IMG/VR virus record: IMGVR_UViG_2907388146_000002
Location: 9,120-73,119 of that record
From: a virus
Lineage: Duplodnaviria; Caudoviricetes
Strand: one strand, 5' to 3'
DNA length: 64,000 nucleotides
Part shown: positions 1-64,000 of the stretch, piece after piece
How positions within the stretch are numbered: the stretch's first letter is position 1
Layout: each line of letters starts with the position of its first letter
Translations under genes and position numbers: made by a program
Notes under the pieces: model-generated
The model's input: only the letters and a program-made list of their open reading frames with translations
The model's database searches: none
Told to the model about the DNA's origin: nothing

Positions 1-26
1 TCGTTTTTAGTTAAAATCCTTCTAGT

Positions 27-1127
27 TTATGTAAGATTTAATTTTGCAATACGCGCTCTGGTTTGTCCTCCGACTGTTGAGAAACCACCCGCTAACCACC
101 AAGTATTGTCATTTAGCGCATACGATGAATCCACACCTAAATCGACTCCACCCGCTGGATACCAGGGGAGTGTTCCGGCATTGACGGTACTGACTGCGGC
201 AATCCTATTCCTTGCCACTCCGTTCACAGTTGAAAATATTCCCGTTATGTATAACGTTGTGCCGTTTATCGCAAGTCCTGTTAGATTGCCTCCGTTTAGA
301 TCCGGGTACCAAGAAAGGATTGCTCCTGTCGTCGCATCAATCGCGGCAATTCCAAATCGTAATGTACTATTTAGAGAAATAAATGTCCCCCCAACATAGA
401 CCGTATTGCCACTTCGAAGAATGGCAAAGACGTAATTGTTTCCCGATCCATTTGTAGGATTCCATGCTAGAACGCTTCCTGTAGTCGGGTCAACAGCGGC
501 TAAAAGAGTTCTTGCCTGTCCTCCGACAGACGTGAATCCCCCACCTAAATAAAGGACTCCGTTACTTAAATACAAAACGTTTAAGGAAAAATTGACCCCA
601 CCTGTCGGATACCAAGCCAAGGTTGCTCCTGTATTTGTATCCACAGCTCCAATATTTGTTCGAGCCGTACCGCCAATTGATGAAAAGACTCCACCGATAT
701 ATAATGTAGTTCCGGATAAAACTAGGCACTTTCCTACTGTTAAACCGCCAAGTCCGCCTGCCGGATACCAAGACAAGACCGCACCCGTAGTTGCGTCTAA
801 CGCGACAATTCCGTTTCTCGTAACTCCTCCGATCGAAGTAAATGCACCGGCTACATAGAGAGTATTTCCATTCAAAGCCATTCCCAATACGTCTGAATTT
901 GCGCCACCTGTTGGATACCAAGACAGAACGTTTCCAGTGGTTGCATCAATGGCCGCAATTCGATTCCTTGTTTGTCCACCGATCGATGTGAAATATCCTC
1001 CTACATAGATTGTATTTCCGGATTGAACCATTGCTTTGATATAGTTCTGTACTCCTCCTGTAGGGTAAGCCGGATCTAAAATAGGCTTTGGAACTTGATT
1101 TTTAAAAAATCCGAAAGGAAGAAACAT
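27..1127 (-). CDS. Beta-propeller repeat protein, putative tail-fibre-associated receptor-binding protein
   Basis: About 7 repeats of ~49 aa (YVGGxFTSIGGxxRxxIAAxDxxTGxxLxWYP); last gene of the fibre cluster. Confidence 0.65.
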   Translation of the reverse strand: MFLPFGFFKNQVPKPILDPAYPTGGVQNYIKAMVQSGNTIYVGGYFTSIGGQTRNRIAAIDATTGNVLSWYPTGGANSDVLGMALNGNTLYVAGAFTSIGGVTRNGIVALDATTGAVLSWYPAGGLGGLTVGKCLVLSGTTLYIGGVFSSIGGTARTNIGAVDTNTGATLAWYPTGGVNFSLNVLYLSNGVLYLGGGFTSVGGQARTLLAAVDPTTGSVLAWNPTNGSGNNYVFAILRSGNTVYVGGTFISLNSTLRFGIAAIDATTGAILSWYPDLNGGNLTGLAINGTTLYITGIFSTVNGVARNRIAAVSTVNAGTLPWYPAGGVDLGVDSSYALNDNTWWLAGGFSTVGGQTRARIAKLNLT

Positions 1128-1131
1128 TCAT

Positions 1132-2496
1132 TTAACCCATGCTTAAAACAGCCGATCCAAAAATTTGACCATTGATTTTGATAAAAGTAAAAATATCTTT
1201 TCGAGAAGCTGTAGAAGTCGGGGTCGGGACTGTTGTCCCCGGCCAAAGAAAAGTTCCACCGGCCCATGTGATCGTATACGCAGAACCCGTGGATTCTAAG
1301 ACTACGTTTACAACTTCATTCTCTGTTAAATTTGAAAGTGTGATCGTTGCTGTTCCTCCTGTGATTCTGAATAGGTTTGCACTGGAACAATCGATAGTCT
1401 TACTCCCCGCAGTAAGAAGAGCGGTCGTCGGAGATGATTGTCTCACATAATCCGTGATTGTTTTCATTCCGGGTGTATTCAATGCACCTGGTGGAGGAAC
1501 TGTCTTTAGTCCGGTTGTGGTTGAGGAGTCATACGCGAGTAACTCGTTATCAGCACCGACTGGGAAGGCTACAAAGTTTCCCGATCCGTTGCGCGTTATT
1601 AATTGTCCTTTCGAGGTTATCGTTTTTTCTAAAGTATGAATAAGATCAATGTCTGTGCGAGTTCCTAAAAATAAACCTTGAGATTGTACAACATTTCCAT
1701 TGATAAGTCCGGAGGCTCCGTAATTTGTAACGTTTAAGGTTCCAGATGCGCTACTCTTGATTAAGTTTGTTTCAACATTACAAAGACCTGATAGAGTAAT
1801 GATCCCAAGAAGCCGGTTGTTTAAAGAAAATAGAGAGTCCCCAGGACCGACGATTTGGGAATTACACATAAAGATCGTTAAGGAGCCGGTATAAAAATCG
1901 ACTCCGTTCGAGGAAGTTCCATTGTATTGGATACTTGCGTCAATCATCGTGAACGCATTTGTCCCCGAGTTATCATTAAAATGAGATGCGAATTTGAGAT
2001 TTAATCCTCTGATCTCTAAAGGCCATGTACTCAGTAAGAATCCGGATGTGAATGAAACATCGGTATACGTTGCTTTTTTGTATCTTGGAAGAAGGATGAA
2101 TTCAGAAAAATTTATGTTATCGACCGGAATCACTATTTCTTGGAGAGAGTCGTCGAATTGAATGTATTTCAATCCTTGAATATTTTGTGTCGCGGACATC
2201 ATAGTCGTCCAGTCATTATATACGTTTCCGGATGGAGTCGTTTCTCCCGGTCGAAAGATAAATACGTTTCCTCCTCCGACAACCGGAGGCCGTTGACTTA
2301 GAGTTAAAATTCCATTGGAATCAAGAGTCGCAAGACCGTTTGGCACTCCCTTCGAAGAAACATTCAATTTTGTATTTAAAGAAGTTTGAAGCGTTGCGTC
2401 TGCGTTGACTCTGGCTGATACTTCCGCAGATACAAGATTGTCGGTGTATGCACGCAAGGCATTGTCTTTTAAATAATCATTTTTAAAAGATTTCAT
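1132..2496 (-). CDS. Putative tail fibre protein
   Basis: N-terminal KGVPNGLATLDSNG fibre motif; C-terminal ITW...FLWPGTTVPTPTSTASRKDIFTF domain typical of fibre ends. Confidence 0.65.
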   Translation of the reverse strand: MKSFKNDYLKDNALRAYTDNLVSAEVSARVNADATLQTSLNTKLNVSSKGVPNGLATLDSNGILTLSQRPPVVGGGNVFIFRPGETTPSGNVYNDWTTMMSATQNIQGLKYIQFDDSLQEIVIPVDNINFSEFILLPRYKKATYTDVSFTSGFLLSTWPLEIRGLNLKFASHFNDNSGTNAFTMIDASIQYNGTSSNGVDFYTGSLTIFMCNSQIVGPGDSLFSLNNRLLGIITLSGLCNVETNLIKSSASGTLNVTNYGASGLINGNVVQSQGLFLGTRTDIDLIHTLEKTITSKGQLITRNGSGNFVAFPVGADNELLAYDSSTTTGLKTVPPPGALNTPGMKTITDYVRQSSPTTALLTAGSKTIDCSSANLFRITGGTATITLSNLTENEVVNVVLESTGSAYTITWAGGTFLWPGTTVPTPTSTASRKDIFTFIKINGQIFGSAVLSMG

Positions 2497-4004
2497 TTGT
2501 GCTCAACCTTGAACCTGACTGCGCGTATTTGAAAGAGCGAATTCCCACTGAATTGAACTGACACAAGACCTGAATCGTTATAAAAGAGTGTGTTCGCACC
2601 TCCCGAAGTTGAAAAAGAAAACCATTTCCCGGACCCATCACTCACAGAAGCGATCACAGATAAAATATTGTTCCCGAGACCCGTAGAAACAGAACAAAGA
2701 CCGGACGAATCGGTTGTCCCTTCAAACCATGCGTTTTTTACAAGGGTACCTACAGAAGCATTTCCAACTCCTTCTTGCATCGTGCCGACTAACGCAACAC
2801 TTTGAAGAATCGTTAAATCTTTTGTGTCGGCGTATTCTTTAACCGCTCTTGCGGAAGGAGAAAGAGAGGTTTCAGTAAAAAGGGGAGAATCAGTGATAAA
2901 ACCACTGGAAGGAGAAACGTTGTTATACGCAGGAATAGAAAGAAAATACCAACTTCCTTTTTGAGCGGAGTAAGCAAGTTCCCAATATCCACCGTCTAAA
3001 TCTAATTGCCAATCTTCAGGCAGATCCTCAATCAGTTGGCCGTTTCTTAAAACAGTGATAGTGTGAGTTCCGGCTAGATTCGAAATGTCTAAAATTCCAA
3101 CGACTACGTTGTCATCTGGACTTAGTGGAAGAGTAATTGAAATACCTCCTCCGGAGATGTCGCATAACACGCGTTCATATTTGGAAGCCGAATATGAACC
3201 GCTTTGAAGTAGTGAATTTTTAAGAGATCCAAAATTCGTTCTCCAAGTTCCGTCTCCGGATAAGAAACGTTCTCTGTCTACAATGAGTGGAACGGGTACT
3301 AAACCTTTCGCTCCGTCGATCGTATTAGTCGCACCGATGAAAGGATCATCTAAGGCAATCGTTCCGTTCTTATCAGGTAAAAAATAAGATTTAGCGGCCG
3401 TCGCAAGGGAACGAATCACACTTACTATCGAGCTATTTGAAACTAGCTGTATTCCTGGATTTCCGGGATCATTCGAAAGCCCTGGAAATCCATTCCCCAA
3501 ATTTTTTTCAGAACGTAATTGATATTGTGGATGATCGTCGTTAGACGCTAAACCTAAAAGTTGGGAATGCTGTTGTATGCGAGCTGTAGTTTTTAACCAC
3601 CTACCCGGATTCGGTAATACTATATCATTGGGAATAATACTTCTAGTTACGTCTTGCGGATCGGGTACAGCGGCAGTTGATTCGGAATCGAATTGATAAA
3701 ATGCGAGTTCATCCTCTACCTCTCTAATCTGTTTATCTTTTCGATCGAAGGAAGAAATCGCTCTTAGATCCGCTAAAGATTGAACGTGCGTATTCCAATT
3801 AGAAAGAACTTGTTGTTTGATCCAGTCTAGGTTGACTGCGTCATTTCCAAATTGAGGCGCGGCAACTCTCAGAGTTCCAAAATCGGAATCATCCGGAAGG
3901 CGTATGTCCAAACCGGAAGATGATCCTTTGATATGAGGACCACCCTTTCCGATTCGAACTTGGTTTCCAATCCCTTTGAGTAAGAAATCAAAAACAGAAT
4001 TCAT
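2493..4004 (-). CDS. Putative tail fibre protein (503 aa)
   Basis: Start reassigned to the ATG overlapping the upstream stop (TAATG at 4002-4006); fibre motifs HSQLLGLASNDDHPQY, GAKGLVPVP...FLSGDGTW and a T4 gp34-like ITLP repeat. Confidence 0.7.
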   Translation of the reverse strand: MNSVFDFLLKGIGNQVRIGKGGPHIKGSSSGLDIRLPDDSDFGTLRVAAPQFGNDAVNLDWIKQQVLSNWNTHVQSLADLRAISSFDRKDKQIREVEDELAFYQFDSESTAAVPDPQDVTRSIIPNDIVLPNPGRWLKTTARIQQHSQLLGLASNDDHPQYQLRSEKNLGNGFPGLSNDPGNPGIQLVSNSSIVSVIRSLATAAKSYFLPDKNGTIALDDPFIGATNTIDGAKGLVPVPLIVDRERFLSGDGTWRTNFGSLKNSLLQSGSYSASKYERVLCDISGGGISITLPLSPDDNVVVGILDISNLAGTHTITVLRNGQLIEDLPEDWQLDLDGGYWELAYSAQKGSWYFLSIPAYNNVSPSSGFITDSPLFTETSLSPSARAVKEYADTKDLTILQSVALVGTMQEGVGNASVGTLVKNAWFEGTTDSSGLCSVSTGLGNNILSVIASVSDGSGKWFSFSTSGGANTLFYNDSGLVSVQFSGNSLFQIRAVRFKVEHK

Positions 4005-4393
4005 TATCCCAAATAAACTTCTACTAAAACTTGATTCGTATCGTAGGTGGTTGCGACTCTCAAAGAGGTAAGTCCTCCGGTCCAAGCCATAAACCCTTGA
4101 GGTAAAGGATGGTCGATCGCGGATCCGTTTATACGAACAATAATTGGCGCGGGATCGTCTTTTTTTACACCGATCGCTGTGTCATCGGCGAGGTAAGTTG
4201 CAAGAATGAGAACGTATTTAAACTGAATCCCTGTAGGAATCGGGATCGTAACTAAATTGTCTGTTTGTTTGAAAGCCTTAGTAAGTTTTTGAGGTTGTTG
4301 AACCTGGAATTCTTGAGCGAATTCTTCAACCTCTCTTTCGATTGCAACGCCGGTTCTATTGAATAACTGAAAAAGGACACGATGTATTTCCAT
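4004..4393 (-). CDS. Hypothetical virion-module protein
   Basis: 129-aa ORF with AGAGGA upstream, coupled to the fibre gene. Confidence 0.7.
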   Translation of the reverse strand: MEIHRVLFQLFNRTGVAIEREVEEFAQEFQVQQPQKLTKAFKQTDNLVTIPIPTGIQFKYVLILATYLADDTAIGVKKDDPAPIIVRINGSAIDHPLPQGFMAWTGGLTSLRVATTYDTNQVLVEVYLG

Positions 4394-4399
4394 TCCTCT

Positions 4400-4425
4400 A
4401 TTTTGAAGTGGAATAAAATATCGGA
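4400..4425 (-). promoter_or_regulatory. Putative late promoter TCCGAT-N14-CAAAAT
   Basis: Copy of the recurrent motif; 6 nt between hexamer and ATG. Confidence 0.55.
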
Positions 4426-4434
4426 GTAGTTAGG

Positions 4435-6150
4435 CTATTTAGATCGTACCAAAAGTCCTGCTGGATTTGTGAGAGTCGCGAGTTTTCCAAGACCGCCCAT
4501 CATGTCTCCTAAAGCTCCACCGAAATCTCCTTTAGCAAGTTTGTCTATAGTTCCGACAAGCGAAGTGATTTGTCCGGAGATTACAGGAATTACAGACTTT
4601 TCAATATTTGAGACTGTCGTTGCTAAACTTTGCATCGCGCCCTTGTTTTCGTTGAATAAATCAATCATCGCTTTATTCATATCGTATCCTATTTGTGCGG
4701 CTTGTGCTCCAACGTCGGTCGCAAAGGTTTCTTTTTTTGCATTATCGAGACTAAGTCCCTTGTTAAACCCTGCGTCAATTTTTGAGTTATCTGATTTGAT
4801 GTCGTTGTATCCGAATTTCATTCCGGCCATCTCGGAAAAACTTCCACCTTGAAGTTTGTTTACTAGTCCGCGAGTCGTTGCATCGAGTCCGCTCATTGCC
4901 GAAGACATATATTTTCCGGGACTTAGTTCGGATTCTCTGATTGCTTTTATCACGTCTCCACCGTTTGCTTTCAATGCTTCTGCCATGGAAAGGGATCCAA
5001 AAACTCCCCCTCCAAAAGCCCCTTGTCTTCCTTGATCGGAAAGCTGTTCGGACAGTGCCATACGTCTTGAAGGATCTATATTGATTCCGTCTGTTCTTTG
5101 CATACCGGCTGAGAATTTAGCGTAGTCGCTTATATCTCCTGAAAATCCTTTCCCTCTTAAATTTTCAGAAATGGTCGCGAGTTTTGAGATATATTCGGAT
5201 TGTCTCAAACCCTGAAATCCCGAAGCCGAAGCACCTCCGCGTAGAAATCCAATGTCTGCATTTTTTGAATCTTTTCGAATCGTCTCTAACTCTTTAACAA
5301 CCTCAGCGATTCCTTTACCTTGAGAGGCGGCAAATATCATTGTTTTAGAATCAATTTGGTTTCCTTTCCCAAAAATATTTTCACCTGTTACTCGACCCCT
5401 TGTTACGTTTGCTTGTGCGAGCTCTGAGTTTGCGAAGTGCCCTCCTCCACCCCCAACGTAACCGCCGGTCGCGCCTATTGTTCCGGACTGACTTTGCATA
5501 GCGGCGTGATACTGTTCCCCGATTGCAGAGATTGTTTTTAAAACTCCTCCCGCAATTGCAAAAGCGGCTCCGGCGATCGGAATCGCGGCTCCCATGAGTG
5601 AAAAATTATTTCCTCTGACAGAACCTCCGTCGCCTCCTGATCCACCCCCTCCTACAGATCCCGGAATTCCTGAGAGACCACCTTTATCAAAATTTGCATG
5701 TTGGATTTTAATTTCGGCTTTTTGAAGTTGAAGCTGTTTTGCGGAGGTGAGACCGATTCCACTTGGATTCGAATTAGGAGAAGACTCTTCCTCTTCGCCG
5801 TCTTTCTTCTTTTTCTTTTTTCGAAATAGTTCGCGACCGGCAGAAATCTTCTTATCAAGAGTATTAAAAAAACCACCGTTTTGAGTTTCGTCTAAATCAG
5901 ATCCATCGGCTCCCACTTTCGAAGCCATAGCACTTCCACCGGCATACCGGGATGCGGCCTCGAGTTTCTTTTTTTCAGAACTTCTGCCACCGTTTCCGCT
6001 CCCACTGGAAGATCCTTTTTTTTCTGGAACTTTCCCGCGACCGAATACAGGAATTCCTTTTTTCCCCTTTTTTGCAATTCGGTCGTATTCTTTTTCTACT
6101 GACTTGAAGTCAGGCGTTGCCTTGACTTTTATATTTAAGGATTCAGCCAT
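4435..6150 (-). CDS. Tape-measure-like protein
   Basis: Gly/Ala-rich helical protein with an N-terminal LNIKVKA motif, downstream of tube and chaperone genes. Confidence 0.55.
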   Translation of the reverse strand: MAESLNIKVKATPDFKSVEKEYDRIAKKGKKGIPVFGRGKVPEKKGSSSGSGNGGRSSEKKKLEAASRYAGGSAMASKVGADGSDLDETQNGGFFNTLDKKISAGRELFRKKKKKKDGEEEESSPNSNPSGIGLTSAKQLQLQKAEIKIQHANFDKGGLSGIPGSVGGGGSGGDGGSVRGNNFSLMGAAIPIAGAAFAIAGGVLKTISAIGEQYHAAMQSQSGTIGATGGYVGGGGGHFANSELAQANVTRGRVTGENIFGKGNQIDSKTMIFAASQGKGIAEVVKELETIRKDSKNADIGFLRGGASASGFQGLRQSEYISKLATISENLRGKGFSGDISDYAKFSAGMQRTDGINIDPSRRMALSEQLSDQGRQGAFGGGVFGSLSMAEALKANGGDVIKAIRESELSPGKYMSSAMSGLDATTRGLVNKLQGGSFSEMAGMKFGYNDIKSDNSKIDAGFNKGLSLDNAKKETFATDVGAQAAQIGYDMNKAMIDLFNENKGAMQSLATTVSNIEKSVIPVISGQITSLVGTIDKLAKGDFGGALGDMMGGLGKLATLTNPAGLLVRSK

Positions 6151-6517
6151 AGAACTTTAATTCGCTATCGATTCTGTCTAAAAGTTCTTTTCGTTTTAAT
6201 TCCCCTTCACTCGTGAGCATGTCTTGTGAGTACCCGGCCTCTGCCTCCAGGATATGAGCCATTGCTGGGCTTATATTCTCTAGGAATTCCATCGGTTTCA
6301 TCTTCAGAACTTGGCGTTTCTGAGACTTTAGTTTCGATCTCATTAGAAGATTCGGAAGGTCTAATCTGGCTGTCGCTTCGAGGATGAATCTCTTTTGTTC
6401 GAGAAACAGATTTCCCAAATGAGTAACCCCTTTCGGAAGTATTTTCATCTGGTTCATAAGAAATAGGTCGAGAAGATTCTCTTCGTCGTTCAGTGCGTCG
6501 AGCGTCCCTATTTTTTT
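6143..6517 (-). CDS. Tail assembly chaperone downstream (gpT-like) reading frame, probably reached by frameshifting
   Basis: Frame is open from the A9 run (6511-6519) and reads IGTLDALNDEENLLDLFLMNQMK...; it ends overlapping the tape-measure start. Confidence 0.6.
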   Translation of the reverse strand, partial: KKIGTLDALNDEENLLDLFLMNQMKILPKGVTHLGNLFLEQKRFILEATARLDLPNLLMRSKLKSQKRQVLKMKPMEFLENISPAMAHILEAEAGYSQDMLTSEGELKRKELLDRIDSELKFYG

Positions 6518-6854
6518 TTAACTCTGATTTAAACCAGTTCTCTTTTCTTTCGTATTCTTTGAAGAGTCTGATCACAAACTCTTTGTCTCTTATCTGTTCA
6601 AAGGTTTGAATGTCAGGAATTGGAAAGGATTCCGGAATATCCTTTATTACATGGTTTAAAGTAGCGATTGCGTAGATATATCCGTAAGTTGTGTTTGGAA
6701 TTGATTCAAGCGATGCCCCGTTTAATCGTTTCGCAACAGCGATTTCAATATCGAGTTCAGTACTTGGATCTGCGATATCCGCTTCGAATTTGTAAGAGTC
6801 GCCTTCGTATTTTACATTCAGGACCACTCTCTTGTTAGGTTCAAGAATTCTCAT
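6207..6854 (-). CDS. Tail assembly chaperone (gpG-like)
   Basis: Position between tube and tape measure; ordered-looking first ~113 aa end at an A-run, followed by a low-complexity polar tail. Confidence 0.6.
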   Translation of the reverse strand: MRILEPNKRVVLNVKYEGDSYKFEADIADPSTELDIEIAVAKRLNGASLESIPNTTYGYIYAIATLNHVIKDIPESFPIPDIQTFEQIRDKEFVIRLFKEYERKENWFKSELKKNRDARRTERRRESSRPISYEPDENTSERGYSFGKSVSRTKEIHPRSDSQIRPSESSNEIETKVSETPSSEDETDGIPREYKPSNGSYPGGRGRVLTRHAHE

Positions 6855-6861
6855 TCTCCAA

Positions 6862-6887
6862 ATTTTAGGGAGTATTCAGGTATCGGA
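6862..6887 (-). promoter_or_regulatory. Putative late promoter TCCGAT-N14-TAAAAT
   Basis: Motif copy; 7 nt to ATG. Confidence 0.6.
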
Positions 6888-6946
6888 AAAGTATATCGCC
6901 CCTTTAGGGCGCGCGGGCTATTTCGAAAGAGGTAGCCCTTGCTTTA

Positions 6947-7480
6947 TTAGGAATTTCTAAGTGACAATTCGTAATCCTTCAAATCAAAATATAGGAAAAC
7001 ATTCCTACTATTTGGAAGTTCATCTTCTTCATAGTGTATAAATTGATTTTTCTCATAAAAAGAAACCGCATCTCTTCTCGAATGGACAATAATAAAGCGG
7101 CACCCTGTTTTGTTTTTTGTAATAAACCAAGTCTTGATTAAATCTATAGCAATTCTTCCATATCCTTGATTACGAAATTCAGAATGCGTTGCAAACTTTC
7201 CAATCAATACAGCAGGATAGACTTTGTGCCTTGCATTAGGTACAATTAGACTTTCAATGTCGATTGAGGTTTTGATAGCGTTGTTGCTGAGGGAGAAACC
7301 AACCAAGGGAGATTCGATTCCGTTCTTATGAAGGAAGTAAGTTTTTGCGGTTAATTCTTCTTCATTATCTTTGGCATGTTCTTTAAAATATTTTTCTAAA
7401 TCTCGATCACAATTAAACTTTTCGAGATTTGTATCAAAAATGTTTTTAAGATAGAAATCTCCGAAACTTGGTAGATCCAC
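6947..7480 (-). CDS. GNAT-family acetyltransferase, putative toxin
   Basis: YPAVLIGKFATHSEFRNQGYGR acetyl-CoA-binding motif and GCRFIIVHSRRDAVSFYEKNQF; GTG start 7 nt after the partner stop codon. Confidence 0.8.
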   Translation of the reverse strand: MDLPSFGDFYLKNIFDTNLEKFNCDRDLEKYFKEHAKDNEEELTAKTYFLHKNGIESPLVGFSLSNNAIKTSIDIESLIVPNARHKVYPAVLIGKFATHSEFRNQGYGRIAIDLIKTWFITKNKTGCRFIIVHSRRDAVSFYEKNQFIHYEEDELPNSRNVFLYFDLKDYELSLRNS

Positions 7481-7487
7481 GAGGAAA

Positions 7488-7646
7488 TTATTTTTGTTTA
7501 TTTTTTTCTGAAAGAGCTGAATATATTTTTTTTTGCTGTTCAGACACAACTAGCACAGGACGTTCTGAAGAGTCCGCTCTTTCAATGAAACGTTTTGCTT
7601 TCTCGCCTGTTAGCGTTGGAATTTTTTGAATTGGAGTCGCTGCCAT
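7488..7646 (-). CDS. Small putative antitoxin (52 aa)
   Basis: MAATPIQKIPTLTGEKAKRFIERA immediately upstream of the GNAT gene, in TA-like order. Confidence 0.6.
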   Translation of the reverse strand: MAATPIQKIPTLTGEKAKRFIERADSSERPVLVVSEQQKKIYSALSEKNKQK

Positions 7647-7978
7647 TTTTTGCTCTTTATTATTAGAATCGGACCAAACTGGAAAAGACAAAAGGATCCA
7701 AAACTTTTAGAAATTTTCCCTAATACCAGCTTGCGACTACTAAACTTTTGTTTATTAATATCCGTCTACTTCCAAAGATCAACCTGTTCTCCTTTTTTGC
7801 CAACTAATAAATTGCCTATTACTTGGTCCTATAAAAACAGTCATCCGAAAAGAAATTTCGCATCTATACTCAAAATCATTAAACATTTTGAATTCAGTTT
7901 ATCTACAGTTAAGAACCTATTAAGGGTTATCTTAGATAATTGAGCAGAATTTTGTTAAAGGGACCATTCTAAATTCTT

Positions 7979-8410
7979 CTAATTGAATGCTTCCATTGGC
8001 TCCCAATCGATTAACTCAAATTCGACTTCTCTTCCGGAGAATTCATTATTGTTTAACCCAAAACCGTCTGTGTTCACGGCTCCTGTGAGTAACCCAACGC
8101 GTTTTCCGGAAGTTTTATCTATGACTAAAATATCATAGAGATCATCCGCGTGTTCGTCGCTATGAGTGTCAATTACGACAACTCCTTCGACTGGAGTTCT
8201 GAGTATATGAAACTCACCCGACGCTGTTCCTTGCCATGCGAGAGATTTTAAACCTCGCGGTTTTCTGTATCCAAGAGCTTGAATTCTTTCAACGTTATTG
8301 TTGACATTCACTCTTAACGATTTCATAAAACCGACAGCAGAACCGTTTATTTTAACGATCGCGTCGTTACCTGTGAGTACGGCCGGGTTAGGTCGTGCGC
8401 TCTTAGCCAT
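7979..8410 (-). CDS. Tail tube protein
   Basis: 143 aa, directly after the sheath gene, beta-rich tube-like sequence. Confidence 0.8.
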   Translation of the reverse strand: MAKSARPNPAVLTGNDAIVKINGSAVGFMKSLRVNVNNNVERIQALGYRKPRGLKSLAWQGTASGEFHILRTPVEGVVVIDTHSDEHADDLYDILVIDKTSGKRVGLLTGAVNTDGFGLNNNEFSGREVEFELIDWEPMEAFN

Positions 8411-8412
8411 TC

Positions 8413-17240: not shown

Positions 17241-20200
17241 TTATAATAAAGTTTCTTGGTCTTCTGTCGCAGTTTTCCTTTTTTTCCTTTGCCTTACAAT
17301 ATCACCAACTGTATCCAGGTTTTCTTCTACAGAAGAAATTCGTTGAGTATCTGAATCGAATGGTTTCTCCCAGTTTTTTTGAAGTTTCATTTCTCTGAAA
17401 AAATCATCAAACGCGTTATAAATTCGAATCCTGTCATCTCCTTGAGGATAGGCAAGTCCTCTAAACTCATCATCCGTCAACGAATCCGGATCGCTAATAG
17501 TGTTAGGGGCGACCAGATAATTGTTTTTCATCCCCTTCGCTTTCATTTTGTCTTCAGCGTAAGATTCAAAAGCCCTTGCGAATAGTTCACGCGGTTTTGA
17601 CCAATATTGTGATCCAATCTTTAGTGAGGAAATATAGTAGTTTGAATCTTTTCCTGAAGGTGATTTTCGAATAGCGTTCATCAAAACTTGAGCCGAGTCC
17701 CCCAATGACCCTTGAAAATCTTCGCTCACGTAATGACTTCCACTTCGATTGGATTCTTTACCCGTAGATAGGTGATCTAAAAAATGCCCGAATTCATGAG
17801 CAAAAGTTCCGTCTCCTTTTTTCTTTGTTAGATTGATGATTCGGTATCCTGATTCATAATGAGCCATTGCCTTTCCAATACCGCGAGCTCCAAAAGACAT
17901 GCTTAAATTTCCTTCATGGATCGCTTTAGACAGATCCATTTCTAAAACGTCTTCTAAATCTTTTAAAGCACATACGAAACGAGTAATATGTTCTCGGGAA
18001 GTTCGATCATCCATATAATTTCCAAATTGTACGGATTTAAAACCCCAATCTGTAGTCAATCGATCAGATGCAATTTCATCGGTTTTAACAATACGTCCAT
18101 TGGCACGTATGAGCTTTGGAAGTAGTGAACCTCCATGAATTTCATATCCGGATCCCTTTGCACCGGTTGAACGTTTTTTATCCAACCAATTCCAATTTTC
18201 TTTCCTTACTTGATTCTTTGGATCTTTTACCCACTCTTCGCGGGAACGGGGTTCTTTGATATGAATCGCATGAGCATAATTTTTTTCTGCAAACTCTCTT
18301 CTACCTATAGCATTTTGAAAACGTTTACGAAAATAATCTTCAAAGGTTGGATATTCTTTTTTCACACGCTCGATATATTCTTTATCTTCGCGTAGGAAAT
18401 TAATACGATACTTTTCATACTGTGCCTTTGCTTCTAGTTCTCCAAGTGGTTCAAAAAGCATTGCATCATTCCAAGTATTTTTTCCAGGATCGGTTCTTCT
18501 CCGGAGAAGATTAATCAGTTTGTCACCAAATACAGTAGAATGCACGATCAAGTTGGGGTCGTTATCGAAACGGTAGGAAGGTTTCTTTAAAAAAACCTTA
18601 ATTTCTTTATGAAAATCATAAGAATTATTCAGTGTTCCATTTAGGACTTTATCAACTAATACCTCGGAGCCAGGGATAATTTCAGCAAAGAGTTTTTGGT
18701 ATTCTTCCCTGAAAGCGTCTTTTTCGTTTTCGGTAATTCCGTTTAATTTTGATTTAAGAGAATTCATCACCGCTTCAAACTTATTCCTTAATTCGTAGGG
18801 ACTAATCTCAACAAAATTCAAAGCATAACTTTGTATTTCATTGATGGTTTTGGCATTCAAAATGGGTGCCATAATTTTCTCTAAATTTTTTACATATTGT
18901 TCCCGTGCAAAAGGAGAATCAGCCGGTTTAGATGCTATTGCCTCATAAAGTTTTGCTTTTAAATAGGTAAGCCCTGCACTTTCCCCTTTTTCTTTACTTT
19001 CCCGTGCGTTGAATGGAGCTATTATTTGATCTTTCTTTACGACTCGTTCGGCTGTTACAAAATCCATATTTGAAATATCCGAGTAGGAAAGTAATTTTGA
19101 AAGTGCAGCTCTTTCTTTCTTCGAACCTACTACGCGAGTATTTGAATCTTTAAATTGCTTGTTTTTTTCCTTATCATCTAATATTTCAGAAACGGAATTG
19201 AAGGACTTTCGTTTTACGGACTTTACCGTTTCTTTTATAATTGAAGTATTTGATTGCGGTGGGATAGCATTTCTTTTATCCAAAATTCCTTGAATTCCCA
19301 CTTCAGCGATATGTTCACCGACCGCATTCTGATTTCCTTTCATCGCCTCAGAACGAACATTTGGATCGGCGGGCTTTACTTTTTTTCCGTAATCTTCCGG
19401 CTCTGAAAAATATTTCTGAAAAAGGCGTTTTGATCTTATACCTTGATCGATCGCTTCTGTTTTCGTTTTAAATCGAACTGGCCAGTCTTCTAATTTATCC
19501 CCATCAGTTGGAAATTTTAAAGTCCAATCATTCGAATTACTCGCAACTCCCCTATTGGAAACATTTAGCCCCGGTTGGTAGTTATCAACGAAGGTGCGTG
19601 AGATTCCTCCAGACATATTTTTATGATACAATGTATCATCTGTATTCTTGGTAAGAGTAACTAAGCGAGTAGAGACTCCGGTTTGTCTGAAAGAATCTTT
19701 TCCAGTAAAAGAACCTTCCGGTAACTTTTCAGACAATCCTCCTTTCTCAGTAAGCCACTCTCGAAAATCCTGTGACCGAATGTCCCCCCGAAAAAATGGA
19801 CCTTCAGACATGATTGCAACGAGTTTTCCGCCGGGTTTGAGTAGAGCATAGGCGTGTTGTACATGACGAATATCTAATCCTTTCTCGAACGGAGGATTCA
19901 TGAGAATACGGTCATATCTTCTATCCACAAAATCTAAAAAATCGTCCGCAACAATCGTATATCCTTTTGCTTGCAGAATGTTCTTTAAGGAAAACACAGG
20001 CTCGATCGTATCAGGATGAATTCCTGTCTCTTCCGAGATTACTTCCGCTAAGTCTCCTTTTCCGGCGGAGGGTTCAAGAATGTCCATTCCAGGCTGAATA
20101 TCAGCTTCCAATATTAATCTTTGAGCGAGCGGTTTTGGAGTTGGAAAGAACCCTGGGATCTTACTTCCGATTAGTTTCCTTTCCATATTCCGAATTTCAA

Positions 20201-21995
20201 TTTTCTTCGGATCGGGTCCGTCGCTTTTGTTTTTTGCAATGAGGGTGCGTAGGTACTGACCGGCTTCATGAACTTGTTCAAAAGTATTTAGTCCTAGCCG
20301 AAGGACAGCTAACGATCTTTCGGCATAGTTTGAATAAGGATTTCCTTTAAAATATAACTCATAAAGTTTATCTTTTATAATTACGGGATTTTTTGTATTT
20401 GATTTAGCCGGACGGGCATAAAGACACTGTTCAATTTTATTAAATTTATCCATGAGTCTTTTCAAAGACTCAACTTCTTCCAAATTAGAGGATTCGATAA
20501 ATTCAGCTTCACTCGATCCGATTGTTTTTTGAAGCTTACTTGCTTCTTTTAATTCAGTCTTTGAAATCAGTCCGTTTTTGTATGCCCAGGTCAGATTGTG
20601 ACTGTATATTTTGTTACTACTCGAAACAGTAATGTGATCCGTTTCATTTTCATAAATAAATCTTGGTTCCAGTTTTCGAAACCATACAGATAATTTCTCG
20701 GTGAGTGGTTTTTGAGATTGTGTATCTCGATTTATCCTTTGATTGTCTAGTGAATGAGATGCATTGAGAATTTGTTCAATGTCTTTTTTACTTTTTATTT
20801 TTTTGAGATTTTCGGGAAAAGTCCCTAAATCTATCTCATCCGCGATTCCTCGTAATGCAGATTGAATATCTCGCATTTTCTTGGAATCTTCATACATAGC
20901 ATCCGCAATTCTTGCTCTACGATAAGTTACATTTTGTCTTGAAATGGGTGGGCTTTCTTTGTTACGAATCGATTCTTCCATCGAATCTGCTAAGTTTCTA
21001 AATTTTGCGGATAGGACTGCGCGTTTTACTGGCGAGGTATCATCAATTGGTTTTGTTTTGATTTTCGCGTTGTAGTTGAGGAGAGATTCAGTTATATAGT
21101 TTCGAATAATTTTTAAAACAATCGAAGGTTCTTTTTCAACAAGTTTCGAAAGAGCTTCGTTTATCTTTGCCGAAATTGCGGGAGGAATGAGTTTTTTCTC
21201 TACGGATTCTTTAAGGCTTTCAACGTATAGACTGTCTTCAGGATTTAATTCAGAGTCCTGTAATTGAACGACAATTCCAGAGAGCGAATCCGAAGTGAGT
21301 TTTGAAGTTTTGGGTTCCTTAACGTCGTGTTCGCCAGCCGCATTTTCATTTCCAAGCATGGCCTCGGAAAGTGATCTTTTTGTTTCTTGAACTTTTGAAG
21401 AAATTAAGAAACGAATGATCTTATTTACGTTTTCAGAGGAGATACTGACAAACTTGTAAGAAATGTTTAAGAGACTATTTAGGTTATTTTCCCCCTTATA
21501 AGCAAGATCCACGAACTCACTGGCTCTTTTGTCGAGACCCGCGTCTAAAAGCGAATTTTTTACCTGTGTGATAAAATCCCCTAAGTCACGAATCGATTCA
21601 GGGAAGTAGTTTGGTTTGTAATTTTGGTTTAGGAATTTTCTTTCTGTCTTCGGTGCAATATTGAAAAGATTCGGTTCCGATGAGAGGGTTTGTTTTTTTG
21701 GTTTTTGTGCTTCTTCTGAAATGAGGGTGAACGGATTTTCTTCGATTGATGGCGGTTCGTTATTTTTGTTCGTTTCCTTAGGAGAATGTTCAATCTTCTT
21801 TACCGTTTCTGCAATTAGCTTGGAAGCTCGTGCTTGCGAAGGCGATTTAATCATCGCCCAGGCCCCCGGTTCTCCGGAAGGTTTCACCTTTCGCCAAACA
21901 GAACCGTCGGCATGAGTCGAAGGCCAACCGACCGGCATTTCTTTCGTTTTTAAGACTTGTAATGTGGATTTAACAACTTCGCGGATAGACGACAT
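17241..21995 (-). CDS. Large polyvalent protein: N6-adenine methyltransferase + zincin-like HExxH domain + LPD1-like domain
   Basis: FFPTP...LEPSAGKG...MNPPF methyltransferase motifs; FGARG...AHEFGHFLDH; YWSKPRELFARAFESY. Confidence 0.8.
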   Translation of the reverse strand: MSSIREVVKSTLQVLKTKEMPVGWPSTHADGSVWRKVKPSGEPGAWAMIKSPSQARASKLIAETVKKIEHSPKETNKNNEPPSIEENPFTLISEEAQKPKKQTLSSEPNLFNIAPKTERKFLNQNYKPNYFPESIRDLGDFITQVKNSLLDAGLDKRASEFVDLAYKGENNLNSLLNISYKFVSISSENVNKIIRFLISSKVQETKRSLSEAMLGNENAAGEHDVKEPKTSKLTSDSLSGIVVQLQDSELNPEDSLYVESLKESVEKKLIPPAISAKINEALSKLVEKEPSIVLKIIRNYITESLLNYNAKIKTKPIDDTSPVKRAVLSAKFRNLADSMEESIRNKESPPISRQNVTYRRARIADAMYEDSKKMRDIQSALRGIADEIDLGTFPENLKKIKSKKDIEQILNASHSLDNQRINRDTQSQKPLTEKLSVWFRKLEPRFIYENETDHITVSSSNKIYSHNLTWAYKNGLISKTELKEASKLQKTIGSSEAEFIESSNLEEVESLKRLMDKFNKIEQCLYARPAKSNTKNPVIIKDKLYELYFKGNPYSNYAERSLAVLRLGLNTFEQVHEAGQYLRTLIAKNKSDGPDPKKIEIRNMERKLIGSKIPGFFPTPKPLAQRLILEADIQPGMDILEPSAGKGDLAEVISEETGIHPDTIEPVFSLKNILQAKGYTIVADDFLDFVDRRYDRILMNPPFEKGLDIRHVQHAYALLKPGGKLVAIMSEGPFFRGDIRSQDFREWLTEKGGLSEKLPEGSFTGKDSFRQTGVSTRLVTLTKNTDDTLYHKNMSGGISRTFVDNYQPGLNVSNRGVASNSNDWTLKFPTDGDKLEDWPVRFKTKTEAIDQGIRSKRLFQKYFSEPEDYGKKVKPADPNVRSEAMKGNQNAVGEHIAEVGIQGILDKRNAIPPQSNTSIIKETVKSVKRKSFNSVSEILDDKEKNKQFKDSNTRVVGSKKERAALSKLLSYSDISNMDFVTAERVVKKDQIIAPFNARESKEKGESAGLTYLKAKLYEAIASKPADSPFAREQYVKNLEKIMAPILNAKTINEIQSYALNFVEISPYELRNKFEAVMNSLKSKLNGITENEKDAFREEYQKLFAEIIPGSEVLVDKVLNGTLNNSYDFHKEIKVFLKKPSYRFDNDPNLIVHSTVFGDKLINLLRRRTDPGKNTWNDAMLFEPLGELEAKAQYEKYRINFLREDKEYIERVKKEYPTFEDYFRKRFQNAIGRREFAEKNYAHAIHIKEPRSREEWVKDPKNQVRKENWNWLDKKRSTGAKGSGYEIHGGSLLPKLIRANGRIVKTDEIASDRLTTDWGFKSVQFGNYMDDRTSREHITRFVCALKDLEDVLEMDLSKAIHEGNLSMSFGARGIGKAMAHYESGYRIINLTKKKGDGTFAHEFGHFLDHLSTGKESNRSGSHYVSEDFQGSLGDSAQVLMNAIRKSPSGKDSNYYISSLKIGSQYWSKPRELFARAFESYAEDKMKAKGMKNNYLVAPNTISDPDSLTDDEFRGLAYPQGDDRIRIYNAFDDFFREMKLQKNWEKPFDSDTQRISSVEENLDTVGDIVRQRKKRKTATEDQETLL

Positions 21996-22005
21996 TCTAC
22001 CCGAA

Positions 22006-22031
22006 AGTATGAAAGGATAGAGTCTATCGGA
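22006..22031 (-). promoter_or_regulatory. Putative late promoter TCCGAT-N14-CATACT
   Basis: Motif copy; 10 nt to ATG. Confidence 0.55.
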
Positions 22032-22074
22032 GTTTGATTTTCAAGTTTGAGAATTCAAAATGGTTTTCAATCTC

Positions 22075-23643
22075 TCACTCAGTATATGCAGAGGAAGACG
22101 TGGGACTCCATTTGAAAGATACGTTTGTATTTGCTTTCGCTTGACCCGGAGAGAACTCATCGATTACGTCTGTTATATATCCAAACTCACTGATCTCGTC
22201 TTCCGGCATGGGATATTTTTTAGAAGCGTCCATTACGATTCGAAATGGCATTCCCGGACGTAAGGGAATAAAGGGAAGATCAAAAGAACCACTGGCTATT
22301 TTTAGTTCCTCGATATCACAGAAAATACTAAAGAGCATATCGCGGATTATAGCGAGTTCCCCTTTGTAGTTTTCTTTGTTTGCCTCGTTTAAATTTTCTT
22401 CTTTAAAAACGAGACCAGCCATCTTTACGTGAAGGAGTTTCGGGCCAAAAATAGAACGAAGTCTGTCTTCGTATTTCGGTTCAGAAAGAACAGTTCCAAA
22501 TTGTTGAAACGTATTTTGAATTACATGAACTCCGGCGATAATGGAGTCTTCTGAATCCTCGATTCGATAGTTCTTTAGATCATCAAAGACTAAATAATAA
22601 CAAGCGTCAATGTTCGACGTTTTTAAATCCCGGTATTTCCCATCCTTTCCAAACATATAGAATGGAGTTGGCCTGAATACTACCTTGGCTTCTTTTCTTC
22701 CTACTTCGTATTCCTCAATCGAAGTGGATCCAAAGTCTCCGAATGAGACTCCTTTTCCATACAGTCCGTCGATTTGAAACGTTTGGAGTGGATCCACAAA
22801 CAATTCATATAATGGTTCGGAAACATATGATCTTAGAATCTCCCAAAAGTTGACATACGAGCCGATCGAAAAGCTCGACAACACTTGTGATTCGTATGTA
22901 AAAAATTCCGTGTATGCTTTTTTGGGAAGATGGATCGTTAAAATAGAATCAGGATCGTTTTCTGAAGTCGGGGAAAGTACAGGATGATCTGCATACCGGG
23001 AAATGTTCATCAATGTACAAAAAAATTCATCCCAAAAGTTTTTGATTAAATCGGATAACTGACCCTGCAAAAATACTTTCGTAGCTTTTGTGATAACTCC
23101 TGCATACGATTCTTGGGTCCGAGTGTGTGGCTCTCCTTCTGTTCTTTGATAGTCGATAAAAAAGTCGGTGTCGGAAAGAAGGGTTTCAATCGGTGAAATA
23201 GTGACGCTTACAAAACTTTTTCCATCTGCCGAATATTCTCTGGTCGAAGATTTTACCTTCCCAACGTTTAACTTGTTAAACCTACTTTCTTCTGATTTGT
23301 CGGATCCGTTATCGTAATAAATAAAAACGATACTCCGAACCGGGAATATATCTCTGAATCTTAAAAATTCTCCCTCTTTGATTTGAGACAAAGGAAGAGG
23401 AGTATCTGCATTGCGTTGAACGAAGTATCCTTCTTGGTACGGAATAGAAAGCGTGATTCCTCCCCTTTGTGCGGAGATGGAACGATGAGATTTGATCGTC
23501 GTAACGTGTTCTACTGGAAAGAAAATATTACTAGCTGATCCAGGCAAATGGACCTCGATCGCAAACGATTTCGGTGGAAGACCAATGTCTCTACGCTCTG
23601 TGATTATTTCTACTTTGTCCGGATCGGAAGCTTGAGTCGGCAC
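22075..23643 (-). CDS. Putative baseplate hub protein
   Basis: 522 aa next to the spike gene in a baseplate context. Confidence 0.5.
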   Translation of the reverse strand: MPTQASDPDKVEIITERRDIGLPPKSFAIEVHLPGSASNIFFPVEHVTTIKSHRSISAQRGGITLSIPYQEGYFVQRNADTPLPLSQIKEGEFLRFRDIFPVRSIVFIYYDNGSDKSEESRFNKLNVGKVKSSTREYSADGKSFVSVTISPIETLLSDTDFFIDYQRTEGEPHTRTQESYAGVITKATKVFLQGQLSDLIKNFWDEFFCTLMNISRYADHPVLSPTSENDPDSILTIHLPKKAYTEFFTYESQVLSSFSIGSYVNFWEILRSYVSEPLYELFVDPLQTFQIDGLYGKGVSFGDFGSTSIEEYEVGRKEAKVVFRPTPFYMFGKDGKYRDLKTSNIDACYYLVFDDLKNYRIEDSEDSIIAGVHVIQNTFQQFGTVLSEPKYEDRLRSIFGPKLLHVKMAGLVFKEENLNEANKENYKGELAIIRDMLFSIFCDIEELKIASGSFDLPFIPLRPGMPFRIVMDASKKYPMPEDEISEFGYITDVIDEFSPGQAKANTNVSFKWSPTSSSAYTE

Positions 23644-23650
23644 AAAGTAA

Positions 23651-23676
23651 ATCGTAACGGATTAGGTCATATCGGA
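23651..23676 (-). promoter_or_regulatory. Putative late promoter TCCGAT-N14-TACGAT
   Basis: Motif copy overlapping the end of the spike gene; 7 nt to GTG and no SD. Confidence 0.6.
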
Positions 23677-24386
23677 GGGCTAGTCTTTGTAGGAGGCAAT
23701 GGACCAGGGTTATAAAGATGATCGTGTTCTTTTAAAGAGGTTCCTGCCGCGACAACATCGACATCGGAAATAATCTTTTCGGTAGCTTCGACTTTTCCAG
23801 TTATATCCAAGTCCCCTTCAAAGGTCGTTTTCCCTACGATTTTAGTATCACCGTTAATTTGAACTTTAGAATTTATCTCCACGTCTTCGAAAGTGAGAGT
23901 TGCTTTTTTAGATGTAAAATCAAGTTCCAAAACGACTTCTTGTAAGTCATTGTAAACTTCAATTTTATTCGTAGTTTGACGAACCGCGTAGCCAGACTCG
24001 TGAAAATCAATTATGTCTGTCTCCGGATCGATAAAAGAAAATTTATTCCAGAAATCCTGAATATTAGTTAAGTCGGAATCCTTCGTAGAAAAAGGAAAAA
24101 CTTGAGTGATTATTGGAGCGCGAAAAGAACCTCCAATAAACTCAAGCAACACGAGCTGATTTTTTTTAAGACCAAAGGTTCTTCCATGTGCATTTCCGCC
24201 TTGTTTCAAAGCAGGTCCGAAGTATCGCACTTTCTGAAATGGTTCGCCAAATGTAGTCAAAACATTTACACGAAACCGAGGAAGTACATCGGTAACGGTT
24301 GCAAGCGTCGGAGGAGTCATCCTCGCGTCCGGAGACTGTGGTTTTTCCTGCCAGTCAAACGGATCGTTAGTAAAAGATCCTCTCAT
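23667..24386 (-). CDS. Baseplate central spike (P2 gpV/Mu gp45-like)
   Basis: N-terminal OB-fold-like region, beta-helix-like C-terminus, apical HxH (LKEHDH). Confidence 0.75.
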   Translation of the reverse strand: MRGSFTNDPFDWQEKPQSPDARMTPPTLATVTDVLPRFRVNVLTTFGEPFQKVRYFGPALKQGGNAHGRTFGLKKNQLVLLEFIGGSFRAPIITQVFPFSTKDSDLTNIQDFWNKFSFIDPETDIIDFHESGYAVRQTTNKIEVYNDLQEVVLELDFTSKKATLTFEDVEINSKVQINGDTKIVGKTTFEGDLDITGKVEATEKIISDVDVVAAGTSLKEHDHLYNPGPLPPTKTSPPI

Positions 24387-26332
24387 GTCGAAATGATATT
24401 ACTTCCGCCTGAAATCGATTCTAAATAAAAGCGAAATAAAATCTTGTCCCCGTCTTGTAACACTCCCAGAAAGCGAGCGTCATTCACTTTTGGATCCGAC
24501 TTAAACTGTCGTATTAACTGTTGGATAGATCCCTTACTAATTATTTCATCAAGAGTTTCTCCCCAAACGATCGGATTTCCAAGCTCCGGACTTCCCGGAA
24601 TCGATCCGATTACTATATCAATGTGATCCAGCTTCTCATTCACGAGAGCCTCATCACCTTCCACAATTGCCAAATCACCCGTCGGCGAAACATCAATCCC
24701 TCGGTTTTCAGTGAGTTTTATATCGCATCCAAGAAGTGCGATTTCTAAATCTTTAGGCGTTGGATTGTCCGGCAAGACCGTAAACACATTTGTCTTTGTC
24801 CCAAAGGGGATTTTAATCGCACGCCTTGCAAGAATGGTAGTTTCATGTTGCCCGTTATAAAGCGCGAGAGCTTGTCCTAAAGTCGCATCTCCTAATTTTT
24901 TTTCAGCGACCTGTTCCCAAGTATCACCCGATGAAACATAATGAATGGAAAATTCATTGTCTACGGCCGCCTGATTGATTGCGCTTTGTGTTTCTAAAAG
25001 AATCTGATTTGCCGTCAGCGCAAACTGGTAAACGTCGTTATCAATCCAAGCACTCAAGTCCGCGTTTGGTTGCAGAGACATTGATTCATACGACCCTCCA
25101 GTCTGAACCGGAATCGTAAATTGAGCGACGAGAGAAATCAAAGCACTACAATCCGTAGACGCTTTTTCTAAACTTTGTCTGAAATCTGCTTCGTTCGAGC
25201 GTGACTTCCTGTATGCGTCGTCAATTCTTTGTGAAATTTCCTCCGCATTAAATCCGCGTTTTTTTGATTTGATCCCAAGATCAGCTTTGGCACTTTCAAA
25301 AGTTTTACGTGCTAATTTTCCTTGTACGTTAAATTGATCTTTCATCCGATCCCAGGAAGAAAGGAGTCTTTTGGAAGAACTTGCAAAAACTTGAACACCT
25401 CGCGCGACTCCAAGAAGCGCACCCGATAACTGCAAAGGAAGATTTACGATATTTTCTAACTCGTTCATGAGTCCTGAAATGGTTCGAAACGGATTGAAGT
25501 TACTCCGGATGAGCTGACTCGTAATTGAAGAATCAAGTTCACGTACAACAACCAGATTCAAAGAATATTTATACGTGTTTGTATCGGAGACGGAACGAGT
25601 GATCGTAAAACCACTGGAAGGAACGACGACCTCAACGGTTCGGTTTCTGTCATAGTCTCGAAAAACCATCGCGTGACTTTTCCAAGTAAGGCGTCTTTCT
25701 CTAAAGAGTTTTGCAATCTTTGACCCTTGAGGATCGTTCGACGTATATTGTACCGGGTCAAGACTTCTAGAATAGTGCAGAATGAACATAAAATCCTGGA
25801 ATTCTTGCAATCCCGATCGAAAGTCCCCTCCTCCGAGGCTTAGATAACTGCTTCTGATTTTATCATAATAGCTACTTACAGAATTCGAAACGATACTTTT
25901 AGCGGCGGAGAATGCAGACTGAATAAAACCCGCACCTGTATCTCCCGGAATTGCAGACCTGGGTTTTGCAGGAAGTCCCAGATGGTAAATGTGGAATTCG
26001 CCTTCCAATTTAATTTCATGGTTGTCCGGTCCATAGTCAACGACCACGACTCCTCCGAAAGTTTTTTCAATTCCAACGCGATATTTAAAATTCTCCGTAT
26101 ATTGGAGCGGACCATTTACAAAAAAATATTCATTCGAAACGACATTCCCATCCGTGAGATTATAGGAACCGTTGTTTTGTTTTTCATAAAATGAAAGAGA
26201 GAAAACGTTCTGCGGTTGGTAAGTCGGTGCTAAACTTCCGGTAAATGCACCGCCTGTTACAGAATTAAAAGCAGACTTCGCACCATCTACTACACTCCCA
26301 CCGAACCCAGAAACCGAATCGAGAACTCCCAT
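24383..26332 (-). CDS. Baseplate protein with LysM-like and C-terminal gp25/gpW-like domains
   Basis: HYVSSGDTWEQVAEKKLGD...LYNG LysM-like segment; TGDLAIVEGDEALV...GSIPGSPELG gp25-like segment. Confidence 0.65.
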   Translation of the reverse strand: MGVLDSVSGFGGSVVDGAKSAFNSVTGGAFTGSLAPTYQPQNVFSLSFYEKQNNGSYNLTDGNVVSNEYFFVNGPLQYTENFKYRVGIEKTFGGVVVVDYGPDNHEIKLEGEFHIYHLGLPAKPRSAIPGDTGAGFIQSAFSAAKSIVSNSVSSYYDKIRSSYLSLGGGDFRSGLQEFQDFMFILHYSRSLDPVQYTSNDPQGSKIAKLFRERRLTWKSHAMVFRDYDRNRTVEVVVPSSGFTITRSVSDTNTYKYSLNLVVVRELDSSITSQLIRSNFNPFRTISGLMNELENIVNLPLQLSGALLGVARGVQVFASSSKRLLSSWDRMKDQFNVQGKLARKTFESAKADLGIKSKKRGFNAEEISQRIDDAYRKSRSNEADFRQSLEKASTDCSALISLVAQFTIPVQTGGSYESMSLQPNADLSAWIDNDVYQFALTANQILLETQSAINQAAVDNEFSIHYVSSGDTWEQVAEKKLGDATLGQALALYNGQHETTILARRAIKIPFGTKTNVFTVLPDNPTPKDLEIALLGCDIKLTENRGIDVSPTGDLAIVEGDEALVNEKLDHIDIVIGSIPGSPELGNPIVWGETLDEIISKGSIQQLIRQFKSDPKVNDARFLGVLQDGDKILFRFYLESISGGSNIIST

Positions 26333-26340
26333 AGCTTGGA

Positions 26341-26394
26341 AGAATAAATTTTTTCACCCTATCGGATGTCCGATTTTTGAAATCGAATTACGTT
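26341..26394. promoter_or_regulatory. Back-to-back pair of putative late promoters driving divergent baseplate operons
   Basis: Palindrome ATCGGA-TG-TCCGAT (26361-26374); minus strand CCGAT-N14-TATTCT, plus strand CCGAT-N14-TACGTT. Confidence 0.65.
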
Positions 26395-26401
26395 TTCAGG
26401 A

Positions 26402-27598
26402 ATGGGAGCTCCCGCACCTTACATTCCAAAAACGGCACTCGAATACAAGACAGCGCAACAAAATAGCCTACTCGCTAGTGGCTCTCGGTTATCAAACTTC
26501 AGTCCTGGATCCAGGATCTCAACTTGGATTGCGACCATTGCCTCAGTTCTCGCAGAGGGTGACGTAAGAACTCTGAACGGATTTGATTATTCGATCAGGG
26601 AAGGAGTATATAACGCATTCGGTTTTACGAGGTTGCCAGGTTTAAAGGCGATCGGAATTCTTCGAATCGATCACTCAGGCCACACAACACCCGTAAACAT
26701 TGGAATCTTCACACTCGACCTCTTCGGTCTTATATACGAATCTATCGCACCCATTACGATTCCAGTTGGTGAAACCTCCGTTGAAATCGAAATCAGAGCT
26801 AAGAACCCAGGGAAAGATTATAACATTACCCGGCTTTCCATTGATACACAAGAGGGACTTGGTTCTGTAAATGTACAAGTTCCACCGAATACGAGGATCT
26901 GGAATCCAAGTGATTTCGCGGGTGGAACCAATATTGAAAGCGAAGAAAATAGACTCCGTCGTTTTCGCAATTTTATCGTTTCACTGGGTCGTTCCACTCC
27001 TCTTGGAATCTATACAGCAGCGACCTCGATTCCTGGAGTGGCTGGAATTCAACTTACGACGAACGTAAATCCGTACTCCGGAGCGTTTGAAATTGGTTGG
27101 ATCAATCTTTATATCTCCGACGGAACTTCTAATCCTCCTCAAAGTCTTCTGGATTTTGTCCAGAAAACGATTGAAGGAGATTTGTCAGATCCAGAGAACT
27201 TTCCGGGCTTTGCGGCTGCCGGAACATTTGTTGCAGTTTTTAGAATTCCTGTTCTTGGAATTACAGTTAAGTTTGAACTTCAAATTCAAAACGGATCTCA
27301 ACTTTCAAACGAACAAGCCTTAGATATCGCACAAAACCAGCTCACACTTTATTTAAACACCTTACCCGTTGGCTTCGATGTTTTGTTAAAACAAATCGAG
27401 GGAACGATTCTCAAAGCTCATCCTGATTTTTACAAAGTAAACATCACCGAGTTTTATGGAAAACTCGCATCCGATCCGATACCATCCCCTCTCCCACCTC
27501 CAAGTGATATTTCAGTTCCCTCTGTGGATCTTCCAAGAACCGGCGGAACTTCCGGAGGAATCATTTCAGGATCCGTAACTCGTGTGGAGCCGTCTTAA
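26402..27598 (+). CDS. Baseplate J-like wedge protein
   Basis: GGTNIESEENRLRRFRNFIVSLGRSTPLGIYTAATSIPGV motif. Confidence 0.85.
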   Translation: MGAPAPYIPKTALEYKTAQQNSLLASGSRLSNFSPGSRISTWIATIASVLAEGDVRTLNGFDYSIREGVYNAFGFTRLPGLKAIGILRIDHSGHTTPVNIGIFTLDLFGLIYESIAPITIPVGETSVEIEIRAKNPGKDYNITRLSIDTQEGLGSVNVQVPPNTRIWNPSDFAGGTNIESEENRLRRFRNFIVSLGRSTPLGIYTAATSIPGVAGIQLTTNVNPYSGAFEIGWINLYISDGTSNPPQSLLDFVQKTIEGDLSDPENFPGFAAAGTFVAVFRIPVLGITVKFELQIQNGSQLSNEQALDIAQNQLTLYLNTLPVGFDVLLKQIEGTILKAHPDFYKVNITEFYGKLASDPIPSPLPPPSDISVPSVDLPRTGGTSGGIISGSVTRVEPS

Positions 27599-27599
27599 T

Positions 27600-28199
27600 A
27601 TGCCACATGAAAATAAATTACTGGATGGACTCCCTCAGTTCAATGAGACCGATCCCGTATTCAAAGAATTGTTTGGAGATCCTTCTCGTCCTGAACTAAC
27701 ACCTGTTTCGAATATAAACGATATCAATGTCGGTGCGATTTACAACTCCGTAGAGTGGCATTTAAGATATCAAGATCTTGCGGTCAAGAGTGCGGTTCTC
27801 TCGGGTGCCGAACAACACTTCTTAGAAAAATGGTCTGAGTTACTCGGAATACAACGACCTTCCGGAATGTCAGATTCGGAATTTGTCGGTTATATCATCG
27901 GCTACGTTCTTTCGAACGAGCCAACGATTCCAAAAATTGGAGAGATATTTCCAAAACCAAATTTCGCAGTTCTACGTTGCGACGAGCTAGGTTTTGCAAC
28001 CGATGTATCCGCGACCGACCTCGGCCTCATTCTTCCAGGACCAGATACCAAAGCAGTTTCAAGTGTCATCACTCCGGACAGAGGGGCGACTTACGTTCTC
28101 ACAAACGACTTAGACAAGTTATCCGACTTACAACTCACCGAACTCAATCGAATTCTTGCGGCCGGCGTCGCCGCATTTGCAGGGGAAACAGATGGCTAA
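27600..28199 (+). CDS. Baseplate wedge protein (gpI-like)
   Basis: Follows J; LEKWSELLGIQRPSGMSDSEF motif; start taken at ATG 27600. Confidence 0.65.
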   Translation: MPHENKLLDGLPQFNETDPVFKELFGDPSRPELTPVSNINDINVGAIYNSVEWHLRYQDLAVKSAVLSGAEQHFLEKWSELLGIQRPSGMSDSEFVGYIIGYVLSNEPTIPKIGEIFPKPNFAVLRCDELGFATDVSATDLGLILPGPDTKAVSSVITPDRGATYVLTNDLDKLSDLQLTELNRILAAGVAAFAGETDG

Positions 28200-28977
28200 C
28201 GAATTAAAGGTGCCTTTAACAAATAACGAAGTAAAAGTATATTATCAAAGTTTACTTCAAAAAGTTACCGCAACCGATTTCAATCGACTGTCGGGAGCAG
28301 AATCCGAACATTCTGCAATTCCCGCAGTCCTAACCGCGATACTTGCGACTATCGGAAGAAGCACGGATACTGCAATTGGTTTTTCAGTTTCTACACTTGA
28401 TAGCCAAACAATTAAAGTAGGTGCAGGTCTTTATATTCGACCTCACGCAGTTTATATCTTTCCACCTGTAACTCTTTCTCCTCACTCCGGTTCTTTAGAA
28501 GGAATCTATGAAATCGAACTCGAAGAAACTCTTACCGATTCATCGGCGGTTCCTCTTTGGAATACAACCACTCAAAGATTCCAACCCCAAGTAAGGCCAA
28601 CTCGTAAAACATACAGGACAAGTCTTTTTGAACAATGGGTAAATACTCCGGGGATTCCAAACCCGACCATAGGCAGAATCGGGTTACTTTCCTATAAGAA
28701 AAATACGATCGGTGGACCCATTACAAATCTCAATCGGATTTTACCCGTATATGATCCGGGCTTAATCGGAGTGGAAGTCCAGTTAGATCCTGGAATCGGT
28801 GATCGCACTTCAATTGCCGATGCGATCAATTGGCTTTTTCAACATGTTGAATCGAAAAATTTTATAAGAACTACCGTTTCACCCGGCTATGATAATGCGA
28901 AATTTCAAGTAAGAACGCAAGGAAACTTTGCTTATTGGAGTAAAGATAGCGGAGGTACCTGGTTCCCTTTCGCATAA
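28192..28977 (+). CDS. Baseplate/tail-tip protein, short form (261 aa)
   Basis: Coupled to the gpI-like gene; ends two codons after a slippery heptamer. Confidence 0.65.
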   Translation: MANELKVPLTNNEVKVYYQSLLQKVTATDFNRLSGAESEHSAIPAVLTAILATIGRSTDTAIGFSVSTLDSQTIKVGAGLYIRPHAVYIFPPVTLSPHSGSLEGIYEIELEETLTDSSAVPLWNTTTQRFQPQVRPTRKTYRTSLFEQWVNTPGIPNPTIGRIGLLSYKKNTIGGPITNLNRILPVYDPGLIGVEVQLDPGIGDRTSIADAINWLFQHVESKNFIRTTVSPGYDNAKFQVRTQGNFAYWSKDSGGTWFPFA

Positions 28978-29033
28978 CCCCACCGAGTGGACCTTCGTCT
29001 CCCGTTTCTGGAGCTGGTGGTCATTGGGTGGGG
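28965..29033 (+). other. Candidate -1 programmed ribosomal frameshift signal
   Basis: In-frame C CCT TTC heptamer, 6-nt spacer, then an extended hairpin closed by CCCCACC/GGTGGGG. Confidence 0.7.
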
Positions 29034-29417
29034 AATTTAGGATCGGGTCGTTACGATGTATTTCCAAAAGGTTCGTATTCTATCGGGGACGTTTGGCACG
29101 TAGTAGACGCACATATCGATCAGGGTGGAAACGTTACCGATTGCGGTCAATGCGGAGGAAACACTAGCTGTCATAACCTTGGACCATGGTTTGATTGCCC
29201 TCACTGTCCGGCGGGATATTCTCAAAGCAACGCAATTGGTCTCTGCTGGGTCGGCGGAACAGTTTTTACACCGTGTTGCACGAGTACGTGCTGTATCAAC
29301 ACATGCAATACTTGTCATGTCTCCAATTGGTTTACTCGTTATAAAGTTTATAAGTACGAATTCTTCAATTGGACTTTAGTATCTCAATATACCGTTCACG
29401 GAAGACTCTGGAGTTAG
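28971..29417 (+). CDS. Cys-rich domain (12 Cys) in the -1 frame; probable frameshift extension of 28192-28977
   Basis: Frame is open from 28950; Pro/Ser/Gly linker followed by the Cys-rich segment; an independent GTG start at 29028 is also possible. Confidence 0.65.
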   Translation, partial: RITPPSGPSSPVSGAGGHWVGNLGSGRYDVFPKGSYSIGDVWHVVDAHIDQGGNVTDCGQCGGNTSCHNLGPWFDCPHCPAGYSQSNAIGLCWVGGTVFTPCCTSTCCINTCNTCHVSNWFTRYKVYKYEFFNWTLVSQYTVHGRLWS

Positions 29418-29423
29418 TCAATC

Positions 29424-29591
29424 ATGGATGAAAAGAAAAATAATGATTTTTCAGAAAAAAGGATGGGAACGTGTCTTACGTGTCCCTTATTGTTAAAGGG
29501 ATTTCTTTCAGAGCAATGTTCTGTTTGTCACTGCTTTGTAAGGCTGAAAACGAAATTAAAACGAGAATCTTGCCCTATAGGCAAGTGGTAA
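29424..29591 (+). CDS. Small Cys-rich protein, DUF6171-like (55 aa)
   Basis: Below the ORF-track cutoff; RMGTCLTCP...QCSVCHCFVRLKTKLKRESCPIGKW. Confidence 0.75.
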   Translation: MDEKKNNDFSEKRMGTCLTCPLLLKGFLSEQCSVCHCFVRLKTKLKRESCPIGKW

Positions 29592-29598
29592 CGAATAT

Positions 29599-29934
29599 AT
29601 GTCTGGATGTTGCGGAGGAAGCAGTATGAACCAACAATTAATTTTTCAACAATTAAGTCAACTCACTGGCTTAGGTATTAATAAAGGAAAAACGGCAAGC
29701 GAGGCGGCAAACGACGCAGATATTTTAGTTAAGGCATTGGCCGTGAAAGCGAAGGAAATGGAAAAAATCTATCCTGAAAGTGGTAAGGATTTGATCTTTC
29801 ACCAACTCACTCAATATGCGTACGGGAAGTTCAGCGTTGAATCGGATATTCCAAAAGTAGTCGATAGTGTGGCCGCCATTGTTTCCGACCTGTTATCAAA
29901 AGCGAAGGCTTTGGAAAGTCAACTCTCAGGTTAA
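29599..29934 (+). CDS. Hypothetical protein with MSGCCGG N-terminus and an internal duplication
   Basis: LIFQQLSQ...AKEME and LIFHQLTQ...AKALE repeats. Confidence 0.7.
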   Translation: MSGCCGGSSMNQQLIFQQLSQLTGLGINKGKTASEAANDADILVKALAVKAKEMEKIYPESGKDLIFHQLTQYAYGKFSVESDIPKVVDSVAAIVSDLLSKAKALESQLSG

Positions 29935-29945
29935 AGATTAATTGT

Positions 29946-30236
29946 ATGTATTCAAGAATTTGGTCTCAAGTAAATCTCTTTCTATGGAGAATTAGGGCTA
30001 CTCGATTTTCATCTAAAACCCTGATTGATAAAGAAAGATGGCGACTTGCAATTCGTAACCACTGGTCGCATTGGTTTAACGGATTTCCTCTCTTCACTCT
30101 TTCTTTTGAAAAAGGAATCAGAGAAGGATCGTCTTTGACTCTAAACGCCGGTCTTCTTGGCTTAGTTTTTGTTTTGTTCATTTACTCAAAAACTTCAATT
30201 GATTCCCCCGGAAGAAAAGAATGGAAACAAATCTGA
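29946..30236 (+). CDS. Hypothetical protein with one hydrophobic segment
   Basis: ORF in operon position. Confidence 0.45.
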   Translation: MYSRIWSQVNLFLWRIRATRFSSKTLIDKERWRLAIRNHWSHWFNGFPLFTLSFEKGIREGSSLTLNAGLLGLVFVLFIYSKTSIDSPGRKEWKQI

Positions 30237-30352
30237 TTCTATTGATCCTGATGTATACGGTCATCTGGACCGTTGCAGTTTGGGTAGGTTGTGCGATTTT
30301 AGCTCTTGTCATTTACTTGTGTGTCTTTGGATTCAAGAAAAATGCCAGATGA
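30221..30352 (+). CDS. Small membrane protein (43 aa)
   Basis: METNLILLILMYTVIWTVAVWVGCAILALVIYLCVFGFKKNAR; preceded by a purine-rich tract. Confidence 0.55.
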   Translation: METNLILLILMYTVIWTVAVWVGCAILALVIYLCVFGFKKNAR

Positions 30353-30729
30353 ATTGAAACTCACGTCTGAAAACGTAAGTAACCTTTTTCTAAAATGTCT
30401 TTTCTTAGAAGGTGAAGACACGACGAACTTTGTTAAAGCCGAAGGGGTGGCAATTACGATCGGATTCCATCCCGAACGTCTCCGAACCAACAAGACCCAA
30501 ATCAAGGAACTTTTAGACCAACTTCCGCAAATCGGAAGCAAGTAGTGAAAGTCGCGGGTGGTCCTTTCTCAATGCTTGTAAAACCGAGAAGGGAATTCTT
30601 TGGGGTCAGCACAAAAACGTAGATGAGCTTCTGTGCTTAGGACTTGCCGCGGGTCTCATAGAATACAATCTACTCAGAGAAATTTGGGTCGCCTTGCCTT
30701 CCGGTATTCCATACTTTTTTATCAAATAA
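30342..30729 (+). pseudogene. Frameshifted phage protein gene
   Basis: Frame 0 reads ...GFHPERL...LLDQLP and stops at 30545; the +1 frame continues NFRKS...GWSFLNAC...LPSGIPYFFIK to 30729. Confidence 0.65.
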
Positions 30730-30743
30730 ATAAGGATATTTAG

Positions 30744-31106
30744 GTGGGAACGGATTCGTCAGTTTATGCACTCAAAAGCCAAACTCGATTTTACATCGAT
30801 CGAAGATATAATCTTTTGCCTTGGTTTTTAGAAGATCCAAAAGGATATAAAGATGATTTATGCAATTTAGAGAGAGGTTTACCTCGGGATGTTTTTCTTG
30901 CATTTGTAAAATATAGTAAAGCCTGTGGAGCAGGTCCGGACAATTCTTATACTGAGCGAAATTTAGAGGTTTTAGACAAACTGTCTGAATGGGCTAAACG
31001 AAAATCTGAAGATGAATTCTTTGTTGAAAGTTCGGATTCAGGGTTTGATCCTTATGAACAAGAGAAACACGGCCTTAATCAATTCATTCTGGAAGACCCC
31101 TGGTAA
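30744..31106 (+). CDS. Hypothetical protein
   Basis: 120-aa ORF with GTG start after a GGAT tract. Confidence 0.5.
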   Translation: MGTDSSVYALKSQTRFYIDRRYNLLPWFLEDPKGYKDDLCNLERGLPRDVFLAFVKYSKACGAGPDNSYTERNLEVLDKLSEWAKRKSEDEFFVESSDSGFDPYEQEKHGLNQFILEDPW

Positions 31107-31110
31107 ATTA

Positions 31111-31335
31111 TTAATCCAGTTCCCCGAACTGGATATCCCGCTCGAAATCACCGATCATTTCTCTTTTTTGCAAGAACCGCAACAGTCTGTCCCGATCGAC
31201 ATACGTTTTGTCGATTGCAGTCATAATCTCATCAAATGCTCGTTGAGACAAGGCGTGAAAAAAAAGTCCTTCCGTCAGCAAAGCTCGAAACTGAAGAACG
31301 TCAGGATGGTGTCTAAAAGGTTCTTGATTCCCCAA
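31111..31335 (-). CDS. Hypothetical protein
   Basis: 74-aa ORF downstream of the 905-aa gene. Confidence 0.55.
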   Translation of the reverse strand: MGNQEPFRHHPDVLQFRALLTEGLFFHALSQRAFDEIMTAIDKTYVDRDRLLRFLQKREMIGDFERDIQFGELD

Positions 31336-31352
31336 ATTTGTATCCTCAGAAT

Positions 31353-34070
31353 TTACTTTTGAACTGCTAAGAAGTATTCTTCCTTAACTTGGTTTGCTTT
31401 AAAAATCGTCTCGTCAATATCCAGCATGAAAGATTTAGCAAACATCATCGGCATGCTCGAATCGTCTTCGATCTCTTTGAGTTTCATTTGCAAAGAATCT
31501 TTGATAATAGATAAATCTTGAATAATTACGTTAAGCCTTCCAATGACAGACGATGATCCGACCCCTTTATCAGCCGAAACAGCAATGGAAGCCGCAAGTT
31601 CTTTAACTGTTTGAGAGGACAAAGACGTTACGTTGTCACCAAGAACGCGCTGATAGGTTTTGGATAAAGAATCCATCATGACTTCGAGCATCTTACGGTT
31701 TGTAGCCGCTGTTTCCATAGACACCGTTCGAAGTGCTTCCCGTTGAACATTCGTTGCGACGGAATCGAAATCAAAATGATCAAACTGGCCAGACTGTAAT
31801 TCTTTCAAATAGTTTTGAACGACAGACGGCCCACGACCTGGGTATTTCGATCTGTTTGCAACATACCATTTGTAAGCACGAATCTGCATCGTTGCATTCG
31901 GCTTGTCATTTATGTCTTTTGCAAAAAGTCCGATGACTTCCGCAACTCCCAACGGAAGCGATTTGTCTTTTTTGTGAACGAGTGTAAAAAGATCCGGAGT
32001 TAGGTTATTCAACGCTAACCGCTTGTTCACTTCTCCGATCGAAATCCCTAATTTTTCAGAAATTTTCTTAGCCTCCCATCCATCTTCTACCATCTTCCCA
32101 TACGCTTTCGCTTCATCGGTAGGTAACACGTTTCTTCTTTGGTTTTCTGAAAGCTGAGAAGCAAGGCGGTCGTTACTAGTAGCAAATTCTTTAGGAACAA
32201 CCGGTATTTCGAAATTGGAAGGAAGATGTCCTTCCTCGATTAATTCCTTTACGGCTTCGTATCTGTGGTGACCTGCAACGACTGTCCATTTTTCTTCCTG
32301 TTTATCGACGATAATCGGAAATCCAGGATCGTAACCGCCATCCTTGATTTTTTGTTTTAGGGAATTGATTTGATTTCGATCGAAATCTTTTTTCGCAGTA
32401 TATTGTTCAATCGTTCGGATTTGATTGAAGGGGAGCTTTGTCGGAAGAGAATTACTTGTCGCAGACCTTTTACTTTCTTGAGGTTTAATAATCCTTAACC
32501 GTCTTTCTTTAGGTGTAGATTCTCCTTCTTTTACCTGTCTTTCTTTTTTGACAGGCTTCCAACCATCGGCGGTTTTTATCCTTGTCGAACCATCCTTCCA
32601 ATCTTTCTTCGTTCCTATCTGAGCAGGGGGACGACCTCGCTTTCCTTTTAAAATTAAAGTCAGTTGTTCAAGAGGTTCATGAACTGCAAGAAGCATGGAT
32701 TTAAACAAGTCGCTTTCACTATCAGATAAACTGGATTCCTTTAACTCCCCTCGGAGATTTACATAATCGGAAGCGATGTCTAAAATATCTTGGCGCGTAT
32801 CTGAAATATAGGCAAGATCTACAAACTCCTTTGCTCTTGAATCTAATCCTTGATTTAGAAGTGTTTTCTTTATATGATCGATTAATTTTCCGTGATCTTT
32901 GTCTTCCGGAGAGAGCTTGTAAACTGGGCGATCTGAATATTTCTTTGGACGGATTCTTACCGCCGACTCTTGTTTAAGACTGAAGTGGTTTCCCGATTGT
33001 CCTTCCGGTTTTACAAGTCTTGTTGAAACGTAGTTTCCATGTTTTCCATGAACTACTATTTGTTTAGGTATGAGAGCGGCCGCATTCCCTGATTTCTGAA
33101 TAACGTGAAGATCCTTTTCTTCCGAAATAGATCCGCCAACTAAAACAGACCGCAACCGATTTGCTTTTTCGGAAAGCCTCGAAAGGTCAATATTCGAGTT
33201 TCGAAATTCCGAAAGTTTCGATTTTAAAAACTCAAGTTTTGGACTTTTTAATTCCTTTTTGGTAGTCTTTGAAGAAAGCCACTCCTTAAATTGAGGAATG
33301 GTCAAAAGAATAATCGAACCAAGGCCTGACCAACCCTTCTTGTAGTTTACAAGATACCCTTGTTTAGCGGATTTCTCGTCGTGAAACCCAAGCATTACTT
33401 TATGTTCGTCGAAAGATCCGTCCTTGTTTTTTTGATTCACAACAAAGACAATTTGTGAATCAGGATCCGGACCGATGAAAACATCAATGTGATCCACGTC
33501 GGCTCCTTGTGTTCTTTTTATATACCCGTAATCAAACTTGATTTGGTTTCTCCAAGGTTTACCGTTTTCATCAACCCCAGACCTGTAGGAACCTTTTCGA
33601 TTCTCGATCGAAATATCGATGCCTTGGATTCGTACATGACTTTTCTTGTAGTTACCTGCTTTCTTTTGTGCTGGAGTTGGCTCTGCTTTTAGAACGTTAG
33701 AGGATTGTATTTCGAGACTTGATTTTTGAGTCTCGTCCGCTCCTTCTTGTTTAGAATCGTTAGGATCTGAAACTTCGACAATTTCAGCCCGGTTTTTTAA
33801 GTAGTTCGCAAGAAACGAAGCCCCAAGAGATTTAAGCTCTTTTGAAAGAGCGATCATTCCATCTTGGGAAAGTTCTTTTTCGGAAGACCTGAGAACGGTT
33901 ATTAACCCATTGCGAGACAAGGAATTGATTTCCCCTTCATACCAAGGTTCTTCTTCTCCCATCACCCATTCTTGCCAGAGAGGATTTTTTTTTGTCATGG
34001 ACAAATGAATCTTGTCTAAAATCGTCTCTGCAATTTCAGGAGTGATGTCTTCTTTTGTAAGAATCTCCAT
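31353..34070 (-). CDS. Polyvalent protein with inorganic-pyrophosphatase-like and ParB-like domains
   Basis: PTPAQKKAGNYKK...DYGYIKRTQGADVDHIDVF...FDEHKVMLGF; PIIVDK...VVAGHHRYEA; SENQRR..PTDEAKAY. Confidence 0.75.
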   Translation of the reverse strand: MEILTKEDITPEIAETILDKIHLSMTKKNPLWQEWVMGEEEPWYEGEINSLSRNGLITVLRSSEKELSQDGMIALSKELKSLGASFLANYLKNRAEIVEVSDPNDSKQEGADETQKSSLEIQSSNVLKAEPTPAQKKAGNYKKSHVRIQGIDISIENRKGSYRSGVDENGKPWRNQIKFDYGYIKRTQGADVDHIDVFIGPDPDSQIVFVVNQKNKDGSFDEHKVMLGFHDEKSAKQGYLVNYKKGWSGLGSIILLTIPQFKEWLSSKTTKKELKSPKLEFLKSKLSEFRNSNIDLSRLSEKANRLRSVLVGGSISEEKDLHVIQKSGNAAALIPKQIVVHGKHGNYVSTRLVKPEGQSGNHFSLKQESAVRIRPKKYSDRPVYKLSPEDKDHGKLIDHIKKTLLNQGLDSRAKEFVDLAYISDTRQDILDIASDYVNLRGELKESSLSDSESDLFKSMLLAVHEPLEQLTLILKGKRGRPPAQIGTKKDWKDGSTRIKTADGWKPVKKERQVKEGESTPKERRLRIIKPQESKRSATSNSLPTKLPFNQIRTIEQYTAKKDFDRNQINSLKQKIKDGGYDPGFPIIVDKQEEKWTVVAGHHRYEAVKELIEEGHLPSNFEIPVVPKEFATSNDRLASQLSENQRRNVLPTDEAKAYGKMVEDGWEAKKISEKLGISIGEVNKRLALNNLTPDLFTLVHKKDKSLPLGVAEVIGLFAKDINDKPNATMQIRAYKWYVANRSKYPGRGPSVVQNYLKELQSGQFDHFDFDSVATNVQREALRTVSMETAATNRKMLEVMMDSLSKTYQRVLGDNVTSLSSQTVKELAASIAVSADKGVGSSSVIGRLNVIIQDLSIIKDSLQMKLKEIEDDSSMPMMFAKSFMLDIDETIFKANQVKEEYFLAVQK

Positions 34071-34101
34071 TTCTAAAAATATCTCGTCCTAACGAACTCC
34101 C

Positions 34102-34617
34102 TTAAAGGATTGAATTTTCTCGGTATTTATAGAGTGCTTCTTGATTTTCTCTTCTTTGGTCCCGGTCGAGTGATCTCACAAATCCGTTCCAGCTCCCGGC
34201 TTGAATCGTTGCGCCAAAGGGTAAAATCAGAATAACAGGAATGTATCCGTGCAAAGTTTTAAAAGGGATTGCTACCTTTCGTTCCAGATTGGATACAAAG
34301 TCTTCTGGCTTGTGAGTTTCCGAATTGTAGTGTAAAACGATGATTTGTCCGACTGGCTCTGTTCTAAACTTAACTTTATTCCACCAGGTAAACCAAGCGA
34401 GAGAAAGCATACCGGCTAAATATTTCACAAGGATAAGGTGAAGTCTTAGGGTTTGGAGTAGAACAGACACACGGTATGAAAGAATTTTGTAGAGGTCAGT
34501 TCTTTCTAAATAGAATAGAAACTCACTTATTTTTCTAGATACAAGATTCGTTTTGAAAAAAGTTAAAAGCCAGCGTAAGATACGATTTTTAGATTCCATG
34601 TTTATTCCTTGCTTCAT
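34102..34617 (-). CDS. Hypothetical protein, possibly membrane-associated
   Basis: 171-aa ORF with a hydrophobic segment. Confidence 0.55.
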   Translation of the reverse strand: MKQGINMESKNRILRWLLTFFKTNLVSRKISEFLFYLERTDLYKILSYRVSVLLQTLRLHLILVKYLAGMLSLAWFTWWNKVKFRTEPVGQIIVLHYNSETHKPEDFVSNLERKVAIPFKTLHGYIPVILILPFGATIQAGSWNGFVRSLDRDQRRENQEALYKYRENSIL

Positions 34618-34629
34618 CCTAAAATCCGA

Positions 34630-35748
34630 TTACTGTCTTCCGTTAAAGTTTGCCAGAGGCTTCATTTCGAAAAGTTTGGGTTTGTCCCGATCCTCTCCAC
34701 TTCCACCTTCGATAAAGCCTGTGACTCGAAATGTTGGATGATAATCGTAAATAATAGTGTAGCCCGTTCTCGGCTTATCGGACAACCACTGGATTCTTGA
34801 ATCCCCAAAGATTAAAAAATCGGTTCCTTCCTTGTGAGTTACGAAGCCATTTCTTCCTTTAGAAATGATTCGATCGATTGAGGCAATGGGAGAATAGGAA
34901 ACTATATCAAAGATCTTGTTTTGATAGGCGATAAACTCGGAATGTCTGAGAGTAGAAACAAGAAGTGTGATGATATCACCTTCCCCCATTTTGTAACCCC
35001 CTCCCATAACTCCCATCAGTTCCCCGTCCTGAAAAGTGATCTGACTTCGATCAAAGATTTTCCTCGAATCCGGATCCACTCGATACGTTTTGTATCCTAT
35101 CTTTACCGGATTGTAGAAAAGGACTTTGAGTCTGTATTTACCATTGACTCTTTTCGGGAAAATAACTGAGCTTAAAGTGTATCCACTGTATTCTACAGAA
35201 ATGGGGTCTTCGGTTTCAGAATCAGGGACTTTAAAAACCTCAACGACACCGATGATTGCGCCAAATGGAATTTTTGGGAAAAGAACGTATTCATTTTTTC
35301 CTTCCGCTTCCACATACATTTCTTCAACGAGTGAAACTTTATATTTGAGAAGTACTGAATTCCAATACTTCAGTGGCTCTTCGACTTCGAAGAATTCTTC
35401 GTGGATACGTTTGATTGTGAGTTCTTTTTGAGTTTCTCTCGATATTAAAATCGCGCTTTCAATTTTTGTAATCGGTGCGTAGCGTGTGAATACCTTATTC
35501 CCGACGATTTTCCAAGCGGTTTCTTCCTGAATGAGTAGGTCTTCTTGGAATGTTCGAATAAGACCTTCAAAGCAAAACTTACAATCCGGTAACCTTTCCT
35601 CCGCCGGACAAGGACAAGAGGAAAGCCTGTACCAAAGTGCGGACTCCCCCCTTCTCTCTAAAAGGTCTTCATTCGTGAGGGGAGTAAGAATATTTGGTTT
35701 GGTTGTGATTGAAAAAGGTGTTACTCCACCTTGTCCTGATTTCCTCAT
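34630..35748 (-). CDS. Head completion/neck-like protein
   Basis: LLERRGE...CPC...PDCKFCFEG motif typical of SPO1-like head-completion proteins. Confidence 0.6.
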   Translation of the reverse strand: MRKSGQGGVTPFSITTKPNILTPLTNEDLLERRGESALWYRLSSCPCPAEERLPDCKFCFEGLIRTFQEDLLIQEETAWKIVGNKVFTRYAPITKIESAILISRETQKELTIKRIHEEFFEVEEPLKYWNSVLLKYKVSLVEEMYVEAEGKNEYVLFPKIPFGAIIGVVEVFKVPDSETEDPISVEYSGYTLSSVIFPKRVNGKYRLKVLFYNPVKIGYKTYRVDPDSRKIFDRSQITFQDGELMGVMGGGYKMGEGDIITLLVSTLRHSEFIAYQNKIFDIVSYSPIASIDRIISKGRNGFVTHKEGTDFLIFGDSRIQWLSDKPRTGYTIIYDYHPTFRVTGFIEGGSGEDRDKPKLFEMKPLANFNGRQ

Positions 35749-35996
35749 GCCTTGGAAACTTTCGTAGCTTGCAGGACAAATTCTTCGCGCTTTTTATCGA
35801 AACCTTTGCGAAGTGAGAATACGACTTCTGTGCCTTCTTTGATTTCAGATTCACTTAAAAGAGAATACTTTGCGTTAAAGAAATATTCTATTCCGTCATT
35901 TCCTGTGATAAATCCGTAACCTCCGCGATTAGAGTCACGATTCCAAGGGATATATTTTCGTATTTTTCCGGTTAAAGTGTGTTTGTAAGTTTCCAA
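35745..35996 (-). CDS. Cold-shock-domain (OB-fold) protein
   Basis: GYGFITGNDGIEYFF (RNP1-like) motif. Confidence 0.75.
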   Translation of the reverse strand: METYKHTLTGKIRKYIPWNRDSNRGGYGFITGNDGIEYFFNAKYSLLSESEIKEGTEVVFSLRKGFDKKREEFVLQATKVSKA

Positions 35997-36526
35997 TCGA
36001 TATATTCAGCGAGCCACAAATCCGATTCAGGTTCGTGACAACACGTCGGTTCCTCCCAGACCCCGATTGAATATAGATCACTCTTTCGTATCGGTCCAAA
36101 ATTTCTTTCAAGCCTGATTCTTTCTTCATTGGCCTCTACGTTTTCCTCGTATCGGTCGTCGGTTCGCATTCGTTCTTTTGCGTCTCTGATTTTCCCTTGT
36201 CTGAATATTTCGTCGATTTCACTCATGTCTATATCATCGATTTCGTCGACACTCACTAATATATATTCATGGGAACAATTTGGGTGCATAGGACAGCAAA
36301 ACTGATAGTCTTCTAAGTGAAGTAAGGCGTTACTTTTTCCAGGCCAGACAGCGATTGAAGTAATCGGATCGCCGGAGAACTGATCCCCTCCCAAATATTT
36401 CAGTCCAAGGGACTTCATGTATTTTTCGTCTTGAAGACTTTCTAAAGACGGAAATACTCGCGCAATTTGTCCGAGAAACTCTTTACACTTTGAACAAACG
36501 ATCGGATTCGAATTCAAGTCAGACAC
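35972..36526 (-). CDS. C-terminal part of a gpF-like head morphogenesis protein
   Basis: VCSKC...CPMHPNCSH metal-site motifs. Confidence 0.6.
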   Translation of the reverse strand: MSDLNSNPIVCSKCKEFLGQIARVFPSLESLQDEKYMKSLGLKYLGGDQFSGDPITSIAVWPGKSNALLHLEDYQFCCPMHPNCSHEYILVSVDEIDDIDMSEIDEIFRQGKIRDAKERMRTDDRYEENVEANEERIRLERNFGPIRKSDLYSIGVWEEPTCCHEPESDLWLAEYIDWKLTNTL

Positions 36527-37503
36527 TAATACGCACCGCCGCCAAATTGAACGTACTGAACATCTTGTCTCTCATTTGCGAGCATGAGAAGTTTACCGTT
36601 ATTAAAATTGATTGAGGCCTCTGTATATGCAAAACGAGTCATGTCCCGATTTAGGTGATTCGTGACTAATTTTTCATACACTCTTTCCCGACGTGATCTT
36701 ACAGTATCCGAAATTCCATCCTCGAATAAACCTAGTGCTTCTTGAACCTCCGAATCATCGGGTGAAATCATAAGTGTACGAATCTCTTCCTCAGTAGCGT
36801 TTCGAGCGAGTGCCTCCGCGATTTGACGCCTATACATTTTTGTGATTAATTCATACGCTCGACCCGATCTTTCACCGTTCTTGTCATATACGGCTAGCCA
36901 TTCAGCCCCTTTTGCTTGTCCATAAATTAGAGAATAGGTTTGTTCTCTCGTTAATCCTGTTTCCTCCATGAGAACATCGATATCTCCTAGTTCTGGTAGG
37001 TTGTACGTCGTAGCACGTTCAGAAAACTCTGGAATTGTCATTTTTTTTAGTTTGTCTGGATCTTCTCCCTCTCCGATCATATACTGAGCGATGTATCCGA
37101 GAATCGTTGCTTTGTTTCTTTCTTCTTTGTAGATTCGGTTCCAGTCTTGGGCTAAAAAATCAAAAATGCCTTGATCGGCTTCTTCTAACTCATCCCGAGA
37201 AATGACTCCTTTTGGGAAAAAGATTTTTCCTGTTTGCTTGGGAAGTTTGGAATAATCTTGAGATGGATTAGCTGTTACGTTGATTGTTCTCGGGAAAAAT
37301 GTAGGACGAACAAGGAGTTCACCGAAAAACTTTCTCCGTAAGACTCCCATTGCATCGGACCAGAGAGATTTTTGAATGTCGAAATGGATTCCCTTCTTTG
37401 GATCTCCAAGTAAGGCGTGTTGTAAGGAGATAAAATAGAAGAGCCAAGCGTAAGTAAGTTCCCGCAAGACCCTATATTCTGAAAGAGGGGATTCTCTATT
37501 CAT
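36526..37503 (-). CDS. N-terminal part of a gpF-like head morphogenesis protein
   Basis: RDMTRFAYTEASINFNNG...YVQFGGG motif; stop overlaps the next GTG by 1 nt. Confidence 0.6.
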   Translation of the reverse strand: MNRESPLSEYRVLRELTYAWLFYFISLQHALLGDPKKGIHFDIQKSLWSDAMGVLRRKFFGELLVRPTFFPRTINVTANPSQDYSKLPKQTGKIFFPKGVISRDELEEADQGIFDFLAQDWNRIYKEERNKATILGYIAQYMIGEGEDPDKLKKMTIPEFSERATTYNLPELGDIDVLMEETGLTREQTYSLIYGQAKGAEWLAVYDKNGERSGRAYELITKMYRRQIAEALARNATEEEIRTLMISPDDSEVQEALGLFEDGISDTVRSRRERVYEKLVTNHLNRDMTRFAYTEASINFNNGKLLMLANERQDVQYVQFGGGAY

Positions 37504-37544
37504 ATAGTAAAAACCCTCTCTAAAATTAAGAGAGGATTAAATTT

Positions 37545-38069
37545 TTACTCAATACCCGCTTCTCTGAGTAATTTACACGCTTTCCAAAACAGAACGTGAA
37601 GCACAGTATCCTTTCCTCTTTGATTGTCGAGGGACGAACAGACACTATCATATAAAACCTGTTTATCCTGGGAGGACAACTTTCCGATCTTTTCCGCAAA
37701 ATCAGTATCTGAGTCTTCAGTACCGGAAACAAGACCCGCGATTCTAAGTAATCTAAATCCCTTCCAGAATAGAATATGGAGAACAGTGTCTCGGGATTGA
37801 TTGTTTACCACCGAGGAATTGAGACTATCGAATAAATTTTGCCGATCTTCTGGATCAAGCTCCAGAACGAGGTTTGCTAAAATCACATCTTCATCCTGTA
37901 CGGACTCCATCTCTTTTAAATCGTTTCGTTCTATATCTTCAGAAGCGGGAGGTAAGGGATGCGGGGTTTGCAAAGAGGATTCTTCGCTAATAGCAGAAGT
38001 GTTTTCGGATTCTACTAATTCGGTATCATTGGGGACAGATTCATTCTGGATTGTTTCATTATTAGACAT
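37545..38069 (-). CDS. Hypothetical protein with a two-copy internal repeat
   Basis: D..LFDS...DTVLHILFWK and D..LYDS...DTVLHVLFWK; start taken at MSNNE. Confidence 0.65.
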   Translation of the reverse strand: MSNNETIQNESVPNDTELVESENTSAISEESSLQTPHPLPPASEDIERNDLKEMESVQDEDVILANLVLELDPEDRQNLFDSLNSSVVNNQSRDTVLHILFWKGFRLLRIAGLVSGTEDSDTDFAEKIGKLSSQDKQVLYDSVCSSLDNQRGKDTVLHVLFWKACKLLREAGIE

Positions 38070-38330
38070 TGGATTGATTCCTTTTTTTGAAGTTTTCCCG
38101 ATTGTAAAACGCATCCGGTTTTATCGGGAAAGGAATCTATTGGGGTTAAAGTTTAATTAAGGATCTGTAATTAATTCGGAGACATGACCGAAAGAAAATT
38201 CGGTTTGATCTTTAAATGCTAAGAACGATACGCAATGCAAAGGACATACGTTTTGTTGTTGGTTTGTAAAAGGGCTTTGAGTCAAAAGATCTTAAAACCC
38301 GTTTGTTTTAATCGATATGAGAAAGTCTTT

Positions 38331-38789
38331 TCAACCGGTCATTTTCAGAATTCCCTTGAGAATCTTTCTACGAAAAAGCTCTAATGCTGTTATTCGATTC
38401 GCAATTTCAAACCGCCTTAAATCTACGGGAAATTCTAAAAGCGTTCCGATACTTGACAAAACGAGAATGACTCCTGAATCTGTTTCAAGAAACATTCCGC
38501 CAAATGGACCTGTAGAATTCTTTTTTGGTTTACGATAAATCTCCTGGATGATTCCATATTGACCCTCCTCTGGATATTCATATCCTCCTCGCAAAGACTC
38601 GATAAGTCTTACTTTATCTCCGACTTTGAAGACAACGTTCCTATTTAATAGCTCGGAAATATCTTCTATTAAGTCCTTTTTCTTTTCTCTGGATAGGGTC
38701 GCAAACTCCGCTTTCCGATCTTCTATATCTTTGATCAATCCAGCTATAATCTGCGCTCGTTTGCTAAAGTCATAGTCGTCAAAAATCAT
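38331..38789 (-). CDS. Hypothetical protein
   Basis: 152-aa ORF, AGGAT upstream. Confidence 0.65.
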   Translation of the reverse strand: MIFDDYDFSKRAQIIAGLIKDIEDRKAEFATLSREKKKDLIEDISELLNRNVVFKVGDKVRLIESLRGGYEYPEEGQYGIIQEIYRKPKKNSTGPFGGMFLETDSGVILVLSSIGTLLEFPVDLRRFEIANRITALELFRRKILKGILKMTG

Positions 38790-39104
38790 ATCCTTTCCTA
38801 TATGTTTTTTAACAAATTCAACACTTATAATAGGCTTAATGATTTTTAATCCTCCATAGTATAAAATGTGAATCCATTTCCCTTAAAACGTTTGTACTTC
38901 ATTTGCACAGTGTCCACTATTTATTTCATAAAGAAAACAAATTTCAGATTTAATGTAAGGAATGAGGAAACTATGACTTTAGCAAAAACCAAAGGTATTA
39001 TAATTTTGAAGTGTTTTTAGATAACTATTTTAGAAGTTTACGGCATTTACCTATTTCGCCTTAACATTCTTATTTATAATATGAGGACTCATGGCTTTTG
39101 TTCG

Positions 39105-39743
39105 TTATTCAAAGCGTTTGTCAACTTCTGGTATTTCCGGTGTTTTTAAAACAATTCTTTTAATAAAAGAAACCTTGTGAAGCGATTCCCATCCGTATAA
39201 TTGGATCATACTTGCGTATTCCAATGAACGAGAAATCATACGAATTGGATCCGCTCCAAAGAAAAGTTCTAAGATTATCTTTTCATATTCTTTAATTGAA
39301 TAACTTTCAGGGTGTAATCTAAATCCTAAATGTGCGATTTCCTTTTCTAATCTACTAAAATTGAGTTTAAATTGTATCCTATCCAGTTCATAAAAATAAA
39401 GAATCAAGGTTGCGCAGATAAGCAAAACCTCTGAAATTCCTATAAAATAGAATGATGGCCCATTTAGGTCCAGTCTTGGAATTAATCCAAGGAATGCCCC
39501 CGATAGAAACGAAGTAAAATAAAGCCAAGACTTGACAGACTCCGTTTTTTCAGTTTCAAGAAAATTTCGTAAATGAGAGATAAATATCGACCACCAAAGA
39601 ACTAATTCGGCAGTCTTTTTGTTTCTTTTTAATTCATCCAAGGAATTGCGCGGCAATTCACTCCCTGATCTTGCCAGACAAATTTCCAATATACGCAGGT
39701 GGGCCTTGTATTTCGGAAATAGATTGATTTCGCTTGGATTCAT
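39105..39743 (-). CDS. Hypothetical membrane protein
   Basis: Two hydrophobic segments; AT-rich. Confidence 0.6.
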   Translation of the reverse strand: MNPSEINLFPKYKAHLRILEICLARSGSELPRNSLDELKRNKKTAELVLWWSIFISHLRNFLETEKTESVKSWLYFTSFLSGAFLGLIPRLDLNGPSFYFIGISEVLLICATLILYFYELDRIQFKLNFSRLEKEIAHLGFRLHPESYSIKEYEKIILELFFGADPIRMISRSLEYASMIQLYGWESLHKVSFIKRIVLKTPEIPEVDKRFE

Positions 39744-39813
39744 ATTTGCAGGACGGTCGCGACAAATACAATTGGCGAGTACTTTTTTCTTGCACTAAAA
39801 AAATCTTAAATTT

Positions 39814-41280
39814 CTATCTTTTCGAAAATTTATTTGGATCTATCCCAAATCTCTCTAAACGTTTATTTCTTATATCGGATACGGTTTTGGGTCTACTTTC
39901 TACCTCATTTTTTACAGTAGAGTATGATCTTGTTATTATATCTCTTTTTCTTCCGATAATTTTTAAAGCCCAATAGCGCAAGGCGTCCATCGCGTGATCG
40001 TGATTTTTGATCGGAATCTCTTTTGCATTCCTACCGTCTTTTTGGGGTTCCCAGGAATAAATTGATAATTCTTCGATCGTATGAACACAAGTTCTAAAAA
40101 TTCTTAGTTTTACCCCGTGTTCTGACTCTAATAATTTTATGAGAGCCTGGATCCCGGTTGAAATGTCTTTATCTGCGGCGAATGTTACATATCCACATTC
40201 CGCCATCGTCGCGCGGTCTTCCGCGTCGTGATCGGCAACGATCCAAAGATTCGGTTTCCTTCTATCTCCTATTAGTTCGCAGTGCTTACGAACTGTCTGT
40301 TCCGTGAGATAATGTTCATCCGCCAAATACCAGGTTTCGTTTGCTTTGTCGAAAAATAACCAAAGGAATACAAATGGATTTGTATAACCAAAATCCACGG
40401 TTCCGGCGCAGTCCCAGTGATCCGGAATCTTGAATGGCTCGACAATTGCAGACTCAAACATAGGATAGACAAGACCTTCAACGTCTATCCATAACCCCAG
40501 ATACAACCGGTCTCTTTCGACTCCGGTAAGCTCCGAGAGCATTTGTTTATATTCGTCTGTGATAAAAGGATTGTCTAGTGGCGTCCAATGACGACGCGCC
40601 ATTCTGCTGAGTCTTCGGGAGGAAAGAACTTCTCCCGTTTCGGGATCTTGTTTTAATACAAAATACTTGTATATCCAGTGAAACCGGTTTCTCGGATTAC
40701 AATCTACGATCAGTTTGTTCGTTAGCTCTTCTCTTACATAGGAAAGTCTGGTTTTGATTTTTTGAAATGTGCCATAAGATATCTGAGTCGCTTCGTTCAA
40801 AAATATGGTATTGAACTCAGTTCCCATGATCTTCTCGACACGATCGGAATCATCGAGTCCCGCTCCATAGATTTCAGCTCCGTTTGTAAATGTGATTACA
40901 TGGTCGCTTTCATTGATCGTATAATCTCTATCCTTTACAAATCCCATCTCCTTCAAACACGGAAGAAGGGTCTGTCTCCAAACACTCATCCTAAGATGAT
41001 TGAGTCTGTATCTGGCTATTAAGTGTCTTGATCCGGCGGAGATCCAAGCGCGAGAAATGATCGCCTTGATAATTAGGTAGGTTTTCCCACTACGAGCCCC
41101 GCCGTCGTAACAGATTTCTTGGATGGAATGATTTGCCCAATCTTCGTCTAGGGCAAGAGACTGTTTTTCTGAAAAATACTTACTTCTGTGAATCGTCTCC
41201 GTCTTGGCTTTTTTTGGATCTATCTTTAGAAGTTTCTTCCTTGCCGACACTAATCGTTTTCCCGCCAATGATCTTCTCAA
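39814..41280 (-). CDS. terL: Terminase large subunit (PBSX-like)
   Basis: DGGARSGKT Walker A, IFLNEATQ Walker B, VDFGYTNP nuclease motif, NHDHAMDALRY; exact start uncertain. Confidence 0.9.
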   Translation of the reverse strand: MRRSLAGKRLVSARKKLLKIDPKKAKTETIHRSKYFSEKQSLALDEDWANHSIQEICYDGGARSGKTYLIIKAIISRAWISAGSRHLIARYRLNHLRMSVWRQTLLPCLKEMGFVKDRDYTINESDHVITFTNGAEIYGAGLDDSDRVEKIMGTEFNTIFLNEATQISYGTFQKIKTRLSYVREELTNKLIVDCNPRNRFHWIYKYFVLKQDPETGEVLSSRRLSRMARRHWTPLDNPFITDEYKQMLSELTGVERDRLYLGLWIDVEGLVYPMFESAIVEPFKIPDHWDCAGTVDFGYTNPFVFLWLFFDKANETWYLADEHYLTEQTVRKHCELIGDRRKPNLWIVADHDAEDRATMAECGYVTFAADKDISTGIQALIKLLESEHGVKLRIFRTCVHTIEELSIYSWEPQKDGRNAKEIPIKNHDHAMDALRYWALKIIGRKRDIITRSYSTVKNEVESRPKTVSDIRNKRLERFGIDPNKFSKR

Positions 41281-41818
41281 TAGAACCGGGAAGTTCTCCT
41301 ACGCCGGTGATAATTTGAAGATTGAATTGGCTTTTCTCATCCGGAGATCCGGATTCGTTTCGAATAGTATCAGGTAAACCCAATGATCGGAGTAGTTCCC
41401 TGAGGAGCGTATTTCGAGATTTAATCAGATGGGCAAGATCCTCGTTGGAAATCTCAGGATCATAGATTCGTTTTAGGATAAAATCCAGAAGTTCAGTGGA
41501 TTCGGTATTCATACGTGCAAGAGCCGTTGAAGCGTTAGAAATCAGGGAAAACTCCATTTTTTCCCTCACTTTTCCTACAATTTCCTCACGATCTGCGTTC
41601 CAACCGTTTCTTTGGATTAGATTATCGAGCTTTTTGTAATCGATATTATATTTGCGGCAGAGTTCTTCTCTCGAAGTAGCACCTTGAATATATGCTATCC
41701 TGATTTTTTCTTTTATCTTCGCCGGGAGCTTTTCAGGTTCAGACGTGCGTTTTGATGAAGCACCGTCTTTACTACCCTTCGTCGTCTTTCGGGCAGGAAC
41801 TTTCTTTTTAGCTACCAT
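41180..41818 (-). CDS. Putative terminase small subunit
   Basis: HTH-like N-terminus, directly upstream of terL. Confidence 0.6.
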   Translation of the reverse strand: MVAKKKVPARKTTKGSKDGASSKRTSEPEKLPAKIKEKIRIAYIQGATSREELCRKYNIDYKKLDNLIQRNGWNADREEIVGKVREKMEFSLISNASTALARMNTESTELLDFILKRIYDPEISNEDLAHLIKSRNTLLRELLRSLGLPDTIRNESGSPDEKSQFNLQIITGVGELPGSIEKIIGGKTISVGKEETSKDRSKKSQDGDDSQK

Positions 41819-41876
41819 TAAGGAAGAACTATAACAGAATTCGTTTTATCATAATCACGGATTAAAGGGATAAAAT

Positions 41877-42857
41877 TTAGGTCTTTCTTGAATGGGAAGA
41901 ATGTTCTAATTTCTTTGAAATACGAGACAATCGATCATCCGTTTCCGAACAACTTCTTTCATCCAGATCGATTCCAATAAATTTTCTTCCATTCTTTAAC
42001 GAAACTTCTCCCACGGTGCCCTCTCCCATAAATGGATCAAGAACTGTCCCTCCTTTCGGACACCCGGACAATACACAGATTTCGAATAATCTTTCTGGTC
42101 CTACAGCCGTATGTTTTCCTTTCGAATTTGGAGTTGCGATTTGCCAAACAGATCTTCGTCTTGCAGTAAAATCCTTTGAACGAGCTTTATTTTGTAGGAT
42201 TCGTTTTTTAATTTCGGAAGGGTCTTCAGCTTTGTGTTCTGAATAGTTTTTTAACCCCTCACCTTCATACTCACCGTGTTCGTTAGCACCCATTGATTTT
42301 AAAATAGCGGGCAGCGTTGGTTCCCTGTGATGCATTCCTCCGAGTGGAACCGCAACTGAACGAACATCAAAATAATATTTCTCGAGATCCAAAACAAAAA
42401 TAAGAGCGTATTCATGAGATTGAGTAAATCTCCTTTTTACGGATTCAGGTTTACACGAACCTATGTTTCCCACATCTGTTGAAATCGATTTCGCCCAAAC
42501 GATTTCCTGGACAAAGATATATCCTTCCTCTTCCATCATATCCACAAACCCGGAAGGAATACGAAGAGCGCGGCCATGCTGAAACGAGTCGCCAATATTG
42601 ACGAAGATGGTTGCTGAGTTTTTAAGTCTTTTCTTTGCCTCTCGAAAAACTCGTCCAAGGTGGAAAAAATATTCCCAAGGTGCGGCCTCTCTTCCAATTT
42701 CTAAATTAGAATAAGGATGATCTTCAGACAAATAGTTTCGTTTCTGAAAATATGGCGGGGAAGTTACAATACAGTCGATACTATTTTCATGATCAACTTT
42801 CGAAAAAGTTCCTTGTAAAATTCGATCTGATGCTCCGCACGAAATTTTGTAATTCAT
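41877..42857 (-). CDS. Orphan beta-class amino-DNA methyltransferase
   Basis: IVTSPPY catalytic motif before VLDPFMGEGT SAM-binding motif. Confidence 0.9.
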   Translation of the reverse strand: MNYKISCGASDRILQGTFSKVDHENSIDCIVTSPPYFQKRNYLSEDHPYSNLEIGREAAPWEYFFHLGRVFREAKKRLKNSATIFVNIGDSFQHGRALRIPSGFVDMMEEEGYIFVQEIVWAKSISTDVGNIGSCKPESVKRRFTQSHEYALIFVLDLEKYYFDVRSVAVPLGGMHHREPTLPAILKSMGANEHGEYEGEGLKNYSEHKAEDPSEIKKRILQNKARSKDFTARRRSVWQIATPNSKGKHTAVGPERLFEICVLSGCPKGGTVLDPFMGEGTVGEVSLKNGRKFIGIDLDERSCSETDDRLSRISKKLEHSSHSRKT

Positions 42858-43765
42858 TTCATTCTATCCTCGCAGAGTATTGCAATGTCTTCGAACAAGG
42901 CCGTGGAACATTCCCATTTTCCGCCTTCCAATTCTGCGATATAGGACTGAGAGTATCCGAGGGCTTGCGCGAGTTCAAACTGAGTCATCCGAGCATCTTT
43001 TCGTAATTCCCGGATCCTCGAGGCCGTCTCCGAATTCTCAAATTTAAAATTCTTGTTAAATGACTTTGACCGGGCCGCGTCGGCCGAATCCCGAATTACG
43101 TCCTTAAATTTTCCTTTCCATTCATAATTTAGGTTTTTACCGTTCACTTGGAGAAGGAAGTTTCCATCCGACAAGTCGGATATACTTACCCGAAGGCCTC
43201 TAATTTTTTTATTTTCCCAAAGCCCTCGTAGTTCTTCGAGTGTGACCTCTTTACTACTTCCCGAACGAATCTTTTTTAAATCCGATTTTATAGTAGCAAT
43301 TGGAATTCCGGTATCGTTTGAGATTACATCTAAACGATTGTTTTTGATTTTGTTCCCTGTGAAAAATTCAGGACAATAGACTTGATAGATTCGGACTCGT
43401 CCTTGATGTCCGAAGTGTCGTCTTTTCGTATTCCGAGAAATGATATATGCGATTTCATTTTTGGGTGAAACAATATATCCAGAAATGAACGTCCATCCAA
43501 GGAGTTTGACCGCATGGACCCGGTTTTCACCGGAGAGACAAATATATGAATTAGTTTCCTCGATATACCTGACGGAGATCGGCTCTTGCAAACCGAACAT
43601 AGCGATGTCTATTGATAAATTTCGGATAAAGGCTTCGGATTTTCGTTGAAAGAGTTCTGAGTTCTTTGGATGGAACTGAATCCGGTCCAGTGAAATTTGT
43701 GCGATGGGAGGATTTACCTCCGATTGCACCGAGTGAATTAAACGTGGTTTGATTTGATCTTGCAC
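42854..43765 (-). CDS. ParB-like N-terminal domain protein with C-terminal XRE HTH
   Basis: GLQEPISV...LSGENRVHA; IRELRKDARMTQFELAQALGYSQSYIAELE. Confidence 0.75.
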   Translation of the reverse strand: MQDQIKPRLIHSVQSEVNPPIAQISLDRIQFHPKNSELFQRKSEAFIRNLSIDIAMFGLQEPISVRYIEETNSYICLSGENRVHAVKLLGWTFISGYIVSPKNEIAYIISRNTKRRHFGHQGRVRIYQVYCPEFFTGNKIKNNRLDVISNDTGIPIATIKSDLKKIRSGSSKEVTLEELRGLWENKKIRGLRVSISDLSDGNFLLQVNGKNLNYEWKGKFKDVIRDSADAARSKSFNKNFKFENSETASRIRELRKDARMTQFELAQALGYSQSYIAELEGGKWECSTALFEDIAILCEDRMK

Positions 43766-43840
43766 ACCCCATGCGTATCTTTACAGCCCCGAAAGGGTCC
43801 ATTCTGGATTCTGAAAGAACAAAAAATATTTAAGGACTGT

Positions 43841-44587
43841 CTATTTTTTTATTTTTAATTTCTTTTTCTTTTTTTGATTCTCCAAATCCAGTTCGATTGC
43901 GTGTTTTAATCCTCCAAAAGGACGGAGTTGTTTTGCTAATTTAGCTTTTTCGATTTGCAGTTTTTTTGTTTGCGAATCAATACTTTGAACTTGTTTCACA
44001 ATTTTGTGTATGGTCGAAAGTTTCTTCTTATCAAGATCTTTGAGTTGAATCGGAGTCGGTTCATTTCCCGAAAGGATCGCTTTCGCTTCTTTTAGGTAAC
44101 GCTGGTTTGTCCTTAGAGATCTACCAAAAGTTTTTGTCAAAACTTCAGACAAAGGAGGTCCTAACTTCTTTCTTTCCTCCGGTGAAATATTCCCACGAAA
44201 CTCTTTGAGTATTCTTTCCTTTCCAAATTCTTTGATGATTGCTTTTACCGTATCTTCATCGCTCATCGCAAGACCGGAATTATTGACCGAATACATTACA
44301 TACCGGCGGACATCATCCGTAAGGTCCGAAACTACCATTTTTGCTAAAATAGTCGGATGATTTGCCTTTTTGTTACCCTTTGATCGACGGTCTCCGTTTA
44401 AGAGCCAATATTTTCCGTTTTTTGTTGGGTGTTTTACGACAATTATGGCTTCTGTAACCCCGTTATTTTTGATATTCTCATTGAATGCGTCTTCTTCCTC
44501 TTTGGGAACTTCTCGGGATATCAAATTTGGATGTTTTACAAGATCAGATTGTTTAATTCGAAAGGGGTCTGAGTATTCTATTTTCAT
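43841..44587 (-). CDS. ParB-like N-terminal domain protein
   Basis: NIKNNGVTEAIIV...LLNGDRR. Confidence 0.65.
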   Translation of the reverse strand: MKIEYSDPFRIKQSDLVKHPNLISREVPKEEEDAFNENIKNNGVTEAIIVVKHPTKNGKYWLLNGDRRSKGNKKANHPTILAKMVVSDLTDDVRRYVMYSVNNSGLAMSDEDTVKAIIKEFGKERILKEFRGNISPEERKKLGPPLSEVLTKTFGRSLRTNQRYLKEAKAILSGNEPTPIQLKDLDKKKLSTIHKIVKQVQSIDSQTKKLQIEKAKLAKQLRPFGGLKHAIELDLENQKKKKKLKIKK

Positions 44588-44661
44588 ATGGACTAAATTT
44601 CTGGTTCTGGATAAAATTTAGTAAAGTCATTTTTCTTTCCAAAACCTCAGAGTTACAGAAC

Positions 44662-45666
44662 TTAGAAAAGTCTGGGACCGATTCTTCTTTCTGCCTCATC
44701 CGCAAATTTTGGGACGATTTCTATCCCTGTAAATTCGCAACCTAAATCCAACGCCACGATTCCTGTAGTTCCCGATCCAAAAAATGGATCACAAACACGC
44801 GGTGGAACGGGGTCGTATGGATGTTCACAAGACGGGATAGACTTTTCCTTGTATTGGCTCCCGCAAATTTTACAAACACCAATTCTACTCGTTCCAGCCT
44901 TGATACAATTTGAGATTAATTCCCGAGGGAAAGTCGCGGTATGCGAGGTTCTGGACGGGGCTGTTCTAACGGTCCAAACCGATCTTTTATTTCGGCGCTC
45001 CCAATAAACACGAGTGGGCGTTCCCCGATTTGCATTTTCTAAAGCCTTGGGGCGAAAACTCTTGTGACCCGGCATCAAACTTACTGCCGGTTCTGAAATT
45101 GCATCCGTATCGAAATAATAACTGGATTTTTTAGTCAGAAGAAATATGTATTCGTGTGCTGTTGTACATCTGTCTTTCACAGGCGAAGGCATTGGATTTG
45201 GTTTATTCCAAATAATGTCCTGTCTGAGATACCAACCGTCTTCCTGCAAAGCAAATGCGACTCTCCAAGGTATCCCTATCAAATCTTTTTTCTTGAGTCC
45301 CTCAACCCTTATCGCCAAATTAAATGACGACTGGTTCATCGAACCTTTTTTACCCTGGGTGATAGATGAACTTATTTGATTCGGTCCATTTTCCTTCTTG
45401 CTTCCAGAATTGTAAGAATCCCCAAGGTTTACCCAGGCAGTTCCTTCTGGATGCAAAACTCGTCTGATTTCTCGAAAGACTTCAACCAGCCGATTCAGAT
45501 ATTCTCCGGGAGCGCCTTCCAGTCCGATCTGTCCCGGATGACCATAGTCTCGAAGCCGAAAGTAAGGGGGCGAGGAAACGACGGTATGAAAATGATTCGA
45601 TGGGAATGTACGAAGATGCCCTAAAGCATCTCCAATGAAAATTTGGTTTCTTAAATTTTGTTCCAT
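44662..45666 (-). CDS. Orphan beta-class amino-DNA methyltransferase
   Basis: VVSSPPY, WYLRQDIIWNKPNPMP and DPFFGSGTT motifs. Confidence 0.9.
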   Translation of the reverse strand: MEQNLRNQIFIGDALGHLRTFPSNHFHTVVSSPPYFRLRDYGHPGQIGLEGAPGEYLNRLVEVFREIRRVLHPEGTAWVNLGDSYNSGSKKENGPNQISSSITQGKKGSMNQSSFNLAIRVEGLKKKDLIGIPWRVAFALQEDGWYLRQDIIWNKPNPMPSPVKDRCTTAHEYIFLLTKKSSYYFDTDAISEPAVSLMPGHKSFRPKALENANRGTPTRVYWERRNKRSVWTVRTAPSRTSHTATFPRELISNCIKAGTSRIGVCKICGSQYKEKSIPSCEHPYDPVPPRVCDPFFGSGTTGIVALDLGCEFTGIEIVPKFADEAERRIGPRLF

Positions 45667-45693
45667 CCTGACTGGCCTTCTTTGGCAAATCAG

Positions 45694-45719
45694 AATGTAA
45701 ATTACGTTACTCTATCGGA
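45694..45719 (-). promoter_or_regulatory. Putative late promoter TCCGAT-N14-TACATT
   Basis: Motif copy at the head of the MTase-ParB-terminase block; 27 nt to ATG. Confidence 0.55.
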
Positions 45720-45728
45720 AAAGACTCC

Positions 45729-46322
45729 TTAAGCGGCAACTCCGGTCGCATCGATCATGGCTTGAAACGGATCTTGTGCAAGATGAAATTCATCGTAATA
45801 TAACAACTGTCCTTTGAAAACCCGGATCGTTCCAATACAATCGGAAATTGCCCTGTGAACAGTCCTCGGTTCCATTCCGGAATAAAAACGAATCGCAGAC
45901 TTTAAATCATGCCTCCCTGACTCTCGATTTTTAAAAATCCGGTACGGATCAATTACAAGTGAGGAAGGAAGAGGACACAAGTCTCCGATTCGAGCAAAAT
46001 CGTTTTTCATCAGGGGAATATCAAATTTGATGATGTTGTAGCCGCAAAGGGGAAGATCGGAGATAAAACTCTTAATCTTGTCTTTGATATCCGAAAGCAT
46101 TGGAGCATTTGCCACTCTTTCATCCGTAATCCCGTGAAGCTTTGTTGCCTGCTGTGGAATCGGCATTTCCGGGTTTATGAGAGAACTAAAAAGATTTGAA
46201 ATCCGAAATTGCCAGCCGTCCCAAATCAAATGAATCATTCCGATTTCGACAATCCGGTCCCGATAGATATTTAACCCCGTCGTCTCGAGGTCCAGAAAGA
46301 CTATACGAAATCCTTCTCTCAT
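45729..46322 (-). CDS. DnaQ-like DEDDh 3'-5' exonuclease
   Basis: LDLETTG, YNIIKFD and HRAISDC motifs. Confidence 0.9.
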   Translation of the reverse strand: MREGFRIVFLDLETTGLNIYRDRIVEIGMIHLIWDGWQFRISNLFSSLINPEMPIPQQATKLHGITDERVANAPMLSDIKDKIKSFISDLPLCGYNIIKFDIPLMKNDFARIGDLCPLPSSLVIDPYRIFKNRESGRHDLKSAIRFYSGMEPRTVHRAISDCIGTIRVFKGQLLYYDEFHLAQDPFQAMIDATGVAA

Positions 46323-46358
46323 TTTGGATTTTTTGAATCATTTTGGAAAAACATTTTC

Positions 46359-46622
46359 TTACGCATTGATTAAAATTCCGTTTCGCCAGATTTTTGTTTT
46401 ACTCGGTCGATTTTTCCGGTGGATGCCGTATTCGTATCGCTGGACCGAATACTCAACTCCTTCAGGTGCGATTCCCTGTAGTTCTGTTGCCGTCGAGATC
46501 GCTTTTTTCATTCCTTCTGGTCCTTCAAAACACTGCCCTATCGTTCCCCATAATCGGGGAGTATTGGTAGTTGGCGGCAAGTGTTGGTAAATATGAAACT
46601 CTTCCTTTAAAATCCCATTCAT
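46359..46622 (-). CDS. Hypothetical protein
   Basis: 87-aa ORF with GGAGGT upstream. Confidence 0.6.
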   Translation of the reverse strand: MNGILKEEFHIYQHLPPTTNTPRLWGTIGQCFEGPEGMKKAISTATELQGIAPEGVEYSVQRYEYGIHRKNRPSKTKIWRNGILINA

Positions 46623-46640
46623 GAAGCCTACCTCCGCTTG

Positions 46641-48047
46641 TTACTTCACTAAAACCAATTTGACACCCGTCGGATGTTCATAGCCGATCCCTATTCCCCT
46701 CTCACCCAATTTTGAAAATTCTTCATTTGAAGGCGGAGTGGGTAAGTGTAAAACGACACGTGTCGTTTTACTTTCGAATCTGGTCCCAGATTTTTCTAAA
46801 CAATCCGGTTCACTCTCTTTCGCAGCTCCCCAAGATAATTCGTCTTTTCTTATTTCGAATTCTGAATTTCGAAACTTGAGTGGAGCGTGTTCTCTAAAGT
46901 ATTTTTCATAGATAATCTTCTTTCCGTCCACATACGTCATTGGATCCCTATTTTGTTTATAGAAGTTGATCAATGAACTATGAAGATTTTTCTTTTCTGC
47001 CCACTGTAAAAAACATTCATGTCTAGTTTTAGGTTCCGGTTTATCCTGATCGACAAAACACTCGGAAGGCTTTCGTGACGGGATATCTTTCTTATTTGAC
47101 ACAGTTTCATTTTTTCTTTTCGGATATCTTTCTTTTGAAACTTGCCTTCTTCGATCTTGAGGAAATAGCCGTGCCCAAAATTTAAAAAGTGTTTCCGGGC
47201 TCACTGCCTGCTTTGCCCAAAAATTCCCGTCCTCGCTTCTCAGTTGCATTAGGACTTGAATTTTGAAATGAACCTGGCTCCAATCTCCGTTTGTAGTTTC
47301 GTATATCCATTGCAAGCTCTTGAGTTCGGAAACCGGCTCTCCCATCGATATTCCATGTTCTTGGTTGTACGCCTTTTGGAAGGATTCAAGCCAAAGAGCT
47401 GGGAAACTCCAGGGTGTGGCTTTTTCATTTGGATTGTTTGCGGTTTTAAACGGCTGGTCTGCCAGGTCCTTCTCTCTAGAAGTATTTGAGTTTTGGTTTT
47501 TTAGGATTTGGTCCATTAGTACTTTGTCTTTAGTACTTAGTAGGGGCCGTTTTACCGGAGCCGAGTTTTCCACTTCTGGGGAAACCGGTGTCCGTTCTAC
47601 CGAGAGCGGAAAAACCGTTCCTGGCAATTTCGCTTCCGGCTCTTCTGGTCTGTCAAATAATCCAGGCTCTAGATCGGCCTTCGATTTAGCCTTTTTGTTA
47701 CTTACTTTAGCCGTCAAAACATACGGCTTCTTCGAAGTCTCAAAAAAATACCAGACTTGTGCGATTCTTCCGGTTTGTGGATCCCTTTCACGGTTTAGCT
47801 CCGCGTAACCAAAATGCTCAAGCTCCCGAAGCCCGGCAACTGTGCTTTCTCTTTTGTCCGAAGCATGAGTTTGTAATTCCTCGCTATTTACAGACCAGTC
47901 GGGAGGAAGTTGTAAAATAAAGATTAAAAGACCACGAGCTTTCCAGCTAAGACGATGATCTCGGATCCATATATTCGAAGAGATCGTAAAGTCCCGTTCA
48001 ATTCCTTCGGTATGAAATATCCTTTGTTTTTTTGAAAAGAGAATCAT
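46641..48047 (-). CDS. Phage replication-initiator-like HTH protein
   Basis: DFTISSNIWIRDHRLSWKARGLL...PDW...LRELEHFGY N-terminal motif. Confidence 0.7.
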   Translation of the reverse strand: MILFSKKQRIFHTEGIERDFTISSNIWIRDHRLSWKARGLLIFILQLPPDWSVNSEELQTHASDKRESTVAGLRELEHFGYAELNRERDPQTGRIAQVWYFFETSKKPYVLTAKVSNKKAKSKADLEPGLFDRPEEPEAKLPGTVFPLSVERTPVSPEVENSAPVKRPLLSTKDKVLMDQILKNQNSNTSREKDLADQPFKTANNPNEKATPWSFPALWLESFQKAYNQEHGISMGEPVSELKSLQWIYETTNGDWSQVHFKIQVLMQLRSEDGNFWAKQAVSPETLFKFWARLFPQDRRRQVSKERYPKRKNETVSNKKDIPSRKPSECFVDQDKPEPKTRHECFLQWAEKKNLHSSLINFYKQNRDPMTYVDGKKIIYEKYFREHAPLKFRNSEFEIRKDELSWGAAKESEPDCLEKSGTRFESKTTRVVLHLPTPPSNEEFSKLGERGIGIGYEHPTGVKLVLVK

Positions 48048-48400
48048 ACACTTATGCTCTTCTCGTTTCGAAACAAATCTGAAACGATCTCAAAGCAAGA
48101 AAACGGACTTTGGATTCCCAAATCTGCTCTCAAATCCCAGGCATTCGAGAGAGCCCCCAATATCTCACGGACTCGTTCCATTGAATCAGTGAAGTAAAAA
48201 AGATATCCTCGTTCCTTGAATAGCACGGCCTCCCCGATTTCAACCGAAAGCCCAGATATACGAGAACACTTGTATACCAATGGCTCCAACGGACTTTTCA
48301 AGAAACGATACTCAGTGAGGAGTTTTTCAAGAGGAGGAGAATCCGGCAGGGAGATTGCACTCGAAGCGGAAGAAGAATTCGGAGAAAGCAAATTTTCCAA
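48044..48400 (-). CDS. Hypothetical protein
   Basis: Coupled to the replication gene. Confidence 0.5.
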   Translation of the reverse strand: MENLLSPNSSSASSAISLPDSPPLEKLLTEYRFLKSPLEPLVYKCSRISGLSVEIGEAVLFKERGYLFYFTDSMERVREILGALSNAWDLRADLGIQSPFSCFEIVSDLFRNEKSISV

Positions 48401-48423
48401 GAGTTGATTCCTTGTGATAAATT

Positions 48424-48561
48424 CTATTTTTTGAAATATATCTTATTTAAGTTTTTCAGGATGTCCTCATCGGTTCGTCGTTTGGGAAGGATGAATAAAA
48501 TGACCACCCCTACCCCGCCGACCAAGAGAATCCCGCAAAAAACAATCAGGATAGCTTCCAT
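48424..48561 (-). CDS. Small membrane protein (45 aa)
   Basis: MEAILIVFCGILLVGGVGVVILFILPKRR...; GGAGGG upstream; below the ORF-track cutoff. Confidence 0.6.
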   Translation of the reverse strand: MEAILIVFCGILLVGGVGVVILFILPKRRTDEDILKNLNKIYFKK

Positions 48562-48640
48562 TTCTTCCCCTCCTCGAAATGAAATTTTTCAGCTCGGGTA
48601 TTTCCCCCAAACTGTTCAAAATACCAAAATATAGGTTTTA

Positions 48641-48853
48641 TTACTTTTGAGAATCATTGACTTCCTGATCCTTCAAATACCAAATTTCTTCTTCCATGAT
48701 CCAATCAATGCACCAAATAAAGGACTCGTCCCGAAGCATAACTTCATTTGTATATCGATCATATACTTCAAAATAGGCAATCTTATCTTTCTGGGTTTTG
48801 ACTTCACGAAATTTATACTGCTCGATCGGCCTCAAGATTTTCGGCTTCGTCAT
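48641..48853 (-). CDS. Hypothetical protein
   Basis: 70-aa ORF with AGGGGG upstream; first gene of the leftward early operon. Confidence 0.6.
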   Translation of the reverse strand: MTKPKILRPIEQYKFREVKTQKDKIAYFEVYDRYTNEVMLRDESFIWCIDWIMEEEIWYLKDQEVNDSQK

Positions 48854-49155
48854 TGCCCCCTAAGTAGGTTCCCGAGAATTCTTTAAGAAGAAATTTCATT
48901 CCTTTTTGAGTTATGACCGTCTCTTTATAATAACGATTTACCGGAATTTGCTCCGTTAAAATATATGCTTGCCTTATCGTAAGCATTGCATATTTCTCGC
49001 TATATTCCGGGTTATTCGCACAGGATTTCGTCTATCAACGCAAACCGTACTCTGGTAAAACTGAAAGGTAATCACTTGATCCGTAGACATGGAGTAACTC
49101 TAATAATTTTCTTCCTTTCTCCGCAAAATCGGAGCTAAAGGACTTGTCTTATATT

Positions 49156-49201
49156 GTGCGGTTAGCGCACTCTGTAAACTAAAAAACTGCGGATTTTGCA
49201 C
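49156..49201. promoter_or_regulatory. Two candidate 15-bp operators
   Basis: GTGCG-N5-CGCAC (49156-49170) and CTGCG-N5-TGCAC (49187-49201) just upstream of the XRE gene. Confidence 0.45.
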
Positions 49202-49209
49202 TTTTTATT

Positions 49210-49578
49210 ATGACCTTAAAAGAACGCTTTGAAAGTATCGAAGAAGAAAACAATCTTACTCACGATCAGTTTGCAAAGGAAATCGGAACGTCCAGGAGAC
49301 AGTACTTCGCTTACAAGAAAGGAGAGCCTGTTCCGGAATACAGATTTGATATAATTGAATCGAAATTTAATGTTCGAAGAGAATGGATTAAAGAAGAAGA
49401 AGGTGAGAAATATATCACCGATGAATTTGAAGAAATGAATTCAAAATTGAGAACGATTAAGAAGCTAGAGAGCCTTGGTATTTGGTCTTATCTTGAGGCC
49501 TTACCTTCGAACCTTCCAAAAGCGAAGAAGACGATGATTCAAGAATTTCTACGTTTTGCATCTGGCGGCGAAAAATAG
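49210..49578 (+). CDS. XRE-family HTH transcriptional regulator
   Basis: LTHDQFAKEIGTSRRQYFAYKKG...FNVRREWI; divergent from the early operon. Confidence 0.8.
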   Translation: MTLKERFESIEEENNLTHDQFAKEIGTSRRQYFAYKKGEPVPEYRFDIIESKFNVRREWIKEEEGEKYITDEFEEMNSKLRTIKKLESLGIWSYLEALPSNLPKAKKTMIQEFLRFASGGEK

Positions 49579-50421
49579 CCAGTTGTTCAGTGACCGCTCC
49601 TTCTGCCGCTCGCTTAGGAGATTGCCCTTTCAACATCTTTCCGAACATTCTTCGTAATACCGAAACTAATTCTTTCTTCAAAATTTCATCGTTCACAAAA
49701 CACCCTGTTTTAACCGTCTTAAAGTCTATCGGCTTCTTGTGTCAATTCAGCTTCCACATGATGACTAAAAAATATGTTCTTTTTTGAAACGACATGGCAG
49801 GGCTGAAAGTTTAGCAATCGTATTTTGTTCAGTATAATTTTGACCTTTAATTATATTCGACTGGCTTCAGAGATCCGACATTTAATTTCGAAATTGTTTA
49901 ATCCGAAATGCCGAACTTTTAGATGCTCAATCGTAACCTCACTGAATCAAAAAAGACCTTCGGTTTTTTAAATTGTTTTATTATTTGTTTTAGATGAAAA
50001 TTGCCTCTTAACATAACCCAAATCACCTATTTTACATTTTGCCCCTCCCCTATCCGCCCTCCCGCAGAAAGAAAAGCACACAGTGAAAAATATCGGAAAA
50101 TCGAGTTTTTTGGGGAATTTTGTTTATTTCGTATTATGTCCCTTAAAAAATATTCAATTAGCGCTCTTTTCAATCCTTTGGTCCCCACTTCAATAGGCCA
50201 AGTACCCGGAAAATACTTTATAGCACCTTCTTAAATGTCAGCTCAAAACCAGCTCCGTAATATTTTGATTCAATTGAAATATATTTGGCTCATAGCTTCT
50301 TTTGTTTAATTTTCTAAATTTTTAGCCATTTTATTAGCTACTCAAAAGTTTAAATATTGGATTCGCCACCTATTGAAAGCTTAATCTTTCATCATATCGC
50401 CAATTTTAGTCGAGCCCAACT

Positions 50422-50469
50422 TTTTTCCATTTCAAATGGGAATGCGCGTTCCCATTTGAAATGGAAAAA
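50422..50469. repeat. 21-bp-arm inverted repeat, candidate centromere site
   Basis: TTTTTCCATTTCAAATGGGAA-N6-TTCCCATTTGAAATGGAAAAA. Confidence 0.75.
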
Positions 50470-50541
50470 TATTTTTAAAATTTTCCAGTTTTTTATTTTT
50501 GCGCTTTCTCAATTTTCCTTGTTTTTTACTCTTTCTAATTG

Positions 50542-51294
50542 ATGAAAATTATACCAATTTGTTCAGGGAAAGGTGGCGTGGGTAAAACCACAAATACTAT
50601 ATACTTAGGGCAAACCCTATCTCATCTAGGAAACAAAGTTCTGGCTATTGACTTTGATTTCAATCGAAGCCTCAGCAAATTCATGTTCTCTCATTTCAAA
50701 CTAAATGAGCAGGAGGCTATTTACAAAAACTCCTTCAATATGCTCATGGATGCTGAAAATTACGAAAATTACATTTTCAAAACTGGACATGGAATCGATT
50801 TTATTCCTGCCGTCGAAAAACTTAAAAAAGTTGATTTGGAATTTTATGACGATCCAAGACTTAAATTTAGATTTGAAAAATTGCTAAGGAAATTAGATTA
50901 CGATTTTATCCTATTAGATCTCCATAACGTCGTAAACGTAGTCCTATTAGCCGCCCTTCATAGCGCAGACCACGTAATTTCTCCCATTGAATATGGGGCA
51001 TGGAGCTTTGACGGTACAGATGACATGTTAAAAGTTTTTAAAGAAACAGAAGCGGCTTTAAAGAAAAAAATCAACTTCACCGTGGTTCCCTCAAGAATCC
51101 CTAAAAATAAAATAGAAGAGCTAATTGAAGTTTGCGAATATAACGGATTAAACGTTAGTAAATTTGCGAATATTAATGACAACACTGTCCATACAGCGTC
51201 AAATTTAGGTGAATTTTTAAACCCGAAAAAACATTCTGCATTCGATCGTTTTTTAATTTTAGCTAACGAGGTTTCCAATGGCAGAAAAAAATAA
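50542..51294 (+). CDS. parA: ParA-family partition ATPase
   Basis: SGKGGVGKTT deviant Walker A, AIDFDFNRSL, YDFILLD. Confidence 0.9.
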   Translation: MKIIPICSGKGGVGKTTNTIYLGQTLSHLGNKVLAIDFDFNRSLSKFMFSHFKLNEQEAIYKNSFNMLMDAENYENYIFKTGHGIDFIPAVEKLKKVDLEFYDDPRLKFRFEKLLRKLDYDFILLDLHNVVNVVLLAALHSADHVISPIEYGAWSFDGTDDMLKVFKETEAALKKKINFTVVPSRIPKNKIEELIEVCEYNGLNVSKFANINDNTVHTASNLGEFLNPKKHSAFDRFLILANEVSNGRKK

Positions 51295-51916
51295 ATTAAG
51301 TAGGAGAGAGTTAGTTAAGGCATCCTTAAAAAAGAATAAGGATGTAGAGCAGCCAAAAACCCCTTCAACAAATAGTGATGTTAAGTCAATTGACCCCCAA
51401 CTTGAAAAACTTAGAGATTTTTTTAAATCATTACTTAACGCTCACAGAAGGACCATTTCCGCATCAATTGAATTTGGCGAGCAATTGTATAATGCCAAAA
51501 TTTCCATTGGCCACGGAGGCTTTATTGATTATATCGAAAAAAATAAAGCTTACTTAGGTTTCGATAGACGCGCTGCAAGTAACTATTTGAGAATTTATCA
51601 ATTTCAGCAATTTATCAGCAAGGATGCTAAAACTATTCAGGAAGCGATTAGTGATATCAGGGCAGCCACAAAAGGATTACCGGATCCAGATGTAGAAAAG
51701 CGACTTGAAAAAGAAATAAACCCACTTGAATATAATTATACAAAAGCAAAGAAACTGTATCATTTATTCAAAAAGAAAAGTAAAGGGAAAAAGGGCCTGA
51801 AGAAGCCTGTTGCAGATTACATTAAAAGATTTATCGAAGAGGAAATTGAAAAAGAAAATAATAAACATACTGAAATCATTTCTAATCTTGAAAATGACTT
51901 AAAACTCCTCCTGTAA
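51278..51916 (+). CDS. DUF3102-like putative partition adaptor
   Basis: IEFGEQLYNAKISIGHGGFIDYIE...AASNYLRIY; overlaps the parA stop. Confidence 0.65.
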   Translation: MAEKNKLSRRELVKASLKKNKDVEQPKTPSTNSDVKSIDPQLEKLRDFFKSLLNAHRRTISASIEFGEQLYNAKISIGHGGFIDYIEKNKAYLGFDRRAASNYLRIYQFQQFISKDAKTIQEAISDIRAATKGLPDPDVEKRLEKEINPLEYNYTKAKKLYHLFKKKSKGKKGLKKPVADYIKRFIEEEIEKENNKHTEIISNLENDLKLLL

Positions 51917-51947
51917 TTCAAATGGGAACACATATTCCCATTTGAAT
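51916..51947. repeat. Second copy of the TTCAAATGGGAA-N6-TTCCCATTTGAA palindrome
   Basis: ATTCAAATGGGAA-CACATA-TTCCCATTTGAAT directly after the adaptor gene stop. Confidence 0.75.
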
Positions 51948-52073
51948 CGTAACATTTCAGATTATCCTCCAGTTAAAATTATTTTTAATATTTCTCCAAA
52001 AAAGAGTACCCAAAAAGAGTACATAGTTTATAGTCGTTGCGTAATCTCCTTCCGAGATTCGTTTTCAGAAAAA

Positions 52074-52103
52074 GCCTGCGAAGGGGTGAGATACTTCGCA
52101 GGC
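52074..52103. terminator. 10-bp-stem hairpin between the par operon and rep
   Basis: GCCTGCGAAG/CTTCGCAGGC; T-tracts on both strands. Confidence 0.45.
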
Positions 52104-52363
52104 ATTCCTACTTTTTTTACTTAAAGTGACATAATTTTACTTGACTATCGTTTAGTACTATATTCTAGTCCGAATTTGAAATAGCTTTAGGAGACATAAC
52201 TAAAGCGCGGCTTATCTCACATTTTGCCGTCTGAAAACGAATCGAGGACCATCAATAGGCTCCGCGCCTAAACCATGCTCCCCGTTTCTTACTGTAGAGT
52301 AGGGTAATACACTTACCATGCGCGCCCGAAGTATGTCCGCATCGGTAAAAATTGAGCAAAGCA

Positions 52364-53485
52364 ATGGAAGCAAATCAGCAAATCCAGGGAAAATATCGCC
52401 CTGGGCCTATCGATCAAATGAGGATATTGAGAAGTAAAAAGGATTTACTGGCAAAGGTCGCTCAACTTGATATAAACAACAGAGCAAGAGGTTTTGAAGG
52501 TTGCACGGCAACAAATAAAGAAATTGGAGAATATGTAGATTTGGCTGAAACGACAGTTTCAAAATATATTCGAGAATTTCGAAGAGAAGGAATCTTAATT
52601 CAAGTCTCTTTTCGCGGCACATATAGAGTACTTAGAATTTGCGACGAATTGCATAAGGCAATCGTACAGGAAAAAAATCGAAATTTAGAACGCTATGATT
52701 CAAAAAAAGCCCCGGACTCTAATCCTAGTCAAAGCAGCAAGGGTAGTACTGAGGGTAAAAAAAGCCTAGGACAGAGGTACCAAAATGCCCCGTACCACGA
52801 GTCGTCCTCTTGTTGTACTTCCCTAGAGACTTCTGTACCAACTTATGTACACCCTACATTTGATGAAAATGGAGATGAATGGAAAAAGTTCTTAACCTAT
52901 TCAGATGAAAGACTAACAAAGAGTAGTAGAATTGTATTGCATGAGTTAAAAGTAAACTCAGACGGAAAAACCCTTACACTTTCGAAAGGAGTTTCAGATT
53001 CACTTTTAAATTTAATTTCGAAATATTTCGCGGAAGAAATGAAATTGAAACTCATAGTAAAAATTCAATCCAACAACACTTTAGTAACAGAAAATAACGA
53101 TTCAAATTTAGAGTCGGAAAAAAATAGGAAAGAATCTTTTCTACCAGAAACCCAAATTGAAAACCAAAAACTTTCTGAAGTTTCTATTGTGCCACAGAAC
53201 GTAATGTCCGAGACAAAAATAGAATACGAATATTTCTATAACATCCGATTCCGAGACGAGGCAATAAGAGGATTTTTAGACTATTCTAATTTAAAGTTAG
53301 AACGATCTGACTTGGACATTTTAAGAAGCGTAAGAATCCATTATGATTTTGAGAAGATAACATTTTTTGACCCGATTCCAGAGAAACTTAAAAACCATAT
53401 AAGAGAATACTTTTACTATAAAACAAAATCAGTGATAGCGCCCGTGTTTATGGAAAATAGGATACACTTTCATTCGGCAGCTTGA
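52364..53485 (+). CDS. Plasmid replication initiator (Rep, N-terminal HTH)
   Basis: GCTATNKEIGEYVDLAETTVSKYIREFRREG HTH; between the par and DnaC-like genes. Confidence 0.7.
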   Translation: MEANQQIQGKYRPGPIDQMRILRSKKDLLAKVAQLDINNRARGFEGCTATNKEIGEYVDLAETTVSKYIREFRREGILIQVSFRGTYRVLRICDELHKAIVQEKNRNLERYDSKKAPDSNPSQSSKGSTEGKKSLGQRYQNAPYHESSSCCTSLETSVPTYVHPTFDENGDEWKKFLTYSDERLTKSSRIVLHELKVNSDGKTLTLSKGVSDSLLNLISKYFAEEMKLKLIVKIQSNNTLVTENNDSNLESEKNRKESFLPETQIENQKLSEVSIVPQNVMSETKIEYEYFYNIRFRDEAIRGFLDYSNLKLERSDLDILRSVRIHYDFEKITFFDPIPEKLKNHIREYFYYKTKSVIAPVFMENRIHFHSAA

Positions 53486-53627
53486 TTTATTCTGAATTAG
53501 TATATTATTTATTCATAAATTATTTTGCACCTTTTGTTCGAAGTTGGTAGCCCTCTCGAATAAGAAGTTCATAAGTGAATGAAAATAATAATGTTTGCGA
53601 ATATTTTGGGCAAGATAAGGAAATAAT

Positions 53628-54473
53628 ATGATTTTGAAAAATATTGTTACCAAAAGGGAAGGGGATGCCAATTGTTCCAAGTGCGGTGGAGTTGGGTTTT
53701 ACCTAACCGAAAAAACGGCCGGTCAAATCTCTAGTGTTTTAACGCTATGTGGGTGTACTTCTGAAAATTGCCCCTGTAACGGAAAGCAACCTTGGATGGT
53801 CTTTGATTCTTCACAAAGTAAAATGATTCCGTGCGTTTGTCACGCGGCTCGAATGGAACTCGGGAAATACGAAACTTTGTTCAATAAGTCGGGAATTCCT
53901 CCTAAATATAAATTTAGAACTTTCGACCAAATGGAGCACGATTCGAGTATTGGAATTCAATTCACGATTGCCCATGACTGGGGATGTGAATTGGTAAAGA
54001 ATTGGAACGATGATAAAATCCAAAATGAGGGATTATATCTCTGGGGAAATCCAGGAACAGGAAAGACCTTGTTGGCCTGTGGAATCTTAAACGAGATGAT
54101 CTTTCGTTATCAGGAAAATTGCAAATACGCTAAGATTAACAGAGATTTCTTTGATAAGATTAGAGACTCCTATCAAAAGGGATCAGAGATACACGGAAAA
54201 GAAAAAGCGATCGAAACAGAGTTTGCAAACGTTCCAATACTTGTACTGGACGATTTTGGGGTACAAAAGGAAACTGATTGGTCAAATTCTAAGTTGTACG
54301 ACTTGATTGATGCTCGCTACGAACAAGGACGAGTAACTATAATTACTTCGAACTTTCCTTTATCAACTTTCAAAAACCAAGCAGAGGGAAGAGTGTATTC
54401 CAGATTGTGCGAAATGACGAAAGAGTTATCGCTGTCCGAGTGTAGTGATTATCGAGAAAAATTAGCAAAATAA
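53628..54473 (+). CDS. DnaC/IstB-like AAA+ ATPase with N-terminal Cys motifs
   Basis: CSKCGG, CVC, GNPGTGKT, LVLDDFG, IITSN, RVYSRL. Confidence 0.9.
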   Translation: MILKNIVTKREGDANCSKCGGVGFYLTEKTAGQISSVLTLCGCTSENCPCNGKQPWMVFDSSQSKMIPCVCHAARMELGKYETLFNKSGIPPKYKFRTFDQMEHDSSIGIQFTIAHDWGCELVKNWNDDKIQNEGLYLWGNPGTGKTLLACGILNEMIFRYQENCKYAKINRDFFDKIRDSYQKGSEIHGKEKAIETEFANVPILVLDDFGVQKETDWSNSKLYDLIDARYEQGRVTIITSNFPLSTFKNQAEGRVYSRLCEMTKELSLSECSDYREKLAK

Positions 54474-54778
54474 TTTCTAAACGAATGCTCCTTGTTGAGA
54501 AGGTTGTATCAATAAGGACATTTCAATACTTCCCTATGATCTGGTCACGATTCTTAGATTATTCTGAAATCGAATATTTTGAATGGAATTAGCATGGGAA
54601 ACGGAAATATAATATACCTTTGGATTATAGCACAGGGATTTATGTTAACGCCAAGATTAATTAAGATTCTCTGTATATTCCGAATATGTCAGGACGTAAA
54701 ATCTCGCACCAATGTGAAAGAGTGGCGTCTCGAATTGAACATTTGTAACCGATTTCAGGTCGTTTCAAAATACCTTCT

Positions 54779-55387
54779 TCACTTCCTTCTCCAGATAAAA
54801 ATCGTAAATATCAAGTTCAACATAGATAAGACCGCAAGACAAATCAATGCGGTTTGATAAAATCTTTCTTTAGAAGATACCTTTTCACTTTCTTGATTGA
54901 AAGACCGTGTTTGTAAAAGAATCGAGTTGAGTTCTTCTTTAACATCCTGAATAGAACGATAGATCTCGGAGTCTAAAAGAATGATAATATTGGAACCTAA
55001 AGCTTTTCCAAAGGTTGTTTGATGAAAGTTTCTCTGATTCGGTATTTTCCGCAAATTCTCAAGCTCCGATTTCAATTCTTGATTGAGAGGCCATTTGAGA
55101 TATGCTTTTTGCAGAAATTGTTTTGCACGTTCATAATTAGCTTTCTTTACTTCTTCTCTTCCGAGGCCGATCCAGGCACGAGTTAAAATAAATTCCGCCT
55201 TGGGATCAGATGGATTGTTGGACAGAAGAGATACCGCGAGTTGTTCTGCTTGCGAATATTGTTTTTCTTCTAAAAATCTTTCTCCATCCTCATGGCTTCC
55301 AGACATGATTTCTTCTGAGAATATTCCTTTTGTTAGAAGAGTTAAGAAAAGGAGTGAATAGATGAGAATTTGTAAAATCGATTTCAT
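54779..55387 (-). CDS. TPR-containing exported protein with C-terminal TM
   Basis: Signal peptide, TPR-like helices, hydrophobic C-terminus. Confidence 0.7.
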   Translation of the reverse strand: MKSILQILIYSLLFLTLLTKGIFSEEIMSGSHEDGERFLEEKQYSQAEQLAVSLLSNNPSDPKAEFILTRAWIGLGREEVKKANYERAKQFLQKAYLKWPLNQELKSELENLRKIPNQRNFHQTTFGKALGSNIIILLDSEIYRSIQDVKEELNSILLQTRSFNQESEKVSSKERFYQTALICLAVLSMLNLIFTIFIWRRK

Positions 55388-55393
55388 ATAAAA

Positions 55394-64000: not shown

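Follow-up and report, generated by a model that had tools for sequence, protein, structure and literature searches.

Is the cysteine-rich reading frame that overlaps the end of a baseplate-operon gene in a Leptospira phage a gene of its own, or do some ribosomes shift frame and translate it as a C-terminal extension of the upstream protein? The question arises in a 64,000-nucleotide window of phage DNA. Positions below are those of the window, and the features of the cassette, from the upstream open reading frame (ORF) through the added domain, all lie on its + strand.

The upstream gene and its predicted fold

The zero-frame ORF (28192..28977) starts with ATG, encodes 261 aa, and ends ...TGG TTC CCT TTC GCA TAA, with the TAA at 28975-77; both the ORF and its translation bear out the ending TTC CCT TTC GCA TAA given for it in the preliminary description. 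It is preceded by a Baseplate_J gene (26402-27598) and a 205-aa gene in the gpI position (27582-28199). In gene order, this is the place taken by the tail fiber gene H in P2. On the 3' side of the cassette are small ORFs and then a ParB-like gene.

The 261-aa protein matched PHROG 4351 (function unknown), and its AlphaFold model has a pLDDT of 71. Structural alignment of residues ~5-197 by VIA-align matched SPP1 gp22 (Z 8.8, rmsd 3.5, 104 aligned), the tail fibers of cyanophage A-1(L) (Z 8.3) and HFTV1 (Z 7.8), the receptor-binding proteins (RBPs) of lactococcal phage p2 (Z 6.6) and phage 1358 (Z 6.4), and TssK (Z 5.8). The top 12 rows were all phage fiber/RBP, baseplate, or T6SS baseplate/TssK-like proteins, with unrelated rows at Z <4. 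In the model, the N-terminal part of the body thus has the "shoulder" fold of phage RBPs and TssK, a similarity of fold at 10-19% identity. The earlier label "tail-tip protein" is sharpened by these alignments: we regard the protein as probably a baseplate-anchored receptor-binding/fiber-like protein with the RBP/TssK shoulder fold, its attachment to the baseplate being read from gene order only.

Conserved -1 frameshifts in the tail gene cluster are familiar from the tail assembly chaperones G/GT of lambda and most tailed phages, which are likewise recognized mainly by a conserved slip site and an open -1 frame. Genes for G/GT lie directly upstream of the tape-measure gene, and their products are not virion components. 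The 261-aa gene instead follows the Baseplate_J and 205-aa genes, and the same phage has a separate tail-chaperone region near 6143-6854.

The proposed slip site and its flanking elements

We compared ~37 distinct relatives of the cassette from Leptospiraceae prophages and metagenome contigs, with GC contents of 32-58%. The set includes at least two named Leptospira species, 15 Leptospiraceae genomes, five deposited Leptospira phage records, and IMG/VR contigs; sampling 401 genomes at the level of the phylum turned up no further hosts outside this Leptospiraceae set. The conservation of heptamer, spacer, and stem expected among related Leptospira prophages was borne out, as the heptamer, the stop, and the 6-nt spacer are fixed in the ~37 relatives and the stem is kept through covariation.

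The slippery heptamer C CCT TTC (28965..28971) is present in X XXY YYZ phase with the upstream ORF, as first described, and is invariant in all ~37 distinct relatives. The spacer that follows, GCA TAA (28972..28977), includes the zero-frame stop and is 6 nt long in every relative, and the stop stands three bases past the heptamer in each of them (TAA, or TGA in L039/L040/L041). By our own arithmetic, the chance of an in-phase heptamer within the 9-codon overlap is ~3%, and a frameshift signal judged from this single sequence alone would be only suggestive. The comparative sequence data place the heptamer far beyond chance. Across a 1.23-kb alignment of 25 distinct relatives that covers both ORFs, 13.7% of columns are invariant, and just two unbroken invariant stretches exceed 3 nt, CCCTTTCG (28965-72, the heptamer plus G) and TAACCCC (28975-81). 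Positions 28964-84 form the best-conserved 21-nt segment of both ORFs.

The codon that supplies the first C of the heptamer varies by lineage (TTC, CTC, CAC, CGC, TAC, and ATC, encoding F, L, H, R, Y, and I), with its final C constant. The T at heptamer position 4, the third base of a Pro codon, is invariant as well. Positions 1 and 4 are free of coding constraint in either frame and still do not vary, which fits the requirement of a slip site. In E. coli, C_CC.U_UU.C is reported to direct -1 frameshifting at a high level and belongs to the H_HH.U_UU.Y class of efficient motifs (PMC4066793).

A different kind of recoding at the same place, whether slippage of a single tRNA on U UUC, a +2 shift, or bypassing of the stop by a short hop, would be compatible with the conserved block and with the frame relationship, a -1 shift being equivalent to +2. 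By itself, U_UU.C ranks second among tetramers for shift-proneness in E. coli (PMC4066793). However, the CCC does not vary either, even though its first base is a third codon position free to change, which points to re-pairing in the P site and hence to tandem slippage, and no pair of take-off and landing codons for a hop is apparent. We consider these other forms of recoding very improbable. Transcriptional slippage was rejected because a homopolymer run is absent, the site holding only CCC and TTT. Stop codon readthrough was rejected as well; past the TAA, the zero frame soon meets another stop (within ~20 codons here, after 9 in L028) and shows no conservation.

The spacer is followed by a hairpin (28978..29033) that would act as the downstream stimulator. 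Its outer stem pairs 28978-84 with 29027-33, its middle pairs join 28989-93 with 29019-22, and its inner stem joins 28999-29002 with 29010-13; the hairpin of CCCCACC and GGTGGGG with an inner CTCC/GGAG stem, placed 6 nt past the heptamer by the preliminary description, was found as described. The minimum free energy is -31.4 kcal/mol (z = -2.5), and 2 of 200 shuffled sequences were equally stable. Energies across relatives range from -17.8 to -45.7 kcal/mol, all except L042 being at -21.7 or stronger. In 30/30 distinct sequences the stem begins at +7, and its contiguous pairing averages 8.9 bp; control arms that begin at +1 to +6 reach at most 3.8 bp, and shuffled sequences 4.3 bp.

RNAalifold recovered the hairpin as a consensus from the alignment of relatives, and 96.3% of alignment cells are paired in it, versus 37-60% with slid partners. 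Compensatory types occur at 4 of the 7 outer-stem pairs, one of which appears as A-U, G-U, G-C, and U-A, and a low-GC lineage has a wholly different 10-bp stem in the same place. Loop length varies from 14 to 42 nt. Some of the conservation seen in the stem arms could be due to the encoded T-P-P and W-V-G residues. Three third-codon positions in the outer stem are invariant besides the Trp codon, and the unpaired third positions of the linker vary at 11/11; these invariant positions, together with the covariation, speak against coding as the whole explanation. A search of Rfam over 28800-29200 found no family at E≤1. The stem is not taken for an intrinsic terminator, as it lies in coding sequence and lacks a U-run after it.

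A Shine-Dalgarno (SD)-like element, GGAGGT (28951..28956), is separated from the downstream heptamer by 8 nt and has the strongest anti-SD complementarity (-10.8 kcal/mol) within 560 nt upstream of the heptamer. Most of 32 relatives have an anti-SD match 6-12 nt upstream of the heptamer, with a mean of -8.1 versus a background of -1.5 kcal/mol, a comparison that is confounded by conserved Gly codons. The element is absent or weak in L036, L046/47, L029, and L032. By analogy with dnaX it is a probable upstream stimulator of frameshifting, a role kept uncertain by the conserved Gly/Glu codons that encode it and by the lineages without it.

The closest parallel in layout is E. coli dnaX, in which an internal SD-like sequence lies ~10 nt upstream of an X XXY YYZ heptamer and a stable hairpin lies ~6 nt downstream. 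The Leptospira phage cassette has a similar layout, in which the SD-like element of most lineages is the candidate upstream part, and both have a stop in the zero or -1 frame near the site. The two differ in the heptamer (A AAA AAG in dnaX, C CCU UUC here) and in the outcome, as the shifted product of dnaX (tau/gamma) is the shorter protein whereas that of the phage would be the longer. In addition, dnaX is a replication gene whereas the phage cassette is in a virion gene, and no sequence or Rfam relationship between them was found.

The -1 frame and the GTG at 29028

The -1 frame from the heptamer to the TAG at 29415-17 (28965..29417) spans 150 codons and would form the C-terminal extension of a long isoform of ~408 aa. 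Its opening into the Cys-rich ORF, part of the original proposal, is confirmed: a TAG at 28947-49 closes the frame upstream, and from 28950 it stays open to the TAG at 29415-17, reading PFRITPPSGPSSPVSGAGGHWVGN... and encoding exactly 12 Cys. The product sizes predicted at that time, 261 aa and ~408 aa, agree with our count (258 + 150 = 408 aa). On the 5' side of the heptamer, the open part of the -1 frame is 5 codons long here and 2-7 in most relatives, with longer stretches in L020, L034, L036, L038, L039/L040, and L046.

Between the heptamer and the GTG at which gene callers start the downstream ORF lies a Pro/Ser/Gly linker (RITPPSGPSSPVSGAGG, 28971..29021) that shows codon periodicity in the -1 frame. 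Over alignment columns 43-99, which hold the linker and the next HWVG codons, variable columns number 7/19, 5/19, and 15/19 at codon positions 1, 2, and 3. The Ser codons of the linker switch between TCT and AGC among relatives. From these substitution patterns, the linker 5' of the GTG clearly evolves as -1-frame coding sequence.

The GTG itself (29028..29030), used by ORF finders as the start of a 129-aa ORF, falls within the 3' arm of the hairpin. If it were a genuine start, the locus would hold two separate genes, with the Cys-rich ORF initiating on its own there, or at CTG 28959 or ATA 28974, whether de novo or through reinitiation following termination at the TAA. A 129-131-aa product is indeed called from this GTG by ORF finders and by some pipelines, and GGTGGT lies 6 nt upstream of the codon. 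Many Leptospira sequences also have CTG or TTG in the -1 frame just 5' of the heptamer, and L036 has a -1-frame ATG inside the hairpin loop where independent initiation may occur. Nevertheless, the GTG is replaced in at least six lineages: L023 has GCG in its place, L031 has TGG following a change of register, and L032, L034, L036, and L039 have GAG, TCG, or GAA. Here, the codon also lies in the 3' arm of a -31 kcal/mol stem. The 17-codon linker 5' of it is conserved as protein while third positions vary. As for the other candidate starts, no ATG, GTG, TTG, or CTG occurs in the few open codons 5' of the heptamer in L029-L031, and ATA 28974 becomes GTA or TTG in L016, L027, and L039. Separate initiation would also leave unexplained the invariance of heptamer positions 1 and 4 and the fixed 6-nt spacing of the stem.

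We therefore find two separate genes very unlikely, and GTG 29028 probably does not serve as a start. A product initiated separately at 29028, named in the preliminary description as the outcome that would contradict a frameshift, is unsupported by the sequence. This bears on annotation, as other pipelines call the extension from this GTG; the 150-codon extension and the frameshift signal are annotated in 0 of the 3 deposited Leptospira phage records inspected.

One added base near the junction would fuse both ORFs, so that a sequencing error, or a recent frameshift mutation that split one 408-aa gene into a pseudogene, would give the same appearance. Against this, the identical split occurs at the same base in ~37 independent assemblies of differing species, collections, and GC, and both parts are under coding constraint. 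No in-frame fused homologue was found in the databases searched, including a profile search of 1.8 billion representatives that returned only short ORFs and repeat or compositional matches. Clusters of the N-terminal part fall at 186-286 aa in 22/22 cases and at 247-286 aa in 21/22. Three candidate fusions were rejected: P0023 (2056 aa, 36 stretches, best at profile positions 72-121) and P0034 were judged by table to be Cys-rich repeat matches, and P0036 (399 aa) is an unrelated repeat protein. Homologues fused in frame without a slippery site, the second contrary outcome foreseen, were thus not encountered, and their lack effectively excludes a sequencing error; we regard a broken single gene as extremely unlikely. 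By comparison across relatives, the signal and the coding of the -1 frame are both under selection, and an alternative start is conserved nowhere.

Proposed mechanism and the added domain

The proposed fusion of the Cys-rich ORF to a baseplate-operon protein by a canonical -1 frameshift is supported by the conserved slip site, spacer, and stem, the covariation of the stem, the coding character of the linker, the loss of the GTG, and the lack of fused homologues. We assign a probability of about 0.88 to a programmed -1 ribosomal frameshift at the 3' end of a baseplate-anchored receptor-binding/fiber-like gene in a Leptospira LE1-like myovirus plasmid-prophage. The ribosome would meet the stable hairpin 6 nt downstream of the heptamer with its P site on CCU (Pro259) and its A site on UUC (Phe260), while in most lineages the internal SD-like sequence 6-12 nt upstream would pair with 16S rRNA. 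A fraction of ribosomes would move back one base, re-pair on CCC and UUU, and go on in the -1 frame; the remainder would decode GCA and stop at TAA. Two proteins with their N-terminal 258-260 residues in common would result. The short form (261 aa) would consist of the shoulder domain and a small C-terminal region, and the long form (~408 aa) would gain the Pro/Ser/Gly linker and an all-beta, Cys-rich domain of ~130 aa. Both isoforms would be present in the baseplate in a ratio set by slip efficiency.

The AlphaFold model of the added domain is all-beta (pLDDT 83.6), and the alignment places a Cys-rich variable insert (29142..29315; 12 Cys, three CxxC pairs) between conserved blocks of beta-strand. 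The domain had no match in Pfam or PHROGs, no usable match in the ESM Atlas, and nothing at E≤0.001 by Foldseek against PDB and BFVD, Ig-like or other. A wide VIA-align search gave a best Z of 4.3, with no clear fold match, Ig-like included. Rows for flavivirus and bunyavirus envelope proteins (Foldseek, E about 0.01, TM 0.2-0.3) were regarded as long-beta-hairpin noise. Among 34 distinct variants, the Cys count is 4, 8, 10, 12, or 16, even every time, which leans toward disulfide pairs over 4-Cys metal sites. The downstream DUF6171 Cys protein (29424-29591) was rejected as a conserved partner of the domain; the equivalent ORFs in the distant L038 and L039 have no DUF6171 match, so the partner idea is unsupported beyond the Leptospira clade.

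Position, fold class, and variability suggest that the added domain may be a distal host-contact module, probably stabilized by disulfides, with the Cys-rich insert as its variable part. The earlier suggestion of a substoichiometric module for host recognition or metal binding is plausible. More tentatively, and with somewhat less than even odds, frameshifting could be the sole route by which this module is attached. The short form would then be a headless structural subunit and the long form would bear a disulfide-knotted head of previously undescribed fold, whose hypervariable Cys-rich insert would read the Leptospira surface. Slip efficiency would fix the ratio of headless to head-bearing subunits per baseplate, and the arrangement would be older than the spread of the family over hosts of 32-58% GC.

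The p2 and 1358 RBPs, SPP1 gp22, and TssK, which share the shoulder superposition (Z 5.8-8.8), follow the same logic of an anchoring N-terminal domain and an exchangeable distal head. In those proteins shoulder, neck, and head form one in-frame chain, whereas the Leptospira phage would gain its distal domain via recoding only. Frameshift-extended virion proteins are known from other phages, among them SPP1 gp17.1/17.1* and the T7 capsid 10A/10B. The T7 slip site, G GUU UUC, is of the X XXU UUC type, as is that of the Leptospira phage.

In the part of a 2016 review covered here, phage structural subunits are described of which a minority or fixed share gains a C-terminal domain by frameshifting near the zero-frame stop (PMC5009743). 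The cases given there include the T3 capsid, the head protein of Lactobacillus phage A2, and the coat proteins of Listeria phages A118 and A500, the last by -1 shifts, as well as +1 shifts in the major tail proteins of A118/A500 and in the coat and major tail proteins of PSA (PMC5009743). The proteins extended in these examples belong to the capsid or the tail tube, and the domain they gain is usually Ig-like or FN3-like. The Leptospira phage differs on both counts, with a baseplate receptor-binding/fiber-like protein and a Cys-rich all-beta addition without a fold match. Neither the covered part of the review (PMC5009743) nor the PRFect paper mentions a frameshift in a tail fiber or baseplate gene. 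Programmed frameshifting is already on record for phage tail chaperones, capsid proteins, and tail-tube proteins, and an RBP/fiber-like baseplate case would extend it to the host recognition apparatus. If slip efficiency does fix the ratio of headless to head-bearing subunits, this would be translational control of receptor-binding stoichiometry, which is absent for phage fibers from the parts of the reviews covered.

LE1-like plasmid-prophages are widespread in Leptospira species, and the cassette offers a handle on their host recognition. The predicted tryptic junction peptides of the long form are DSGGTWFPFR and ITPPSGPSSPVSGAGGHWVGNLGSGR, and the predicted C-terminal peptide of the short form is DSGGTWFPFA. 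The ~37 natural variants make up a ready mutational series, in which the slip site and spacing are fixed and the stem sequence, loop length, and SD-like element vary.

Layout of the cassette and its relatives

The zero-frame ORF of 261 aa runs from ATG 28192 to TAA 28975-77 on the plus strand and ends in TGG TTC CCT TTC GCA TAA. Within this end lies a slippery heptamer, C CCT TTC (28965-71, plus strand), in the X XXY YYZ phase. Six bases after it begins the outer stem of a hairpin on the same strand, pairing CCCCACC (28978-84) with GGTGGGG (29027-33); further pairs inside include CTCC with GGAG (28999-29002 with 29010-13). The hairpin's predicted energy, -31.4 kcal/mol (z = -2.5), was equalled by 2 of 200 shuffled sequences. 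A TAG at 28947-49 closes the plus-strand -1 frame, which reopens at 28950 and ends at TAG 29415-17. Its 150 codons from the heptamer onward encode a Pro/Ser/Gly linker and then a domain with exactly 12 Cys. The predicted product of tandem slippage is 258 + 150 = 408 aa, with TWFPF joined to RITPP at the junction. We thus found every feature of the preliminary description, which had proposed a -1 frameshift signal here: ORF end, heptamer, spacer, hairpin, open -1 frame, and 12 Cys.

The window is a portion of a 73-kb virus record and comes from one of the LE1-like plasmid-prophages found in Leptospira, its closest deposited phages being vB_LalZ_80412-LE1, vB_LnoZ_CZ214-LE1, vB_LbrZ_5399-LE1, LinZ_10-LE1, and Lin_34. 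The phage encodes a tail sheath, suggesting that it is a myovirus. We gathered relatives from species-representative genomes (L. adleri and L. ainlahdjerensis; 15 of 114 Leptospiraceae genomes), IMG/VR contigs, deposited phage records, and metagenome and Logan contigs reached by protein searches, about 37 distinct junction sequences in total. Sampling 401 genomes across the phylum revealed no additional hosts. The relatives' contigs range from 32% to 58% GC, and identity is 55-94% in the N part and as low as about 40% in the added domain.

Conservation of the slip site, upstream element, and hairpin

The order C CCT TTC, three bases, stop, and stem occurs at all of the roughly 37 distinct junctions. 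Heptamer, spacer, and stem, whose conservation the preliminary description had named as a check on its proposal, are therefore kept in every relative. The zero-frame stop is TAA except in three sequences (L039, L040, and L041), which have TGA. Across 25 distinct sequences aligned over 1.23 kb, invariant columns make up only 13.7%, 28964-84 is the most conserved 21-nt window, and no invariant run exceeds 3 nt except CCCTTTCG (28965-72) and TAACCCC (28975-81).

Heptamer positions 1 and 4 are both third-codon bases, the former in TTC, CTC, CAC, CGC, TAC, or ATC (F, L, H, R, Y, or I), depending on lineage, and the latter in a Pro codon; both are invariant though free of zero-frame coding constraint. 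Without a slip they would also go unread in the -1 frame, because most relatives have a stop in that frame 2-7 codons before the heptamer and no start is conserved there. This invariance points to a requirement for re-pairing on CCC and UUU, and the slip site is, as judged from the alignment, under nucleotide-level selection. In E. coli, C_CC.U_UU.C was singled out for high-level frameshifting within the efficient H_HH.U_UU.Y class, and U_UU.C ranks second among tetramers (PMC4066793). We consider tandem -1 slippage the best explanation (probability about 0.88) and a different recoding event at the same site very unlikely. Transcriptional slippage and stop-codon readthrough were rejected.

No other site in the 560 nt before the heptamer matches the anti-Shine-Dalgarno sequence as strongly as GGAGGT (28951-56, plus strand; -10.8 kcal/mol). 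A similar element stands 6-12 nt upstream of the heptamer in most of the 32 relatives tested, averaging -8.1 kcal/mol versus -1.5 in equal-sized blocks elsewhere in the gene. Because it is missing or weak in some lineages (L036, L046/47, L029, and L032) and is encoded by conserved Gly/Glu codons, we rate it a probable rather than established third element of the cassette. The E. coli dnaX cassette consists of a Shine-Dalgarno-like element, a heptamer, and a hairpin at 6 nt, a layout like the one here if the upstream element is counted.

The RNAalifold consensus contains the outer stem together with a middle helix. In an alignment of 24 sequences, the 15-pair structure is 96.3% paired, versus 37-60% with partners slid by 1-3 columns, and pairs 48-95 and 66-78 show compensatory changes. 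Outer-stem pair 5 is seen as A-U, G-U, G-C, and U-A, and both sides also change at pairs 1, 2, and 6. By lineage, the stem (5' arm/3' arm) reads CCCCGCC/GGCGGGG, CCCCUCC/GGAGGGG, CUCCGCC/GGCGGAG, UCCCACCC/GGGUGGGA, or UCCCUCCC/GGGAGGGG. The 5' arm starts at the seventh base after the heptamer (+7) in 30 of 30 sequences tested, metagenome relatives included; the mean contiguous stem there is 8.9 bp, versus at most 3.8 bp for arms at +1 to +6 and 4.3 bp for shuffles. The stem encloses between 14 and 42 nt, depending on the sequence. Three third-codon positions in the outer stem are invariant (Trp codon not counted) whereas 11 of 11 unpaired third positions in the linker vary, so that conservation exceeds the need of the encoded protein. 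Together, these comparisons indicate that the hairpin is real. No Rfam family matches the region, and a terminator role was rejected.

A metagenomic lineage of 32-35% GC (L037 27-100; L045 394-470; L046; L047) retains the heptamer and 6-nt spacer with a wholly different stem, an unrelated 10-bp helix (CGCCGUCAGG/CCUGACGGCG) in the same position. Its linker is about 30 residues longer and its added domain is 197-199 aa. It is a natural stem-swap variant that would lend itself to reporter assays.

Coding in the -1 frame and the added domain

Alignment columns 43-99 take in the linker with the zero-frame stop before it and GTG 29028 after it. At -1-frame codon positions 1, 2, and 3, respectively, 7/19, 5/19, and 15/19 of these columns vary, and the linker peptide ITPPxGPSSPVSGAGGHW is kept via synonymous changes, including Ser TCT/AGC switches. 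This pattern indicates translation of the -1 frame upstream of GTG 29028.

Independent initiation of the downstream ORF would draw on that GTG, the start used by ORF finders, which sits within the 3' stem arm. However, the codon is replaced across lineages (GCG in L023; TGG after a register change in L031; GAG, TCG, or GAA in L032, L034, L036, and L039), and no other start is conserved: a CTG/TTG before the heptamer is missing from L029-L031, and other lineages have GTA or TTG in place of the ATA that follows the heptamer. We therefore regard independent initiation as very unlikely. One metagenome relative of 56% GC (L036 775-830) has a compact hairpin with a 7-bp stem and a 16-nt loop holding an in-frame ATG; in this lineage alone, the added domain could conceivably be made both by frameshifting and from a start of its own.

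No relative has the frames fused or the genes separated, which argues, at the level of sequence comparison, that both products and their ratio matter; a sequencing error or pseudogene is exceedingly improbable. Tandem slippage would yield a short body and a long form bearing a distal, variable domain, the latter probably serving host contact. The efficiency of the slip and the stoichiometry and function of the isoforms are inferred.

The AlphaFold model of the added domain is confident and all-beta (pLDDT 83.6), and structure searches matched it to no known fold. Conserved N-terminal (GHWxGN..RYDVFP.GSY.VGD.WH.V) and C-terminal (NW.T.Y..Y.Y.F..W) blocks flank a Cys-rich segment variable in length and sequence. 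The domain contains 4, 8, 10, 12, or 16 Cys, an even number in 34 of 34 distinct variants, which would be more in keeping with disulfide pairs than with 4-Cys metal sites. In protein databases the region is represented only by short ORF calls, and the domain belongs to no PHROGs family. The -1-frame region is unannotated in the three deposited phage records inspected, making the cassette an annotation gap there.

The 261-aa body, gene neighborhood, and known frameshifts

The AlphaFold model of the 261-aa body (pLDDT 71, high over residues ~58-190) superposes on the N-terminal shoulder domains of phage receptor-binding/fibre proteins and TssK: SPP1 gp22 (Z 8.8), cyanophage A-1(L) tail fibre (8.3), HFTV1 tail fibre (7.8), lactococcal p2 RBP (6.6), phage 1358 RBP (6.4), and TssK (5.8), with unrelated structures below 4. 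Foldseek weakly returned the same theme. The gene follows Baseplate_J (26402-27598, plus strand; Pfam E 5.8e-14; PHROG 6 baseplate wedge) and a 205-aa gene, the slot of tail-fibre gene H in P2-like gene order.

The available part of a 2016 recoding review places phage frameshifts in the genes for capsid and major tail proteins, with Ig-like extensions added, and nowhere speaks of tail fibre, baseplate, or receptor binding (PMC5009743). These are also unmentioned in the PRFect paper (PMC10885494), and literature searches on Leptospira prophages and frameshifting yielded nothing relevant. Whereas the virion frameshifts in that part of the review affect capsid or major tail proteins, the present one lies in a putative baseplate receptor-binding/fibre-like gene. 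Thus, the mechanism is canonical, and what is new is the gene class and the added domain.

Directly downstream, in the expected place of a fibre assembly chaperone, are two small ORFs: 29424-29591 (55 aa with CxxC pairs; Pfam DUF6171, E 5.5e-08; PHROG 13558) and 29599-29934 (111 aa, N terminus MSGCCGG; PHROG 4073). DUF6171 did not match the equivalent small ORFs of the distant relatives L038 and L039. The baseplate genes form two divergent units, a 649-aa baseplate protein and its neighbors leftward from 26332 and the J/I/fibre operon rightward from 26402, separated by a 70-bp control region (26332-26402). On the minus strand, overlapping ORFs 6207-6854 and 6143-6457 adjoin a 571-aa ORF (4435-6150), and 6143-6854 resembles a tail-assembly-chaperone frameshift region of the phage, separate from the present site. 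A 1584-aa ORF (17241-21995, minus strand) lies between the head and baseplate genes.
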